From NCBI GenBank assembly GCA_046539325.1, contig JBKHHD010000002.1:32001-96000 (forward strand): a stretch of DNA of 64,000 bases, written 5' to 3'. This stretch comes from Candidatus Aenigmatarchaeota archaeon. Its GTDB lineage: Archaea; Aenigmatarchaeota; Aenigmatarchaeia; PWEA01. This document shows positions 1 through 64,000 of the stretch, piece by piece. Below the pieces are notes generated by a model. That model worked only from the letters and a program-made list of their open reading frames with translations, was not told the DNA's origin and did not search any database. Position numbers and translations under genes: made by a program. Each line of letters opens with the position of its first letter. Position 1 is the stretch's first letter.

Positions 1-900
1 AACGGTGGTAAACCAAACGCCCTAAACTACGGCCTCGACTACTGTGAAGGTGAACTTATATTCTCCCTGGATGCAGACTCCGTCCCGAGGGAAGGAGCTA
101 TAAGGAATATGATCTCCCACTTCGAGAAGGACGAAAGGGTTATGGCGGTCGTCCCAACCCTCAAGGTCATGGAACCCTCCAACCTTTGGGAGAAGGCACA
201 GGCCGTCGAATACGGAATAACTTCGTTTCTGCGTAAGATGCTTTCCTTCATAAACTCCCTCAACGTTACGCCGGGTGCACCGATGTACCGCAAGGAGTTC
301 TTCGAGGAGCACGGTGGATTCGACGAAACTACGGTTACGGAGGACCAGGAAATGGGTCTGAGGATACACGAGAAGGGATACAAGGTGGACCACGCCATAG
401 ATTCTGTGGTCTACACGAAGGCACCGGACGATATGAAGGGGCTGAAGACACAGAGGGTAAGGTGGAACTACGGAAAGCTAGAGAACCTTGCAAAATATAA
501 GCATATGTTGAGCAGGAACTACGGAAATCTAGGCACCTTTTACCTACCCACGACGCTGGCTTCCGTGGTGGTTCCTATAGCCCTTCTGTTGTACATAGGT
601 GCGAACTCACTGGATAGACTTTACAGTCTTCTACGTCACCAGTACCTAATAGAGTTCGACCTGGAGTACCAGATGGCTTCATTTCTGGAGTTCGGGTTCT
701 CGCCCAACATAGCCCACGTTATCCTCGGGTTTCTGATACTGTTCTCAGTAGTCACGTATATTCTGGCAAGGAGAAGGGTAAAAGAAATAGGTTTCAAGCT
801 ACCGTACATCTTCTACCTCTTCATCTACATATGGATACTTGCCGCATTCCAGTTTATAGCTCTTGTCCGGTTCATATTCGGAAGGAAACCGAAGTGGTAA
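1..900 (+). CDS. Processive GT2 glycosyltransferase (cellulose/hyaluronan synthase-like), 5' truncated by window edge
   Basis: Frame is open from base 1 (NGGKPNALNYG...LDADS). TED and QRVRW motifs; C-terminal TM helices. Confidence 0.85.
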   Translation, partial: NGGKPNALNYGLDYCEGELIFSLDADSVPREGAIRNMISHFEKDERVMAVVPTLKVMEPSNLWEKAQAVEYGITSFLRKMLSFINSLNVTPGAPMYRKEFFEEHGGFDETTVTEDQEMGLRIHEKGYKVDHAIDSVVYTKAPDDMKGLKTQRVRWNYGKLENLAKYKHMLSRNYGNLGTFYLPTTLASVVVPIALLLYIGANSLDRLYSLLRHQYLIEFDLEYQMASFLEFGFSPNIAHVILGFLILFSVVTYILARRRVKEIGFKLPYIFYLFIYIWILAAFQFIALVRFIFGRKPKW

Positions 901-945
901 GGAGAAAGATATTAATAGTAGGCTCGATTAAACTTCTCTGATAGC

Positions 946-2307
946 TTGAAAGATCTCGAAGAACTGAAGGGATGGATTTCAGAAAACAGGTACCTTCTCT
1001 TGATATGGATAGCTTCGACGCTGTTCTTCCTTTACCAGCAGTCCACGGGACTTTCCTGGGACTTCGCCGTCTACGAGATGAACGCGGAGTACCTCTGTTG
1101 TGACGGACACTACTTCGAGTGGGCCAGACCACCCTTTGCTCCGCTCCTCATGATCCTTTCCTCTGCCTTTACACTGTTCACGTGGAACTACGCAGGATAC
1201 GTATACGTCGTCATAGTTTCCGCGATATTTGGCTTCGGCTCCGTGAAATTCGCCGATGAGTTCGGAGTCGATAGAAGGCTGTTCTACGCTCTCATACTGT
1301 CGCCCTTCGTTCTAAACATGGGCCTCATGGCAGGCACGGAGCTGCTGACCCTGGGCTTACTGATGTTTTTTCTCTCCTACATAAAGGATATCAAGGGAGC
1401 CGTGTTTATGGGTTTGGCAGGTCTTTCGAGGTATCCTGCATTTATCTTCTTTCCGCTGGTCCTCTTCCAGAAGAACTGGAAGAAGATCCTCGCTTCCCTA
1501 CTGGTCATAGGCCTCGTTGTCTCGCCTTGGCTTCTTTACAACGAGATGAAGAGGGACGACCCCATCTACTCCTTAGAAAACAGTTACGCACTCAACGTCG
1601 AGCAGCGACATGACACGGTCGATGAGCCCGGACTCATGGACTTCCTATTGCCGATAGGTTACTACCTTCCCCTTCTCTTCCTCGGAGCTTACTTCAAGTG
1701 GAAGGAAAACTGGGGCGAAAAGGACTGGATTATAGTCGCCTTCACAGCTCTGGCCGTTTTCTCCTATCTCCGAACGCCTCACAAGGAACCAAGATACCTC
1801 TTCAACCTAATACTTCCAGCGGCCTATTTTTCATACCACAGTCTGAGAGATCGGCACGAAAAGATTTTTATTGTAGTTCTGGCTGTAAACCTGGTTCTTG
1901 CTGGAGCGTTCTTCGTACCGCTCGGCGAGTACGCAGACATGGGTGAGGCCGTACAAGCAACGGGTAACTGCATGGCAACATCGAATCTCTGGGTGCCGAT
2001 GAACTACCACGGAAAGCCAACCGAGCCAATCTCAACCAACATCTCAGAATCCCTGGAACAGGGGAATAGGGTAGTCCTTTTCAAACACGCCTCCAACTAC
2101 GAGACTTACTTGAACAGAATCGACTCAGAACAACCGATAATCGAAGAAACCGAAATCTATACAGTTTTTGGTTACGAAGATAGATGTTCACCGGAGAGAA
2201 AGGCCGACCGTTCCTTCCTGGTAAGGGAAGGGGAACTGAACGACATAGAAGGCTGCGAGGATATGTTTCCTTGGTTTATCTGCGTATTCTCTCCTTCAGT
2301 AGCATGA
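946..2307 (+). CDS. GT-C fold membrane glycosyltransferase (PMT/GT39-like)
   Basis: N-terminal TM, WD..VY, 'EWARPP', 'TE', 'SRYP' and 'HKEPRYL' motifs; about 11 TM segments. Confidence 0.75.
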   Translation: MKDLEELKGWISENRYLLLIWIASTLFFLYQQSTGLSWDFAVYEMNAEYLCCDGHYFEWARPPFAPLLMILSSAFTLFTWNYAGYVYVVIVSAIFGFGSVKFADEFGVDRRLFYALILSPFVLNMGLMAGTELLTLGLLMFFLSYIKDIKGAVFMGLAGLSRYPAFIFFPLVLFQKNWKKILASLLVIGLVVSPWLLYNEMKRDDPIYSLENSYALNVEQRHDTVDEPGLMDFLLPIGYYLPLLFLGAYFKWKENWGEKDWIIVAFTALAVFSYLRTPHKEPRYLFNLILPAAYFSYHSLRDRHEKIFIVVLAVNLVLAGAFFVPLGEYADMGEAVQATGNCMATSNLWVPMNYHGKPTEPISTNISESLEQGNRVVLFKHASNYETYLNRIDSEQPIIEETEIYTVFGYEDRCSPERKADRSFLVREGELNDIEGCEDMFPWFICVFSPSVA

Positions 2308-2935
2308 GAAGGATTTTAGGTGCGTCCCTCGTTCCGCTGAGGTTGGATTCACCTCTTCTCTGATCGTAATCCACCCAGACCTCCATCACGTTAAGCTCCT
2401 TCTTACATACCTGTGCGAAGATATTTGCCTCTATCTCGAATCCTCTGGCAATGAGCTCCAGGGAACGGAGAGCTTCCTGGGTAAAGCCAAGATAGCCTGT
2501 ACAAAGGTCCTCGGTTTTTCTGTAAAGGAGGGTCGCAGTAATGGAAAATAAACTGTTGCCCAGATGGTGACTCAACAGCATGTTTTCCTCATCCATATCC
2601 CTGACGCCACGTACCACGTCGCAGTTCTCTAAAAGCTCAAGGAAACGTGGTATGTACTTCGGCGGATAGGTCATATCTGCGTCCAGCATTACGAACCTGT
2701 CGTAGTCATCTATTATATGACCAACTGCAGCTCTGAAGGCTATGCCCTTTCCCTTCTCCCTTACCATCAGAACTCTGGCTCCCTTTTCTTTGGCTATCTT
2801 CACCGTGGCGTCCGTAGACAACCCATCTATAACCACGGGCTCGAGGTCGTAGCCGTCTACATCATGAATCCTCTCCAGAACCTCGCCTATAGCCTCCTCT
2901 TCGTTGAGCGTAGGAAGGAGAACTGCGTTCCTCAT
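2276..2935 (-). CDS. GT2 dolichol-phosphate glycosyltransferase (DPM1-like)
   Basis: LPTLNEE, IDGLSTDAT, GKG, LDADMTY, GFEIE and RRGES motifs. Confidence 0.85.
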   Translation of the reverse strand: MRNAVLLPTLNEEEAIGEVLERIHDVDGYDLEPVVIDGLSTDATVKIAKEKGARVLMVREKGKGIAFRAAVGHIIDDYDRFVMLDADMTYPPKYIPRFLELLENCDVVRGVRDMDEENMLLSHHLGNSLFSITATLLYRKTEDLCTGYLGFTQEALRSLELIARGFEIEANIFAQVCKKELNVMEVWVDYDQRRGESNLSGTRDAPKILLMLLKERIRR

Positions 2936-2985
2936 CCTATCGTCAAGATATTTATAACAAGGGTTTAAATGTTTATACGGTATTC

Positions 2986-3741
2986 ATGGGTGAGGTATTC
3001 GACACGAACTGGAAGAGATACGGAGCAGCGATAATCGCAACGCTAGTAGTCTTCGGCTTCGGTGTGGGACTGGGCTATGCCTTTGCTTCACAGACCGCAA
3101 GACGTGTAAGGAACATGCAAGAGGACCTCGAGGAGCAGCTCCTGGGCATGGAGGTTCAGGAGTCTCTGGCCGAGGAATACATCTGTGAGGCCGATATATT
3201 TGGGGTTAGTGAGGAAAGAACCAGTCTCGGACGGCGTCTCACCCGAATGGAGAACTCCTTCGGTCCCGAGGACGAAAGAGTAAAGGATATGAAGAAGAGG
3301 TACTCCTTGCTTTCAATAAGGCAGATGCTCGTCGTCGAGGAGTACAACGAGTTATGTAACGACAGCTACGCACCTATAATATTCTTCTACTCGAACAAGA
3401 AAAACGTGACTGACAGCGAGTCACAGGGCTACGTCCTGGACTACATATACGAGACGTATCCGGACGAGGTCGTGATTTACTCCCTGGACTTCGATCTCGA
3501 TGAACCAGGGCTCAACGCACTAAAGGATGTGTACAATGTCAACAGTACACCTACGATAGTTGTGAACGAGACGAAGTACGAAGGCCTGAGGGATCGTGAC
3601 GAGGTCGAGGAGATACTCACTGAGGAGACATATCTGGACCTCAAGGAGGAAGAAGTCGAACCGGAAAGTTCGAACGAGACCGAAAGTCTCAACGAAACCT
3701 CAGAACCTGAAAACCAAACGTCTGAGAACACAGAAAATTAG
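2986..3741 (+). CDS. Membrane-anchored thioredoxin-fold protein without CxxC
   Basis: N-terminal TM, 'FFYS', 'YNVNSTPTIVVN' cis-Pro loop, acidic tail. Confidence 0.55.
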   Translation: MGEVFDTNWKRYGAAIIATLVVFGFGVGLGYAFASQTARRVRNMQEDLEEQLLGMEVQESLAEEYICEADIFGVSEERTSLGRRLTRMENSFGPEDERVKDMKKRYSLLSIRQMLVVEEYNELCNDSYAPIIFFYSNKKNVTDSESQGYVLDYIYETYPDEVVIYSLDFDLDEPGLNALKDVYNVNSTPTIVVNETKYEGLRDRDEVEEILTEETYLDLKEEEVEPESSNETESLNETSEPENQTSENTEN

Positions 3742-3885
3742 AAAACCTCTCAGAAAGCTTCTTTAAGACAATAAAAGTTCATAAGCTCCTATGAAACAGT
3801 TAAATGGTCTTAAAAATGTTCTGTGGTTCGAACAGAGTCTCTCCACAGAACGAAATCGCAGGCCTGAAACTGTTTCAAGTTACCT

Positions 3886-3893
3886 TTTTATAA
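3886..3893 (+). promoter_or_regulatory. TATA box of the S-layer gene (long 5' UTR)
   Basis: TTTTATAA about 130 nt upstream of ATG 4021; SD AGGTGA just before the start. Confidence 0.5.
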
Positions 3894-4020
3894 GGGAAAG
3901 GGGTTATCTAGTGATGGAGTTAAAACAAAAGGTCCATCACGGACCGAATCCGGTTCCACCAAAATCTTTCGGAATCGGATAAACAAACAAAATTTTTAGC
4001 AAACTTAGGTGATTAGCAAC

Positions 4021-6756
4021 ATGCAAATTAAGAAACTTGCAGCATCTGCATTGGGTACATTGATGGCTGGAGCTTCTCTAGCCTTCCCAGCAGCAGCTGC
4101 ATCAATGGAAGATCTTCCAGCACCGTTCATCGAGGACGGTGAAGCCGACTTCTCAATGGTAGTCGGTCAGGACGCAGCACCTTCAGACGTTGTAGGTGCT
4201 ATCGACGTCGCAACGACCATGGGAGGTCAACCAACAGTAGAAGAAGAAGTAGAAACAGAAGGAGGTGTTTCAGAGTGGACAGCAGACAACGGAATCACAC
4301 TCAACAGAGAGAACAGCAACCTGTTCCTATATGATGCAACAGACGCAGAAGAAAGCCGACTAGACAGCAGAGACCTAGACGCACTCTCCTCAACAGAATT
4401 CACATCTGAAGACGGAGAAGACGTAGACGTAGAATACGAAGCAAACATCGGAAGCGAGAACCAGAGCTTCAACACAGCAGGAGACCACGACGACCCACTC
4501 CTACACGTCAACGTTGACACTGACGCTGAAGAAGACGAACTGTTCTCAGCAACCGTTGAATTCAGTGACAGCATCGACTTTACAGAGACAGACCACGGCG
4601 AAGGAGATGCAGACGAAGTTCTTGAAGATGGAGATGAAATCTCACTCTTCGGAACAGAGTACAGCTTCTCTGACGAGTCCGACAAAGACACACTCGTCCT
4701 TTACGAGAACAGTGAGACATTCGACGTCGAAGACGGAGACGAAGAAACAGTCGAAATCGGTGACGACGAACACACCTTCGAAACAGTAACAGTCAACGAA
4801 GAAGGAGACTCAGCAACAATCCGTGTCGACGAAGAACTTGAAGAAGTCAACGAAGATAGCGACGACGAAATCACAGTCGGCGACACAGACATCCGAGTAA
4901 GAAACATCTTCTCAACAGGCAGTGACGGAGAAGGAGTAGTCGAATTCGCAATCGGAAGCGACGAACTGAACATCCACGAAGACGGAGAAGTAGAGAAAGA
5001 CGAAGACGAAGTAGAAGGAGTCCACGCTGAACTCAGCGGAGGCGACTTCAACGACGTTGACGACATAGAGTTCCGTTTCGGAGCCGCAGACAGTGATGAG
5101 GACTACCTCGAAGCTGGCGACAGCTACACAGACCCAGTCTTCGGAGCACTTGAGTTCCACTACGGAGGACTCAGCCCGAACGCTGCTGAAGACCCAGCAG
5201 AGACAGTCGAAGTCGAAGCAGAAGATGAAGAAGCAGCAGAGATCAGCTTCATGGACGAGAGCGGCGAAGACGCAGACATCGCATTCAAACACGAAGACGC
5301 AGACAACAACCTGGCAGTTGACGACGACGAAGACATCGCGACCTACGACGGACAATCAGTCAAAGAAGAGGAACACCTCATCCTCAACCAGAACGAAGAC
5401 GCAGCGATGTACCAGGTCACAGACGTCGACGACACAGACCTCCAAGACGCACGTGACAGTGATGATGATAACGATCCTTACACTGAAGACGGAGAAGTCT
5501 CAGTAGAACTTGAGAACGTTGTCACAGGAGAATCAGTCACAGTCGAAGACGATGGACTAGAAATCGATGATGATGCTGCTGAAACAGTTGAACTCAAAGA
5601 TGAATCTGTCGAAGGAATGGACTTTGATGTCACGTTCGAAGGCGACGACCACGTCTCACTCGAAAGCACCTACGACGACGGACAGGCAGTCTATCCAAAC
5701 CTGTACAGTGAATCAGGTGCAGCAGTAGCATTCGCAGAAGAAGCAAGCAACTTTGCATCCATCACCGCAGATGATGAAGATAGTGATACACAGACTCACG
5801 ACATCAGACTTCCAAGTACCACGTCTTCAGGAGATCTAGACGTAACAGTGGAGATTGATGAGTCTAATGAGGAAGCAACGGTAACTGGAGATGGCGTCTC
5901 AGACGCTGACACAGAAGACGTAGACGAAGGAGCAACCATCGATTTCACAGCAGGAGAAGTTGACTACGACCTTGAGCTATCAAACGAGACTTTCGACGGA
6001 AATGCTGGTGATACGACGTTCGATCTGACTTTGAACGTTGACGAAGCAGACAGCAATCCGTCCGCAATGGTTCTTCAGCCTGAGGACGACGAAGAAGACG
6101 AGCACGGATTCATCTTCGAGCCTAAAGGCGCCGATGACGATGAGGTAGACGGCGGCGTAGACGTTGGCTACACAGGAGAAGACGACGACGACAGAGACGA
6201 TGTCCGTAAAGGCGGTTGGGCAACACAGGACATGGACAGTGAGGACAACGTCGAAGTAGGTTACAACACCTACGGTACGTACACAGAGTACGACACTGAT
6301 GACGACGACGAAGTCTTCACAGCTCAGCTTCCAGAAGCTCAGTCAACATCTGGTATGGCTCTGACTGGCGAAGACGGAGAGCTTTCCGCTGAAGGTGGCG
6401 GAGGTTCAGTGAGCTACGACAGGATCATGCCGGTTTATGATGCTGTCGGTGCACTCGACAGTGAAGTCGAAGACCCCGCAAGCCAGGATCTGATTCTGGT
6501 TGGTGGACCTACGGTCAACACTCTGGTCGACGATCTCGTCCAGGAAGGCAAGATCGAAGGAACAGGCGCAGAAGAAGAAGAAGAAGACACGTTCGAGTGG
6601 CAGGAAGACACGCCTGAAGTCCAGCTGGTCGAAGACGCATTCGCTGACGGTCAGACCGCTCTTGTTGTCGCAGGGTGGGACCCCGAAGACACGAGAGACG
6701 CTGCTTTCGAAGTGCAGGATCAGTTGAACCCTGACACTGAAAGTCCGTTCGCTTAA
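4021..6756 (+). CDS. S-layer protein (S_layer_N/S_layer_C type), extremely acidic
   Basis: Signal peptide, N-terminal 'VVGQDAAPSDVVGAIDVA', C-terminal 'LILVGGPTVNTL...LVVAGW...T..AA'. Strongly biased GAC/GAA codons. Confidence 0.9.
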   Translation: MQIKKLAASALGTLMAGASLAFPAAAASMEDLPAPFIEDGEADFSMVVGQDAAPSDVVGAIDVATTMGGQPTVEEEVETEGGVSEWTADNGITLNRENSNLFLYDATDAEESRLDSRDLDALSSTEFTSEDGEDVDVEYEANIGSENQSFNTAGDHDDPLLHVNVDTDAEEDELFSATVEFSDSIDFTETDHGEGDADEVLEDGDEISLFGTEYSFSDESDKDTLVLYENSETFDVEDGDEETVEIGDDEHTFETVTVNEEGDSATIRVDEELEEVNEDSDDEITVGDTDIRVRNIFSTGSDGEGVVEFAIGSDELNIHEDGEVEKDEDEVEGVHAELSGGDFNDVDDIEFRFGAADSDEDYLEAGDSYTDPVFGALEFHYGGLSPNAAEDPAETVEVEAEDEEAAEISFMDESGEDADIAFKHEDADNNLAVDDDEDIATYDGQSVKEEEHLILNQNEDAAMYQVTDVDDTDLQDARDSDDDNDPYTEDGEVSVELENVVTGESVTVEDDGLEIDDDAAETVELKDESVEGMDFDVTFEGDDHVSLESTYDDGQAVYPNLYSESGAAVAFAEEASNFASITADDEDSDTQTHDIRLPSTTSSGDLDVTVEIDESNEEATVTGDGVSDADTEDVDEGATIDFTAGEVDYDLELSNETFDGNAGDTTFDLTLNVDEADSNPSAMVLQPEDDEEDEHGFIFEPKGADDDEVDGGVDVGYTGEDDDDRDDVRKGGWATQDMDSEDNVEVGYNTYGTYTEYDTDDDDEVFTAQLPEAQSTSGMALTGEDGELSAEGGGGSVSYDRIMPVYDAVGALDSEVEDPASQDLILVGGPTVNTLVDDLVQEGKIEGTGAEEEEEDTFEWQEDTPEVQLVEDAFADGQTALVVAGWDPEDTRDAAFEVQDQLNPDTESPFA

Positions 6757-6780
6757 GGACCTTCAGATTAGGGTGATCTA

Positions 6781-6821
6781 GGACTGGTTGATTCCGGTCC
6801 AAACCCCCTCCCTTTTTCTTT
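6781..6821 (+). terminator. Hairpin plus U-tract after the S-layer gene
   Basis: GGACTGG-ttgatt-CCGGTCC followed by CCCTTTTTCTTT. Confidence 0.55.
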
Positions 6822-6895
6822 ATTATTCTTACGCGACCAGCCTTGGCTCCGTGAAGCGTAAGGTTTTTATTTCTCAACGTAGACTTCATAAACAT

Positions 6896-7327
6896 ATGTT
6901 TGAATTCTTTGACTTCGAGCACTTCTCATGGGGAGTAGTTGTAGCACTGTTCGCCGTTATCGTACTGCTCGGAGTTACCTTTGGATTCTCCGCGTCGCTG
7001 GACATAGAGATGGAGAAGGTCCCTCTCTACGCACTCCTCGGTTTCACGATATCTATGGCACTGTTTGAGGGTGGTCTCATCGTCTACCTCTACGGTGCAA
7101 ACCGTGGAGCCTTCCACTCCGAGGAGAGGAGGAAGAACCTTATCCTGAAGCTCAACTCAGTGAAGAACGCCAGGGAGGACGTCGAAGAGGGCTTCATGAA
7201 GAGGAACATGGACAAGGAGTCCAGGGACGAAATGCTGAGAGACCTCAAACAGAAGGAGCTGGAGATAAAGAACCAGCTGGAGACGCTACAGAAGGGCGAG
7301 CTGGATTTCGATATGGAGGGTGAGTGA
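6896..7327 (+). CDS. Hypothetical membrane protein (2 TM plus coiled coil)
   Basis: ATG 6896 in ORF 6788-7327; hydrophobic N-half, charged helical C-half. Confidence 0.6.
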   Translation: MFEFFDFEHFSWGVVVALFAVIVLLGVTFGFSASLDIEMEKVPLYALLGFTISMALFEGGLIVYLYGANRGAFHSEERRKNLILKLNSVKNAREDVEEGFMKRNMDKESRDEMLRDLKQKELEIKNQLETLQKGELDFDMEGE

Positions 7328-7328
7328 A

Positions 7329-7943
7329 ATGTCTTACTCCTTTGACTTCGATCTTACAAAGATATCTCGTTCCTTCTTCCGCGAGCTCGCAAGCTTCACG
7401 GAGAAGAGCGAGGTTCACAGAAAAACAGGGAACGCCTCGAGGAAACTGGCGAAGAAAATGAAGGTCAACGAGTTGACCGGAATTCCTATGACCGATGCGA
7501 TAACTCTGGTCGAAGACATGATAGACGTCCACGCGAAGAATCTCGCCCATGAGGACGAGTTCCAGGAGACGGAAAACAGGGCTCTTTTCCTTCCGCACTG
7601 CTCCAGGAAACACATGGACGGAGAGTGTGAAGCGAGCTTCGACCCCGAACTGTCCTCCTACAGCTGCAGAAAGTGCAGCGAGGACTGTCCCGTTAAGAAG
7701 GCAACGGAGATAGGAGAAGAAAGGGGCTACGATGTGTTTGTTTTCCCAGGAGGTTCCTGTATACCAAAGGTACTGGCGAAGAGGGACTACGATGGTGTAG
7801 TCGGTGTTGCATGTTCTGAGGAGATAAAGCTCGGGATAAAAAAACTGGAGGAAGCAGGTGTCGAATACCAGGGAATACCTCTGCTGAAGAACGGGTGTGC
7901 AAACACGGAGTTCAACATAGAGACGCTCAAGAAAAAGCTTTAA
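7329..7943 (+). CDS. DUF116 family protein
   Basis: LPHC, CxxCSEDC, PGGS, GVAC..E, PLLKNGC.NT motifs. Confidence 0.8.
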   Translation: MSYSFDFDLTKISRSFFRELASFTEKSEVHRKTGNASRKLAKKMKVNELTGIPMTDAITLVEDMIDVHAKNLAHEDEFQETENRALFLPHCSRKHMDGECEASFDPELSSYSCRKCSEDCPVKKATEIGEERGYDVFVFPGGSCIPKVLAKRDYDGVVGVACSEEIKLGIKKLEEAGVEYQGIPLLKNGCANTEFNIETLKKKL

Positions 7944-7968
7944 AATACTTACGCGAAAGTGTTCTACG

Positions 7969-8298
7969 ATGAAAGTAAAGACGTTGGCTGTGCTCGTGCT
8001 GGTAGTTTCTGCAACCTTGATGGTATCGGGATGTGTAGACTTCCTCAGAAGGACAGCAGACAGGGTCACAGGAGGCGAGTGTATAGAGCTTGAGAAAAAG
8101 GCAGAGACCAGACCGGGCATGGACTGCAAGTGTTATCCGACTGACTTCATTCCAGAAGGTGTCAAGAACCAGACAGATATGGAGCAACTGGAAGGAAAGT
8201 GCTACTGTACGTGCTCTTTCGAGGAAACCGACGAGGAGGCCAATATATCGATAGTCGAGGGCCCTGATGGAAACACGATAATTTCTCAGCTCACATAG
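7969..8298 (+). CDS. Small Cys-rich lipoprotein
   Basis: Signal peptide ending in the lipobox-like SGC; six further Cys. Confidence 0.6.
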   Translation: MKVKTLAVLVLVVSATLMVSGCVDFLRRTADRVTGGECIELEKKAETRPGMDCKCYPTDFIPEGVKNQTDMEQLEGKCYCTCSFEETDEEANISIVEGPDGNTIISQLT

Positions 8299-9460
8299 AC
8301 TTCTTCATAATTTCTCTCATAACCACGGTGGCGTATCTACCGGGCTTCAGAGAGAAGGATACTTCCACTGTTGCTTTACCTTCAACTTCCTTTACTTCAG
8401 TCACTTCAAAATCCGGTTTGATAAGGACAGCTCGTAATGTACCCTTTGAAGAAAGTTCTCCGAAGTCTTTGAATTCGAAGTCCTTGAGCTTTACATTGTC
8501 TTCCTGTAATGCTTGCTCGAGGTAGCTGTCGAAGCTTTGCGAGGAAAAGTTGGTTCCGTATCCCGGAACCTTACCAGGAAAGTTCCTCGCATCGTGTCTC
8601 AACAGCCGTGATACGGCTTTGTTGAAAACATAGGACTGGTAGGCATGGACGAAAAGTCTCCGTAGGTTTTTAGGGAAAACCTTGAAGACCTTGATCCAGT
8701 CCTTGTCCGTGGAAGGATTCAGACCGTTTAACTTTTTAATAAGATCCCTTTCGTAGGTAAGAGGTCTTGGAAAGTATTCCAGTGCTTCATCGTAGTTTTT
8801 ATTCTCTTCAAGCCTTGATCTCGCTTCTCTGAACTCCTGTTTCTCCGTGGAAAAAGTTTTGAAAAGGTAGGTTTCAACGGCTTCCCTGTAGTTTCTTCTG
8901 AGAAGCTCTTTTCCAACCAGGTGTGTGATAGGTCTCTTACCGCCGAATCTCTGTAGCCCATAGTAGTTGGGTACACCCTCCTTGATTTCTTCAGCGAGCT
9001 CTTGTAGCCTTTCCCTACACTCCTCCAAACCTACATCTATCCCTCTTAATGTTATGGTAAATCTGTTTTCCTTCAGGTCGCCGTTTTTGAGAGAACGGGA
9101 AACCTTCTTGACAGCTTCCACCTCTAGGCCTTCTTCGTCCAGCTTCACCTCCTCCCCATCCAAGCCCTCTAAGGTCACGAACTGGGTCGTACAAGCTCTC
9201 TTATCCTTCAAACCAGCGTATCCTATCCTCTTCTTTGAGAGACGTAGCTTTGACGAAATTCTGTCTATGGCCTCAAAGGTGGTCATATTCCGCTTCTTGA
9301 GCTTGCAAAGAAGGAAGTTTCCGCCCTCCTCAAGGTCTATGGGAACTTCTTCGACTACGAAATCCTCAGGTTTGGTCTTCAGCCTTCCTCCTATACCCGG
9401 AGAATCAGTTCCGTACTCCTCGATTCCGCAGAACTCTTCAAGATCGAAGTCATTGGACAT
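8291..9460 (-). CDS. truD: tRNA pseudouridine(13) synthase TruD
   Basis: PEDFVVEE, YAGLKDKRA.TTQ, PNYYGLQRFG, HAYQSY.FN, GRYATV.REI. Confidence 0.95.
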   Translation of the reverse strand: MSNDFDLEEFCGIEEYGTDSPGIGGRLKTKPEDFVVEEVPIDLEEGGNFLLCKLKKRNMTTFEAIDRISSKLRLSKKRIGYAGLKDKRACTTQFVTLEGLDGEEVKLDEEGLEVEAVKKVSRSLKNGDLKENRFTITLRGIDVGLEECRERLQELAEEIKEGVPNYYGLQRFGGKRPITHLVGKELLRRNYREAVETYLFKTFSTEKQEFREARSRLEENKNYDEALEYFPRPLTYERDLIKKLNGLNPSTDKDWIKVFKVFPKNLRRLFVHAYQSYVFNKAVSRLLRHDARNFPGKVPGYGTNFSSQSFDSYLEQALQEDNVKLKDFEFKDFGELSSKGTLRAVLIKPDFEVTEVKEVEGKATVEVSFSLKPGRYATVVMREIMKKSM

Positions 9461-9487
9461 AATCAACATCCATTGAAATATAATCTA

Positions 9488-9829
9488 TTACTTAATCAGA
9501 GGCAAGTGGCCTGTGACCTTGTCTATTTTTTCCTCCGATCCTGGACCCACGGCCAGAGCCGTCGTGGTTCCCTGAGGAATTTCTGTCCTTCCGGCGTCCT
9601 TCACGAGGTAAGCAGGTACGCCTATCCCCTCGGCATTCCTCTTGATTTGGAATAGCTCTTCCTCGTCTTCCACGCCAACTACCACCTTCTTCTCACCTGA
9701 TTTTTCCCATTTTCTAAGGTTCTTCTCACTGACCTTACGGTATGCTCCCAGAGAGGCGTGGGCCGCCTGCGCAGCCGCCTTCCCCTTGCTGAGGTTCAGA
9801 TCCTTTCTCACCACGATAACCTGTTTCAT
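9488..9829 (-). CDS. pth2: Peptidyl-tRNA hydrolase Pth2
   Basis: KQVIVVRKDL, GKAAAQAAHA, DAGRTEI, AVGP. Confidence 0.95.
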   Translation of the reverse strand: MKQVIVVRKDLNLSKGKAAAQAAHASLGAYRKVSEKNLRKWEKSGEKKVVVGVEDEEELFQIKRNAEGIGVPAYLVKDAGRTEIPQGTTTALAVGPGSEEKIDKVTGHLPLIK

Positions 9830-9865
9830 AGAAACAATTAAAAAGAAACGGACTTATATTGTTGT

Positions 9866-10450
9866 GTGAAAACCATGCTCCACGATCTGGAGGAGAAGTA
9901 CAGTATAAGAAGGAAGTTCACGGGACCGCTTCTCGTAGACGTAAATCCAAACTACCTGTCGATCCTTGCGCTCTTCTTCGCCTTCGCGTCGGGCTATATG
10001 TTCTACAGGAATCTCAACGTGCTCGCAGGTGTCTTCCTTCTCGCCAACGGTTATCTGGATATACTGGACGGAGAGGTCGCCAAGGAGTTCGGAAGGTCCT
10101 CAAAGTTCGGGGACTTCATAGACCACACCTTCGACAGAATAGCCGATCTCGCGATGCTACTGGGACTGGCACTGGGTCCTGTAGTTCCTCTCGAACTGGG
10201 GGGCCTCACGGCGGTAGTCGTACTCCTTGTCTCGTACATGGGCACGCAGCATCAGGCCATAAGCCAAGAGAGGCTCTACGGTGGTCTGTTCGGAAGAAGC
10301 GACAGGATAGCAGCACTTTTCGTCTTTTCCGTTGCCTCCTACTTTTTCCCTGAGGCACTGCTCTACGGAGTATACGTGGTCCTGATACTGTCGGCGGTAA
10401 CGTTTATCCAGAGGTTTCACAGATCCGCAAAGGAGATAAGACGCCTCTAA
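9866..10450 (+). CDS. CDP-alcohol phosphatidyltransferase (archaetidyl headgroup synthase)
   Basis: PN.LS and DxxDGxxA...GxFxDxxxD signature. Confidence 0.9.
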   Translation: MKTMLHDLEEKYSIRRKFTGPLLVDVNPNYLSILALFFAFASGYMFYRNLNVLAGVFLLANGYLDILDGEVAKEFGRSSKFGDFIDHTFDRIADLAMLLGLALGPVVPLELGGLTAVVVLLVSYMGTQHQAISQERLYGGLFGRSDRIAALFVFSVASYFFPEALLYGVYVVLILSAVTFIQRFHRSAKEIRRL

Positions 10451-10459
10451 GATAAAGGA

Positions 10460-11251
10460 CTAGACGGCCATGGCAACCGTAAACATGTTCCTTGCGGCTA
10501 GGGAGAGACCAAGTCCAAGGACAACTATCTTCAGCCAGTTCAGAAGCTCCACGTCCTCTACGACGTCGTCAAGAAGGTAAAGAACCGGCCATACGACAGC
10601 TATCTTCAAAGGGATCATTACCCAGGCACCTGTTGCGTCTATAAGGATATCAGGGAGAACATGTTTCTCCGTGTAGCCGAAGACGGTTATAGCTATGAAG
10701 GTCGAGGTACCGTCCATAAGGTGCCCGGAAAGTATGTGGTGGTTGATTCTGGTGAGGTATTCAGGGCAGAGCTTCGTGACCACGTAAAGGACGGCGGAAA
10801 GTGCACCGGCTATTCCGAGGACGTATACGAAGACCATGTAGTTCGGAAAGCCTATATTCGCGGCCGAGAAAAGACAAGCGAGGAAGGGAATTCCCCCAAA
10901 GATCCACATCCACTTAACGTAGGAAATACTGTATCTGTCCTCGAGGTACTGTGAAAGGAGGACTGTGGGTACCGTATACGCAGCTATGAGAAGGTGTATC
11001 CCAGGAGTGTTGAACCAGAAACCTGTAAATATCTCCGCATCACCCTGTCCCAGAGACCTCAAAATACCTCCGAGGAGAAGGTAAGGGACCATGGCCAGCA
11101 CAAAGCTCTTGTCTATATCCGTTCTTATTTTCTTGAGGAAGAAGCGGTGTATCAGATATATAGCAACTACGAGCAGAAGGGCGTATGCCACCGTCTCAAC
11201 CGTGGTGTATCCCGAACCTGCAAAGTATGACGCGTAGATCTCCTCCAGCAT
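10460..11251 (-). CDS. DUF63 family membrane protein
   Basis: GYT.VET..YA, TPG, H.MDGTSTF, Y.EKHVL, LGL...RN. Confidence 0.8.
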   Translation of the reverse strand: MLEEIYASYFAGSGYTTVETVAYALLLVVAIYLIHRFFLKKIRTDIDKSFVLAMVPYLLLGGILRSLGQGDAEIFTGFWFNTPGIHLLIAAYTVPTVLLSQYLEDRYSISYVKWMWIFGGIPFLACLFSAANIGFPNYMVFVYVLGIAGALSAVLYVVTKLCPEYLTRINHHILSGHLMDGTSTFIAITVFGYTEKHVLPDILIDATGAWVMIPLKIAVVWPVLYLLDDVVEDVELLNWLKIVVLGLGLSLAARNMFTVAMAV

Positions 11252-11787
11252 TACCAGGGGACCTCCTTTATACCCAGATAGTATGCGAGAAGGTTAAAAA
11301 AGTAGTGCACTGCTGGAGTTATGAAAACTATTAAAGCAGCGGACATGTAGGTCATGTCCGAGAGGACGAGTGCAACGGGCAAAGAGAATACCAGGAAGTC
11401 CAGCTGATCCACAAGAGGAATACTTGTTCCCCTCTCAGTTCCTGCTCTTCTCTTAAAGAAGGACGCGACCATATCGCCGAGCATAGCAGAAAGCGAGAGT
11501 ACGAAGGCGAGGGTTGCCGTCATGTATGGCGTCGAAAAGCCAAAGCCCGTGGTAATCTGGTTGAACTGTGGCCACAGAAGGATCTGGACGAGGCCTATGA
11601 AGACACCGGAAGCTATGGCAAATAAGAACCCTTCCCAAGTCTTTCCGCCACCAAGAAGGTCATTTCCACGGAACTCCTTGCCGAAGTCCATTCTATGTCC
11701 TCCACCGAAAACAGGCGCTCCGCCGTTGGCTATGTAGGCAGGAAGTATAATCCATAGCCCCTGGATCAATGCATGTAGCCAGCTCAT
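11251..11787 (-). CDS. carS: CDP-archaeol synthase CarS
   Basis: PAYIAN, G.GKTWEG, GD...SFFKRR.G, DQLDF and C-terminal K.VPW. Confidence 0.92.
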   Translation of the reverse strand: MSWLHALIQGLWIILPAYIANGGAPVFGGGHRMDFGKEFRGNDLLGGGKTWEGFLFAIASGVFIGLVQILLWPQFNQITTGFGFSTPYMTATLAFVLSLSAMLGDMVASFFKRRAGTERGTSIPLVDQLDFLVFSLPVALVLSDMTYMSAALIVFITPAVHYFFNLLAYYLGIKEVPW

Positions 11788-11882
11788 AGTCCCTATACTT
11801 ATAACCAGATGGTTTATAAAAATGCTGACTCTATGCTCAATTTTTTATGTTCAGAAGACAAAGAAAGTTCTGGGGTGATTTT

Positions 11883-12386
11883 ATCTCAGAAACAGACAAG
11901 AATCTCGACAACGCGTTTGGAGGCGAGTCCCGGGCAAGGAGCAAATACCTGCTGTACGCTGAAAGGGCCGAGGAGGAAGGTTTAGAACAGATAGCCAAGC
12001 TCTTCAGAGCAGTAGCCAAGGCAGAGGCAATACACATAGGCAATCACGCAGAGGCTATGGACAAGGTCAAAGAGACAGTGAACAATCTCCAGGACGCGAT
12101 AGAGGGAGAGAAGTATGAAAACAGCGAGATGTATCCAAAGTTCTTAGAGAAAGCCAGAGAAGAAGGCGAAAAGAACGCTGCAAGAAGCTTCCGCTGGGCA
12201 AAGGAAGTAGAGGAAGTCCATGAAGAGCTTTACAAGAAGGCCAAGAAGAAAGCAGAAGAAGGCAAGGATATGGAAGAGAAGAAAATCTTCATCTGTGGAG
12301 GCTGTGGCTACACGACCATGGATGAAGCTCCTGATGTGTGTCCGGTCTGCGGCGCTCCTAAGAAGATGTTTGAAGAAGTGGAGTAG
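11883..12386 (+). CDS. rbr: Rubrerythrin (probable ATC start at 11883; upstream ATG at 11847)
   Basis: AFGGES.A, EAIH, GE.YE..MYP, E..H and C-terminal CxxCG...CPVCGA rubredoxin motif. Confidence 0.92.
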   Translation: MSETDKNLDNAFGGESRARSKYLLYAERAEEEGLEQIAKLFRAVAKAEAIHIGNHAEAMDKVKETVNNLQDAIEGEKYENSEMYPKFLEKAREEGEKNAARSFRWAKEVEEVHEELYKKAKKKAEEGKDMEEKKIFICGGCGYTTMDEAPDVCPVCGAPKKMFEEVE

Positions 12387-12434
12387 GCTTCAAAATTTTA
12401 AAAAGGACTGAAAGGTCCAGAAGGGGGTGAAAAT

Positions 12435-12794
12435 ATGGAATGTGAGGAGGACTTATTTTGTGGTGTGAACTATGCTGATAAAGAGCCAGATGAAATGGAC
12501 GCTCTTGAGAAAAAGCATACGCCCGTTGTTGAAGTCGAGGAACTAGACGGCAATAGATATAGAGTTACTGTTAAGGTCGGCGAATACAAAGACCATCCAA
12601 ACGAGCACAACCATTTTATAGAGTCTATAGAGCTTTACTCCGGAAGAACATTTCTAGGGAGAGCTACATTTGCCTCGGCAAGGTCCAATCCGGAAGCGAC
12701 CTTTGAGGTAAAGTTAGACCATAAACATCCGTTTGTGGCCTTTGCACGGTGCAATATGCACGGCACGTGGCGCTCCAGGGGGAAGGAGATCTGA
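12435..12794 (+). CDS. sor: Superoxide reductase (neelaredoxin/class II SORL)
   Basis: EKKH.P, HP...HFI, CN.HG.W iron ligands. Confidence 0.9.
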
Positions 12795-12795
12795 T

Positions 12796-13173
12796 ATGGA
12801 AGAAAAGATTTACTCTATACAGAAGCACGACGCTTCGCAGCTTCACTACGACCTGCGGCTGGAGAAGGACGGCGTGCTGAAGAGCTGGGCCGTTCCGAAG
12901 GAGCCGCCCGAAGAAGAAGGGACTAAGAGACTAGCGATACAGGTGGAGGACCACGAGCTTGACTACGCCTTCTTTGAAGGTCAAATAGAGGAAGGAAACT
13001 ACGGCGCAGGGGAGGTGGAGGTCTGGGATAGGGGTAGCTACGAAGAAGTGAGCTGGAAGGAAAACAAGATAGTTTTTGAGATAAAGGGTGAAAAGCTGAG
13101 TGGGGAGTACGTCCTGGTGCGCTTTAAACCGGAGGAAGAGCCGGACAAGTGGCTGTTCTTCAAAAAAGGCTGA
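12796..13173 (+). CDS. Stand-alone LigD 3'-phosphoesterase domain protein
   Basis: [47 protein letters not shown]. Confidence 0.9.
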
Positions 13174-13215
13174 GTTTGTTTATTTAAGTCTTTATGACTA
13201 ATTTCATCCTGGATT

Positions 13216-13524
13216 ATGTCAGATTCTGAAAAAGAGGAAATCGATTGTGGTGTAAGCCCTGGGTTTATAAAACATCTCTATGACTCACTTCTAGACCATG
13301 AGAAAAACAGAGGACCCCATAAGGTAGAAGAAGGACATGGAAACTCTCTGGACAAGGTTATTATGGGCGAGAGGTTCGTTACCGACAGTTTTTTTGAGTA
13401 CAGAAACAAGAGGCTAGTCATAGAAAAGGAAGGTGGCTCTGACTATGAACTTCCAGGAAACTATGTAATTGACGCTGAAAACAGTGAAACGGACAATATC
13501 TGGCTTCAGGAAGAAGGCCTTTGA
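13216..13524 (+). CDS. Hypothetical acidic protein
   Basis: 102-aa ORF downstream of a TTTAAG box; no family recognised. Confidence 0.5.
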   Translation: MSDSEKEEIDCGVSPGFIKHLYDSLLDHEKNRGPHKVEEGHGNSLDKVIMGERFVTDSFFEYRNKRLVIEKEGGSDYELPGNYVIDAENSETDNIWLQEEGL

Positions 13525-13572
13525 TCTGGATACGAGGAAAAGATTTATTTCTGCAGTATAATTCTTGAAACA

Positions 13573-13650
13573 GGGCCTGTGGTCTAGTCTGGACAGGACG
13601 GTTGGTTGCGGACCAACAGATCCTGGGTTCAAATCCCAGCAGGCCCGCCA
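13573..13650 (+). tRNA. tRNA-Arg(GCG), intronless, encoded CCA
   Basis: GGGCCTG/CAGGCCC acceptor; GTTGG-TTGCGGA-CCAAC anticodon arm; TTCAAAT T-loop. Confidence 0.95.
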
Positions 13651-14160
13651 TCAGCATATATTTCTTCCGTACTCCTCTAAGAGGCTTCTATTTACCTGTA
13701 TAGGCGCGTCGGCGCGGAGTGCCACCGCGACTGCGTCACTAGGTCTCGAGTCAAGCCTGTAGACAGTTTCTTCCCTCTCCAGGTAAAGGTCAGCTATGTA
13801 AGCGCCGTCCTGTAGGTCGTGGACCCTCGCCATAACAACCTCCACGTCGTATCCACGGAGAGCATCTACCATAAGGTCATGGCTTCCTGGTCTTTCCCAC
13901 AGCTCGTTGTTCAAACCGTACTGTATAGACCTCGCCTGATCAACGCCTATAGTCATAGTCAGAGCATCGCAGTTGTGCCTGAGTTCGAGGTTCTGATTTT
14001 GGAGAAATACATTAGCTTCAACAAACCCTTCGTTCTCCACTGGAATTTCCGGTACTTCGCTGTCAGAAGGGGAAATAAGGAGGAGAGCAAACGCTACAAT
14101 AGCAGCGATTGCAAGCATTGAAGGCTTGTTCTCGGTTATTTTTTCGTTATCGTCACTCAT
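13651..14160 (-). CDS. Bifunctional nuclease (DUF151) with N-terminal TM
   Basis: IG..QA.SI, RP.SHDL, DSRPSDAVAVALR..API. Confidence 0.85.
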   Translation of the reverse strand: MSDDNEKITENKPSMLAIAAIVAFALLLISPSDSEVPEIPVENEGFVEANVFLQNQNLELRHNCDALTMTIGVDQARSIQYGLNNELWERPGSHDLMVDALRGYDVEVVMARVHDLQDGAYIADLYLEREETVYRLDSRPSDAVAVALRADAPIQVNRSLLEEYGRNIC

Positions 14161-14653
14161 CTTGTTCCACGGGAACTATTATTCCTTTGAGGTCTTCGTG
14201 CTCGTCGCGTAAATACTTTTTGCCAGTGAGAGCACAGACGAGAGCATCGAACTCGTCCTCCGTGAGGTTCTCCGTCCTCCTGACCTGAAGATTGTCCTCC
14301 GAAGCTCTTGGAAATACCTCTATTATCTCGAAGCCGTCCACCGTCTTCAGTTTTTCTACGAGGGACTTGGCACGTCTTACGAGAACCTTCATTCCGGGAA
14401 AGTTAGGTGAAAGTACGTCGTAGCCCTTCTCCTTTAACTCTTCGTCACAGTCTCTGTACATGCCGTCCTCAGGGAAGCCAAGGGGCGCATCCAGAGCTAT
14501 AAGGTCCGGGTTAACACCCTTCACTACTTCAAGGATCTCCACATCCGTCTTAAGAACCTCCGTTCTCACAGAACAACCGTCCAGAAGACAGAACCCTGTG
14601 TCGTTTTCCTCTTTACCTGCAAGGTCCAGTCCCACGACCTTCATAGTTGTCAT
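14153..14653 (-). CDS. DUF429 family (RNase H-fold) protein
   Basis: GLDLAG, ALDAPL, R.CD..L, IEVFP, DALVCAL. Confidence 0.8.
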   Translation of the reverse strand: MTTMKVVGLDLAGKEENDTGFCLLDGCSVRTEVLKTDVEILEVVKGVNPDLIALDAPLGFPEDGMYRDCDEELKEKGYDVLSPNFPGMKVLVRRAKSLVEKLKTVDGFEIIEVFPRASEDNLQVRRTENLTEDEFDALVCALTGKKYLRDEHEDLKGIIVPVEQDE

Positions 14654-14664
14654 TTCTCCTTGAG

Positions 14665-15156
14665 CTAAATAAAGTATAGGTTTGCGAGGATTATTACTGT
14701 GACTGTGCAGAATATGATAGGTAGGAAAGGATACCTGTCTCCTTTACTGAGTATAGATCTGAGAACAAGAGAGAAGATCTTCAGAAGAAGGTAGAAAGCT
14801 AGAAGAGGTGTAAAGCTTAAGAGGGTTGAGACCGCTACAACAGCAGAGACGTCCATCTTAGCAAGTCTGAATACGAAGCCTGTCCTTCGCCAGGATAAAA
14901 GAACAAATGCACCTATCAGAATCCACTTACCTAAGAATAGCGGTGGGAAGGATCCTTCGACAAACTGAGGGTAAAAGTCCACTATGGCCATCACGCCTGA
15001 GAATATCAACCAGAAATGGAAGAACTCTTTCTGTGCCGCCGTCTTCTTGAGGTCACTTATCGAAGATACAGCGAGGGAGCCAAGAAGAAAGAGCATAGCA
15101 TATATTTGATAGGTGGTCAGTTCCAGCTGCAGTCCTTCCGCAAGCTCCGCTAACAT
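14665..15156 (-). CDS. Membrane protein, possibly prepilin peptidase (A24)-like
   Basis: 'SISDLKK', 'AKMD' and C-terminal 'YPFLP' resemble A24 motifs. Confidence 0.45.
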   Translation of the reverse strand: MLAELAEGLQLELTTYQIYAMLFLLGSLAVSSISDLKKTAAQKEFFHFWLIFSGVMAIVDFYPQFVEGSFPPLFLGKWILIGAFVLLSWRRTGFVFRLAKMDVSAVVAVSTLLSFTPLLAFYLLLKIFSLVLRSILSKGDRYPFLPIIFCTVTVIILANLYFI

Positions 15157-15231
15157 GTTTAGGTTTTGTGGCGGTCTGTATTTAAAATTTTCAGATAAAG
15201 AATTAAAAGATAGATACCCAATGATGATGCA

Positions 15232-16635
15232 ATGAAGAAGCTTCTTGGTCTGATCCTGGGGATAGCAGCGTTCATCGGGTTCTCGGAGACATCTTACGCG
15301 TATATCTCGGGATCAAATACTCGAGCTCATGTACTTATGAGTACCGGAGAAATAGTACTTTCTTCTATACTGTTATTTCTGGTAAACCTTTTGATAACGA
15401 TTATAGTTATCTCAGTTCTCGTAAAGATGTTTTGCAAATGGAACACCAAGAAAATTATAGTACTTTCTCTGACAACAGCTACTGGTTTCTTATTTTTTGA
15501 CCTTCTAACGTTTTTCTCATTGACGCGTTCCGGAATGGAAGGACATTCTATATCAATATTCTACCAGGTCTTCAGAACACTAATAGTTGTTGCAGTGGTT
15601 TACGGGTTAGAGAAGTTATATCTGAAGTTTACAGAAGACGGAGGAATAAAAAAGGCCTTGGTATTTGCAGTTTCAGCTGCATTTATCATTAACTCCGTAG
15701 CCTTCACTGGCCTATATTACTACGGGGGCATGGATACACTTCTTCCTGGTATACCTGAACCAAAAAATGGCAGGCGAGACAAATCAACAGCTACAACTGA
15801 AGATGTTCTTGTCATTGAAAACGAGGAAATCAGTCCTTCGCCGGTTAAAGCTAACGATGTCTTTGATTTTTCCTTCCATTTAACCAATATCAACAAAAGA
15901 GAAAAGGCAGAGAACGTTGAGGTCAGGTTATACGAGACAGATATGTGCGACCTGCATGACGACAGTGCTGAAGGATTAAGTGATGTTGTCATCTTTGAAG
16001 AGGCCACAAGAATGATAAAATGGAACTTGAAAGCGCCTAATGAAGATGAACTCGGTCTGATGGAGGATACTTGTTCGCTTGAATACTACGTTAAGTATGA
16101 TTTCGGGACCCAGGGCCATGCAGATCTCTACGCCATGGATGAAAATGTTTCCGAGGACGATGAAATCGCTCAGGTTTCTCCTTCAACAGAAAAAGGTAAG
16201 GGTCCATTGAAAATAGAGATTGAATTCGGTGGTCCACAACCTTTCAGAAAAGGAAGTACCATACCTTTCAAAGTAAGACTTAGAAACGTAGGCGAGGGTG
16301 TTGTAGAATACATAACACCAGAAGACTTGATTATTAACATAAGCTATGACGATGATGAAAACCAGATAAATGAAAACTATCTGTATCAAGAGGACGAATG
16401 GGAAACGGGCTGCAGGCTTCCAGTTGGCGAGGTAGATGAAAACATACCGTTTATCGATGACACAAGTCCTCCTATAGCCTGCAGATTATACTTTCATGAA
16501 GGAAACGAAGACAAGGACTACGGAACCTACTTCGAAGAGCCTCTGAGTGAATTCAACATAGAAGTAAGTGTAGAGAACTATACCTATAAGCTTACCAGTA
16601 AAAAATCTGTAGAAATTGAAACTTCTTCTAATTAG
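15232..16635 (+). CDS. Multi-TM protein with extracellular Ig/CARDB-like domains
   Basis: Signal plus about 4 TM, then acidic beta-rich domains ('F.F.LTN', 'VRLRNVGEG'); more AT-rich than neighbours. Confidence 0.55.
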   Translation: MKKLLGLILGIAAFIGFSETSYAYISGSNTRAHVLMSTGEIVLSSILLFLVNLLITIIVISVLVKMFCKWNTKKIIVLSLTTATGFLFFDLLTFFSLTRSGMEGHSISIFYQVFRTLIVVAVVYGLEKLYLKFTEDGGIKKALVFAVSAAFIINSVAFTGLYYYGGMDTLLPGIPEPKNGRRDKSTATTEDVLVIENEEISPSPVKANDVFDFSFHLTNINKREKAENVEVRLYETDMCDLHDDSAEGLSDVVIFEEATRMIKWNLKAPNEDELGLMEDTCSLEYYVKYDFGTQGHADLYAMDENVSEDDEIAQVSPSTEKGKGPLKIEIEFGGPQPFRKGSTIPFKVRLRNVGEGVVEYITPEDLIINISYDDDENQINENYLYQEDEWETGCRLPVGEVDENIPFIDDTSPPIACRLYFHEGNEDKDYGTYFEEPLSEFNIEVSVENYTYKLTSKKSVEIETSSN

Positions 16636-16727
16636 CAATTAACCCTATCAGGACTTGTTCTGGTTTCTATTTAAAATTTGAGACAGGACAGCATATTTTT
16701 AAGTTTGACTGGGTAAAAGGTTAGAAT

Positions 16728-18053
16728 ATGGTACTTGATAACCTTTCCGAGGGAATACAGAATGCAGTTGACAAGATCAGCGGCAAGAGTCTCGTGGACG
16801 AGGAAGTGATAAAGGAGGTGTGTAAGGACATACAACGCGCTCTGCTCCAGTCTGACGCAGACGTTGAGCTTGTCTTTGACCTCACGGAGTCGATAAAGAA
16901 GCGTGCTCTGAATGAAGAACCACCAGAAGGACTTACGGAGAAGGAGCACGTTGTAAACATTGTATACGAGGAGCTTGTGAAGTTTGTTGGTCAGGACGAG
17001 GCAAAGGTCTCTCTGGACAAAGGAAGGATACTTCTTATGGGTACCTTTGGCTCAGGAAAGACTACAACAAGCGGGAAGCTGGCGCGTTTTTACAAGAACC
17101 GTGGACTGAAGCCAGCCCTGGTTGCATGCGATACCTACAGGGAGGCAGCTTACGACCAGCTGAAGCAGATAGGCGACAGGCTTGACGTGCCTGTATACGG
17201 CGATCCGGATGAGGAGGATTCAGCTAGGGTTCTGAAGGACGCACTTGAAGAGATAGAGGAAGAGGTAGTTATCGTGGACTCCTCTGGAAGGGACGCGCTG
17301 AACGAAGATATGATAGAGGAGATAAGTACCCTAAATGATATACTGGAGCCAGACGAAAGGTTCATTGTAATTCCTGCTGACATGGGACAGCAGGCAGGAA
17401 AACAGGCTAGAAGATTTCAGGAGGAACTGGATATAACTGGCGTGGTGGTTACGAAGATGGACGGTACGGCCAAAGGTGGTGGCGCTCTTTCTGCATGTGC
17501 CGCTACAGGTGCAAGCGTGAAGTTCATAGGTACCGGAGAGGAGATGAAGGATCTGGAGAAGTACGATCCGGAGCGATTTGTCTCGCAGCTTATCGGCTAC
17601 GGTGACCTGGAGGGTCTTCTGGAGAGAGTCGATGAAGAAGAAGCGGCGGAGCAGGCCAAAAAGATGATGGAAGGTGAGTTTACGTTAGAGGACTTCCAGA
17701 GCCAGATGGAGCAGGTCCAGTCCATGGGCTCTCTGGACGAAGTTATGGGCAAGATTCCAGGGATAAGCAAATCAAAGCTTCCGGATGGGTTGATAGATAT
17801 GCAGGAGGAGAAGATGGAGCTATACAACTATATAATAGATTCTATGACGCCTGAAGAAAAGAAGGATCCCAAGGTCATAGGCTCTTCGAGGAAGAGGAGG
17901 ATAGCCAAAGGTTCCGGGACGGAGGTTGAGAACGTCTCCGAGCTCATCAAGCTGTACAGGCAGTCGAAGAAGGCCATGAAGATGTTCAAAGGCGGAAGAG
18001 GCGGAATGAAGGGTAATCTGAAAAAGATGATGAAGCAGTTCGGCGGATTCTGA
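16728..18053 (+). CDS. srp54: Signal recognition particle protein SRP54
   Basis: ALLQSD, GSGKTTT, DTYR.AA, DSSGR, TKMDGTAKGGGALS and Met-rich M domain. Confidence 0.97.
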   Translation: MVLDNLSEGIQNAVDKISGKSLVDEEVIKEVCKDIQRALLQSDADVELVFDLTESIKKRALNEEPPEGLTEKEHVVNIVYEELVKFVGQDEAKVSLDKGRILLMGTFGSGKTTTSGKLARFYKNRGLKPALVACDTYREAAYDQLKQIGDRLDVPVYGDPDEEDSARVLKDALEEIEEEVVIVDSSGRDALNEDMIEEISTLNDILEPDERFIVIPADMGQQAGKQARRFQEELDITGVVVTKMDGTAKGGGALSACAATGASVKFIGTGEEMKDLEKYDPERFVSQLIGYGDLEGLLERVDEEEAAEQAKKMMEGEFTLEDFQSQMEQVQSMGSLDEVMGKIPGISKSKLPDGLIDMQEEKMELYNYIIDSMTPEEKKDPKVIGSSRKRRIAKGSGTEVENVSELIKLYRQSKKAMKMFKGGRGGMKGNLKKMMKQFGGF

Positions 18054-18073
18054 TCCAGAGAAGTTTCTGTGTT

Positions 18074-18694
18074 CTAAAACGAAAGAGCTTCTAAAGGAAC
18101 AGTTTGACCTCCAGCAGATGCGGAAGACTCTATTCCTCCTAACCAGAAAAGCGGTATGAAAACAATTAAGACAACTACTAATCCCAGTAATACAGTACCT
18201 AATATAACTGAAGCCGCTGCTTTTCCGGTGCTCATTCCATGCATCTTCTCTATGCCCCTTGCTTCCGCATATATAATGTAGATAAAAACAAGAAGGTTTA
18301 AGATCGGTATCCATCCAAAAAGAGCATTTATAGCAGTCGGGTAGGAAACAGCTTCTGTAGTTTTCTGATACCCATCAAATCCAAACAGCTTTACAAAGAC
18401 ATGGATAAATCCTGACTGTAACAGTAAGCCAAGGGTCCCGCTGATCACGCCAACTAAAAGAAGGTAAAAAAGGCTTTCAAGCACTGATACACCCGGCATC
18501 GGTTTGGTCCCAATGCCAGCCATTATTTGAATCTCCTGTGAAACAAAGACAAGGAGTGATAGAACTATGCCGGATGTAACCGCGAATTTGATTGGATAAC
18601 TGTAGTTCCCTCTTTGTTCAACATCTTCGTAGAAGTCCACGGGACTTAAAACAATTTTCTTGGCCTGTTCAGCCCACTCCTTGAGCCAGTTCAT
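18074..18694 (-). CDS. Yip1-domain membrane protein
   Basis: 'LSP.DFY', H.FVKLFG..GY.KT, WIP, GI..MH.MS.GKA. Confidence 0.75.
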   Translation of the reverse strand: MNWLKEWAEQAKKIVLSPVDFYEDVEQRGNYSYPIKFAVTSGIVLSLLVFVSQEIQIMAGIGTKPMPGVSVLESLFYLLLVGVISGTLGLLLQSGFIHVFVKLFGFDGYQKTTEAVSYPTAINALFGWIPILNLLVFIYIIYAEARGIEKMHGMSTGKAAASVILGTVLLGLVVVLIVFIPLFWLGGIESSASAGGQTVPLEALSF

Positions 18695-18746
18695 AGTTGG
18701 TATTAGTAAAAAGAGATTTAAAAGCTTGGAGTCTTAGAGGTAAGCT

Positions 18747-19313
18747 ATGCGAATACTGTTGATAGGCGATATGCATATTCCGGAAGAAGCTGAGGAGATT
18801 CCAGACGAGTTCTTGGAAGAAGCAGAGAGCTGCGACCTTATAATATGTACAGGCGATTTGACAGAAAATATGGTTCTTGATGAGCTGTTTGAGAGGGCAA
18901 AGGTAAGAGCCGTCAAAGGAGAAAAGGACTACATAGATCTTCCTGAGCAAGACCTTGTGACTATAGAAGAAATGAAGTTCGGCGTTGTTCACGGTCATCA
19001 GATCGATGAAGTTATCGACAGCGAGAACGAGAAGATGGAGGACGAAAGAGATAGAAGCTGCGAGGCAAGTGAAGAAGAAGGCAAGGACAGCGACGGAAAA
19101 GGACATGCGGAAAAGCTCATGGAGTTCGCAGATCTGTTGAAGGCAAACGTTCTGGTTACAGGTCATACACACAAGCCTTTCAGAACAGAAAAGAGCGGAA
19201 CTGTCCTTCTAAACCCTGGAAGTGCTACAGGCGTTGGCGGCGGAAAAAGAACCTGTATGGTCGTTGAAGTGGAGGGCACGGATCTGAGGGAATGTGAAAT
19301 TCTTACAGCGTAA
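18747..19313 (+). CDS. YfcE/Vps29-family metallophosphoesterase
   Basis: GDMH, TGD, KGE.D, HGH, GHTH, NPGS; acidic insertion. Confidence 0.85.
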   Translation: MRILLIGDMHIPEEAEEIPDEFLEEAESCDLIICTGDLTENMVLDELFERAKVRAVKGEKDYIDLPEQDLVTIEEMKFGVVHGHQIDEVIDSENEKMEDERDRSCEASEEEGKDSDGKGHAEKLMEFADLLKANVLVTGHTHKPFRTEKSGTVLLNPGSATGVGGGKRTCMVVEVEGTDLRECEILTA

Positions 19314-19366
19314 CTGAGGACGAGAAACACTTTTATATTTTGCTCCAGAACTTAGTTTTGGTAGAG

Positions 19367-19984
19367 ATGTTGGAGAGATTAAAGAGGTTACTGTCCGGCC
19401 TTTTCGGCGACAAAAATCAGATAAAGCTTGGTATATACGGTCCACCGAACACAGGAAAGACTACACTCGCAAACAGAATTTCTGAGGAGTTCACAGGCGA
19501 AGAGATGGGTAGTGCTTCTGAAGTTCCGCATGAGACAAGGGCTGTCCAGAAGAAGGAGAAGGTGAACCTGCAGACGGATGGAAAAGAGATATCGATGAAC
19601 CTCCTGGACATGCCAGGTATTTCTACGAAGGTCGACTACAATGATTTCGTTGACCATGGAATAGATGAAGACGAAGCGAAGGTCAGGAGCAAAGAAGCAA
19701 CGAAAGGTGTAGTCGAAGCCATAAAGTGGTTGGACAAGGTCGACGCTGTTCTAGTTGTCTTTGATTCTACGGATGATCCTTATACGCAGGTCAATGTAAC
19801 CATTCTCGGAAATCTCGAGGCAAAGGACATCCCAATAATACTTGTAGCGAACAAAACAGACCTCGATGAGGCAGATCCAGAAAGCATACAGGACGCGTTC
19901 CCACAGTACAACTTCACGCAGATTTCTGCCAAGGAGAAGGACAACCTCGACGATCTGTACAAGGAGATAGTTGAAAACGTCTAA
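19367..19984 (+). CDS. oapA: Era-like GTP-binding protein (OapA)
   Basis: GIYGPPNTGKTTLAN, PHETR, DMPG, EATKGVVEAIKWL, DPYTQVN, NKTD. Confidence 0.85.
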   Translation: MLERLKRLLSGLFGDKNQIKLGIYGPPNTGKTTLANRISEEFTGEEMGSASEVPHETRAVQKKEKVNLQTDGKEISMNLLDMPGISTKVDYNDFVDHGIDEDEAKVRSKEATKGVVEAIKWLDKVDAVLVVFDSTDDPYTQVNVTILGNLEAKDIPIILVANKTDLDEADPESIQDAFPQYNFTQISAKEKDNLDDLYKEIVENV

Positions 19985-19994
19985 GGTGCTTTAG

Positions 19995-20378
19995 ATGGCC
20001 AAGAAAAAGAAGGAAAAGAAGGGTGGAGTAAAGATAGAGTTTCTTTCAAGGTTGAGGCTCCAGGAGAAGGCCTTTGAAGATAAGCTCGACATGATAATGG
20101 ACGGCGTCAAGGACGAAAACATCTTGGTTCTGGAAGAAGCTTTGAGTCCACAGGAAAAAACGCAGCTTATAGAGAAGTCGATGGAAGAGTGCGACGAAGA
20201 TTTTCCTGGCATAGAGTTCTCAGGATTCGATGCCAGGGAGAACTGGATTGAGAAAATTTTAGGTACTATAACAGGCAAACCTCAGAAGGACGGCCTGCTT
20301 ATCGTTGGTTCTTCCGACGTGATGGAGAAAGTGGAGGAAGACAAAGACGCTATTTCAATGATAGCCAAGCTGGAGTGA
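19995..20378 (+). CDS. oapB: DUF2073 protein (OapB)
   Basis: ILVLEE.LSP.E...LIE..M, F.GIE; second gene of the conserved oap triplet. Confidence 0.8.
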   Translation: MAKKKKEKKGGVKIEFLSRLRLQEKAFEDKLDMIMDGVKDENILVLEEALSPQEKTQLIEKSMEECDEDFPGIEFSGFDARENWIEKILGTITGKPQKDGLLIVGSSDVMEKVEEDKDAISMIAKLE

Positions 20379-20382
20379 TCTG

Positions 20383-20775
20383 ATGCCACACAAGTGCTTG
20401 AACTGCGGGAAGACACTCGAGGAAGATTCGGACGAGCTTATGGAAGGCTGTAGTAACTGCGGCCAGAAGCTGTTCGTTTTCGAAGGCGATAAGGACATAA
20501 GTGATAGTGAAAGAGACTCTATAGTTCAGGACGTGGAGGAGTTCATGGACAACCTTGAAGAGGAAGAAGAAGCAAAGAAGAGGCTTCAGGAAGCGATGGA
20601 GTTCGACCTCGAATCGATAAAGGTAGAGGAACCAGGCGTTTACGAGATAAACCTGAGGAAGCTTCTTGAGGAGATTCCACTTATTGTGGAGATGAAGGAA
20701 GGCGAGTACTACATATACCTACCTTCTGCCTTCAGTAAGGATAGGAAGAACATACGTATAGACGACCTGGTTTAA
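20383..20775 (+). CDS. oapC: DUF2072 Zn-ribbon protein (OapC)
   Basis: MPHKC..CG...GC..CG, ESI...PGVYEINL, G.Y.I.L. Confidence 0.85.
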   Translation: MPHKCLNCGKTLEEDSDELMEGCSNCGQKLFVFEGDKDISDSERDSIVQDVEEFMDNLEEEEEAKKRLQEAMEFDLESIKVEEPGVYEINLRKLLEEIPLIVEMKEGEYYIYLPSAFSKDRKNIRIDDLV

Positions 20776-20824
20776 GGAACTCCGGTACTAGCTTATTTAA
20801 TTGTTGAAACCAAAGATATTTTCT

Positions 20825-22102
20825 ATGAAATTTGAAAGTTTGAAGGGTTTCCGGGACTTTTTGCCCGAGGAGATGGTTGCAAGAAGGGAGGTCTTCGATA
20901 GAGTTGAGAATGTTGTAGGGAAGTTCGGCTTCAGGGAGATAGATCTTCCTTCCCTGGAAAAAAGGAAGCTGTTCGAGGTGAAGAGCGGGGAAGAGCTAGT
21001 TGACCAGACATACAGCTTCAAGGACAAGGGCGAAAGGAATGTAACCTTGATTCCTGAGCAGACTCCGTCCCGAGCCAGACTGTTAGCGCAGGAGAAGTCG
21101 TTGAACCGGCCCGTGAAGTGGTACTCCACATCGAAGCGCTGGCGCTACGAGCAGACGCAGAAGGGAAGGCTGAGGGAGTTCTATCAAACGGATATAGACA
21201 TCTTCGGCGCGAACAGCGTGGAGGCAGACGCGGAAATACTTGCAGTCCTGGTCGAGATTATGGACGAGCTGGAGGTATTGGACGCTGTGGACGTTCTCGT
21301 AAACGACAGAAACCTTATGGAAGAGGTACTGGAAGAAGAAGGCACCGAAGAGAAGAGAAAGGTCATGGAAATTATAGACGACAAGGAGAAGATGAAAAGA
21401 GAAGAGTTTATGGAAGAGCTGATGGACATCGGACTTGGCAAGGAGGAAAGTGAGAGGATAGAGGAGCTCACCTCTATCAGCGGGCCGATTGGACAGAAGC
21501 TGGGGGAGGTAGAAGAGCTTGTATCAGAGGATAACAAAGCTCTGGAGAGGATGATGGAGCTGAAGGAAATTCTCAAGAGCTACGGTGTTCTTGACAAGGT
21601 AAAGCTGGACATGTCGATAGTCCGCGGCTTGGACTACTACACAGGCCTCGTGTTCGAAGTTTTTGATAAGAAAGGTGAGCTGCGCGCTATATGCGGCGGT
21701 GGTAGGTACGACGAGCTTGTTGAGCTTTTCGGCGGTGAAAGTGTTCCTGCAGTTGGCTTCGCGATAGGGGACGCGGTTATCGAGGAGCTTATGAGAAGAG
21801 AAGATGTTTGGCCTGAGGAAGAGCTAGAAACGGACGTGTACGTGCTTCCTGTATCTGATGAAATCCGCGAGGAAGCTACGGACATTGTCAGAAAGTTGAG
21901 GGACGAAGAGCTGATTGTTGAAACCGACCTCAAGAACAGGAACGTTTCGGCGCAGCTGAACTACGCTAATTCGATAGGCGCAGACAAGGTAATTATAGTT
22001 GGTGAAAGGGACCTGAAAGAAGGTAAGGTAACAGTAAAAGACATGGAGTCGGGAGACGAAAAACTAATAAGTTTGGAGGAAGTAGTTGAGAAAGTCAAAT
22101 AA
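20825..22102 (+). CDS. hisS: Histidine-tRNA ligase
   Basis: KGFRDFLP, PE.T, RYE..QKGRLREFYQ, RGLDYYTG, GGGRYD. Confidence 0.97.
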   Translation: MKFESLKGFRDFLPEEMVARREVFDRVENVVGKFGFREIDLPSLEKRKLFEVKSGEELVDQTYSFKDKGERNVTLIPEQTPSRARLLAQEKSLNRPVKWYSTSKRWRYEQTQKGRLREFYQTDIDIFGANSVEADAEILAVLVEIMDELEVLDAVDVLVNDRNLMEEVLEEEGTEEKRKVMEIIDDKEKMKREEFMEELMDIGLGKEESERIEELTSISGPIGQKLGEVEELVSEDNKALERMMELKEILKSYGVLDKVKLDMSIVRGLDYYTGLVFEVFDKKGELRAICGGGRYDELVELFGGESVPAVGFAIGDAVIEELMRREDVWPEEELETDVYVLPVSDEIREEATDIVRKLRDEELIVETDLKNRNVSAQLNYANSIGADKVIIVGERDLKEGKVTVKDMESGDEKLISLEEVVEKVK

Positions 22103-22107
22103 CGTGT

Positions 22108-22181
22108 GGCCGGGATGGTGTAGCGGTTTAGCACGAGGGCCTGTGGAGCCCTTAGCCCGGGTTCGAATCTCGGTCCCGGCC
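22108..22181 (+). tRNA. tRNA-His(GTG) with encoded G-1
   Basis: G+GCCGGGA/TCCCGGC+C acceptor; AGGGC-CTGTGGA-GCCCT anticodon arm; starts 6 nt after the hisS stop. Confidence 0.95.
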
Positions 22182-22255
22182 CTTTTTCTTGACCTTTAAA
22201 TAGTTCCAATGTTAATCTAGAGCTGCGCGGTTTTTGGTGGGGTTGCCGTAAGATA

Positions 22256-22261
22256 TTTAAA
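22256..22261 (+). promoter_or_regulatory. TATA box of the rRNA operon
   Basis: TTTAAA about 30 nt before the structured leader. Confidence 0.55.
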
Positions 22262-22292
22262 CCTCACTCTGAATTACTTTACGCTGTTAAGG

Positions 22293-22435
22293 CGTGCCGG
22301 CGTAGTTGAGCCTTGGACGTTCTGACGTCCAGCGATGACCAAAATTCCAGGCACGAACAAATGATGAGGAAGGGAGTTCAATCTCTTCTGATGTAGGAAA
22401 CCCGAGAATGAAACCGAGAGGTTTCAGTAGCCAAA
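22293..22435 (+). ncRNA. Pre-rRNA leader with K-turn/C-D motifs and BHB processing stem
   Basis: ATGATGA(22361-67)...CTGA(22388-91); TTGA...GATGAC. AGCC-AAA (22429-35) pairs with GGCT-AAA (24778-84) around the 16S. Confidence 0.7.
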
Positions 22436-23905
22436 TGTAGTTGGTGTGACGCGAGGACTAGTTTACTCTCTTACCAATTCCGGTTGATCCTGCCGGAGGC
22501 TACCGCTATCGGGATTCGATTTAGCCATGCGAGCCGAGGGTGGTTTATCCGCCCGGCGGACTGCTCAGTAACACGTAGTCAACCTCCCCTCAGGACGAGT
22601 ATAACCCCGGGAAACTGGGACTAATACTCGATAGGAAAGGGATACTGGAATGTTCCCTTTCTGAAATGTTCCGACGCCTGAGGATGGGACTGCGGTGGAT
22701 TAGGTCGTTGGGGGTGTAACGGACCTCCAAGCCTATAATCCATACGGGCGTTGAGAGACGGAGCCCGGAGACGGACTCTGAGACACGAGTCCGGGCCCTA
22801 CGGGGCGCAGCAGGCACGAAACTTTTACAATGCGTGAAAGCGCGATAAAGGGATCCCGAGCGCCTTGGCATTGCCAAGGCTTTTTTGGAGTGTAAAAAGC
22901 TCCACGAATAAGGGGTGGGAAAAACGGGTGCCAGCCGCCGCGGTAATACCCGTGCCCCAAGTGGTGACCACGATTATTGGGCCTAAAGCGTCCGTAGCCG
23001 GCCGGATGGGTCCTCAGTGAAATCCTGCGCTAAAACGTAGGACTTGCCGGGGAAACTATTCGGCTTGGGACCGGGAGAGGTCGGGGCTATTCCTGGGGTA
23101 GCGGTAAAATGCTGTAATCCCAGGAAGAGCGCCTGTGGCGAAAGCGCCCGGCTGGAACGGCTCCGACGGTGAGGGACGAAAGCCAGGGTAGCGAAGGGGA
23201 TTAGATACCCCCGTAGTCCAGGCCGTTAACGATGCCCGTTTGGTGTAGCATCTCCTACGTGGAGGCGCTGTGCCGTAGCGTAGGTGTTAAGCGGGCCGCC
23301 TGGGGAGTACGTCCGCAAGGATGAAACTTAAGGGAATTGGCGGGGAAGCACCACAAGCGGTGGAGGCTGCGGTTTAATTGGATTCAACGCCAGGAACGTT
23401 ACCAGCGCTGACAGCATGATGACGGTCCGCTTGAAGAGCGTACCTGAAGCGCTGAGAGGTGTTGCATGGCCATCGTCAGCTCGTACTGTGAAGCGTCCGG
23501 TTAAGTCCGGTAACGAGCAAGACCCACATCCCTAGTTGCTATCGTGTCCTTCGGGACGCGAGCACTCTAGGGAGACCGCCTCCGACAAGGGGGAGGAAGG
23601 TGTGGGCGACGGTAGGTCTGTATGGCCCGAATGCGCTGGGCTACACGCGGCCTACAATGGTCGGGGCAGCGGGTTGCGACTCCGAGAGGAGGAGCTAATC
23701 CCAAAACCCGGCCTTAGTTCGAATCGAGGGCTGAAACCCGCCCTCGTGAAGCCGGAATCGCTAGTAAGCGAGGGTCACTATCTCTCGCTGAATACGTCCC
23801 TGCTTCTTACACACACCGCCCGTCAAGCCATCCGAGTGGAGCCTTGATGAGGCTTGGGAAATTTTCTCAGGTCTAATCAGGGCTCCGCAAGGAGGGCTAA
23901 GTCGT

Positions 23906-24719
23906 AAATTAATTGCGACCTCGGACCGAAAGGTTCGAGAAAACCCGGCTGTATGCTGGAAACTCCACTCATACCAGGCTGCCGGAATTGTCCTAAGCTT
24001 TTTATCAAAAGCACGGGCAATGTAAGGTAGAGAGGTCTGGTCGTTGTGGACAATCAGCAGGGAAGCTCACTACTCTGACCTGAAAAGGTGAGGTATAGCC
24101 CCTCAGAGACTGCACGCCGGCCCCTAACGGAGCTGATTGGATGTCACAAAGCTACCTCAAGGGAATACTTCACGATGCCACGGAAAGGAAGTACACCTAC
24201 CGAATTTCACAAAAGAACAAAGATTTCATTGAAAAGCTGGCCGAAATGATTCGAGATCTGGGCAAAAAAGCCTGGATTTAAGAAGAAGGCAACCGAGGAA
24301 TATACGTAGTGGAATTTAGTAAGAGTGGTCTCAAAAAGCAAGAAATCGAAACAAGACAAGAAAAAAGAGACTATATCCGTGGCTACTTCGACGCTGAAGG
24401 AAGCGTTCCAAGGAGTCCTGAAGTGCGACCTTACATTTACTTCGCACAACAGGACAAAAAAGACCTAAAGAAAGTGAAGAAATTCATTGAGGAGTTTTAA
24501 ATTGAAACAGGCAAACTCCACAGACCCAGTAAGGAGTCTGATCCAGATTACTGGAGATTTTACATCTCCACAAAGGATCACAAAAAATTTGCCAGAGAAA
24601 TAGGCTCTTGGCATCCAAAGAAAAATCAGCTGCTGAGGGAGATGAGACAGTCCACGCCTCGATGCGAGTCGGGGTGACACTTTCAAAGTGTCCGAACACC
24701 ATTATGGTGTGAGCATGTG
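23906..24719 (+). mobile_element. Group I intron at 16S position 1498 (E. coli numbering)
   Basis: Exon ends in U and intron ends in G. P1 GUCGU/GCGAC with a U.G pair. Core elements: P TATGCTGGAAA, Q AATCAGCAG, R TCAGAGACTG, S GAGACAGTCC. Confidence 0.92.
24141..24677 (+). pseudogene. Intron-encoded LAGLIDADG homing endonuclease with two in-frame stops
   Basis: YLKGILHDA and YIRGYFDAEG motifs; TAA at 24279-81 and 24498-500 in an otherwise continuous frame. Confidence 0.85.
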
Positions 24720-24760
<41 letters not shown>

Positions 24761-24809
24761 AATTCATACCAACTACAGGCTAAAATTTCGGGTTTCCTAA
24801 AGAACATAC

Positions 24810-25018
24810 GGGCCCGTGGTCTAATGGCAATGCAGAACCGTGTTCCGATTTACGGTTTGCACCGGAATGACGTCGCCCTTGCAAGGCGAAGACTGTGGGT
24901 TCAAAAGAGACCACTTTGGAATGAAAACACTTTACTGAAAACGGAGTTTTCGTAAAGATCCAAGCTTCGTTTGAAATATTTTCCAAAGGGTTTTCTGGAA
25001 TTCCCACCGGGTCCACCA
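24810..25018 (+). tRNA. tRNA-Ala(TGC) with two non-canonical introns (21/22: 24830-24867; 59/60: 24906-25001), encoded CCA
   Basis: GGGCCCG/CGGGTCC acceptor; TCGCC-CTTGCAA-GGCGA. BHB-like junctions (TTCA/TGGA with AAA and ATT bulges) restore TTCAAAT. Confidence 0.88.
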
Positions 25019-25210
25019 GTACTGTTCGCGATTTTAGAAAGTTTTAAATAACTTCACTGTTACAGGACTTTTGAACCTGATACAGGCCTGATAAGATGAC
25101 TGGAAAGTAAGACTTGAAGGATTAGTTGCTTACTTCAGTCTGTTCTTTTTCGTTTTGTTGTATAGTTTTAATGTGCAGCTCTCTACCGCAGGTAGAGGGT
25201 GAAGAGTGAT

Positions 25211-25290
25211 AAGGGACGATGAATTGAGTTTTGTGAACACCCTTTGATCCCGAGAGGGAGATGATAGTAAGACGATCACAAGAGTCCCTT
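25211..25290 (+). ncRNA. Two-guide box C/D sRNA in the 16S-23S spacer, predicted targets 23S U2552 and U1920
   Basis: AAGGGAC/GTCCCTT terminal stem; C ATGAATT, D' TTGA, C' ATGATAG, D AAGA. Guides are complementary over 11 nt to 28002-28012 and 27367-27377. Confidence 0.8.
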
Positions 25291-25391
25291 GGATGAGCTG
25301 TTATACGTCAAGTCTTGGAAACTTATGTTTCCAGTTTGAAATCCGAGAGGATTTCAAGACCCACCAGCCAACTAGGCTGGAATGGGTCTAT

Positions 25392-28347
<2,956 letters not shown>

Positions 28348-28492
28348 CATGGACGCATTCCAGCCTGGGCTAAAGGTGGATCTTGAAATCAAGGAACACA
28401 AACTTAGAAACAGAGGTTTCCAAGACTTGGCGTATAGCAGCTGAAGCTCTTTTCTCATAAGATTTAAATTGTTAGAATCAAATGTTCCTACT

Positions 28493-28946
28493 GTGGTGAG
28501 CTGGAGAGGGACCACCGGGATAGTTTGGATGAGGTTGTTTTCCTTCACAGGAAACACCCTTGTATTCCCGGAGGAAGCTCCTCCCACCCGTTGTGCTGTA
28601 AAAGTGCAACGAGGCCCAGGCTCGCAAGAGTCCGTCCTGAGAGGGAACGGAACAGGGAACAGAAACGATACCCCCGCGCTGGAGCGTTGAAAGCTGAGAA
28701 GGCACGGAGGGATGGAACGTACCCTGATCTGGGTGGTGCAAGACCAAATAGGCTCCGGGAAATGGATGTGCCTTGCACGTCGGTCTCTTGGAGCGGGTAG
28801 GTCGCTATTTGGAGTCCGTGAGGGCTTCAAACTTGGAAGCATCTGCTTCCGAGAAGATGAATGTCCCGAAGACCTGACATGGACGCGGACTTCGTCCACG
28901 TCGTTTTTGGGTCCGAACAGAAGGAGGGCTACTCCCAGCACACCAC
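28493..28946 (+). ncRNA. rnpB: RNase P RNA
   Basis: P1 GTGGTG..GCTGG/CCAGC..CACCAC, CR-I GAGGAAGCTCCTCCCACC, AACAGAAAC, GGTGCAAG, CR-V AACAGAAGGAGGGCTA; TTTAAA promoter at 28463. Confidence 0.9.
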
Positions 28947-28973
28947 ACTATTTTCTCGCTTGGATTTTAGGCA

Positions 28974-29355
28974 CTACAGAACTTTACGCTTTATTCTTCT
29001 GTAATATCTGAGGAACAAACCTATAATAATCGAAAAGGCAGTAAATATCAGAAAGTAATAAGGTGGAAACAGCTCTTCGGGTGGGGCTGTTGGAGCTGGT
29101 CTTGTTTCGAGACCCAAAGTAAGTTGAAATAAGAGAATAGTGACGAATATAGTTAACAAAATCAAGGCCTTTCTCTGCATCTTGTCGTAACCTGTAAATA
29201 TAATATAAATTACTAAGACAAGACCAGCAAGTGGTAGTATGAGAGTAGAAGTAAAGCCGACAACAGGTCTAAGGGTTGAAGCTATGAAACCAAGTAAAAA
29301 TAAAAAATCCGAAAACTAAGAAGGATTTTCCGGCTTTCTCTGTAAAGTTTCTCAT
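28974..29355 (-). pseudogene. Small multi-TM membrane protein gene, frameshifted at an A6 tract
   Basis: Removing one base from the run at 29302-29307 joins ATG 29355 to ORF 28974-29180. Confidence 0.55.
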
Positions 29356-29538
29356 AATTATGTTTCAGTGTTTCTATTTAATTAATTTATTAAGGCACTA
29401 CACTTCCTTAATCTCTATATTCCACTCATCTTTAAGCTTACATACAGGTTATCTTCTGTCCTTCCACCCTCCTCAAATAAATACCTAAAATCTCATTGGT
29501 TGGTATTTCGCCGGCTTCACATGACACTCATAACCAGG

Positions 29539-29790
29539 TTATTCATTCATTCTAATTACTCTTTTTCTACTTGTTGAATACCTCTTGAACCCTGCATAGA
29601 GTAAGTTGGCAAGTCCCACTGTCCACCATCCCAAGAATAGGAATATCAAGAAGTGTGCTAATCCACTGCCATAAGAATATCTCTCCATCACTACTTTATG
29701 GTGAGCATCGGTCTTCACTTTCCAACCCTCTTCTATTAGGTCATTCTTCTTGTTTTCTAACTCCTCCTTTGAGTCAACAGTCAGAGCCAT
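29539..29790 (-). CDS. Small membrane protein
   Basis: SD GGGGAGGTGA; 'GWKV...GS..AH.L.....WWT.GL.NL.Y' pattern. Confidence 0.7.
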   Translation of the reverse strand: MALTVDSKEELENKKNDLIEEGWKVKTDAHHKVVMERYSYGSGLAHFLIFLFLGWWTVGLANLLYAGFKRYSTSRKRVIRMNE

Positions 29791-30147
29791 TTATCTATCA
29801 CCTCCCCCTTGACTTATCTATCATACTTGCATCTTTTACTAAAAAAGGTACTAAAGATATAAAAGATTAAGTTTCTTAAAATTCTTCTTCTGAACTAGGA
29901 AAGAACTAGAATATACGCCCAAACCAATACCCATAGAAGAATAAAGGATTTCAAGGACTACAACTTTTAAATAGATTCGTTTGTAAAACTATAGTGGAAG
30001 GTAACACAGGCCAGTGATCTAGGCGGTGAGGTACTTCCAGAAGATTGCACTATTTTCTTTCATGGATTTTAGGCACTACAGGTAGAGCTGCGGTGTTGTC
30101 TTCGGGTACCCAATGACTTAAGTATCTGTCTTCTTCAATACAAATCC

Positions 30148-31194
30148 ATGGAAAGTGAGAAGGAGTACATCAAGCCCGATATTGTAACATCTTCTGTCAG
30201 GAATGTTGAGCCGCTTAAGGAGAAGGACAAGGTTCCAGTTCTGAAGAAGGATGGAAGTCCGGAGCCTGGAGACGTAGCCGTTGCGAAGGTTGTCGAGGAA
30301 GGCGGAAGCTACGACGAGGCAGAGCTGGAGGGCGGTGAAATGGTAAAGCTGGAAGAGGGTGATTTAATTGTGGGCGTCCTGGGCGTGAGAAAAGCTGTCC
30401 GTGGCTTTGCCTCAAGAATACCTGAAAAACTGGAAAGGGGGGATCCCATCGACTTCGTCTCGTCAGGAGGCGTGATGGCGGAATGTTTGAGCTCGCCTGA
30501 AGAGCTCGGTAAGCCCTACCGTCTGGAGTTCAGAGGCTTCGTTGCAAACGATACAGGTAAGGTAAATATATCCGAATACTCGATAGATCTTCAGGACAAA
30601 CTAAAGGTGGACTGTCCTGTAGTCCTTGTTGCAAGCTCTAGAATGGACGCAGGTAAGACCACGTTATGTGCAGGGCTTATTGAAAAGTTCTCTGAAAGAG
30701 GTAAAAAGGTCGGAGCTGTAAAACTCACAGGGGTTACAAGGCAGAGGGACAACCTCAGCATGAAAGAAGCCGGGGCCATCTGCTCCTACGAGTTTACGGA
30801 CTGCGGGTTACCTTCTTCGACATGCAGTGCTGAAAAAGCTGTGAAGGCTAGCAAGGGGCTTATAAGCGAAGCTGCCGAAGGCGCGGACATCGTAGTCGCA
30901 GAGTTGGGTGCAGGTCTACTTTCCTCCTACAATGTTCTGGAAGTTTTGAAGGACGGAGAGATAAAGGAAGCATGTAGCAGCCTTATATTCATGTCCATAG
31001 ATCCTGTGGGCGCCTACGGAGGCTTGAGAATACTTAAGGACCATAGCTACAGGCCTGATGTAATCTCCGGGCCCACTACTGATACGGATGCAGGAAGGGA
31101 AAACATACGGAGGTTTACTGAAGTACCTGTCTTAAACGGGATACACGACATAGACAAAATATCCCAAATCATTTTCGAAAAGGTGTTTTCGTGA
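30148..31194 (+). CDS. DUF1611-like P-loop protein
   Basis: N-terminal beta domain, SRMDAGKTT, KLTG...RD, F.D.GLPS, VAELG.GL. Confidence 0.65.
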   Translation: MESEKEYIKPDIVTSSVRNVEPLKEKDKVPVLKKDGSPEPGDVAVAKVVEEGGSYDEAELEGGEMVKLEEGDLIVGVLGVRKAVRGFASRIPEKLERGDPIDFVSSGGVMAECLSSPEELGKPYRLEFRGFVANDTGKVNISEYSIDLQDKLKVDCPVVLVASSRMDAGKTTLCAGLIEKFSERGKKVGAVKLTGVTRQRDNLSMKEAGAICSYEFTDCGLPSSTCSAEKAVKASKGLISEAAEGADIVVAELGAGLLSSYNVLEVLKDGEIKEACSSLIFMSIDPVGAYGGLRILKDHSYRPDVISGPTTDTDAGRENIRRFTEVPVLNGIHDIDKISQIIFEKVFS

Positions 31195-32144
31195 GAAAGG
31201 TCGCTGTTCTCTGGGATGAAAGGTATATTTCTGAGGATGAAGTTCTCTTTGAAGACGAGAAGCTGAAGAAGACTATGGAATACTTCTGCAAACAAGGAGA
31301 AAGAAAAGGGCTGAAGGTCTACGTTTCGCACTTTTCTTCCTACGACAAAGGTAAGCTTGAACAGGCCTATACTTTTGATGGTCAGTGGAAAGAGGTAAAA
31401 AACATAGAGATAGATCTGGTCTTTGACAAGTTCTACTTCAACGAAGAGACGAAGGAGCTGAAGTACAGGATTGATGAAGAGGTAGGTATATTCAACCAGC
31501 CCGAGTTCGAGGAGTTCTGCAAGGACAAGTTCAAAGTCTACTGCACCTTCGCTGGTTACGTGCCCAAGACTGTCAGGGCAAATAAAAACGACCTCGATAA
31601 ACTTCTCGACGAGTTGATAACGGAAAATATAGTGGTGAAACCACGCTTCGGATCTGGAGGTGAGTCCGTTAAGATCGTGTCTAAGGACAAGGTTTCAAAA
31701 GCTCTGGAAGGCTTTGACGACGAAGAAATAAAGGAAGGTAATGTACTTCTACAGGAGTTCGTAGACTCCTCAAGAGGCATTCCATCCCTCGATGTAAACG
31801 GAGTCCATGATCTGCGAATTGTACTTGTAGACGGAAAGCCCTCCTATTCCTTTGTAAGGACTCCTGAAAGGGGAAAAATAAGCAACGTGAGCAGAGGCGG
31901 AAACATGGAAACTGTTTCCCTGGAAAACATCCCTGAGAAAACAATGGACGTGGTAAAAGAAATCGACAAAGTGATGTCAGATTACGATGACCGGATTTAC
32001 TCCATAGACTTCCTGTTCAGTGAAAGTGGGGAACCTTTCGTAGTGGAACTCAATTCAAAGCCCGGGATAAAGTTCAACGGAGAAGAAGTTACAAAGAGGA
32101 AGAAGAAGTTCATCCAGGATATAATTCAAGCACTGAGTTCCTAG
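31191..32144 (+). CDS. ATP-grasp peptide ligase (RimK/YheCD-like)
   Basis: DK, VKPRFGSGG, QEFVD, DLR, SNVSRGG, IDF, ELNSKPG. Confidence 0.85.
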   Translation: MRKVAVLWDERYISEDEVLFEDEKLKKTMEYFCKQGERKGLKVYVSHFSSYDKGKLEQAYTFDGQWKEVKNIEIDLVFDKFYFNEETKELKYRIDEEVGIFNQPEFEEFCKDKFKVYCTFAGYVPKTVRANKNDLDKLLDELITENIVVKPRFGSGGESVKIVSKDKVSKALEGFDDEEIKEGNVLLQEFVDSSRGIPSLDVNGVHDLRIVLVDGKPSYSFVRTPERGKISNVSRGGNMETVSLENIPEKTMDVVKEIDKVMSDYDDRIYSIDFLFSESGEPFVVELNSKPGIKFNGEEVTKRKKKFIQDIIQALSS

Positions 32145-33025
32145 ACCTCCTGGGCGGAAAGGGCCTTCTGTTTAACGAAGGTTACCATCTCCTCGGGTAT
32201 ATCGACACCCACCACTTCCGAAGTCTCCTCAGTTATTCCAGGAGAAGCGTTTATCTCAACTATAAAGCCTTCCTCGTCGGAGCTTATTATATCAACGCCG
32301 CAGATATCAAAGCCCGTGAGCTTTGAGGCCTTTACTGCCATCTCCCTCATCCACTCTGGTGCATCGAACTCCTCGCGGTTACCGCCTCTGGAGATGTTAG
32401 AACGCCACTCTTTCTCCAAGCCTATCCTCTTGTAGGAGTAGGTTTCTTCTCCTATCACCAAGATCCTTATATCTTCGCCGGGGTTCTCTATAAAGTCCTG
32501 TAAGCATATATCCTGTTCAAACACCTCCAATGTATCGATTATAGGGCGAAGCTCTGATTCGTCCTTGGCTCTCATTATTCCCTTTCCACCGTAGCCGGAA
32601 ATGAGCTTTATAGTTACAGGATAGCCTATGTCCTTCGCGGCATCGGTCGCTGCCTCAGTGGAAAGCGTATATATGGACCTCGGAACCTTCACCTCGCTTC
32701 CACTGAGCTCTTTGACCGTGGAGAACTTGTTCGAGGATATTGAAAAGGAATCAGAATCCATGTGTACGTAGGAGTCCGATTCGTTGAGTATCTCTATTAA
32801 CTGCTCCGAAAACAGAAGGTCCTCCCCCGAAAGCCTTGGAAAGACAACATCAAAGTCTGTGAGTTCCGTGTTTTTGTACATAACCCTTGGACTTCCATCG
32901 AATCTATATTCGTACCTCACACCTTCTATCGGAACTGCAAGCACGCTTTCAAAGTACTCCTCTGCCTTCTCGATGATGTAAGGATGCTGCTCAAGGAACG
33001 GAGTATATATTATTGCAAACTTCAT
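32141..33025 (-). CDS. RimK-family alpha-L-glutamate ligase
   Basis: NK, K..SGYGGKG, QDFIE..GEDIR, WRSNISRGG, GVD, EINASPG. Confidence 0.9.
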   Translation of the reverse strand: MKFAIIYTPFLEQHPYIIEKAEEYFESVLAVPIEGVRYEYRFDGSPRVMYKNTELTDFDVVFPRLSGEDLLFSEQLIEILNESDSYVHMDSDSFSISSNKFSTVKELSGSEVKVPRSIYTLSTEAATDAAKDIGYPVTIKLISGYGGKGIMRAKDESELRPIIDTLEVFEQDICLQDFIENPGEDIRILVIGEETYSYKRIGLEKEWRSNISRGGNREEFDAPEWMREMAVKASKLTGFDICGVDIISSDEEGFIVEINASPGITEETSEVVGVDIPEEMVTFVKQKALSAQEV

Positions 33026-33861
33026 CTTTCCTCACCTTCTCCTTCAGGCTTTAACATATCAGCTATCTTTTCGAAACTGTTCTTCCCTGAAACCTTCATG
33101 AACCTCTCCACATCAGGATTCATGTGCATATCAACAACCTTGGAATCAACCAGCCTTACCGAGCAGAACTGGGAGCCTATCGCTTCGGCAGCGTTTTCCA
33201 CAATTTCAGCAACATCTGAGGGAGGTTTATGGTATTTCTCGCTGGAGCTATCCCTCTTTGGTGACTTTCTCCATGAGTCGCTGCTTATCTTCGTCGAAAT
33301 GATGTCACCGTCTATGTAAAGACAGTCGTAAACTTCACCCTCAATGAACTCCTGAACAACCATATAGTTCTTTCCGTGCTCAAGGCTCTCGGAAAAGGCC
33401 TCTATGCTGTCTGGATCCTCTGTCTTCATTATATCCTTCCTTTCAAAGCCCTCGAATTTCTTGCAGACAACATCACCGTCAAACTCCTTCTTGACACCGT
33501 TTATTGACTTTTCTGAAGACACGACAAAGGTCTTCGGGACAGGTATATTCTTCTCAGTAAGCACTTTGAAGAGGTATGGCTTCTTCGCTATTATGTAGTA
33601 GGAAGTACCGTCCATAACCGTGTTTATATCCTTCTCCATTATACTTTCAAGAAATATTCTTGTGAAAGTCAGGGCCTTCGGAGTAGGTCTTATGAAAAGC
33701 GCATCGTAGTCCTCGACCCTTCTTCCACCGACGTAAGAAACAACTTCCTCCTGGTTCGCATCTATCTTTACGTCTTCTATAGAGTAGTTGTGAAGCTCCT
33801 CGAAGTAGTCCTCGAACTTCTCCCCCAACGACTGATCCTCAGTTATCGTCAATAAATTCAT
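33022..33861 (-). CDS. Degenerate RimK-like ATP-grasp protein
   Basis: IPVPKT and VVQEFIEG are kept, but the Gly-rich loop, DIR, GVD and ExN motifs are lost. Confidence 0.7.
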   Translation of the reverse strand: MNLLTITEDQSLGEKFEDYFEELHNYSIEDVKIDANQEEVVSYVGGRRVEDYDALFIRPTPKALTFTRIFLESIMEKDINTVMDGTSYYIIAKKPYLFKVLTEKNIPVPKTFVVSSEKSINGVKKEFDGDVVCKKFEGFERKDIMKTEDPDSIEAFSESLEHGKNYMVVQEFIEGEVYDCLYIDGDIISTKISSDSWRKSPKRDSSSEKYHKPPSDVAEIVENAAEAIGSQFCSVRLVDSKVVDMHMNPDVERFMKVSGKNSFEKIADMLKPEGEGEER

Positions 33862-35416
33862 CTAAACCCCCCTCTTCGTCTTCCTCCTCCGGAACCCAAA
33901 TCCTCCTGACTTTTTCCTCCGACCTCCAGTCCTCGGCGAACTTGCTTACGGAGCTTGGTATAACCTCCTTCAGTATGTTCCCCTTTCTTGCTATCTTTGA
34001 AAGCTGGACCTCCAAACTCTTTGAAAGCTTGTCGTAGAGCTTCGGATGTGAGTATACAAGGCCTTCCTTCAACCTCCAGTAGGCCGTGGTTCCTTTCGGA
34101 GCAAGCGGTATATAGCCCCTGGACTTATCGTACTCCTTCATTGCCTCCTGCATGTCACTGTAGCTTACGTAGTAGACCCCTCCGCTCTTTGAGCTCGGAT
34201 CCATGACAAGGATCTCGTCGCCTTCAACACCCAAACATAGAACGTAGTGGCCTGTGGTCGCATCAGGGAATATGACAGGCTTCATGAAGTGTAGTACAAC
34301 CAAAGCGCCATCGTTCAGCCAGACCTTGAGCTCCCTCTTCAGGTTGCTTATCTCCTCGTATGAAATGTAGCTTGCATAGACCTCGCCGTTTGTAAGGCTT
34401 TCAACTGAATCAGCAAGATCCTCACCCTCCGTTCCTCCGTCCAGCTTTGTACCTGCTTCCTCGCCTATCTCTTCCTGACTCACGTCGTATCCGAAGATCG
34501 CTAGAGCCATTTCTGCCGAAGCAGGCCCGCAGTACGCGGGATTCTGCGCCCGAAAGTAGTCGGTTACTTCGTCCAACGTCTCCACATCGGCCTTAGTCCT
34601 TTTGAAGTAAACCTCTCCGTCCATGGCCTCGCTGTTAGGTACAAACATGAAGTAGCCCGAGTCCGTGGAAATCGTAGTTCCGAACTTAGTTATATCACGT
34701 ATCTCACCGGACTCTTCCTTGAACTTCACCTTCCTTCCCTTCTTAAACATATTCGAGCTCTTGAGGTAGAATCCGGCGGCGTAGTTGACCACAAGATCCT
34801 TGAATCCAAAGAAAAGTATCAACGCGACCACGAAGACAATGGCATAGGCTGCAGCCTTTAGCGTCTCCTCCAGAAGGTAGGACGAAACGCCTGCCTGTAC
34901 AACTGCCATCTGTACCACAAGGACGTAGAGGAATATCCTGAATACCTTAAGTATTATGTCCACGGCCCTTGGGCTCAGGCCAAAGTCCTCTGTAAACTCA
35001 CCCATGTCTATGGCCTCGAAGAACCTTCTAAGGAGGTCCATCACCAGGTTTACGACTATGAAACCAAGTACTATTATCAGAACCGTGGATATAAGGGTTG
35101 GAAGGTTGTCAAGTGTTTGTACAATTATATTGTTGGTCATGGGTGCATTGAGGAAAAGCAGGGCGATGAGTATAACAAATATAAGGGCTATGTACTCCAC
35201 TATCTTCGACGGCTCTGACTTCCTTTTCTTGATACTTTCAACTGCATCCTCCCCAGAAGTCCTCCTCATAGTCACATGCCGCGAAAGCTTTGAGATAAGC
35301 TTGGTTAGAAAGATACCGACCAAAAGGATTAGTATAGTACCTATTATCCTCCCTTCAGTAGGCTCAAGGAAGAAATCTACAAGTGCGCCAAAAGAATTTT
35401 CCAACATTGTAATCAT
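33839..35416 (-). CDS. MscS-type mechanosensitive channel fused to a C39/papain-like cysteine peptidase
   Basis: TM helices, 'FGFKDLVVNYAAG', beta-domain 'G.IRDI..F.T...VPNS', then Q...YCGPAS, GHY and MDPS triad. Confidence 0.85.
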   Translation of the reverse strand: MITMLENSFGALVDFFLEPTEGRIIGTILILLVGIFLTKLISKLSRHVTMRRTSGEDAVESIKKRKSEPSKIVEYIALIFVILIALLFLNAPMTNNIIVQTLDNLPTLISTVLIIVLGFIVVNLVMDLLRRFFEAIDMGEFTEDFGLSPRAVDIILKVFRIFLYVLVVQMAVVQAGVSSYLLEETLKAAAYAIVFVVALILFFGFKDLVVNYAAGFYLKSSNMFKKGRKVKFKEESGEIRDITKFGTTISTDSGYFMFVPNSEAMDGEVYFKRTKADVETLDEVTDYFRAQNPAYCGPASAEMALAIFGYDVSQEEIGEEAGTKLDGGTEGEDLADSVESLTNGEVYASYISYEEISNLKRELKVWLNDGALVVLHFMKPVIFPDATTGHYVLCLGVEGDEILVMDPSSKSGGVYYVSYSDMQEAMKEYDKSRGYIPLAPKGTTAYWRLKEGLVYSHPKLYDKLSKSLEVQLSKIARKGNILKEVIPSSVSKFAEDWRSEEKVRRIWVPEEEDEEGGLDEFIDDN

Positions 35417-35518
35417 GTTGTAGTTTTTGTTTGCCCCAGGACAGTTTTACACTTATCTAATTTAAAACTAACCCCTGTTTTTGGAGTAAAAAGCATCTTG
35501 CGGAGCATATCCAACACA

Positions 35519-35659
35519 TTAGAAGACTCCGTGGCCGTCGAACCTGTCCCTTTCCTTTCTAAGCTTCACATAGCAGTCCGTACAGAGAATTCTTCCGCCA
35601 TCCTCGAACCTCCTGCTAGACCGCTTCCAGAAAGTCCCGCACTCATCACATATGGGCAA
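35519..35659 (-). CDS. 46-aa zinc-finger microprotein (not in ORF track)
   Basis: SD GGTGA + TTG: MPICDECGTFWKRSSRRFEDGGRILCTDCYVKLRKERDRFDGHGVF. Confidence 0.7.
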   Translation of the reverse strand: MPICDECGTFWKRSSRRFEDGGRILCTDCYVKLRKERDRFDGHGVF

Positions 35660-35766
35660 GCTCTCACCAACAGACCTTTCCTGAGAACGAAGGTTTATAA
35701 AAATTTCCCGAGGCGTGGAGACAAGTTTTAAATATATAAAGGATAAACTTAAGGAAGTGTTTTGAA

Positions 35767-35931
35767 ATGGAACTGATGTGTAACTCTTGTGGCACGAACC
35801 TCATAGGGGAAGACGACTTCGTCAGGTTTGACTGTCCGAACTGTGGAGAGTCAACAGTGATAAGGTGCAGGAAGTGCCGCAGGAAGAAGAACCCTTACAA
35901 GTGTGAGGAGTGCGGTTTCGAAGGACCGTGA
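35767..35931 (+). CDS. HVO_2753/DUF1610-family double zinc-ribbon protein (not in ORF track)
   Basis: MELMCNSCG...FDCPNCGE..IRCRKCR...YKCEECGFEGP. Confidence 0.9.
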   Translation: MELMCNSCGTNLIGEDDFVRFDCPNCGESTVIRCRKCRRKKNPYKCEECGFEGP

Positions 35932-35974
35932 CCTTTATATTACTAAGGTTCCGAAAATAGGTATGGTGTCTTAA

Positions 35975-36400
35975 ATGCCCGGAATGTTTGCAGCGAGAAA
36001 GCTCAAAAAAGATAGGAAGAAGTTCCGCTGGAAGGAGAAGGACTACAAGGACAGAATGACCCAGTTCAAGAAGAAGAGAGGTCCCCTTGAAGGAGCCCCA
36101 CAGGGTAAAGGGATTGTCCTGGAAAAGCGGGTAGTTGAAGCTATGCAGCCCAACTCAGCACTGAGAAAATGTGTAAGGGTACAGCTTCTGAAGAACGGCA
36201 AGCGTGTAACGGCTTTCTGCCCAGGCGACGGAGCGATAGAGCATATTGACGAGCATGATGAAGTTCTTATAGAAGGACTGGGCGGTTCAGGAAAGGGAGC
36301 CAAGGGTGATATTCCTGGTGTAAGGTGGAAGGTAATCCAGGCCAACGGTGTTTCACTCAAAGAGCTGGTCAGAGGAAACAAGGAGAAACCAACGAGATGA
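35975..36400 (+). CDS. rps12: 30S protein uS12
   Basis: [28 protein letters not shown]. Confidence 0.97.
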
Positions 36401-36406
36401 TAAACT

Positions 36407-37000
36407 ATGAAGATGTTTGGAAAGTGGGACGTTGAAGGAATTGAAACCGAGGATCCTGGACTGAAGGACCAGATCAATCTTGAACCAATGCTAGCTCCTA
36501 AGAAGTCACATGGAAGACATGCAGGCAATCGCTTCTCAAAAAACGAGGTCAACCTCATTGAGAGGCTCATGAACCACCTTATGGGGCCTGGGCACAGAGG
36601 AGATAAGCATAAGATAAGCTCAGGTAGGTGCGGCGGCGATTCAGACAGTGCATGGAAGATAATGAAGGAATCCTTGGAGATAATAGAGGAAAGGCAGGAC
36701 AGTAATCCTATAAAGGTTCTGCTTGAAGCTGTGGAAAATACTGCCCTTGTAGAAGAAGTTTCTTCGTATCAGGTCGGTTCGATAATAAAGAGAAAGGCCG
36801 TTGTAACGGCCCCGCAGAGGCGCGTGGACCTATCGTTGAGACATATGGCACAGGGAGCATACTCCAACTCCGTCGGATCAAACAAGGATATGTCCGAATG
36901 CTTGGCTGATGAGATAATCGCCGCCTACAACAAAGAAAGGGAGTCCTACGCTGTAAGGCAGAAGGAAAGGTTTGAAAGGGAAGCAGAGGGAGCAAGATAA
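36407..37000 (+). CDS. rps7: 30S protein uS7
   Basis: FGKW, IERL.N, APQRRVD, CLADEII; position in the str operon. Confidence 0.95.
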   Translation: MKMFGKWDVEGIETEDPGLKDQINLEPMLAPKKSHGRHAGNRFSKNEVNLIERLMNHLMGPGHRGDKHKISSGRCGGDSDSAWKIMKESLEIIEERQDSNPIKVLLEAVENTALVEEVSSYQVGSIIKRKAVVTAPQRRVDLSLRHMAQGAYSNSVGSNKDMSECLADEIIAAYNKERESYAVRQKERFEREAEGAR

Positions 37001-37018
37001 AAATACTAAGTGATTGTT

Positions 37019-39205
37019 ATGGCAAAGGATCTATCGGAACGTGTAAAGAAGCTGATGAGGAAGCAAAAACACATAAGGAATATAGGCACAGCTGCACATA
37101 TAGACCACGGTAAGACAACGCTCACGGACAATCTTCTTGCCGGTGCCGGAATGATATCCGACGAGCTGGCAGGTGAACAGCTTTTCATGGACTACGACGA
37201 TCAGGAGCAGGAGCGTGGAATCACTATTTATTCTGCAAATGTTTCAATGGTCCATGACTTCGAAAACGAAGACTATCTAATTAACCTTATAGACACACCA
37301 GGCCATGTGGACTTCGGAGGAGACGTCACGAGAGCGATGAGAGCTGTGGACGGAGTTATAGTTCTCGCCTGTGCTGTAGAAGGCGTTATGCCTCAGACTG
37401 AAACTGTAATACAGCAGGCACTGAAGGAAAGGGTCAAGCCGGTTCTGTTCATAAACAAGGTCGACAGGCTGATAAATGAGCTGGAGATGGACGCAAAGGG
37501 AATGCAGGAGAAGTTCATGAAGATAATAAGGGAGGTGAACAACCTGATAAGGAAGTACGCGGAAGACGAGTACAAGGACAAATGGACCGTTTCCGTAGAC
37601 GACGGAAGCGTCATGTTTGGCTCAGCACTGAAGAACTGGGCGATTTCAAAGCCATATATGGAAGAGAGTGGAATTACTTTCAAGGATATACAGGAGAAAT
37701 GTTCAGAGCAGGAACATAAGGAGCTGTGGAAGGAAGCTCCGCTGCACCGTATAGTTCTAAACGGTATAATAAGACACCTGCCTAATCCCAAGAAGGCACA
37801 GAACTACAGAATACCTAAGATCTGGCCAGGAGACGCAGAGTCGGAGGCTGGGAAGGATATGAGGGAGTGTAATGCAGAAGGAAAGCTGGCTGCTATAACC
37901 ACAAAGGTATACGACGACCCACATGCCGGTTCTGTCGCAACAGGTAGAATTTTCTCAGGAAGTCTGACCGAAGGACAGGAAGTACACCTTGTAGGCCAGC
38001 ATAAGGACGAGAGGATGCAGCAGGTATGCGTCTACAAGGGACAGGAAAGAGTTCCCATGGACAGCGTACAGGCAGGAAACATAATAGGTCTTGTAGGAGT
38101 TCCTGATGCCTTTTCAGGAGAGACTATATGCAATCCGGACTACAAGATAGATCCCTTCGAGGAGATAAAGCATGTCTTTGAGCCTGTTGTGACCAAGGCT
38201 GTAGAGGCAAAGAAGACGAAGGATCTTCCGGACCTGGTTCAGTTCCTCAGAAAGGTGAGCAGAGAGGACCCGACGCTGGAGGTAGAGATAGATGAGGAAA
38301 CCGGTGAGCATCTGGTTTCGGGTCTGGGCGAACTACATATACAAGCAAAGGTCGAGAAAGGACTCAAAGACGAAGGAATTCCTATAGATAGCTCCCAACC
38401 CATCGTTGTTTACAGGGAAACCGTAAAGAACGAAAGCGATACGTTTGAGGGCAAGAGCCCGAACAAACATAATAAGTTCTACTTTGAGGTAGAGCCCCTC
38501 GCTGACGAGATATACAAGGCTATAGCCAAAGGCGAGATAGATGAAGGAGAGTACAAGGGAAAGAGCAGCGACCTAGCAAACGAGTTAAAGGACCTTGGAA
38601 TGGACGACGACGATGCAGAGGGCGTAGAGCTAATAAAGGAGAAGAACATTTTCACGGACGCCACCAAGGGAATCCAGTACCTTAACGATACAATAGAACT
38701 TGTCAGGGAAGCAATAAGTGATCTGATAGACGAAGGTCCTCTCGCAAGAGAGCCGTGCTCAAAGCTTCTCATCAGGCTCGTGGATGCAAAGCTACACGAA
38801 GACGCTATACACAGAGGACCTGCACAGGTCACACCTGCTGTAAGGTTCGCCGTAAACAACGCAATACTTAGCTCCAACGCCACACTTCTGGAGCCGAAGC
38901 AGATTCTAAGGGTTGAATCACCCCAGGAACATATGGGAGACGTTATGACAGAGGTACAGAACAGAAGAGGCGAGGTAATGAACGTTGATACGGAGGAAGG
39001 TACAGCAGTCCTTACAATAAAGCTCCCAGTAGAAGAGATGTTTGGATTTGAAGGAGAGCTCAAGTCCGCAACCGAAGGTAAAGGTTTCTACTACCTAAAG
39101 GATGTTCTCTTCGAATACATGCCGGACAACCTGAGAAAGGACAGGATCAAGGATATCAGAGAAAGGAAGGGACTAGGAAGAGAAATACCACAGCCAGAGG
39201 CATGA
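37019..39205 (+). CDS. fusA: Elongation factor aEF-2
   Basis: AHIDHGKTT, RGITI, DTPGHVDF, NKVD, diphthamide loop HEDAIHRG. Confidence 0.98.
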   Translation: MAKDLSERVKKLMRKQKHIRNIGTAAHIDHGKTTLTDNLLAGAGMISDELAGEQLFMDYDDQEQERGITIYSANVSMVHDFENEDYLINLIDTPGHVDFGGDVTRAMRAVDGVIVLACAVEGVMPQTETVIQQALKERVKPVLFINKVDRLINELEMDAKGMQEKFMKIIREVNNLIRKYAEDEYKDKWTVSVDDGSVMFGSALKNWAISKPYMEESGITFKDIQEKCSEQEHKELWKEAPLHRIVLNGIIRHLPNPKKAQNYRIPKIWPGDAESEAGKDMRECNAEGKLAAITTKVYDDPHAGSVATGRIFSGSLTEGQEVHLVGQHKDERMQQVCVYKGQERVPMDSVQAGNIIGLVGVPDAFSGETICNPDYKIDPFEEIKHVFEPVVTKAVEAKKTKDLPDLVQFLRKVSREDPTLEVEIDEETGEHLVSGLGELHIQAKVEKGLKDEGIPIDSSQPIVVYRETVKNESDTFEGKSPNKHNKFYFEVEPLADEIYKAIAKGEIDEGEYKGKSSDLANELKDLGMDDDDAEGVELIKEKNIFTDATKGIQYLNDTIELVREAISDLIDEGPLAREPCSKLLIRLVDAKLHEDAIHRGPAQVTPAVRFAVNNAILSSNATLLEPKQILRVESPQEHMGDVMTEVQNRRGEVMNVDTEEGTAVLTIKLPVEEMFGFEGELKSATEGKGFYYLKDVLFEYMPDNLRKDRIKDIRERKGLGREIPQPEA

Positions 39206-39287
39206 AGCTTATAAACAAGTATTTATAAAAGAAGAGTACATACTACAAAAGGGGTATTAATCCCATAATTTCAAAGGAGGTGTGAAT

Positions 39288-40556
39288 ATGGCAGACAAAC
39301 CACATTTGAACCTAGTCACGATAGGTCATGTAGACCACGGTAAGTCCACGTTAGTGGGACACCTGCTCTACGACACAGGAAACCTACCGGACAAGGAGTA
39401 CAAGAAGCTTGAAGAAGCTGCAGAGGAAGCAGGAAAGGAAACCTTCGGGTTCGCTTTTGCTATGGACAGCCTGAAGGAAGAAAGGGAAAGAGGAGTTACC
39501 ATCGATGTAGCTCACACAGAGTTCGACACGGACAACTACCACTTTACAGTGATCGATGCTCCAGGACATAGAGACTTCGTCAAGAACATGATTACAGGAG
39601 CTTCACAGGCCGACGCCGCGATCCTTGTTGTTTCAGCCAAGGACGGCGTACAGGACCAGACCAAGGAGCATAGCTACCTTGCAAAGGTTCTAGGTGTAGG
39701 TGAAATCATAGTAGCGGTCAACAAGATGGACACAGTAGACTACTCAGAGGACAAGTTCGAAGAGGTCAAGAAAGAGACGCAGGACCTTCTGAAGAGCATT
39801 GGCTTCAAGCCTGGCGACATTCCATTCGTACCTGTCTCAGCTTTCTACGGCGACAACGTAGCTGAGCCAAAGGACGAGATGGACTGGTACGACGGTCCGA
39901 CCATCTACGAGCTTCTTGACGATCTAGAAGAACCAACGAAGCCAGTAAACAAGTCCATGAGAATTCCTATCCAGGACGTTTACACCATCACAGGTGTAGG
40001 TACGGTTCCTGTAGGAAAGGTAGAGACAGGTCAGATCAAGAAGGGCGACAAGGTTCTCTTCTTACCTTCCGACGTAACCGGAGAAGTGAAGTCAATAGAG
40101 ATGCATCACGAAGAGGTAGATGAAGCTCAAGCTGGTGACAACATCGGTTTCAACACGAGAGGAATTTCAAAGGAAGACATAAGAAGAGGAGACGTAGCCT
40201 GTGATCCAGACGATCCCGTGACAGTAGCGAAGGAGTTCAGAGCTCAGATAATCGTCATGGAACATCCCAACGTTATCGCAGAGGGATATACGCCTGTTTT
40301 CCACTGCAACACCGCACAGGTAGCTTCGAAGTTCGTAGACCTCGAGAAGAAGGTCGACTCGAAGACCGGTGAGACAAAGGAAGAGAATCCGGACTACCTC
40401 AAGACAGGTGACTCAGCAGTGGTCAAGATCAGGCCCACAGAACCAATGGCGATTGAAGAACAGGGTGAGTTCCCAGAACTGAGCAGATTCGCTATTAGGG
40501 ACATGGGCAAGACCGTGGCCGCAGGAATCTGTATAGAAGTGACTGAAGAGGCCTAA
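39288..40556 (+). CDS. tuf: Elongation factor aEF-1alpha
   Basis: [38 protein letters not shown]. Confidence 0.98.
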
Positions 40557-40659
40557 AACCTCTCCTAATTTTTATTTTCATCTTAATTATTTATTTTAGG
40601 TTCTACCAACCAAAAGCTATTTAAATTCTAACCATCCAAAGTCGTATGCCGGTGTTAAT

Positions 40660-40983
40660 ATGCCAGGAAAGGCCAGAATAAATTTAGCAGGTAAGGACCA
40701 TGAGGTCCTTGAAGAGATCTGCAAAGAGATTACGGGTATCGCAGAGAAGTACGGAGTAGCTTACTCCGGTCCGGTTCCACTGCCAACCAAAAAGCTCAAG
40801 GTTCCTGTGATGAGAACGCCTTCTGGGCAGGGAACTGGCCACGGAAACGCAACATGGGACCACTACGAGCTCAGAATCCACAAAAGACTCATAGAGATGG
40901 AAGCCAACAAGCGCGCTCTAAGAAGGATAATGGGAACGGATATTCCTGAAGAGGTCAACATAGAGATAGAACTGGATGAGTAG
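40660..40983 (+). CDS. rps10: 30S protein uS10
   Basis: SGPVPLPTKKL, RTPSG, ELRIHKRLI. Confidence 0.96.
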   Translation: MPGKARINLAGKDHEVLEEICKEITGIAEKYGVAYSGPVPLPTKKLKVPVMRTPSGQGTGHGNATWDHYELRIHKRLIEMEANKRALRRIMGTDIPEEVNIEIELDE

Positions 40984-41047
40984 TTCTTCTCCTCAAACTA
41001 ATTTAAACTTCAATGATAATTTCTCATGGAGAGGCAACTACGAAGTA

Positions 41048-41189
41048 GCCGGGGTAGCGAAGCCAGGTCCACCGCGCCAGCTTGGAGCTTTCGACTGAAA
41101 AGCTGGTGGGCGTCAAGGGGCCAAAGGACGTAGTCGAAGACTACGTCGTTCCAACGAAGCCCGCGTGGGTTCAAATCCCACCCCCGGCG
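41048..41189 (+). tRNA. tRNA-Ser(GGA) with introns at 37/38 (41088-41100) and in the variable arm (about 41117-41158)
   Basis: GCCGGGG/CCCCGGC acceptor; CCAGC-TTGGAG|A-GCTGG; BHB TTGG/CTGA. Spliced variable arm GGGC-GTCAA-GCCC. Confidence 0.88.
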
Positions 41190-41260
41190 CTCGTAAGTTC
41201 TACATTTTTCTCTGGGAAAATTCTTAACCTTTAAATACCTTAGCTTCCTAATTATGGTTG

Positions 41261-41368
41261 TCTCTCAACGTACCGTTTGGGAAGACCGTCTTCCCGTCTG
41301 AAAGGTGACTTTCAGAGCTTGTAAAAGACCTGATCCGCTTCTAGATCGTGGGCTCCCCATCGGAAAGG
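41261..41368 (+). ncRNA. Unidentified structured RNA or leader upstream of rpl3
   Basis: Follows TTTAAATA (41230). Hairpins GGGAAGAC/GTCTTCCC and TCTGAAAG-GTGA-CTTTCAGA, plus a third imperfect hairpin. Confidence 0.4.
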
Positions 41369-41503
41369 TATATAAATATACGGAACAGTTAAAGTTCCGT
41401 GTTCGACCCACAGGTTTTAAAAGGTTTACATTGTAAAAGTTTGCGATAAGAAATCGCAAATAATGGAAGCTTTGCTTCCAGTAAATAGAGGTTAAGTGGT
41501 AAC

Positions 41504-42463
41504 ATGCCGGAACCAAGCAGACCGAAAAAAGGCTCTACAGGAATGTGGCCCAGGAAACGGGCTAGCCGTATGTATCCCTCAGTAAATTCCTGCGTGGATA
41601 CAGATGAGTGTAAGCCTCTGCTGTTTGCTGGTTACAAGGCCGGCATGACCCAGGTCACTATGAAGGACCTGAGAAAGACCTCGCCAACAAAAAACCAGAT
41701 TATTTCTGCTCCTGTAACTGTTCTCGACATACCTCCTCTCCTTGTTATCGGTGCACGCTCCTACAAAGATACTGTAGAAGGGCTTACTGTCGTGGAGGAT
41801 GTAGGCGCTGAAGAGGAAGATATTCCAAAGAAGGTGAGGGAAAGGGTACATATACCAGAAAGGGACAGCTTTGAAAAGGAAGGTGATTTAATAAGGTTTA
41901 TTGTTTCAATGCAGCCGCAGAGAAGCGGTCTCGGAAAGAAGGAGCCAGAGGTGTTTGAGGTTCCGATTGGCGGAAGCTTTGAGGAACAAGAGGAATACGC
42001 AGAAGAGAAGCTTGGAGAGGAGCTTAAGGTTGAAGACGTCTTTGAAGAGGGAGAGTTCCTTGACGCTATAGCTATAACTAAAGGTAAAGGATACGAAGGT
42101 CCTGTGACAAGGCACGGAGCTAAGATAGACAGGAGGAAGGACGAAGCTCCACGAAGAATTGGAAGTATGGGAGCAAGAGGCCAGGGAAGAGTTCTACATA
42201 CGACTCCGCAGCCAGGCCAGCACGGCCTACACAGGAGAACGGACGAGTGCAAACATTTCCTTGGTTCCTTTGATCCGGAAGAGATAAATCCTGAAGACGG
42301 CTTCGGTAACTATGGCCTCGTAAAGGAAAACTCATTGCTTATCAAGGGAAGTGTACCTGGTCCAAAAAAGAGGCTTGTAATGCTGAGGAAAAGTATTAAG
42401 GATCAGTCAAAGCTTCCTGTGGAAATAAAGGATATAAATACTTCAAGCCAGCAGGGTGTATGA
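41504..42463 (+). CDS. rpl3: 50S protein uL3
   Basis: PRKRA, AGYKAGMT, TKGKG.EG, KGSVPGPKKR. Confidence 0.96.
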   Translation: MPEPSRPKKGSTGMWPRKRASRMYPSVNSCVDTDECKPLLFAGYKAGMTQVTMKDLRKTSPTKNQIISAPVTVLDIPPLLVIGARSYKDTVEGLTVVEDVGAEEEDIPKKVRERVHIPERDSFEKEGDLIRFIVSMQPQRSGLGKKEPEVFEVPIGGSFEEQEEYAEEKLGEELKVEDVFEEGEFLDAIAITKGKGYEGPVTRHGAKIDRRKDEAPRRIGSMGARGQGRVLHTTPQPGQHGLHRRTDECKHFLGSFDPEEINPEDGFGNYGLVKENSLLIKGSVPGPKKRLVMLRKSIKDQSKLPVEIKDINTSSQQGV

Positions 42464-42464
42464 C

Positions 42465-43262
42465 ATGGTCAAAGTACATAATGTAAAAGGTGAGGAGAAG
42501 AACGAGGTCAGTCTGCCAGAAGTATTTGACGAACATTACAGGCCTGACCTGATAAAGAGAGCAGTTCACCACTACCAGTCCAGGAGGAGGCAGAGCTACG
42601 GCGCTGACAAGAGAGCTGGTATGAAGACTTCAGCGCATTACGAAGGCTCCAGACATGTCGACAACAGCTCGCAGATGATGAACAGAGAAATGTCAAGAAT
42701 GCCCAGAGAACATGGCGATACGGCCAGAAGGTTCAGAGCACTGCTTGCTCCCCACGCTGTAGGAGGTATGAAGGCGCATCCTCCGAAGGCTGACAAAAAG
42801 TTTGACAAGGGGCTCAACAAGAAGGAGAGGAAGAAGGCGACGAGGAGCGCTATAGCTTCAACCGCCAACGAAGAAGCTGTAAAGGAAAGAAACCATAAGT
42901 TTGAAGGTGAGCTTCCGCTTGTAGTCGAGGATAAAATAGAAAGTATGGAAAGGACAAACGATGTGGAGGAGGCCCTGGTTAAGCTTGGCTTGGAGGAAGA
43001 GCTGCAGAGAGCTAAGAAAAAGAAGGTGAGGTCAGGAAAGGGAAAGAACCGTGGTAGGAAATACAAGACAAAGAAATCCGTGCTTATAGTTGTTGGTGAA
43101 GACGAAGGTATTAAAAGAGCCGCGAGAAATATTCCGGGTGTCGAAGTAAGGAAGGTCGATGAGCTAAATGCCGAGCTGCTCTCGCCGGGAGCACATGGCT
43201 CAAGGCTTACAGTTTACAGCGAATCCGCTCTTGACGTTATAGAGAAGAGGTGGGAGAGATGA
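42465..43262 (+). CDS. rpl4: 50S protein uL4
   Basis: RPDLIKRAV, GG..AHPPK, RSGKGK.RGR, RNIPGV. Confidence 0.96.
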   Translation: MVKVHNVKGEEKNEVSLPEVFDEHYRPDLIKRAVHHYQSRRRQSYGADKRAGMKTSAHYEGSRHVDNSSQMMNREMSRMPREHGDTARRFRALLAPHAVGGMKAHPPKADKKFDKGLNKKERKKATRSAIASTANEEAVKERNHKFEGELPLVVEDKIESMERTNDVEEALVKLGLEEELQRAKKKKVRSGKGKNRGRKYKTKKSVLIVVGEDEGIKRAARNIPGVEVRKVDELNAELLSPGAHGSRLTVYSESALDVIEKRWER

Positions 43263-43522
43263 AGAGGCCAATGGACGTAATAAGATATCCACACCTGACA
43301 GAAAAGTCCGTAAGTATGGTAGAGGAAGAGAACAAGCTTGTATTTATAGTTCAAGATTCGGCAAACAAAAACGAAGTTAAGTGGGCCGTAGAGGAGGAGT
43401 TCGGCGTTGGCGTAGTAAAGGTAAATACTTTAAACACGATGAAAGGTAACAAAAAAGCTATAGTTCAGCTGTCCGGGGACGACAACGCTATAGATATAGC
43501 AACAAGACTCGGAATGCTGTAG
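43259..43522 (+). CDS. rpl23: 50S protein uL23
   Basis: P.LTEKS, ENKLVFIV, KVNT, KKA.V.L. Confidence 0.96.
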   Translation: MKRPMDVIRYPHLTEKSVSMVEEENKLVFIVQDSANKNEVKWAVEEEFGVGVVKVNTLNTMKGNKKAIVQLSGDDNAIDIATRLGML

Positions 43523-43541
43523 ACTATGGATATGGTGTGAT

Positions 43542-44234
43542 ATGCCTAACAAAACGAGAGCACAGAGGAAAGGAAGCAGCAGAAATATAAGGACACCTAG
43601 CCATCGCTATGATAAAAAGGCAGACTTCGACGACGTAGAAGGAGAGATTGTAGATATAGTCCACGATCCATCGAGGTCTGCTCCTCTGGCAAAGGTAAAG
43701 CTTGAGGACGGCGAGGAAAGGTTTATAATAGCGCCACAGGGATTGGAGACAGGTGATAAAATAAAATGCGGTATATCCGCGCCCATAGAACCTGGAAACA
43801 GACTTAAGCTGGCTGAAATTCCCGAAGGAGTTCCGATTCATTCTATAGAAATCAAGCCCGGTGAAGGAGGTAAGCTGGCAAGGTCTTCAGGTACCTATGG
43901 GACCGTAAAGATGCACGATATAGATAAAACTGTTGTGGAGCTTCCCTCAGAGAAGACGAAAAACCTGAATCCGGAATGCAAAGCTACTGTGGGGGTTGTT
44001 GCAGGAAGCGGAAGAAAGGAGAAGCCCTTCGTCAAGGCAGGAAGCAAACACAAGGCTATGAAGGCAAGAGGAAAGAAATATCCAACGGTTTCCGCAGTGT
44101 CTATGAACCCCGTGGACCATCCGTTCGGAGGTTCCACTAAACCCGGTAAACCAAAAACCACAAAATCAACGGCACCGCCTGGCCAGAAGGCTGGTTCATT
44201 CGGTGCAAAATCTTCCGGTAAGAGGGAGGATTAA
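43542..44234 (+). CDS. rpl2: 50S protein uL2
   Basis: [23 protein letters not shown]. Confidence 0.97.
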
Positions 44235-44236
44235 AT

Positions 44237-44617
44237 ATGGCAAAAGATTTTACGTTCAGAGGCAAAACGGTCGAAGAGCTTCGTGAGCTGGATCTGACGG
44301 AGTTCGCCGAGCTGCTGGACTCAAGGAAAAGAAGAAGTCTACTCAGAGGTCTTACTGACGCTCAGAAGGATCTACTTGAAGGCGTCAGGGAAGGCGAAGA
44401 CTACGTCAAGACCCAGGCCAGAGACATGGTAATTCTACCTGAGATGGTAGGAACTAGGATAGGAGTTCACAACGGAAAGGACTTCGTTGACGTAGAGATC
44501 GAGCCTGAGATGATAGGACACTACCTTGGCGAGTTCGCAAAAACGAGAAAGAAGGTCGACCATTCAGCGCCAGGACTCGGAGCTACAAGAACCTCGAAGC
44601 ACGTGCCTCTGAAGTAG
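44237..44617 (+). CDS. rps19: 30S protein uS19
   Basis: [22 protein letters not shown]. Confidence 0.96.
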
Positions 44618-44631
44618 TAAGGTGAAAAAAT

Positions 44632-45021
44632 ATGACAGGATATCCGGTTCAGGTTGAGGAAGAAGACGTGAAGGCAGCAGGCATAGATCTCAGGATTTCA
44701 AGAAAGAAGGCACATAAAATCTGCAAGGAAATAAACAACAAGAAGATGAAGCTGAACAGAGCAAAGGAGTTCGCCGAGAACCTCGTCGAAGGCGACGAGA
44801 ATATAGGAGGTAAAACGTACAAGAAAGCTGCGGAAGGCGTACTTGAGGTACTGAACAACGCAGAAAACAACGCAGAGTTCAAGGGAATTGACACTGGAAA
44901 GCTGAGAATCAAAACAATAACAGCAGAACCCGGAAGCACGCTCCGAAGAATGAGAAGGAGAAGGGATTTTGGAAACAGGTTAAAAACAGCTAACGTAAAA
45001 GTCGTACTTGAGAGAGGATAA
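44632..45021 (+). CDS. rpl22: 50S protein uL22 (short, divergent)
   Basis: LRISRK, L.NAENNAEFKG; operon position. Confidence 0.9.
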   Translation: MTGYPVQVEEEDVKAAGIDLRISRKKAHKICKEINNKKMKLNRAKEFAENLVEGDENIGGKTYKKAAEGVLEVLNNAENNAEFKGIDTGKLRIKTITAEPGSTLRRMRRRRDFGNRLKTANVKVVLERG

Positions 45022-45022
45022 A

Positions 45023-45853
45023 ATGACACTTGAAAGAGAGTTTATCAAGAAAGGCATAAACAAGAACCAGCTGGAGGACTTTTTTGAAAGAGAGTACCCG
45101 AGAGCTGGCTACACAGGCTGTGATATTAAAAGAACACCTATGGGAGTTAAGATAACGATATATGCCGATAAGCCTGGTCTTATAATCGGCAGAGGTGGCG
45201 GAAGAATCGACGAGATCACAGAAAAGCTAGAGGAAGACTTCGGCTTTGAGGACCCGCAGATAGATGTAGATGAAATCGAGAAGCCTGAACTCGACGCGAA
45301 AATAATGGCAAAGGAGATAAAAAACGCTATCGAGAACGGCGCCAGCTACAAGAGAGTTGCTGGAGGAGTTTTAAGAAGTATAATGAACAGAGGGGCTGCC
45401 GGAGCTGAGATAAAGATATCCGGCAAGCTTTCAGGAGCAAGAGGAAGGACGGAAAGGTTCCAGGATGGATATATGAAAAGCTGTGGTGAACCTGCGAAAA
45501 GACTTGTGGACAAGGCTGTGATGCATGCAAAGACCAAGCCCGGTACAATAGGAGTAAAGGTAAAGATAATGGAAGAGAAGCCGGACGAAGGGCTGAAGGA
45601 CGTGGAAGAGGAGACGGAAGAAGAGGAGAAAGAAGAGGAGACGGAAGAAGAGTTTGACCTTACAGAGGAAAAGGTAAATGAAATAATTGACTCATCGATT
45701 TCAGGGGCAAAGGACAAGATAAGGGAAATTGAAGACGAACTGGACCTCGAGGACTATAAGAAGATACTCGATTACGAAATGGACGACAAGAAGAGGAAGG
45801 GCATGATGAAGTTCCTGAAGAAAAAAGTGGATGAATTCAGCGAGGAGGAATAA
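45023..45853 (+). CDS. rps3: 30S protein uS3 with extra C-terminal domain
   Basis: KPGLIIGRGG, GAEIKISGKL, GVKVKIM, then an acidic linker and a helical domain. Confidence 0.95.
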   Translation: MTLEREFIKKGINKNQLEDFFEREYPRAGYTGCDIKRTPMGVKITIYADKPGLIIGRGGGRIDEITEKLEEDFGFEDPQIDVDEIEKPELDAKIMAKEIKNAIENGASYKRVAGGVLRSIMNRGAAGAEIKISGKLSGARGRTERFQDGYMKSCGEPAKRLVDKAVMHAKTKPGTIGVKVKIMEEKPDEGLKDVEEETEEEEKEEETEEEFDLTEEKVNEIIDSSISGAKDKIREIEDELDLEDYKKILDYEMDDKKRKGMMKFLKKKVDEFSEEE

Positions 45854-45854
45854 T

Positions 45855-46049
45855 ATGGCGATACTGACTACGGAAGAAATGGAAGATATGAGCAAGGATA
45901 ACCTGGAGGAAAGGCTTGACGAGCTTCAGCTGGAGCTCGCAAAGGAAAAGGCACAGGTCAAAATAGGCGGTGTACCGGAAAATCCAGGTAAGATGAACGA
46001 GATGAAAAGGACCATAGCAAGGATAAAAACAAAACTTTCCGAGATGTGA
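45855..46049 (+). CDS. rpl29: 50S protein uL29
   Basis: MAIL...E, ENPGK...KRTIARIKT. Confidence 0.93.
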   Translation: MAILTTEEMEDMSKDNLEERLDELQLELAKEKAQVKIGGVPENPGKMNEMKRTIARIKTKLSEM

Positions 46050-46060
46050 GGTGAAAATAA

Positions 46061-46366
46061 ATCGCTAACTGTCCCGACTGTGGTATGCCGGAGGAACTCT
46101 GTGTCTGCGATACCATAGCAAAGGAAGAGGAAAAGATAGAGGTTCGCAAGACAAGGAGGAGCTACGGAAAGGAACTCACCATAGTAGAAAACGTTTCGGA
46201 AGATATGAACCCTGAGGAACTCGCAAAGAAGTTAAAGAAAAACCTTGCGTGTGGCGGAACTTATAAGGAAGGTAGGATAGAACTACAGGGCGACCACCTA
46301 CGGAGGATAAAGGACATCCTCATCGAGGAGGGCTTCCCTGAAGGCAAGATAGAAATAAAGAACTGA
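46061..46366 (+). CDS. sui1: Translation initiation factor aIF1 (SUI1), probable ATC start
   Basis: (M)ANCPDCGMPEELCVC zinc knuckle, YGK, LACGGT, IELQGDH. Confidence 0.92.
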   Translation: MANCPDCGMPEELCVCDTIAKEEEKIEVRKTRRSYGKELTIVENVSEDMNPEELAKKLKKNLACGGTYKEGRIELQGDHLRRIKDILIEEGFPEGKIEIKN

Positions 46367-46367
46367 T

Positions 46368-46646
46368 ATGAGAAAGGTCGAAAACCTCCCCAGGCACGAG
46401 CTGATCGGTCTGGAGATGGAGGTAGTTGAAAGCGAGAATACGTCGGAGGAGGGCATACACGGGAAGGTGGTGGACGAACACAAAAGTGTTTTAAAAGTTG
46501 AGTGCGAAGGTGATGAGAAAACCTTGAGGAAAAGGGGACGCGTGTTTAAGTTCGAGCTCCCTTCAGGAAAAAAGTGCAAGATCGAAGGTGAACTCCTGGA
46601 AGGACGTCCCGAGGAAAGAATAAAGAAAAAATTGAGGAAATGGTGA
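46368..46646 (+). CDS. rnp1: RNase P protein component 1 (Rpp29)
   Basis: HELIGL.EV, GI.G.VVDE, L.GRPEERIK. Confidence 0.92.
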   Translation: MRKVENLPRHELIGLEMEVVESENTSEEGIHGKVVDEHKSVLKVECEGDEKTLRKRGRVFKFELPSGKKCKIEGELLEGRPEERIKKKLRKW

Positions 46647-46650
46647 AAAA

Positions 46651-46968
46651 ATGGCACTAGGACTAGGCGTGAAGGCTCCAGAGAAGGAGTGCGAAGACAA
46701 AAACTGTCCGTTCCACGGACAGCTTCCGGTTAGAGGTAGAACCTTTGAGGGTGTAGTTACCTCAAAGAACGGAAAAACCGTGACTGTGAAATGGCAGTAC
46801 CATCACCATGTACCGAAGTACGAGAGGTATATGAGAAGAAACACAAAGGTCATGACACACTGTCCGCCGTGTATGGATATTGAGGAAGGCGATGAAGTCA
46901 AGATAGGTGAAACCAGACCCATATCAAAAGGTAAAAGCTTCGTCGTGATTGAAAAGCTAGGTGAATAA
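46651..46968 (+). CDS. rps17: 30S protein uS17
   Basis: C.D.NCPFHG, KYERY, HCPPC, ETRPISK. Confidence 0.96.
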   Translation: MALGLGVKAPEKECEDKNCPFHGQLPVRGRTFEGVVTSKNGKTVTVKWQYHHHVPKYERYMRRNTKVMTHCPPCMDIEEGDEVKIGETRPISKGKSFVVIEKLGE

Positions 46969-46969
46969 A

Positions 46970-47368
46970 ATGAGAGCTGTTGGGAGCAAAGTTACAAGAG
47001 GAATAGGAGTTGGCGCAAAGCTCGAGTGTGTAGACAACACTGGAGCAAAGTTGTTGAAGGTAGCTTCAGTTGTAAACTATAAGGGGACAAGACAGAGACA
47101 GCCTAAGGCGGGAGTGGGCGACGTTGTAAGATGTTCCGTGGTAAAGGGCTCGCCTGATATGAGGGAGGAAACACCCCTCGCAGTAATCGTAAGACAGAAA
47201 AAGGACTGGAGAAGACCCAGTGGAAGGAGGGTCAAGTTCAATGACAACGCAGCCGTACTGATAAATGAAAGGAACGAGCCACGTGGAAGCGAGGTAAGGA
47301 GAGCAATAGCAAAGGAGGTAGTCGAAAGGTTCCCTGAGATAGGAAAGGTTGCAAGAGTTGTGGTATAA
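46970..47368 (+). CDS. rpl14: 50S protein uL14
   Basis: CVDNTGAK, AGVGD, F.DNAAV. Confidence 0.96.
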   Translation: MRAVGSKVTRGIGVGAKLECVDNTGAKLLKVASVVNYKGTRQRQPKAGVGDVVRCSVVKGSPDMREETPLAVIVRQKKDWRRPSGRRVKFNDNAAVLINERNEPRGSEVRRAIAKEVVERFPEIGKVARVVV

Positions 47369-47892
47369 TGAAAACAAAGAAACCTGACAAACAAAGGAAA
47401 AGAGCTGCAGAAGCTCCGATGCACAGGAGACAGAAGAAGGTCTCGGCTATACTTGAAAAGGATCTTAGGGACGACTTTGGAAGAAGGAGTTTGCCTCTCA
47501 GGAACGGCGACGAAGTAAAGGTAATGAGGGGAGACTTTAAAGGAAAAGAAGACGAGGTCCGCGGAGTAGATCTTAAAAATATGAAGGTCACCCTAGAAAA
47601 TCTTGAAAATGAAAAGGTAGACGGTACAGAGGTAAGGCCCAAAATAGATCCATCGAACTTAATGATACTGGAACCTGATCTCTCGGACAGGGAAAGGGAA
47701 GAAATAATCAAAAGGTCGGGCGGCGAGGTCTCGGAAGAGTTTAAGAAGACAGAAGAGGAAGAAGTGGAGGAAGAGGAAGAAAAGACGGAGGAAGAAGGGT
47801 TCAAATGTGAGATATGTGGAGACACATTCGACTCAAAACAAGGACTTAATGTACACAAAGGAAAGGCACATCCAGACTACATGAAGTCGTGA
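47368..47892 (+). CDS. rpl24: 50S protein uL24 fused to a C-terminal C2H2 zinc finger
   Basis: P.KQRK, GDEVKVMRG, PSNL; tail FKCEICGDTFDSKQGLNVHKGKAH. Confidence 0.93.
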   Translation: MKTKKPDKQRKRAAEAPMHRRQKKVSAILEKDLRDDFGRRSLPLRNGDEVKVMRGDFKGKEDEVRGVDLKNMKVTLENLENEKVDGTEVRPKIDPSNLMILEPDLSDREREEIIKRSGGEVSEEFKKTEEEEVEEEEEKTEEEGFKCEICGDTFDSKQGLNVHKGKAHPDYMKS

Positions 47893-47902
47893 GGTAGATA
47901 TT

Positions 47903-48607
47903 ATGACAAGACACCAAAAAGCGTTATCTTCACCGAAAACTTACCCAATAAAGAGAAAGGAAAGAAGCTGGGCGATAAAGCCTAGTCCAGGTCCACATTC
48001 CGAAGAGAACTGTGTACCGCTAGGTATAATTGTAAGGGACGTTCTTGGATACGCGGAAACTGTAAGTGAAGTTAAGGGAATTCTAGAGGAAGATAAATGC
48101 AGCGTTGATGGAAGAAAGGTAAGGGACCACAGATTCCCTCTTGGAATCTTCGACTCACTGAGACTTGGTGATGAATACTTCCGTCTGGTTCCATCGAAAA
48201 AAGGTTTCGAGCTTGTAAGGATAGACAAACAGGAAGCTGGAAAGAAGCTTTGCAGAGTAGAGGATAAAAATGTACTGAAAGGCGGGGAAATTCAGCTGGC
48301 TTTGAATGACGGAAGGACAGTTGTAGCGGACGGGGAACTGAAGGATATAGATACAGGATCTTCCCTTATACTTTCACTGGAAGATAACGAATGTGACAAT
48401 ATACTGAAGCTGGAAGAAGGACAGGACGTAATGATAATGGGAGGTAAGAACAGGGGCGAGTTTGCCTCTTTCATAGAAAAGAAGATCCTCAAGGGAAGCA
48501 GGGAAGACAGAGTACTTATCGAGCAGGACGGCGAGGAGATAGATCTTCCACAAAGCCTTGTAATACCCATAGATAAAGACGAAATAAAGATAGAAGCCGA
48601 AGAGTGA
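47903..48607 (+). CDS. rps4e: 30S protein eS4
   Basis: PSPGPH, RDVLGYA, VDGRKVRD..FPLG, GGKNRG. Confidence 0.95.
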   Translation: MTRHQKALSSPKTYPIKRKERSWAIKPSPGPHSEENCVPLGIIVRDVLGYAETVSEVKGILEEDKCSVDGRKVRDHRFPLGIFDSLRLGDEYFRLVPSKKGFELVRIDKQEAGKKLCRVEDKNVLKGGEIQLALNDGRTVVADGELKDIDTGSSLILSLEDNECDNILKLEEGQDVMIMGGKNRGEFASFIEKKILKGSREDRVLIEQDGEEIDLPQSLVIPIDKDEIKIEAEE

Positions 48608-48611
48608 AAAT

Positions 48612-49127
48612 ATGTCTGAGGAAAATCCAATGAGAGAGATCGAACTTCAGAAGGTAGTCCTCAATATAGGTACAGGAGGTCCAGGTGAAGAGCTCGAAAA
48701 GGCTAAAAACCTTCTAGAGGACCTAACAGGAAGAGAAGCAAAGGTCACAGAGGCGAAGAGCAGGAGCGCTTTCGGTGTATCAAAGGGAAGGGATATAGGC
48801 GTTATGGTAACACTCCGTGGTGAGGAAGCCGAAGAGTTCCTTGAAAGAGCGCTTAAGGCCAGGGACCACAAGCTAAAAAGAAGTAGCTTCGACGACCAAG
48901 GAAACTTTTCAGTAGGGATTCAGGAACATATAGACCTTCCTGGAACCGACTACGATCCAGAAGTCGGCATATTCGGTATGGATATAACAGCTACGCTTGA
49001 AAGACCTGGATTTTCCATAAAGAGAAAAAAGATACCCAAAAAGATAGGAGAAAATCATAAAATAACAAAGCAAGAGGCTATAGATTTCATGAAAGAAAAA
49101 TTCAACATTGAAATAACTGGTGAATAA
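48612..49127 (+). CDS. rpl5: 50S protein uL5
   Basis: NPMRE, KVVLNIG, VTLRG, FD..GNFS.G, YDP.VGIFGMD. Confidence 0.96.
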
Positions 49128-49128
49128 A

Positions 49129-49260
49129 ATGGCAAAGAAAGAAGTTCCAAAATGCAGAAGGTGCGGTAACAACTGGGGAATAATAAGGAAGTACGATCTG
49201 TATATATGCAGGCAGTGCTTCAGAGAGGTAGCTGAGGAACTTGGATTTGAAAAATACTAG
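49129..49260 (+). CDS. rps14: 30S protein uS14 (not in ORF track)
   Basis: [43 protein letters not shown]. Confidence 0.95.
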
Positions 49261-49268
49261 GTGTTAAA

Positions 49269-49655
49269 ATGAAGCAATCAATACTTTCAGACTGCATGTC
49301 AACAATAAAGAACGCAGAAAACGTTGGCAAGGATAGATGCACTGTAGAGTCTTCAAAAATAGTACTTGAAGCCCTGAAGACACTCCAGAAAGAGGAATAC
49401 ATCGGCGAGTTCGAAAAGATAGAGGACAACAGAGGAGACAAGTTCAGGATAGAGCTACTGGGAACCATAAACGACTGCAACGCAATAAGGCCAAGGTTTT
49501 CGGTGAAGAAGGACGAATACGAGGACTGGGAGAAGAGGTATCTACCTGCCAAAGGAATGGGCTTCCTCATAGTCAGTACTTCAAGAGGCATAATGACGCA
49601 TGAAGAGGCGAAGTCCAAAGGAATAGGCGGAAAGCTCGTAGCTTACGTTTACTGA
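49269..49655 (+). CDS. rps8: 30S protein uS8
   Basis: YIGEFE, IRPRF, YLPA, STSRGIMTH, GGKLVAYVY. Confidence 0.96.
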   Translation: MKQSILSDCMSTIKNAENVGKDRCTVESSKIVLEALKTLQKEEYIGEFEKIEDNRGDKFRIELLGTINDCNAIRPRFSVKKDEYEDWEKRYLPAKGMGFLIVSTSRGIMTHEEAKSKGIGGKLVAYVY

Positions 49656-49662
49656 TGATAGT

Positions 49663-50196
49663 ATGAAGAGAAAAATCGATGTACCAGAAGACATGGAAGT
49701 AGAGGTCACAGACACAGGTGTAGATGTCAAAGGCGATGGTGATGAGGTAAACGTCGAGATCAACCATCCACTTATCGATATAAGCTCTGGGAATGGATCT
49801 GTCGTTATAGAAACGAAGAAGGAAACTAAAAAGACTGGCAGCATTTCAAAGACATTCGAATCAAAGATAGAGAACGCTATAAAGGGGATAAAGGAAGGTT
49901 ACGAATACAAGCTAAAGGTAATATACAAACATTTCCCAATGGAAGTTAGGGAACAAGGCAACAAGCTCGTGGTCTCAAACTTCCTTGGCGAGAAAAAGGA
50001 CAGAGAAGCTGACATACTGGACGGTGTGGAAGTCGAAGTGGACGGCGAAGATATATTTGTAAGGGGTGCCGACAAAGACAAGGTCGGTCAAACAGCTGCA
50101 AACATAGAAAGGGATATGCAGGCACCGAACAAGAAGGATAGAAGAGTTTTCGAGGACGGAATATATATAGTTGAAAAACCCTCCACGGAGAACTGA
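49663..50196 (+). CDS. rpl6: 50S protein uL6
   Basis: Y.HFP, NFLGEK, VGQTAANIE, DRRVFEDGIY. Confidence 0.96.
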   Translation: MKRKIDVPEDMEVEVTDTGVDVKGDGDEVNVEINHPLIDISSGNGSVVIETKKETKKTGSISKTFESKIENAIKGIKEGYEYKLKVIYKHFPMEVREQGNKLVVSNFLGEKKDREADILDGVEVEVDGEDIFVRGADKDKVGQTAANIERDMQAPNKKDRRVFEDGIYIVEKPSTEN

Positions 50197-50200
50197 TAAG

Positions 50201-50515
50201 ATGTCGGACAAAAAATTCAAAAGGCAGAACTCGAGCAGAAAGCTCAACGATTCATGGAGAAAGCCAAAGGGCCACCACTCCTCCATGAGGAAAAAGAAGG
50301 GAGGTCAGGGAAAGATGCCCTCACCAGGCTACGGAAGCGAAAACAAAGGTATGCACCCTTCAGGCTACTACGAGGTCCTCGTACGTAATATAGACGACCT
50401 GGAAGAAATAGACAAAGACGAGGAAGCGGCCAGAATAAGCTCAAAACTGGGGAAAAGGAAAAAGGAGGAAATAGTTGAAAAAGCCGAAGAAATGGAAATA
50501 AAGGTTTTGAACTGA
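50201..50515 (+). CDS. rpl32e: 50S protein eL32
   Basis: FKRQ, WRKPKG, HPSGY, IKVLN. Confidence 0.94.
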   Translation: MSDKKFKRQNSSRKLNDSWRKPKGHHSSMRKKKGGQGKMPSPGYGSENKGMHPSGYYEVLVRNIDDLEEIDKDEEAARISSKLGKRKKEEIVEKAEEMEIKVLN

Positions 50516-50524
50516 GGAGGTAAA

Positions 50525-50686
50525 ATGTTTTTGAGATTTGAGGAAACTAAATGTCCTCTTTGTGGGACTTCAGGAAAGGACTCGGACATAGAAGAGCTTT
50601 CGGACTGCCCTAAATGTGGGGCAAAGTTCAACGAGTTCGGAGTTGTACACGCTCCACAAACAGAGAGAAATATCCACTGGACATGA
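50525..50686 (+). CDS. 53-aa CPxCG zinc-ribbon microprotein within the spc operon (not in ORF track)
   Basis: SD GAGGAGG + ATG: MFLRFEETKCPLCGTSGKDSDIEELSDCPKCGAKFNEFGVVHAPQTERNIHWT. Confidence 0.8.
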   Translation: MFLRFEETKCPLCGTSGKDSDIEELSDCPKCGAKFNEFGVVHAPQTERNIHWT

Positions 50687-50696
50687 GGTGTTGAGA

Positions 50697-51152
50697 TTGG
50701 ACCTATCCACACAGAAAGAAATGGCAGCAGACGTCTTGGACTGCGGGAAGAACAAGGTATGGATAGACTCGGAAAGGCAAGAAGAAGTAGTGGACGCTAT
50801 AACTAAGGCCGATATAAGAAGGCTTGTCCAGAAAGGTATAATAAAGGAAAAGGAAAGCAACGGACAGTCAAGGTCCAGAACAAGAAAGAAACAAGCACAG
50901 AAGAAGAAAGGCAGGAGGAAGGGACATGGCAGAAGAAAGGGCTCGACGAAAAAAAGAAAGAAGAAATGGATAAGCAGGATAAGGGCCCAGAGGAAGCTGC
51001 TAAAAGAGTTAAGAGACAATGGTAAAATTGATAGGTCCACGTACAGAAGCCTTTACAAAAAGTCAAAGGGCGGAAGATTCGATTCGAAAAAACAGTTAAA
51101 AAACTTTATCAAGAAAGAAGGTATGCTGAAACAAGGTGAGGATCTTGAATAA
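50697..51152 (+). CDS. rpl19e: 50S protein eL19 (TTG start)
   Basis: MDLSTQK..AA..L.CG..KVW, GRRKG.G.RKG, WI.RIRAQR. Confidence 0.95.
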   Translation: MDLSTQKEMAADVLDCGKNKVWIDSERQEEVVDAITKADIRRLVQKGIIKEKESNGQSRSRTRKKQAQKKKGRRKGHGRRKGSTKKRKKKWISRIRAQRKLLKELRDNGKIDRSTYRSLYKKSKGGRFDSKKQLKNFIKKEGMLKQGEDLE

Positions 51153-51705
51153 CGACATTAAAAGAAGGAGGAAGGAGAAGAAGACCGACTACAACCAGAG
51201 GCTCAAGCTTCTGAAGAGCGGCGAGCCTAGGTTGGTAGTAAGGAAAAGCAATAACCATACGAGAATCCAGCTCACTGCATGGAAGGAAGATGGAGACGAA
51301 GTTTTAGCTAGAGGCGCAACAGATGAGCTCGAGGAGTTCGGCTGGAAAGGACATACAGGAAACCTACCCGCAGCTTATCTGGCAGGATACCTTATGGGTC
51401 AAAGAGCGCAGGAGAAAGGTATAGATAAATGTATACTTGATATCGGATTACAGAAGAACACGCAGGAAAACAGAATATATGCCGCCGTAAAAGGTGTTAG
51501 AGATGCAGGAGTTGAAGTTCCCGTAAGCGAGGAAATGATCCCTTCAGAAGAGAGAATTCAAGGAAAACATATAGAAGAACACGCCTCTGAAATGAACGAA
51601 GGCGAGAAGAAAGAAAAGTTTTCAGGCCTTATAGAAAAAGGCTTTGATCCAGAGAAGATAACCCAAAACTTTGAAAACGTTAAACAAAATATAGGTGAAG
51701 AATAA
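51145..51705 (+). CDS. rpl18: 50S protein uL18
   Basis: RRR.E.KTDY..RL, PRLVVRKSN, NLPAAYL.G. Confidence 0.95.
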   Translation: MNNDIKRRRKEKKTDYNQRLKLLKSGEPRLVVRKSNNHTRIQLTAWKEDGDEVLARGATDELEEFGWKGHTGNLPAAYLAGYLMGQRAQEKGIDKCILDIGLQKNTQENRIYAAVKGVRDAGVEVPVSEEMIPSEERIQGKHIEEHASEMNEGEKKEKFSGLIEKGFDPEKITQNFENVKQNIGEE

Positions 51706-52412
51706 TGCCAGAAGAACAAACAAAGGACTGGACGCCACAGACAGAACTCGGCAAAGAAGTCGTAGACGGTAAGATAACCTCAGTAGATGAAGTATTTGAG
51801 CAGGGCAGGAAGATAATGGAGCCTGAAATAGTAGATATTCTCCTTCCGAACCTCGACCATGAGCTTGTACTTGTAGGTGGTTCACCTGGCAAAGGTGGTG
51901 GAATAAGAAGAACACCCGCCAAAAGAACGGCAAAGATGCATAAAAGTGGAAGGAAGTACAAGATGACAGCCCTAGCTGTAATAGGAAACAGAAACGGTTA
52001 CGCCGGAATAGGAGAAGGGCAAGCTTCTGGCTCAGGAGCTTTCCGAACAGCTATACAGAAGGCTATAAGCAACTCAAAGCTAAATATAATACCTGTCAGA
52101 AGGGGCTGCGGTTCATGGGAGTGCGAATGTGCCTCGCACCACTCCATACCCACACAAGTAGAAGGTAAGTCAGGAAGCGTGAGAGTAGTGCTGAAGCCAG
52201 CCCCAAGAGGTGTAGGCCTTGTAGTCTCAGATGAAGTCAAGAAGTTCCTACAGCTAGCTGGAATAGAGGACTGCTGGGCAAAGACGTTTGGAAAGACTAG
52301 AACAAGAGGGAATCTGATAAAGGCTGTATACAACGCCCTGAGGAACCTCAACCAGCTCAAAATTAACGACGAGTTCAAGGAAAAATCAGGAAGTTTGATA
52401 GGTGAAGCATGA
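51705..52412 (+). CDS. rps5: 30S protein uS5
   Basis: W.P.T.LG, RRGCGSWEC, GKSGSV, PAPRG.GL. Confidence 0.96.
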   Translation: MPEEQTKDWTPQTELGKEVVDGKITSVDEVFEQGRKIMEPEIVDILLPNLDHELVLVGGSPGKGGGIRRTPAKRTAKMHKSGRKYKMTALAVIGNRNGYAGIGEGQASGSGAFRTAIQKAISNSKLNIIPVRRGCGSWECECASHHSIPTQVEGKSGSVRVVLKPAPRGVGLVVSDEVKKFLQLAGIEDCWAKTFGKTRTRGNLIKAVYNALRNLNQLKINDEFKEKSGSLIGEA

Positions 52413-52810
52413 TGTACGCAGCAGTTAGAATAAGGGGTGAGGTTGGCGTAAACAAGGAGTTAGAGGATACTCTAAAGATGCTTAACCTGAACAAAAAGTT
52501 CAGCTGCACTCTGCTACCTGAAACGGAAGACTACGAAGGTATGCTTAAGAAGGTAAAGAGCTTCGTTGCATGGGGACAGGTCGATAAAGAAGTCACAGAA
52601 GAGATACTTGAAAAGAAAAGCGTTGAAGAGGCAGAGGAAGTAGTAGAGGCCCTCGAAGAAGGAGAAAGTCTCAGTAAGATCGGCGCGAAAAGGAGCTTCC
52701 CGCTTTCGCCACCCTCAGGAGGGTTCAGTAAAAGTACAAAGAAGCTCTATCCAAAGGGTGAAGCAGGCAAAAGAGACGATATCAACAAGCTACTTGAGAG
52801 GATGATTTAG
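52409..52810 (+). CDS. rpl30: 50S protein uL30
   Basis: AVRIRG, TL.MLNL, GML.KV, LSPP.GGF, IN.LLERM. Confidence 0.93.
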   Translation: MMYAAVRIRGEVGVNKELEDTLKMLNLNKKFSCTLLPETEDYEGMLKKVKSFVAWGQVDKEVTEEILEKKSVEEAEEVVEALEEGESLSKIGAKRSFPLSPPSGGFSKSTKKLYPKGEAGKRDDINKLLERMI

Positions 52811-52811
52811 T

Positions 52812-53228
52812 ATGGGTAAAAAGAAAAAGCACAGAGGTTCAGGAACACACGGCGGAGGTTCAAAGAAGAAGAGAAGGGGAGCAGGAAACCGTGGCGGACG
52901 AGGTAAGGGTGGTGGCAAGCATAGGAAGATCAAATACCAGAAAGAAAAGAAAGTTGAAAAAGGTTTCAAGAGACCTGGAGCAGTTAAGGACAGTAAAAGG
53001 GGTATAAATATAAAGGAGCTTGAGGGGAGGCTCAAGGAGTTTATAGAAATAGGTGCCTGTGAGAAAGAAGATGGTGTTTATAAAATAAACTTAAAGGAAG
53101 CAGGCTACGATAAGCTTCTTGGCTCCGGAAAGATTACAGAGAAACTAGAAGTGGAAGCCGAAGACTTCTCAAAAAAGGCCAAGGAAAAACTGGAGGAAAG
53201 AGGAGGAAGCGTAATTGAACTATCGTGA
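52812..53228 (+). CDS. rpl15: 50S protein uL15
   Basis: RGSGTHGGG, RGAGNRGGRG, KLLGSG. Confidence 0.95.
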   Translation: MGKKKKHRGSGTHGGGSKKKRRGAGNRGGRGKGGGKHRKIKYQKEKKVEKGFKRPGAVKDSKRGINIKELEGRLKEFIEIGACEKEDGVYKINLKEAGYDKLLGSGKITEKLEVEAEDFSKKAKEKLEERGGSVIELS

Positions 53229-54621
53229 CTTACTTTCCATTGTTCCTGGTGTTGAAGACCCAAAGAAGAGGCTTAACTTCAACGACAAGTTGAAGTGGAC
53301 AGGAATAATAATCATTGTATACTTCATAATGGGAAACATAACTGTCTGGGGGGTTTCTCCGGTCGGCTTGGAGAGGTTTCAATTTCTGCAGACAATCGTT
53401 GCTTCCGAGTTCGGTTCTCTCATAACCCTTGGAATTGTCCCTATAGTTAATGCATCTATCATACTACAGCTTCTAACAGGAAGCGATATACTTCAGTGGG
53501 ATACCAACACGCCTGAAGGAAAGAAGCTATTCATGGGTACACAGAAGCTTCTGGCAGTAGTATTCTGTTTAGTTCAGGCCACGGCCTTCGTTTCTTTCGG
53601 TGCAATACCTGCACAGACAGGGATGACCGCCTTTGTAATAGCACAGATCGCAGCAGGTGGAATACTGATCGTGCTCATGGACGAAGTGATCTCAAAGTGG
53701 GGCTTCGGATCAGGCGTTTCGTTGTTCATTGCTTCCGGCGTTTCAATGGAAATAGTTCAGAGGTTGTTCAACCCACTGACTGCTCAAGGAACACTACCTA
53801 CGGCTGCTGAGGGTGCTGCAGGTTACATACCTCAAGTTTTCCAAACACTTGCAGTAGGAAACTTAGTCGAAACTGTCGCAGCTCTCATACCTATGATCTT
53901 CACCGTGCTTGTATTCTTCCTTGTAATATACCTTAACGGTATGAAGGTCGAAATACCACTCGCATTCGGCCAGGTAAAGGGCTTCGGTCAGAGGTATCCA
54001 CTGAACCTTCTTTACACTAGCGTAATTCCTATAATATTTACACATGCACTACTGGCCAACTTGAATATAATGGGTCAGATGCTGGCCGAGAGGGGCATGC
54101 CAATCCTAGGAAGGTTCGGGGAGGAAGGAATACCGGAATCTGGCCTCCTTTACTGGATATACAGTCCCCAGGCGGCCACACCCAGAGACGGCCTACTCAC
54201 AGAGATTGTGGTTAGCAGAATAACCGATGCCCCGCTGCCAGAAGTAACGATAGCCTGGATACCCTACGTAGCCACTGTATGTCTGCTAACTATAGTATTT
54301 TCTGTTTTCTGGATGAAGACGTCCGGCCAGGACTCACAAACCGTCGCTGAAAGAATCCACAACATGGGAATGTCTGTACCTGGATACAGAAGGGACAAAA
54401 GGATAATAAAGAGGATACTGGATAGATATATACCCTACCTTGCAGTCCTTTCAGGACTATTTATCGGAATGCTGGCTGTGTTTGCGGATTTCTTTGGAGC
54501 GGTGGGCGGAGGAATAGGCATACTGCTGGCCACAATGATAATATACAGGTTGTACGAAGAGCTTGCACAGCAGCATATGGAAGACATGCATCCAGCTCTG
54601 CGGCAGTTCATTGGAGAATAA
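53215..54621 (+). CDS. secY: Preprotein translocase SecY
   Basis: KLKWT, LGIVPIV.ASII.QLL, KWGFGSGVSLFI, YTS.IP.I, G.GILL. Confidence 0.97.
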   Translation: MNYRDLLSIVPGVEDPKKRLNFNDKLKWTGIIIIVYFIMGNITVWGVSPVGLERFQFLQTIVASEFGSLITLGIVPIVNASIILQLLTGSDILQWDTNTPEGKKLFMGTQKLLAVVFCLVQATAFVSFGAIPAQTGMTAFVIAQIAAGGILIVLMDEVISKWGFGSGVSLFIASGVSMEIVQRLFNPLTAQGTLPTAAEGAAGYIPQVFQTLAVGNLVETVAALIPMIFTVLVFFLVIYLNGMKVEIPLAFGQVKGFGQRYPLNLLYTSVIPIIFTHALLANLNIMGQMLAERGMPILGRFGEEGIPESGLLYWIYSPQAATPRDGLLTEIVVSRITDAPLPEVTIAWIPYVATVCLLTIVFSVFWMKTSGQDSQTVAERIHNMGMSVPGYRRDKRIIKRILDRYIPYLAVLSGLFIGMLAVFADFFGAVGGGIGILLATMIIYRLYEELAQQHMEDMHPALRQFIGE

Positions 54622-54662
54622 ACTTTTAACCGAAGAAACAAAGGTTATTATGGTGTGGAAAA

Positions 54663-55295
54663 ATGGTATTTGAGAACGCAGTTACAGGGGTCTTTTTGAT
54701 ATCAGTAGCCATAAGCTTCGTAATTTCGCTCCTGTACAAGGTTCTGATGGACCAGGAAGAACTTAAAGAAATAAAGGAAAAGATGAACGAGCTACAGGAG
54801 AAGTCCAAAGAAGCAAGGGAAGAAGGTAACGAAGAAGAGGCAATGGAGTACACACAGAAGACTATGAAGCACAGTAAAAAGCAGATGAAGATGCAGTTCA
54901 AGCCTATGATGGCTACTTTCATAATAATAATCCCTATATTCTGGTTTGTAATGCCAGGCCTCTATCCTTCAGCAACTGTAAACCTGGCTGAAACGAATAC
55001 GCTTGAGTACGGAGGACTGGAAAAGACTGTAACCCTTGAAAACGAGGATCCCCTTGAAGTGACCGTGGACGGTGAGACCTTACAGGAGAACGGGGTTGTG
55101 AGGATAAACGACCACAGGCTGAAGCTGACCGAGTACAGAGCCGGTCAAGAACAACTGGAGTTTTCAAGGGTAGCTGTTCAGCTTCCTGTTTCTCTGCCGT
55201 TCTGGGGCAGCGCCTTAGGCTGGCTTGGATGGTACATTCTAATTTCTCTTGGAGTATCACAGGTATTCAGAAAGCTTATGGGAGCAAGACCATGA
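54663..55295 (+). CDS. DUF106/EMC3-TMCO1 (Oxa1 superfamily) membrane protein
   Basis: TM, coiled coil, 'QFKPMM.T..P', 'LGWLGWYIL.S'; lies after secY. Confidence 0.85.
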   Translation: MVFENAVTGVFLISVAISFVISLLYKVLMDQEELKEIKEKMNELQEKSKEAREEGNEEEAMEYTQKTMKHSKKQMKMQFKPMMATFIIIIPIFWFVMPGLYPSATVNLAETNTLEYGGLEKTVTLENEDPLEVTVDGETLQENGVVRINDHRLKLTEYRAGQEQLEFSRVAVQLPVSLPFWGSALGWLGWYILISLGVSQVFRKLMGARP

Positions 55296-56251
55296 GACGC
55301 GAGTTCAAGTTCAAGGAAGCAGTAGTCTCCGACGCCCGTTTCGGTAACTACCCTAGTTCTCGGGATACGAAAGAGATGATACAAAGAGGTGTGGTAGTTC
55401 TAGACAAGCCAAAGGGCCCGACATCGCACCAGGTAACGGGTTGGGTAAAGGATATCTTCGGTATAGATAAGGCAGGACATACCGGAACCTTGGACCCAAA
55501 GGTTACAGGCGTACTTCTCATCGCGCTAAGCAAGTCCACGAAGGCTATGCCTGTTCTGAACAAGCTGGACAAGGAATACGTTGCAGTAGTCGTTCTTCAT
55601 GAGGAATCGGAGAAAGAAGAGGTGGAGGAAGTTTTAAACAGCTTTCGCGGTGAAGTAAAGCAGGTTCCGCCTAAGAAGTCGGCCGTTAAGAGGAGGGAAA
55701 GAACAAGAGAAATCAAAAATCTGGAGCTTCTTGAAAAGACCGGAAAGGACCTGTTGCTGAAAATAAACTGTGAGGCAGGAACCTACATACGTAAGCTCGC
55801 GCACAACATCGGCGAAGAGCTGGGTTGTGGAGCACATATGAAGGAACTGAGGAGGACCGCCGTGGGGCCCTTTACCGAACAAAAGGCTGTAAAGCTTCAG
55901 ACATTGAAGGACGACTACGTTTTTTTCAAGGAAGATGAAAACGAAAATATAAGGAAGGATATACTGCCCGCTGAGGTCTGCGCGGACGTTTCACCCTGCA
56001 TAGTCGTCAAGGACACAGCTATCGAAGCACTGTGCAACGGGGCAGACCTAGGAGTGGGCGGCGTGTCCGCAGTAGAAAGGTCTATAGAAGCCGGTGATAA
56101 ACTTTCTATCCTTTCAGGAAAAGGCGAACTGGTTGCTGTAGGTGAAGCAGAGATGGACGCCAAGAAGATATACCAGAAGAAGAACGGGAAAGCGGCTTCG
56201 TTGATAAACGTTATGATGGAACGCGGCACATATCCGAAGGGATGGAACTAG
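55292..56251 (+). CDS. cbf5: RNA-guided pseudouridine synthase Cbf5
   Basis: DKPKGPTSHQV, GH.GTLDPKVTG, EAGTYIRKL, ELRRT, PUA domain. Confidence 0.96.
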   Translation: MRREFKFKEAVVSDARFGNYPSSRDTKEMIQRGVVVLDKPKGPTSHQVTGWVKDIFGIDKAGHTGTLDPKVTGVLLIALSKSTKAMPVLNKLDKEYVAVVVLHEESEKEEVEEVLNSFRGEVKQVPPKKSAVKRRERTREIKNLELLEKTGKDLLLKINCEAGTYIRKLAHNIGEELGCGAHMKELRRTAVGPFTEQKAVKLQTLKDDYVFFKEDENENIRKDILPAEVCADVSPCIVVKDTAIEALCNGADLGVGGVSAVERSIEAGDKLSILSGKGELVAVGEAEMDAKKIYQKKNGKAASLINVMMERGTYPKGWN

Positions 56252-56295
56252 AAAACTGGAAAGATTTAAAAAGGTTTGGATTCATAAGAGTTGTG

Positions 56296-56472
56296 ATGTC
56301 TTCCCCCGGAAACGTGGAGGAAATGATGGAAGTACTCGCCTGTCCAAAGTGCAAAGGCGACGTAAAGCTTAATAAAAAGGAAAACAAGATAGTTTGCCAC
56401 GACTGCCGGCTCAGGTTTTCCGTCGAAGACGGCATACCAAATATGCTGTTGGATGAAGCGGAAAGCTTTTGA
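56296..56472 (+). CDS. trm112: Trm112 family protein
   Basis: LACPKCKG...C..C...F.VEDGIPNML. Confidence 0.88.
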   Translation: MSSPGNVEEMMEVLACPKCKGDVKLNKKENKIVCHDCRLRFSVEDGIPNMLLDEAESF

Positions 56473-56478
56473 ACGGAG

Positions 56479-56679
56479 GCCGGGGTAGCGAAGCCAGGTC
56501 CAACGCGCCGGATTTGAGAACGGATCTATTGACGAGAGGATGATATAACTGTTTCAAGAGATCCGGTGGGCCGCGTAAGGTCCTGTATCTGTGGAAGTCC
56601 ACGTGGGTTCAAAAGAGAACGCTTTGGAAGTGAAAACACCTTTTCCAAAGGGTTTCTGAAAGTCCCACCCCCGGCGCCA
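56479..56679 (+). tRNA. tRNA-Ser(TGA) with three introns (37/38: 56519-56560; variable arm: 56577-56596; 59/60: 56614-56662), encoded CCA
   Basis: GCCGGGG/CCCCGGC acceptor; three BHB motifs (TTTG/CAAG, CCGC/GTGG, TTCA/TGAA) whose removal gives a normal cloverleaf. Confidence 0.9.
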
Positions 56680-56697
56680 CATAAAAAAGGTGAAAAA

Positions 56698-57168
56698 ATG
56701 GTTGAAGAAAGGAAAAACATATTAAGAATTTTCAGGACGGACATTCCCGGAGACTGGAAAATAGGTGAAGGTCTGAGACAGCTAAAGGGTGTTAGCTTTT
56801 CAACAAGCAAGCCCATACTGAAAAAAGCAGATGTAGACCCTACCAAGGCCGCAGGGGATATAACTGATGAGGAAAAAGAATCTATAAAGGAAGTTATAAA
56901 GTCAGGACAGATCCCCTCGTACCTACTCAACAGAAGGAAGGATCCAGAAATAGGAGAAGATAGAATGCTTACCTCAAACGACCTGGAAATTCAGGAGAGA
57001 CAGGATATAGAGGATATGAAGAAGCTCGGCAGCTACAGAGGAATGCGTCACAGACATGGACTTCCGGTGAGAGGTCAGAAGACACAGTCCAGCTTCAGAG
57101 GAGACAGCTCTGTCGGTGTAGCTACAGCTGAAATAAAGGCAGAAAAATCAGGGGAAGAAGGTGAATAA
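56698..57168 (+). CDS. rps13: 30S protein uS13
   Basis: P.YLLNRRKD, YRG.RH..GLPVRGQ.T; SD AGGTGA. Confidence 0.96.
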   Translation: MVEERKNILRIFRTDIPGDWKIGEGLRQLKGVSFSTSKPILKKADVDPTKAAGDITDEEKESIKEVIKSGQIPSYLLNRRKDPEIGEDRMLTSNDLEIQERQDIEDMKKLGSYRGMRHRHGLPVRGQKTQSSFRGDSSVGVATAEIKAEKSGEEGE

Positions 57169-57169
57169 A

Positions 57170-57652
57170 ATGGGGGATCCAAAGAAACAGAGAAAGAAGT
57201 ATGAGAAGCCTCTTATACCCTGGGACGAGAGAAGAATAGAGAACGACAAGGATATTATGAAGAACTACGGACTGAAAAGAAAGGAAGAGATACTCAAGAT
57301 GGAAAGCTTTTTGAGAAAGCTGAGAAGGAGAGCAAGGGATGCTGCCGCAGGATCCTCCGAGAAGGAGAGAAATGAACTGCTTCAAAGGTGTAGGAACATC
57401 GGACTCATTGGCGAAGACGATGATGTTGGACAGATCCTGCGAATCGAGCTGAAGGACGTACTTGAAAGAAGGCTTCAGACGCTTGTCGCAAAGATAGATG
57501 GCGTAAGAAGTCCTGGGCACGCAAGGCAGCTTCTGACACATGGCCATGTAAAAGTAGACGAAAAGGTAATGACTTCGTCTTCGTTCTTCGTTCCAAAGGA
57601 TCTCGAGGACAAAATATCCGTAGATAAAAAGGCACTGGTGATGGACGAATGA
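57170..57652 (+). CDS. rps4: 30S protein uS4
   Basis: MGDPKK, YGLK.K.E, LERRLQT, ARQL..HGH. Confidence 0.96.
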
Positions 57653-58035
57653 GTCAGAGAAAAGGTCTAGCAAGAATACACTCGTCCGAGAACAACACTA
57701 TCATACATATAACTGATATGAGCGGCGCAGAAACTATAAGCAGATACTCTGGTGGAATGGCTGTGGATCAGGACAGGGACAAAGGCGAGCCGTTTGCTGC
57801 TATGCAAGCAGCAAAGAAGGCAGCCAAAGAGGCAAAGGAAAAGGGAATTGACAAGGTAGATATAAAGGTAAGAGCTCCAGGCGGACACGGCTCAAAGAGC
57901 CCAGGTCCGGGAGCACAGCCTGCTATCCGTGCTATAGCCAGAGCCGGAATGAAAATAGGCAAGATTGAAGATATAACTCCAGTGCCACATGATTCAACGA
58001 GAAGGCCTGGAGGCAAAAGAGGAAAGAGGGTCTGA
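57649..58035 (+). CDS. rps11: 30S protein uS11
   Basis: [27 protein letters not shown]. Confidence 0.96.
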
Positions 58036-58037
58036 TT

Positions 58038-58820
58038 ATGGAATTTGAAAAGATTGAGGAGGACGACAAGAAGCTTAAATTTGTTACAAAGGATACAAAT
58101 CCAGCTATGATGAACGCTTTGAGAAGGATCTCGATGAACTACATTCCTGTGCTTGCAATAGAGGACGTCGGAGTAAAGGAAAACAGTTCGCCGATATTCG
58201 ACGAAGTTATAGCCCAGAGGCTGGGGCAGGTACCGCTTGTCTTTGATCCAGACAAGTTTACGTTGAAGGGAGAATGCGACTGTGAAGACGGCTGTCCTAA
58301 CTGTGAGGTTGACTTCACGTTTGAAGGCGAAGGACTTGGAAGGCTTTACTCGAAGGACCTCGTCTGTGAGACGGGCGATATCGAGGTACTATATGACGAG
58401 ATACCTATAACAGAGATGGATGAAAATCAGAGGGTCGAGCTTGAAGCAACCGCAGTATTATCGAAGGGAAAAGATCACTCGAAACATCAGGCAGCTATTT
58501 CCTCGTACCAGTACTACCCTATAATCGATATAGACAACGATGAGCTCACGAAAGAAGAAAAGGGTCGCTGCGTCGAGGTGTGCCCAAAGGATGTTTTTGA
58601 GCTCGATGGCGGCGACCTGAAGGTTTCAGAGGAAAAGAAATGTACTGTATGCAAAGAATGCGTCAACGAAGTGGATACAGGCGTAGTAGTTACAGGCGAC
58701 GAGGAGAAGTTCATATTCACCATAGAGTCTACCTGTTCACTAAGCCCCCAAGAAATAATTGAGAAGGCCGCTGACATACTTGAGAAGAAGTCCGAGAAGG
58801 TAGTCGAAAAGTTAAGCTAG
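58038..58820 (+). CDS. rpoD: RNA polymerase subunit D (Rpo3) with ferredoxin-like domain
   Basis: NALRR, NSS..FDE..A.RLG, H.K, CVEVCP...CTVCKEC. Confidence 0.94.
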   Translation: MEFEKIEEDDKKLKFVTKDTNPAMMNALRRISMNYIPVLAIEDVGVKENSSPIFDEVIAQRLGQVPLVFDPDKFTLKGECDCEDGCPNCEVDFTFEGEGLGRLYSKDLVCETGDIEVLYDEIPITEMDENQRVELEATAVLSKGKDHSKHQAAISSYQYYPIIDIDNDELTKEEKGRCVEVCPKDVFELDGGDLKVSEEKKCTVCKECVNEVDTGVVVTGDEEKFIFTIESTCSLSPQEIIEKAADILEKKSEKVVEKLS

Positions 58821-58962
58821 CGGGGGTAACCAAGCGGTCAAGGTAAAGATACGACTAAAGGTGCAGGACTTAAGCTCTCAGCTTAAGTATTGAGGCCCAT
58901 TGGGCGATGATAAGAAATCCTGTGGCTTAGTGCCTTCGTCGGTTCGAATCCGGCCCCCCGCA
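58820..58962 (+). tRNA. tRNA-Leu(TAA) with introns at 21/22 (58842-58858) and 37/38 (58875-58916)
   Basis: GCGGGGG/CCCCCGC acceptor; BHBs GGTC/GACT and CTTA/TAAG; long variable arm. Confidence 0.9.
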
Positions 58963-58982
58963 TCAACAAAGAGGTTTTGGAT

Positions 58983-59336
58983 ATGGAAAAAACGAACCCG
59001 GTACTGAAGAAGACTGTAAGCAGGCTCGAGGAGAAAGGCAGAAAGGAAGAGTTAGATTTATGGAAGGATCTCGCCAAGAGGCTGAAGAAGCCAAGAAGGA
59101 ACAAAAGTTCGGTAAATATCTCAAAGATAAACAGACATGCAAAGGAAGGCGAAACTGTAGTCGTTCCAGGAAAAGTAACAGGCTACGGTAGCTTGGATAA
59201 GGATGTGGACGTTGCTGCATTTGATTTTTCAAAAAGCGCAAAGGAGAAGGTGGAGGAAGGGGGCAAGGTTATGAGTATACTGGATCTAGCTGAGGAAAAT
59301 CAGGAAGGCGAAAACGTAAGGATAATGGAGGGTTAA
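58983..59336 (+). CDS. rpl18e: 50S protein eL18
   Basis: KTNP, W..LA..L, VN.SKI.R, VVPGKV.G.G. Confidence 0.94.
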   Translation: MEKTNPVLKKTVSRLEEKGRKEELDLWKDLAKRLKKPRRNKSSVNISKINRHAKEGETVVVPGKVTGYGSLDKDVDVAAFDFSKSAKEKVEEGGKVMSILDLAEENQEGENVRIMEG

Positions 59337-59337
59337 A

Positions 59338-59736
59338 ATGATCGTTGATGCAGAAAACCAGGTTATGGGGAGACTATCTTCGGAAGTAGCTTCGTTGTTG
59401 CTTGATGGGAAGGAAGTCAAGGTTATCAACTCAGAGAAGGCAATCAAAACTGGCAAGCCTGAGGATACCGTAAAGAAATACCTTAAAAAGAAAAGTATCG
59501 GCGATCCGAGACACGGACCATATTCCTCGCTAAGGCCGGAAAACATACTCAGGGACTCGATAAAGGGAATGCTGCCCACGGAAAAGGAAATAGGAAGGCA
59601 GGCTCTTAAGAGATTGGTAATAGTTCAGGGGAACAGTGGTGAGGAAGGAAAAGCTATCTCAAAGAGCGCCGAGGATCTGACAACAAATTATATAACTCTT
59701 GAAGAGTTATCAGAAAGGATAGGTGGAAAACAATGA
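59338..59736 (+). CDS. rpl13: 50S protein uL13
   Basis: IVDA...GRL.S.VA, GP, GMLP. Confidence 0.94.
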   Translation: MIVDAENQVMGRLSSEVASLLLDGKEVKVINSEKAIKTGKPEDTVKKYLKKKSIGDPRHGPYSSLRPENILRDSIKGMLPTEKEIGRQALKRLVIVQGNSGEEGKAISKSAEDLTTNYITLEELSERIGGKQ

Positions 59737-60134
59737 CGATAAACGCTGTAGGTAAAAGAAAGGAAGCCAGGGCACAGGCAAAGGTCACAGAAGGAAGCGG
59801 AAATATAAGGATAAACTCAAGGCCTATCGAAAGCTTCAGCGATGAGATGTTCAGACTAATGATAAAGGAACCGCTGAAACTTGCAGAGGACAGAACAGAA
59901 GATGTAGATATAGATGTTGATGTAAACGGTGGAGGCAAAATGGGACAGGCAGAGGCTGTAAGACAGGCCATAGCTAAAGGACTTGTCGAGTTTACGGGAG
60001 ATGAAAAGCTTGAGAAGAAGTTCGAAAACTACGACAGATACCTGCTTGTAAGGGACTCTCGCACGGCCGAACCACACAAACCTTCGGTCTCTTCAAAGGG
60101 AGCCAGAAAGCACAAACAGAGGAGCAAGAGGTGA
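59733..60134 (+). CDS. rps9: 30S protein uS9
   Basis: GKRK.A.A, GGG.MGQAEA.R, YDR.LLV.D.R, GAR...Q.S.R. Confidence 0.95.
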   Translation: MTINAVGKRKEARAQAKVTEGSGNIRINSRPIESFSDEMFRLMIKEPLKLAEDRTEDVDIDVDVNGGGKMGQAEAVRQAIAKGLVEFTGDEKLEKKFENYDRYLLVRDSRTAEPHKPSVSSKGARKHKQRSKR

Positions 60135-60138
60135 CAAG

Positions 60139-60330
60139 ATGCTGATACCTGTAAGGTGTATAAGTTGCGGCAAGCCGGTAGGCCATCTATGGGAGGAGTT
60201 CAAAGAAAGAGAAGGAGAGGAAGACACGAAGGAAGTTCTTGACGACCTCGGCCTCGAGAGGTACTGCTGCAGAAGCCTTTTCATAACACACACAGATTTA
60301 GCTGGAAAGGCATCAAAGTTCAAGAAGTAG
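60139..60330 (+). CDS. rpoN: RNA polymerase subunit N (Rpo10)
   Basis: MLIPVRCISCG, LDDLG..RYCCR. Confidence 0.96.
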   Translation: MLIPVRCISCGKPVGHLWEEFKEREGEEDTKEVLDDLGLERYCCRSLFITHTDLAGKASKFKK

Positions 60331-60378
60331 CGCTAATATTTATTTATAATAAGTACAAGACTATTAGTGGTGACTATA

Positions 60379-61773
60379 TTGAAGAAGATTTTACCCCTCC
60401 TGTCGGCATTCATTCTATTGTCGATCTCAATGCCTACAGCAGCTGCACACCTGGAAGTAAGTTTCGAGGAGGAGGGTTCCTGTAAGATTTTGCCGCATAC
60501 ATACGAGATAAATATAACAAACACACACGATTCAGAGGATCTGATCCGGCTTAGCAGACCACGCGAGTTCTCAAGATGGATGTCTCTGTCGAGAAGTATT
60601 ATGAGGATACAGGCAGGCGAGACCGAAACAACTGAGTTAACTATTGAAGCTCCGAGAAACGTTGAACTTGGCGAATACCAGACTAACTTTTCTATATTTT
60701 CCGAGGACTACGAAGATGTTTCAACAACCGGAGAACTTTGCTTCATAGTTCTTAGAGACTATTCAATGATCGTCAGGGACTTTGCCGTAGACAAAGAGGA
60801 ATACGGACCCATGGACCAGGTTAACTTCTCTGTAACAGTTGAGAACGACGGTACAAAGGACTTCGACGACGGCGAGTTCAGAATAGAAGTAACTAAGGAA
60901 GGTGAGCAAATTGCAACTGATCTCGAGAAGTTCGAACTGGAAACAGGGAAAGGTAAAACTGTGGCCAGTTCAATAAACCTCAAGGAACATCAGGCACCAG
61001 GAACCTACGACGTAATGTACGAGGTAAGAGGTGCTGGCCACAAGATACAGTCCGGTGAAGCTAGCTTTGAAGTAATGGAGATGGCCAACTACGAGATAAG
61101 CGAAGAGTCGGATGGAAGATACATCATAAGAACAAACACAATAAATGCAGAAAACAGAGGCAATATATTAGAACAAAAGGAAATAAATAGAACTGCAGTA
61201 TTTCCTTTATCGCTGCTGACCACGGCCGAGGGGGCAGATGTGACCCGGGAAGGTCTCCATACAGTTTACAGCTGGAACATTGAACTTGAACCAGGTCAGT
61301 CCACACAGCTAAGTTATCAGATAAACTACTGGCCTCTGTACATTCTAATAATACTTCTGGCTCTCATAGCGTTCAGGCTGTTCCTTTACATGAAAGCACC
61401 TGTCGTGAAGAAGGAGGTAGTCAAAAGCGAAATATCCGAAGACAAAAGGGTCCTCACCATATCGCTTCACGTCAAAAACCGGTTCTTCGGAAAAGCCAAA
61501 AACGTTATACTGGAGGACTCTGTGCTTTCCGTGACAAGAGTTCTGGACGAGTTCGATACGGTCAAACCAAACATTGAAAGGAAGGACGACGAAACAACGC
61601 TCAGGTGGAAGCTTGGTGAGATGTTGGCCGGAGACGATAGAGTTATACATTACAAGGTCAAAGTTCTTGTTGAATCCGTTGATGAGCTTGTCTTTCCTCC
61701 AGCCAAGGTAAGGGGTGCAGTAGGAAAGAGAACTTTCGAAAGATCTTCTTCCAAGGTAAAGCTTGGTGTTTAA
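60379..61773 (+). CDS. Secreted Ig/CARDB-like surface protein with TM and cytoplasmic beta domain
   Basis: Signal peptide, 'VENDG', 'PGTY.V', TM 'WPLYILIILLALIAF', C-terminal DUF11-like fold. Confidence 0.6.
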   Translation: MKKILPLLSAFILLSISMPTAAAHLEVSFEEEGSCKILPHTYEINITNTHDSEDLIRLSRPREFSRWMSLSRSIMRIQAGETETTELTIEAPRNVELGEYQTNFSIFSEDYEDVSTTGELCFIVLRDYSMIVRDFAVDKEEYGPMDQVNFSVTVENDGTKDFDDGEFRIEVTKEGEQIATDLEKFELETGKGKTVASSINLKEHQAPGTYDVMYEVRGAGHKIQSGEASFEVMEMANYEISEESDGRYIIRTNTINAENRGNILEQKEINRTAVFPLSLLTTAEGADVTREGLHTVYSWNIELEPGQSTQLSYQINYWPLYILIILLALIAFRLFLYMKAPVVKKEVVKSEISEDKRVLTISLHVKNRFFGKAKNVILEDSVLSVTRVLDEFDTVKPNIERKDDETTLRWKLGEMLAGDDRVIHYKVKVLVESVDELVFPPAKVRGAVGKRTFERSSSKVKLGV

Positions 61774-61822
61774 CGTTACTCCAAAGAAAAGATTTAAAAA
61801 GTTTGGATTCAACGACTAGTAA

Positions 61823-61938
61823 GGCTGGCGGCCAAAGCGGAGGGGCAACTCCCGTACCCATCCGAACACGGAAGAAAAGTCCTCCAGCGATTTGGTCAGT
61901 ATCCTCAATCCGAGGAGAACTCCAGGACGCTGCCAGCC
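61823..61938 (+). rRNA. rrf: 5S rRNA (unlinked from 16S-23S)
   Basis: GGCTGGCGGC/GCTGCCAGCC stem; CCCGTACCCATCCGAACACGGAAG. Confidence 0.92.
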
Positions 61939-62002
61939 GCTATTTATTCTCCGGGCTAAGCATAAATACTTAAAAGGTTTGTCACAAGAATGTTATGTCG
62001 TT

Positions 62003-62100
62003 GCCGCGATGGTGTAGCGGCTCAACTCTCGAAGAGAGGGGGCCAAGCATAGAGCCCTGTCGAGGCTCTGACCCGGGTTCAAATCCCGGTCGCGGCGCCA
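62003..62100 (+). tRNA. tRNA-Asp(GTC) with D-loop intron (21/22: 62025-62046), encoded CCA
   Basis: GCCGCGA/TCGCGGC acceptor; GAGCC-CTGTCGA-GGCTC; BHB GGCT/GGCC with CAA and AAG bulges. Confidence 0.9.
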
Positions 62101-62115
62101 TTCCCGAGGTATAAG

Positions 62116-62319
62116 ATGTCAGTATCCAGCTGCCCAAGTCTACAGGATAATAAGGAGGAGTGCAGCTGCGCGTATTCAGGCTGTCCCAGAAAAGGCAAGT
62201 GTTGCGAATATATCAGGTACCATAAGAAAAGAGGAGAAGTCCCTGGTTGTTTGTTTCCCGAAGGGGCAGAGGGAAGCTACGACAGGTCCATAGAAAGGTT
62301 CGTGAAGGCAGTGAGCTAA
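62116..62319 (+). CDS. DUF6485-like small Cys-rich protein
   Basis: C.C.Y.GCPRKGKCCE...YH....VPGC.FP...E.SYDRSIE.F. Confidence 0.7.
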   Translation: MSVSSCPSLQDNKEECSCAYSGCPRKGKCCEYIRYHKKRGEVPGCLFPEGAEGSYDRSIERFVKAVS

Positions 62320-62323
62320 GCAG

Positions 62324-62443
62324 GGGTCCGTAGCTCAGCCTGGCAGAGCACTGGGCTTTTAACTTAATATGTTAAAAGAGCTAGACGTTATGTCGATGAT
62401 GAAAGAAACCCAGGAGTCGCGGGTTCAAATCCCGTCGGACCCA
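62324..62443 (+). tRNA. tRNA-Lys(TTT) with 37/38 intron (62362-62407)
   Basis: GGGTCCG/CGGACCC acceptor; CTGGG-CTTTTA|A-CCCAG; BHB CTTT/AAAG. Confidence 0.92.
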
Positions 62444-62581
62444 TAACAACCCATTCGTCAATAGTCTATAAAAAAACACCAAAACCTTTATAAACGTTAA
62501 GTTATAATGGAGTTTACCAGCTTATGTGCTTTTCTCCGAAGATAGGGTGCGATATTTCGTATAAAATGTGATGGGGAGATT

Positions 62582-62827
62582 ATGGCAAAAGACTACAGCG
62601 TTACAGACCACAAGAGAGTACCGGAACATGAGGTTTTGGGGGACGAGGAAAAGGAAGAGCTTCTTGAAGAGCTGGGTGTAAAGGAACAGCAGCTTCCAAA
62701 GATATACGACACTGACCCCGTTGTCAAAGAGATAGACGCTTCAGTCGGTGACGTTCTTAAAATCAAAAGAAACAGTCTAACAGCAGGCAAGGCTTTGTAC
62801 TATAGGCTAGTAATAGAGAAAAAATAA
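62582..62827 (+). CDS. rpoH: RNA polymerase subunit H (Rpo5)
   Basis: H..VP.H, QLPKI..DP, GDV.KI.R.S.TAG...YYR.V. Confidence 0.96.
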   Translation: MAKDYSVTDHKRVPEHEVLGDEEKEELLEELGVKEQQLPKIYDTDPVVKEIDASVGDVLKIKRNSLTAGKALYYRLVIEKK

Positions 62828-62835
62828 CAGATAAA

Positions 62836-64000
62836 ATGAAAGGTAAAAAACTCCAGGCGCTTCTAAAGGCGTTCAAATCCGAGAAAGGGTTCGCAAAGTA
62901 TCAGATAGAGGCCTACAATAGATTTGTAGACGAAAGGCTACAGGAGATAATAGACGGTATAGGAGAAATAGAGCCCGAGTCCGAGAAGCTGGGCGACTTC
63001 AAGATAGAGCTTGGCGAGGTGAGGGTTGGGGAACCTTCGGTAAAGGAGGCGGACGGAAGTCTAAGGCAGATACTCCCCAAGGAAGCGAGGTTAAGGGATA
63101 TAACATACTCTGCGCCGATATTCCTTGAAATGACAACAAAGGCAGACGGTGAAGTTCATGAACAAAAGGAGGTAAAGATCGGTGAGCTTCCTGTAATGGT
63201 TAGGTCAAAGAAATGTCCGCTATCTGATATGACCGACGAAGAGCTTATAGAGGCAGGTGAAGACCCGCAGGATCTCGGCGGATACTTCCTTATAAACGGC
63301 ACTGAAAGAGTTCTAATGCTTCTCGAGGAAGTGGCTCCAAACAGAGTCATTGTAGAGAAAAAGGACAAGAAGAAGGTAGAATACGCTGCAAGAATAAACT
63401 CTGAGAGGAGTGGTTGGGGTCAAAGGCATACTATAAACAAGAAAAGGGACGGTCTTCTAACAATTTCCTTTGCAAACGCACGAAAAGTCCCATTGGTCGT
63501 GGTTATGAGGGCGCTAGGACTCGAGACGGATAAAGATATCGTACAGGCAATAACCGAAGAGGAAGAGTATCAAGAGGAAATCTACGCGAACCTCTACGAA
63601 ACAGAAGTCTCCGACACAGAGGAAGCTCTGAGCTATATAGGTAAGGGCATGAATGTATCGGAGGAAGAATATAGGAAAGAAAGGGCAGCAGAAGTAATAG
63701 ACAAATATCTCCTGCCGCATATAAGTCAGGACGAAGAAGGTAGGATGGACAAGGCAATGTACCTCGGAAGATGCGCAAAAAAGATACTATACGTTGCAAA
63801 CGGAGACCTTGAGCCAGATGACATAGACCACTACAGAAACAAGAGGATAAGAACAAGCTCCGAGCTCCTGGAAATACTTATAAGGAGTAAGCTACTAGGA
63901 AGAGTTGGCTTGATTTCAAGGATAAAGTACAACTACAAGAAGATAGCCAGAAGAGGTAAGGTGCCAACTATAAATACTGTAGTCGAGTCCGATATGCTGA
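62836..64000 (+). CDS. rpoB: RNA polymerase subunit B (Rpo2), 3' truncated by window edge
   Basis: QIEAYNRF, P.EARLR.ITYSAP, IGELPVMVRS, GGYFLING.ERV, DDIDHY.NKRI. Confidence 0.96.
   Translation, partial: MKGKKLQALLKAFKSEKGFAKYQIEAYNRFVDERLQEIIDGIGEIEPESEKLGDFKIELGEVRVGEPSVKEADGSLRQILPKEARLRDITYSAPIFLEMTTKADGEVHEQKEVKIGELPVMVRSKKCPLSDMTDEELIEAGEDPQDLGGYFLINGTERVLMLLEEVAPNRVIVEKKDKKKVEYAARINSERSGWGQRHTINKKRDGLLTISFANARKVPLVVVMRALGLETDKDIVQAITEEEEYQEEIYANLYETEVSDTEEALSYIGKGMNVSEEEYRKERAAEVIDKYLLPHISQDEEGRMDKAMYLGRCAKKILYVANGDLEPDDIDHYRNKRIRTSSELLEILIRSKLLGRVGLISRIKYNYKKIARRGKVPTINTVVESDML

What the first reader, a model, noticed from the sequence alone, without database searches (positions are those of the whole stretch)
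62356..62408. tRNA-Lys(UUU) intron carries a second guide with the same U34 register
Seen: GTTAAAAG (62371-78) is complementary to C32-A37 plus two intron bases. It is followed by AG, a variant D box CTAG(A) at 62381, a GAC/GTC hairpin and a perfect C box ATGATGA (62396-402). Counting from 62381, position -5 pairs with U34 and -3 with C32, the same register as in the Leu intron despite an unrelated guide sequence. The D box is non-consensus, so this case is weaker on its own. Inference: an independent replicate of the self-methylating intron design.
Basis: partly seen in the sequence, partly recalled or inferred. Interest (0 to 1): 0.8.

Follow-up and report, generated by a model that had tools for sequence, protein, structure and literature searches.

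The report
Methylation-guide module inside tRNA-Lys intron
The intron of this archaeon's lysine tRNA carries a short antisense to its own anticodon loop next to a protein-binding kink, a layout shared by many relatives that looks like a built-in guide for methylating the wobble base, although this particular copy has a damaged box.

Summary
tRNA-Lys(UUU) (62324-62443) has a canonical 46-nt intron. GTTAAAAG (62371-78) is the exact antisense of C32-A37 plus two intron bases. It is followed by AG, CTA(G), a GAC/GTC hairpin and ATGATGA.

The arrangement is not chance. In a sample of 95 tRNA-Lys(UUU) genes from 371 genomes of the same class, chosen without reference to the feature, 59 genes in 15 families carry the same module. 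The module is antisense, 2- or 4-nt spacer, D'-like box (NNGA in 50 of 59), a stem that abuts the box and covaries, a bulge ending in RU, then GA. A 2-nt spacer puts position -5 on U34 and a 4-nt spacer puts it on C32; no gene shows a 3-nt spacer, which would put it on U33. One antisense pair covaries (C-G 21, G-C 19).

The Trp, Met and Leu(UAA) introns of the same genome use the same layout aimed at position 34. Fibrillarin, Nop5 and L7Ae are encoded.

My best reading is an intron-borne box C'/D'-type 2'-O-methylation guide with a single K-turn. This is a new variant of the tRNA-Trp intron guide.

Three caveats apply. The window's own D' box lacks the G (CUA), so its register could be U34, U35 or U33. 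No RNA or methylation data exist. In vitro, single-K-turn guides lose site specificity.

The parts
62324..62443 (+). pre-tRNA-Lys(UUU) gene: 5' exon 62324-62361, intron 62362-62407, 3' exon 62408-62443
   Evidence: Rfam RF00005 hit at 57.6 bits with a 47-nt insert after position 37; aragorn -i calls Lys(ttt) with a 46-nt intron
62356..62363 (+). Target strand: C32 U33 U34 U35 U36 A37 plus intron bases +1 and +2 (A, C); U34 is 62358
   Evidence: Read from the sequence; pairing computed
62364..62370 (+). 7-nt loop (TTAATAT) linking target and antisense. It varies among the three closest copies (TTATTAT, TTAT).
62371..62378 (+). Antisense (guide) GTTAAAAG, 8 contiguous Watson-Crick pairs with 62356-62363
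   Evidence: Positions 32-37 were paired in all 52 relatives whose pairing could be tabulated. The pair with intron +2 covaries: C-G 21, G-C 19, A-T 4, T-G 3, G-T 2.
62379..62380 (+). 2-nt spacer (AG) between the antisense and the D'-like box
   Evidence: 50 of 59 relatives have a 2-nt spacer and 9 of 59 a 4-nt spacer
62381..62383 (+). A83 would be K-turn position 1n and U82 position 2n. It is one base shorter than the NNGA/NNAA boxes of relatives.
   Evidence: Alignment by the abutting stem with G008 (CCAA|GACA) and G004-G007 (CCGA, CCAA)
62384..62394 (+). Hairpin that closes the K-turn C-stem: GAC(G) / (T)GTC with loop TTA or GTTAT
   Evidence: stem of 4. The stem is kept and the loop varies in G002 and G003. 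Equivalent stems in relatives differ in sequence but stay paired.
62395..62397 (+). 3-nt bulge GAU (L1-L3 of the K-turn)
   Evidence: in 53 relatives L2 is A in 42 and G in 9, and L3 is U in 47
62396..62402 (+). C'-box ATGATGA, a perfect RUGAUGA. G98 and A99 are the candidate sheared-pair bases.
   Evidence: P = 0.0115 in shuffles
62402..62408 (+). Splicing conformer: AAAG (62402-05) pairs with C32-U35 as the 4-bp central helix of the bulge-helix-bulge motif. AA|A (62406-08) is the 3' bulge. U36 A37|A (62360-62) is the 5' bulge.
   Evidence: Read from the sequence. The BHB-constrained fold is -36.3 kcal/mol against -44.0 for the antisense conformer. AAAGA[A/T]A is conserved in families f1 and f8.
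58875..58916 (+). Sister module in the tRNA-Leu(UAA) intron: antisense AGCTTAAG 58880-87, spacer TA, D' TTGA 58890-93, stem GCCC/GGGC, bulge GAT, GATAA. Position -5 pairs with U34 (58871).

Best explanation
The tRNA-Lys(UUU) intron carries a compact box C'/D'-type guide with a single K-turn. An 8-nt antisense pairs with the anticodon loop (C32-A37 plus two intron bases). This extends the anticodon stem into a 13-bp helix and hides the 5' splice site.

Immediately 3' of the antisense, a D'-like box and a C' box (AUGAUGA) flank a small hairpin and a 3-nt bulge. This is the anatomy of a kink-turn that L7Ae binds. Nop5-fibrillarin recruited to it would 2'-O-methylate the nucleotide paired five positions upstream of the D' box. 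That nucleotide is the wobble U34 in most relatives and C32 in a subset with two extra spacer bases. The RNA must then refold into the bulge-helix-bulge form, which uses the second AAAG at 62402-05, in order to be spliced. The excised intron could also act in trans, because the antisense matches the spliced tRNA (A38, C39) equally well.

Shown: the sequence anatomy, its conservation and covariation, the alternative conformers, and the presence of the three protein genes. Inferred: L7Ae binding, methylation, its site and the order of events.

The window's own copy is an atypical member. Its D' box has lost the G (CUA), which leaves an A.U in place of the second sheared pair and makes the register uncertain by one base.
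For: (1) The anatomy in the window is as described.

(2) I sampled tRNA-Lys(UUU) genes without reference to the feature, using a D-arm plus anticodon-loop pattern. It matched 95 of 371 class genomes, one match each, with 0 matches in the reversed-pattern control. Of the 95 genes, 59 carry the module, 25 have no 37/38 intron and 11 have an intron without it. So 59 of 70 intron-bearing genes have the module, in 15 of the 20 families sampled.

(3) The D' box is NNGA in 50 of 59 genes (UUGA 27, CUGA 11, UCGA 5, CCGA 3, UAGA 3, GUGA 1). The spacer is 2 nt in 50 and 4 nt in 9, and no gene was assigned a 3-nt spacer. In all 9 genes with a 4-nt spacer, the first spacer base is C, which pairs with G31, as a C32 target would need.

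(4) K-turn geometry. A stem abutting the curated D' end, followed by a 3-nt bulge and GA, averages 4.54 bp. At registers shifted by 1 to 4 nt the average is 1.7-2.6 bp. In 53 of 59 genes the stem is at least 2 bp and lies within 60 nt. In those genes bulge L2 is a purine in 51 of 53 and L3 is U in 47 of 53. This is the RU of box C, and the search did not impose it. The 4b.4n position is paired in 38 of 50 (2 of 5000 permutations reach this). Stem sequences differ between families but stay complementary.

(5) The antisense duplex covaries at intron +2 (C-G 21, G-C 19, A-T 4, T-G 3, G-T 2; 49 of 51 paired). A tRNA-Lys(CUU) paralogue in G001 has the compensating antisense TTAAGAG.

(6) The same genome uses the same layout, with -5 opposite position 34, in the Trp, Met and Leu(UAA) introns. 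Position 34 of exactly these three tRNAs is a reported target of box C/D sRNAs in Pyrococcus (PMC7994747, passages read).

(7) The protein machinery is encoded: fibrillarin at 273 bits, Nop5 at 202 bits, L7Ae at 107 bits.

(8) K-turns with A.U or A.A at the 2b.2n position are documented, the A.A form bound by L7Ae (PMC2790904 and PMC3985660, abstracts).

(9) Um34 and s2Um34 occur in archaeal tRNAs, and a trans sRNA is predicted to target U34 of tRNA-Gln in S. acidocaldarius, where methylation is observed (PMC7668247, passages and section 11).
Against: - No RNA or modification data exist. No RNA run holds the locus (uninformative either way).
- The window's D' box is CUA, not NNGA. By the kink-based ruler position -5 falls on U35, and by the GA at 62384-85 it falls on U33.
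- There is only one K-turn. A reconstituted single-K-turn ('hemi') RNA was active but not site-specific, and the authors call the bipartite layout absolutely conserved in nature (PMC1635284, abstract and passages).
- The antisense is 8 bp, at the short end for archaeal guides (recalled).
- The excised intron alone has no significant fold (-3.2 kcal/mol, z = 0.41).
- The thermodynamic fold pairs part of the C' box in a different hairpin.
- Rfam finds no C/D family here.
- Only one full canonical C/D sRNA candidate was found in the 715-kb genome with a strict pattern.
- The spacer and D' assignments were curated by hand from the listings. The genes are related, so the counts overstate the number of independent events.
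- The G001 Lys(CUU) copy has an irregular K-turn that could be read with a 3-nt spacer.
Confidence: 0.6

Rival explanations
1. A decaying relic in this clade. The module is (or was) functional in relatives, but the copy in the window's species group (G000, G002, G003) lost the G of its D' box. It no longer assembles a productive RNP, or it methylates a neighbouring position. The antisense persists only because it shapes pre-tRNA folding.
For: CUA replaces the 4-nt box seen in all 56 other module-bearing genes. The family shows other degenerate boxes: CCAA in G005 and G008, and an irregular box in G001 Lys(CUU). G001 has replaced the Lys(UUU) intron altogether, and the Lys(CUU) intron of G000 has no antisense.
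Against: Among the three CUA copies, all differences fall in the two loops and the spacer. None falls in the antisense, CUA, the stem, the bulge or the perfect AUGAUGA (three metagenome contigs repeat the same variants). An A.U pair at 2b.2n is a known foldable K-turn variant (PMC2790904, abstract). The three copies are very close (93-98% identical), so this conservation is weak evidence.
Confidence: 0.2
2. A K-turn plus antisense that works as a folding or timing device without methylation. L7Ae bound to the intron, together with the 13-bp helix, masks the anticodon loop and the 5' splice site. This orders other modification or splicing steps, or stabilises the precursor.
For: The antisense conformer is 7.7 kcal/mol more stable than the splicing-competent bulge-helix-bulge conformer, so it must be resolved before splicing. 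The single-K-turn layout is not the layout known to give site-specific methylation (PMC1635284).
Against: This reading does not explain why the spacer is 2 or 4 nt and was not seen at 3 nt. It does not explain why the extra spacer base pairs with G31 in 9 of 9 cases. It also does not explain why the same layout sits on the three tRNAs whose position 34 is a reported C/D target elsewhere.
Confidence: 0.12
3. A guide that acts on another RNA (for example rRNA) and merely rides in the intron.
For: Excised archaeal tRNA introns can be stable and circular (PMC7994747 and PMC3491384, passages). An 8-mer has many potential matches.
Against: The antisense tracks its own host. It pairs with intron bases +1 and +2, which covary with it, and it changes with the anticodon in Lys(CUU). 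In the Leu, Met and Trp introns the antisense matches each host's own loop.
Confidence: 0.05
4. Chance resemblance in an A-rich intron. Some complementarity to the anticodon loop is expected anyway for the bulge-helix-bulge motif.
For: A 6-nt antisense to positions 32-37 arises in 6.5% of shuffles. The splicing helix itself needs an AAAG.
Against: The splicing helix uses a different AAAG (62402-05). The joint probability of the 8-mer and ATGATGA is 3.5e-5. The module recurs in 59 of 95 genes across 15 families, with covariation.
Confidence: 0.02

Closest known systems
Box C/D guide in the pre-tRNA-Trp intron of Euryarchaeota (Haloferax volcanii; sR50 of Pyrococcus)
   Same: It lies in the canonical 37/38 intron, is antisense to the host tRNA's own anticodon region and aims at position 34. 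Mutually exclusive guide and splicing conformers are my recollection for Trp and are computed here for Lys. The machinery is L7Ae, Nop5 and fibrillarin. (PMC4090602 and PMC7994747, passages.)
   Different: The Trp intron is a complete sRNA with C/D and C'/D' motifs and two guides (C34 and U39). Here there is a single K-turn closed by a hairpin and one guide. The host is tRNA-Lys(UUU) and the target is a wobble uridine. A 2014 review called the Trp intron a unique example (PMC4090602, passage read).
Candidate C/D sRNA in the Nanoarchaeum equitans elongator tRNA-Met intron
   Same: An intron-borne C/D-like element in a tiny-genome archaeon, in a tRNA other than Trp (PMC3491384, passages). G000 also has a Met module.
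   Different: It is a 66-nt stable RNA with a consensus D box and a near-consensus C box. No target register was reported in the passages I read. The host is not tRNA-Lys.
Trans-acting archaeal C/D sRNAs that target tRNA position 34 (Pyrococcus Leu-CAA, Leu-UAA, Met, Trp; Sulfolobus tRNA-Gln U34)
   Same: The same chemistry and the same position are proposed, including a wobble uridine (PMC7994747 and PMC7668247, passages).
   Different: They are stand-alone bipartite sRNAs acting in trans. None was reported for tRNA-Lys(UUU) in the passages I read.
Engineered single-K-turn 'hemi' C/D RNA (Hardin and Batey 2006)
   Same: One K-turn plus one guide; it assembles with L7Ae, Nop5 and fibrillarin and is catalytically active (PMC1635284).
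   Different: It is synthetic and non-specific for the methylated position. The natural module is covalently joined to its substrate through a hairpin and continues into the anticodon stem. That linkage might supply the missing second anchor (inference).
Non-standard K-turns Kt-23 (A.U in Thermus thermophilus, A.A in Thelohania solenopsae)
   Same: The second sheared pair is replaced by A.U or A.A. This matches CUA in the window and in G002 and G003, NNUA in f13, and NNAA in G005, G008, G260 and G200.
   Different: Those are ribosomal K-turns in another context. Folding of the A.U form depended on the 3b.3n pair (abstract). In the window that position would be U.C, or a bulged U.

Membership tests
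Archaeal box C/D sRNA (2'-O-methylation guide) | Box C or C' of consensus RUGAUGA | tested here: met
   ATGATGA at 62396-62402. In relatives only RU-GA is conserved.
Archaeal box C/D sRNA (2'-O-methylation guide) | Box D or D' of consensus CUGA, with GA forming tandem sheared pairs with box C | tested here: not met
The feature is met in 50 of 59 orthologous modules (NNGA).
Archaeal box C/D sRNA (2'-O-methylation guide) | Bipartite layout: terminal C/D plus internal C'/D' motifs about 12 nt apart | tested here: not met
   Only one C-like and one D-like element fit in the 46-nt intron. The other three introns of G000 have the same single-motif layout.
Archaeal box C/D sRNA (2'-O-methylation guide) | Antisense element directly upstream of D/D', with the target paired to the fifth nucleotide upstream | tested here: inconclusive
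   8-bp antisense followed by a 2-nt spacer. Position -5 is U34 if counted from C62381, U35 if counted from the kink, and U33 if the GA at 62384-85 is used. In relatives with NNGA boxes, -5 is U34 in 43 genes and C32 in 7.
Archaeal box C/D sRNA (2'-O-methylation guide) | Core proteins L7Ae, Nop5 and fibrillarin present in the organism | tested here: met
   PF01248 at 106.8 bits, PF01798 at 202.4 bits, PF01269 at 273.3 bits in G000. Fibrillarin scores over the cut-off in 350 of 371 class genomes.
Archaeal box C/D sRNA (2'-O-methylation guide) | Methylated target nucleotide demonstrated | not testable with these tools
   No RNA run holds the locus. This is an uncultured organism known from metagenomes.
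Kink-turn (K-turn) RNA motif | Canonical stem, 3-nt bulge, then G.A and A.G sheared pairs opening a non-canonical stem | tested here: inconclusive
   In the window: stem GAC(G)/(U)GUC, bulge GAU, G98.A83, then A99.U82 in place of A.G, then a U.C mismatch. In relatives the geometry is supported by the register-shift control and by 4b.4n pairing. Three-dimensional folding and L7Ae binding were not tested.
Intron-encoded guide of the pre-tRNA-Trp type | Guide located in the canonical anticodon-loop intron and complementary to the host tRNA's own anticodon region | tested here: met
   host-specific covariation.
Intron-encoded guide of the pre-tRNA-Trp type | Alternative conformers: guide-target duplex versus bulge-helix-bulge splicing substrate | tested here: met
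   -44.0 kcal/mol (guide duplex) against -36.3 kcal/mol (BHB enforced). The BHB has a weak inner helix h' (only C62363-G62401 by my reading).
H/ACA pseudouridylation guide | Bipartite pocket leaving the target U unpaired, with an ACA box 14-16 nt away | tested here: not met
   The target is in a continuous 8-bp duplex with no pocket and no ACA in the expected place.

The most novel reading that the evidence does not exclude
A whole class of small-genome archaea keeps anticodon-loop introns in a defined set of tRNAs (Lys-UUU, Leu-UAA, Met, Trp) because each intron is a natural one-K-turn C/D guide that methylates its own host. The hairpin link to the substrate and the tRNA body would replace the second K-turn that in vitro work found necessary for site specificity. 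Evolution would switch the target between U34 and C32 by two-base indels in the spacer. This would be the first natural 'half-mer' C/D RNP and the first guide-directed ribose methylation of the tRNA-Lys wobble uridine.
Probability: 0.4. Interest if true: 0.8.

Novelty: new variant of a known kind. Interest (0 to 1): 0.62.

Why it matters
Three reasons, if the reading is true.

1. It would give a concrete selective reason for keeping tRNA introns in genome-reduced archaea. It would extend intron-encoded guides from the single textbook case (tRNA-Trp) to a family of tRNAs that includes tRNA-Lys(UUU).

2. It would show that a single K-turn can direct site-specific methylation when guide and substrate are joined in one molecule. 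That runs against the view that the bipartite C/D architecture is indispensable for specificity.

3. It predicts Um34-type and Cm32 modifications in organisms whose tRNA modification is otherwise unknown. The natural spacer variants (2 versus 4 nt) and D' variants (NNGA, NNAA, NNUA, CUA) form a ready-made mutational series for testing the N+5 ruler.

The window's own copy is the least convincing member. The value of the finding lies in the conserved family it led to.

Tried and rejected
- Rfam at relaxed threshold over 61700-62700 gave no C/D or sRNA family. The only hit was SNORD94 at E = 4.2, below its gathering score, which I take as chance.
- A BLAST-type search with an intron-less tRNA-Lys across 301 class genomes cross-hit many other tRNAs. 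I did not use it for counts.
- The first pattern scan (CTTTTAA...TTAAAAGNNYNRA) was as frequent in the reversed-pattern control in these AT-rich genomes. I used it only as a source of leads.
- Fibrillarin presence or absence could not be correlated with the module, because fibrillarin is nearly universal (350 of 371 over the cut-off).
- Naming the organism through relatives of its fibrillarin failed. Only two distant hits were returned. The group is therefore described only as a class of archaea with 0.4-2 Mb genomes.
- The look-up of sequencing runs listed no RNA holder.
- The metagenome scan for more f1-type introns returned 3 contigs, which repeat the G002-, G003- and G006-type sequences.
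- The first automated K-turn scoring allowed offsets and long-range stems and was too noisy. The next script crashed. Its repair used a faulty 3' limit. The versions I used are, and even those pick a few spurious long-range or wrong stems (for example G143, G218, G297, G082 and G271).
- The strict scan for canonical stand-alone C/D sRNAs found 1 candidate and 0 in the control. Looser scans were not tried, so the sRNA repertoire is unknown.
- An alternative K-loop reading of the window (D' = UAGA 62382-85, sheared pairs with G98 and A99, register U33) was considered. I rate it lower because its only closing pairs (C86-G95, G87-C94) are not kept in G003 (A at the G87 position) or G002 (U), while GAC/GUC is kept in all three.
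- I rejected an H/ACA-type guide because there is no pocket and no ACA.
- Code-based intron classification misplaced two genes. G263 was called intron-less through a chance pairing, and G091 was called intron-bearing because of a 27.43 mismatch. The totals of 59/25/11 are from my hand reading and happen to equal the code's totals.
- 7 of the 59 module genes have five A's in the antisense (G082, G271, G107, G165, G213, G250, G328). I left them out of the pair table and the nt-39 comparison, because their pairing needs a bulge or a mismatch.
- Not-in-print statement: searches listed no paper describing a guide in a tRNA-Lys intron. 'C/D' cannot be typed into the search tool, and subscription journals and supplements are not covered, so a prior report may exist. 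Supplements were closed, including the sRNA target tables of PMC3491384 and PMC7668247. The Lowe snoRNA database could not be consulted.
Full report
**What is in the window.**
- The window comes from a 715-kb archaeal genome that is 91% complete. It holds archaeal 16S and 23S rRNA, RNase P RNA and, near its end, a 5S rRNA - tRNA-Asp - tRNA-Lys cluster.
- Rfam's tRNA model matches 62324-62443 at 57.6 bits with a 47-nt insert after position 37.
- By my numbering C32 is 62356, U34 is 62358 and A37 is 62361. The intron is 62362-62407 and A38 is 62408.
  - GTTAAAAG (62371-78), the exact reverse complement of 62356-62363;
  - AG;
  - CTAG(A) from 62381;
  - GAC (62384-86) and GTC (62392-94);
  - ATGATGA (62396-62402).
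- Counting back from 62381, position -3 pairs with C32 and position -5 pairs with U34.
- In 200,000 shuffles of the intron the 8-nt antisense arose at 0.0044, ATGATGA at 0.0115 and both at 3.5e-5.

**Two conformers.**
- The minimum-energy fold of the precursor (-44.0 kcal/mol, z = -3.84) pairs the antisense with the anticodon loop. This makes a continuous 13-bp helix and buries the 5' splice site.
- Splicing needs a bulge-helix-bulge motif. That motif is available through a different AAAG (62402-05), which pairs with C32-U35, with bulges U36 A37|A and AA|A38.
- Enforcing the splicing motif gives -36.3 kcal/mol. The antisense is therefore not the complementarity that splicing requires. It competes with it, as I recall for the tRNA-Trp intron guide.
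- The excised intron on its own has no significant fold (z = 0.41).

**Relatives.**
- A first search of 61 related genomes found tRNA-Asp - tRNA-Lys(UUU) loci with introns of 40-212 nt. All of them kept [G/C]TTAAAAG followed by a D-like box, a stem and a GA-containing C-like box. Some had a perfect 'AG CTGA'.
- To avoid choosing genes by the feature, I scanned 371 genomes of the class for a pattern covering only the D-arm and the CTTTTAA loop. It matched 95 genomes, one match each, with 0 matches in the reversed-pattern control.
- I fetched the 78 downstream regions not already held and read all 95 genes.
- Result: 25 genes have no 37/38 intron, 11 have an intron without the module, and 59 have it. 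That is 59 of 70 intron-bearing genes, in 15 of the 20 families represented (two genes were misplaced by the code check and corrected by hand, as noted under Tried and rejected).
- The box after the antisense is NNGA in 50 of 59 (UUGA 27, CUGA 11, UCGA 5, CCGA 3, UAGA 3, GUGA 1), NNAA in 4, NNUA in 2 and CUA in 3. The three CUA genes are the window and its two closest relatives.

**Register.**
- The spacer between the base that pairs with C32 and the box is 2 nt in 50 genes and 4 nt in 9.
- With the N+5 rule, a 2-nt spacer places U34 opposite -5 and a 4-nt spacer places C32 there. I assigned no gene a 3-nt spacer, which would select U33.
- In all 9 genes with a 4-nt spacer the first spacer base is C, complementary to G31. 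This extends the duplex past the presumed target. In the 2-nt group the equivalent pairing occurs in 31 of 50.
- The 4-nt form occurs in three families (f13, f22, f24). Two of these also contain the 2-nt form, so the switch happened more than once, but I did not count events on a tree.
- These assignments were made by hand and the genes are related, so the pattern is suggestive and not a statistical proof.

**Kink-turn anatomy.**
- I took the curated end of the box and asked for a stem starting at the very next base, closed on its 3' side by exactly three unpaired bases and GA. This gave a mean stem of 4.54 bp, with at least 5 bp in 24 of 59 genes.
- The same search at registers shifted by 1 to 4 nt gave means of 1.7-2.6 bp, with at least 5 bp in 0 to 10 of 59 genes.
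- Restricted to 60 nt, 53 of 59 genes have such a stem of at least 2 bp. In those, the second bulge base is A in 42 and G in 9, and the third is U in 47. This is the 'RU' that precedes GA in box C, and the search did not impose it.
- The base before the D' box's second position pairs with the C' strand (4b.4n) in 38 of 50 genes. Only 2 of 5000 permutations reach that value. At 3b.3n there are 17 U.U and 20 standard pairs.
- Stem sequences are unrelated between families yet stay complementary. Examples are GACA/UGUC, CCGGAU/GUCUGG, GACCGUCC/GGAUGGUU, GCGAC/GUCGC and UGGCC/GGCCA.
- This is the anatomy of a box C'/D' K-turn whose canonical stem is closed by a hairpin.

**The antisense duplex is under selection.**
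- Positions 32-37 are paired in all 52 genes that could be tabulated.
- The pair between intron base +2 and the antisense is C-G in 21, G-C in 19, A-T in 4, T-G in 3 and G-T in 2, so 49 of 51 are paired.
- A tRNA-Lys(CUU) gene in the sister genome G001 has an intron with TTAAGAG, which compensates for C34. Its K-turn is irregular.
- In 35 of 52 genes, including the window, the antisense would also pair with A38 and N39 of the spliced tRNA. Action in trans by the excised intron is therefore not excluded.

**The same genome repeats the design.**
- In G000 the Trp, Met and Leu(UAA) introns each have an antisense to their own loop, a 2-nt spacer, UUGA, a stem, GAU and GA, with -5 opposite position 34.
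- The Leu(UAA) copy lies in the window at 58875-58916.
- Position 34 of Leu(UAA), Met and Trp is the reported target of box C/D sRNAs in Pyrococcus (PMC7994747, passages read). tRNA-Lys(UUU) is the addition.
- G000 encodes fibrillarin and Nop5 side by side, and L7Ae elsewhere. Fibrillarin is near-universal in the class (350 of 371), so no phyletic contrast is possible.

**The weak point: the window's own box.**
- Aligned by the abutting stem, the window reads AG-CUA|GAC...GUC|GAU|GAUGA. Its relatives read NN-CCGA|stem or NN-CCAA|stem, and the other introns of its own genome read NN-UUGA|stem.
- One base, structurally the G of GA, is missing. The second sheared pair becomes A99.U82 and the next position becomes a U.C mismatch, unless U62400 bulges out and G62401 pairs with C62381.
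- K-turns with A.U or A.A at this position exist, and the A.A form binds L7Ae (PMC2790904 and PMC3985660, abstracts). The element may therefore still fold.
- The ruler is nonetheless ambiguous. Counting from the kink gives U35. Using the GA at 62384-85 as D' gives U33. I rate that last reading lowest, because its closing pairs are not kept in G002 and G003.
- Among the three CUA copies all differences lie in loops and spacer. The copies are 93-98% identical, so this says little.

**Comparison with what is known.**
- The closest system is the box C/D RNA in the pre-tRNA-Trp intron. A 2014 review calls it a unique example of an intron that encodes the modification guide for its own tRNA (PMC4090602, passages).
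- Both of those are described as C/D sRNAs with C and D boxes. The module here has one K-turn and one guide.
- Work on a reconstituted Pyrococcus enzyme found a single-K-turn RNA active but non-specific, and concluded that both motifs are needed for pinpoint specificity (PMC1635284, abstract and passages).
- That result counts against simple membership. It is also what makes the module interesting: if it is site-specific, the covalent hairpin link to the substrate and the stacked anticodon stem must substitute for the second anchor. This is inference.
- Ribose-methylated wobble uridines (Um, s2Um, mchm5Um) do occur in archaeal tRNAs. A guide-directed Um34 is documented for Sulfolobus tRNA-Gln (PMC7668247, section 11 and passages).
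- My four literature searches listed nothing on a tRNA-Lys intron guide. The search tool cannot take 'C/D', and supplements and subscription journals were out of reach.

**Verdict.**
The window holds a member of a conserved, covarying antisense-plus-K-turn module that most likely directs 2'-O-methylation in the anticodon loop of tRNA-Lys(UUU). The target would be U34 in most lineages and C32 in some. This is a single-K-turn variant of the intron-encoded C/D guide.
- I put 0.6 on that reading for the locus. I am more confident (about 0.9) that the module is real and homologous across the class. I am less confident (about 0.4) that this particular CUA copy methylates exactly U34.
- No expression or modification data could be obtained.

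Noticed in passing
window 58820-58962 (module 58875-58916): tRNA-Leu(UAA) has two introns. The anticodon-loop intron carries antisense AGCTTAAG, spacer TA, TTGA, stem GCCC/GGGC, GAT and GATAA, with -5 opposite U34. The Rfam gathering search did not call this tRNA.
   Followed up: partly
G000 contigs outside the window: C1:116084-116240 (-), C3:32387-32516 (+): The tRNA-Trp and elongator-type tRNA-Met(CAU) introns have the same one-K-turn layout (NN-TTGA-stem-GAT-GA) aimed at C34. The Trp intron also holds a second antisense (GGATGT) to the 3' side of the anticodon stem.
   Followed up: partly
loci L024, L157, L123, L122, L163, L165, L160, L164, L166 (G028, G172, G082, G271, G076, G164, G212, G288, G367): Nine tRNA-Lys(UUU) introns have a 4-nt spacer beginning with C (pairs with G31). 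This puts C32, not U34, at -5. Both spacer forms occur within families f22 and f24.
   Followed up: partly
L007 (G001:C2:77014-77135) and L155 (G001:C2:68973-69356): In the sister genome G001 the tRNA-Lys(UUU) gene has an unrelated 67-nt intron without the module, while a tRNA-Lys(CUU) gene carries an intron with the compensating antisense TTAAGAG and an irregular K-turn. In G000 the Lys(CUU) gene (C2:102208-102311) has a 31-nt intron without antisense but keeps the GGAAAGAA tail.
   Followed up: partly
loci L143-L145, L149-L153, L156, L159-L164, L167-L171: Many tRNA-Lys(UUU) genes of families f4, f12, f24, f29 and f34 have a further intron inside the T-loop (after GGTTCGAA/GGTTCAAA). It often contains inverted repeats of the type aagcctttt...aaaaggctt.
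   Followed up: no
window 25387-28943: RNase P RNA (28496-28943, 85.7 bits, just over its gathering score of 84) lies about 140 nt downstream of the 23S rRNA. The 5S rRNA is 33 kb away, next to tRNA-Asp and tRNA-Lys.
   Followed up: no
G000:C6:23517-23564 (+): This is the only hit in the genome to a strict full C/D sRNA pattern (ATGATGA-11 nt-CTGA-CAG-AGAAGA-13 nt-CTGA), with 0 hits in the reversed control. Stand-alone guides appear to be few, or they deviate from consensus.
   Followed up: no
whole window: ATGATGA occurs 13 times on the + strand and 0 times on the - strand of the 64-kb window. This probably reflects gene orientation and codon content.
   Followed up: no
window 41048-41189: A type II tRNA (aragorn: Ser-GGA) has a short anticodon-loop insert containing CTGA but no antisense to its loop, and a second insert in the variable-arm region. 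It is not part of the guide design.
   Followed up: no
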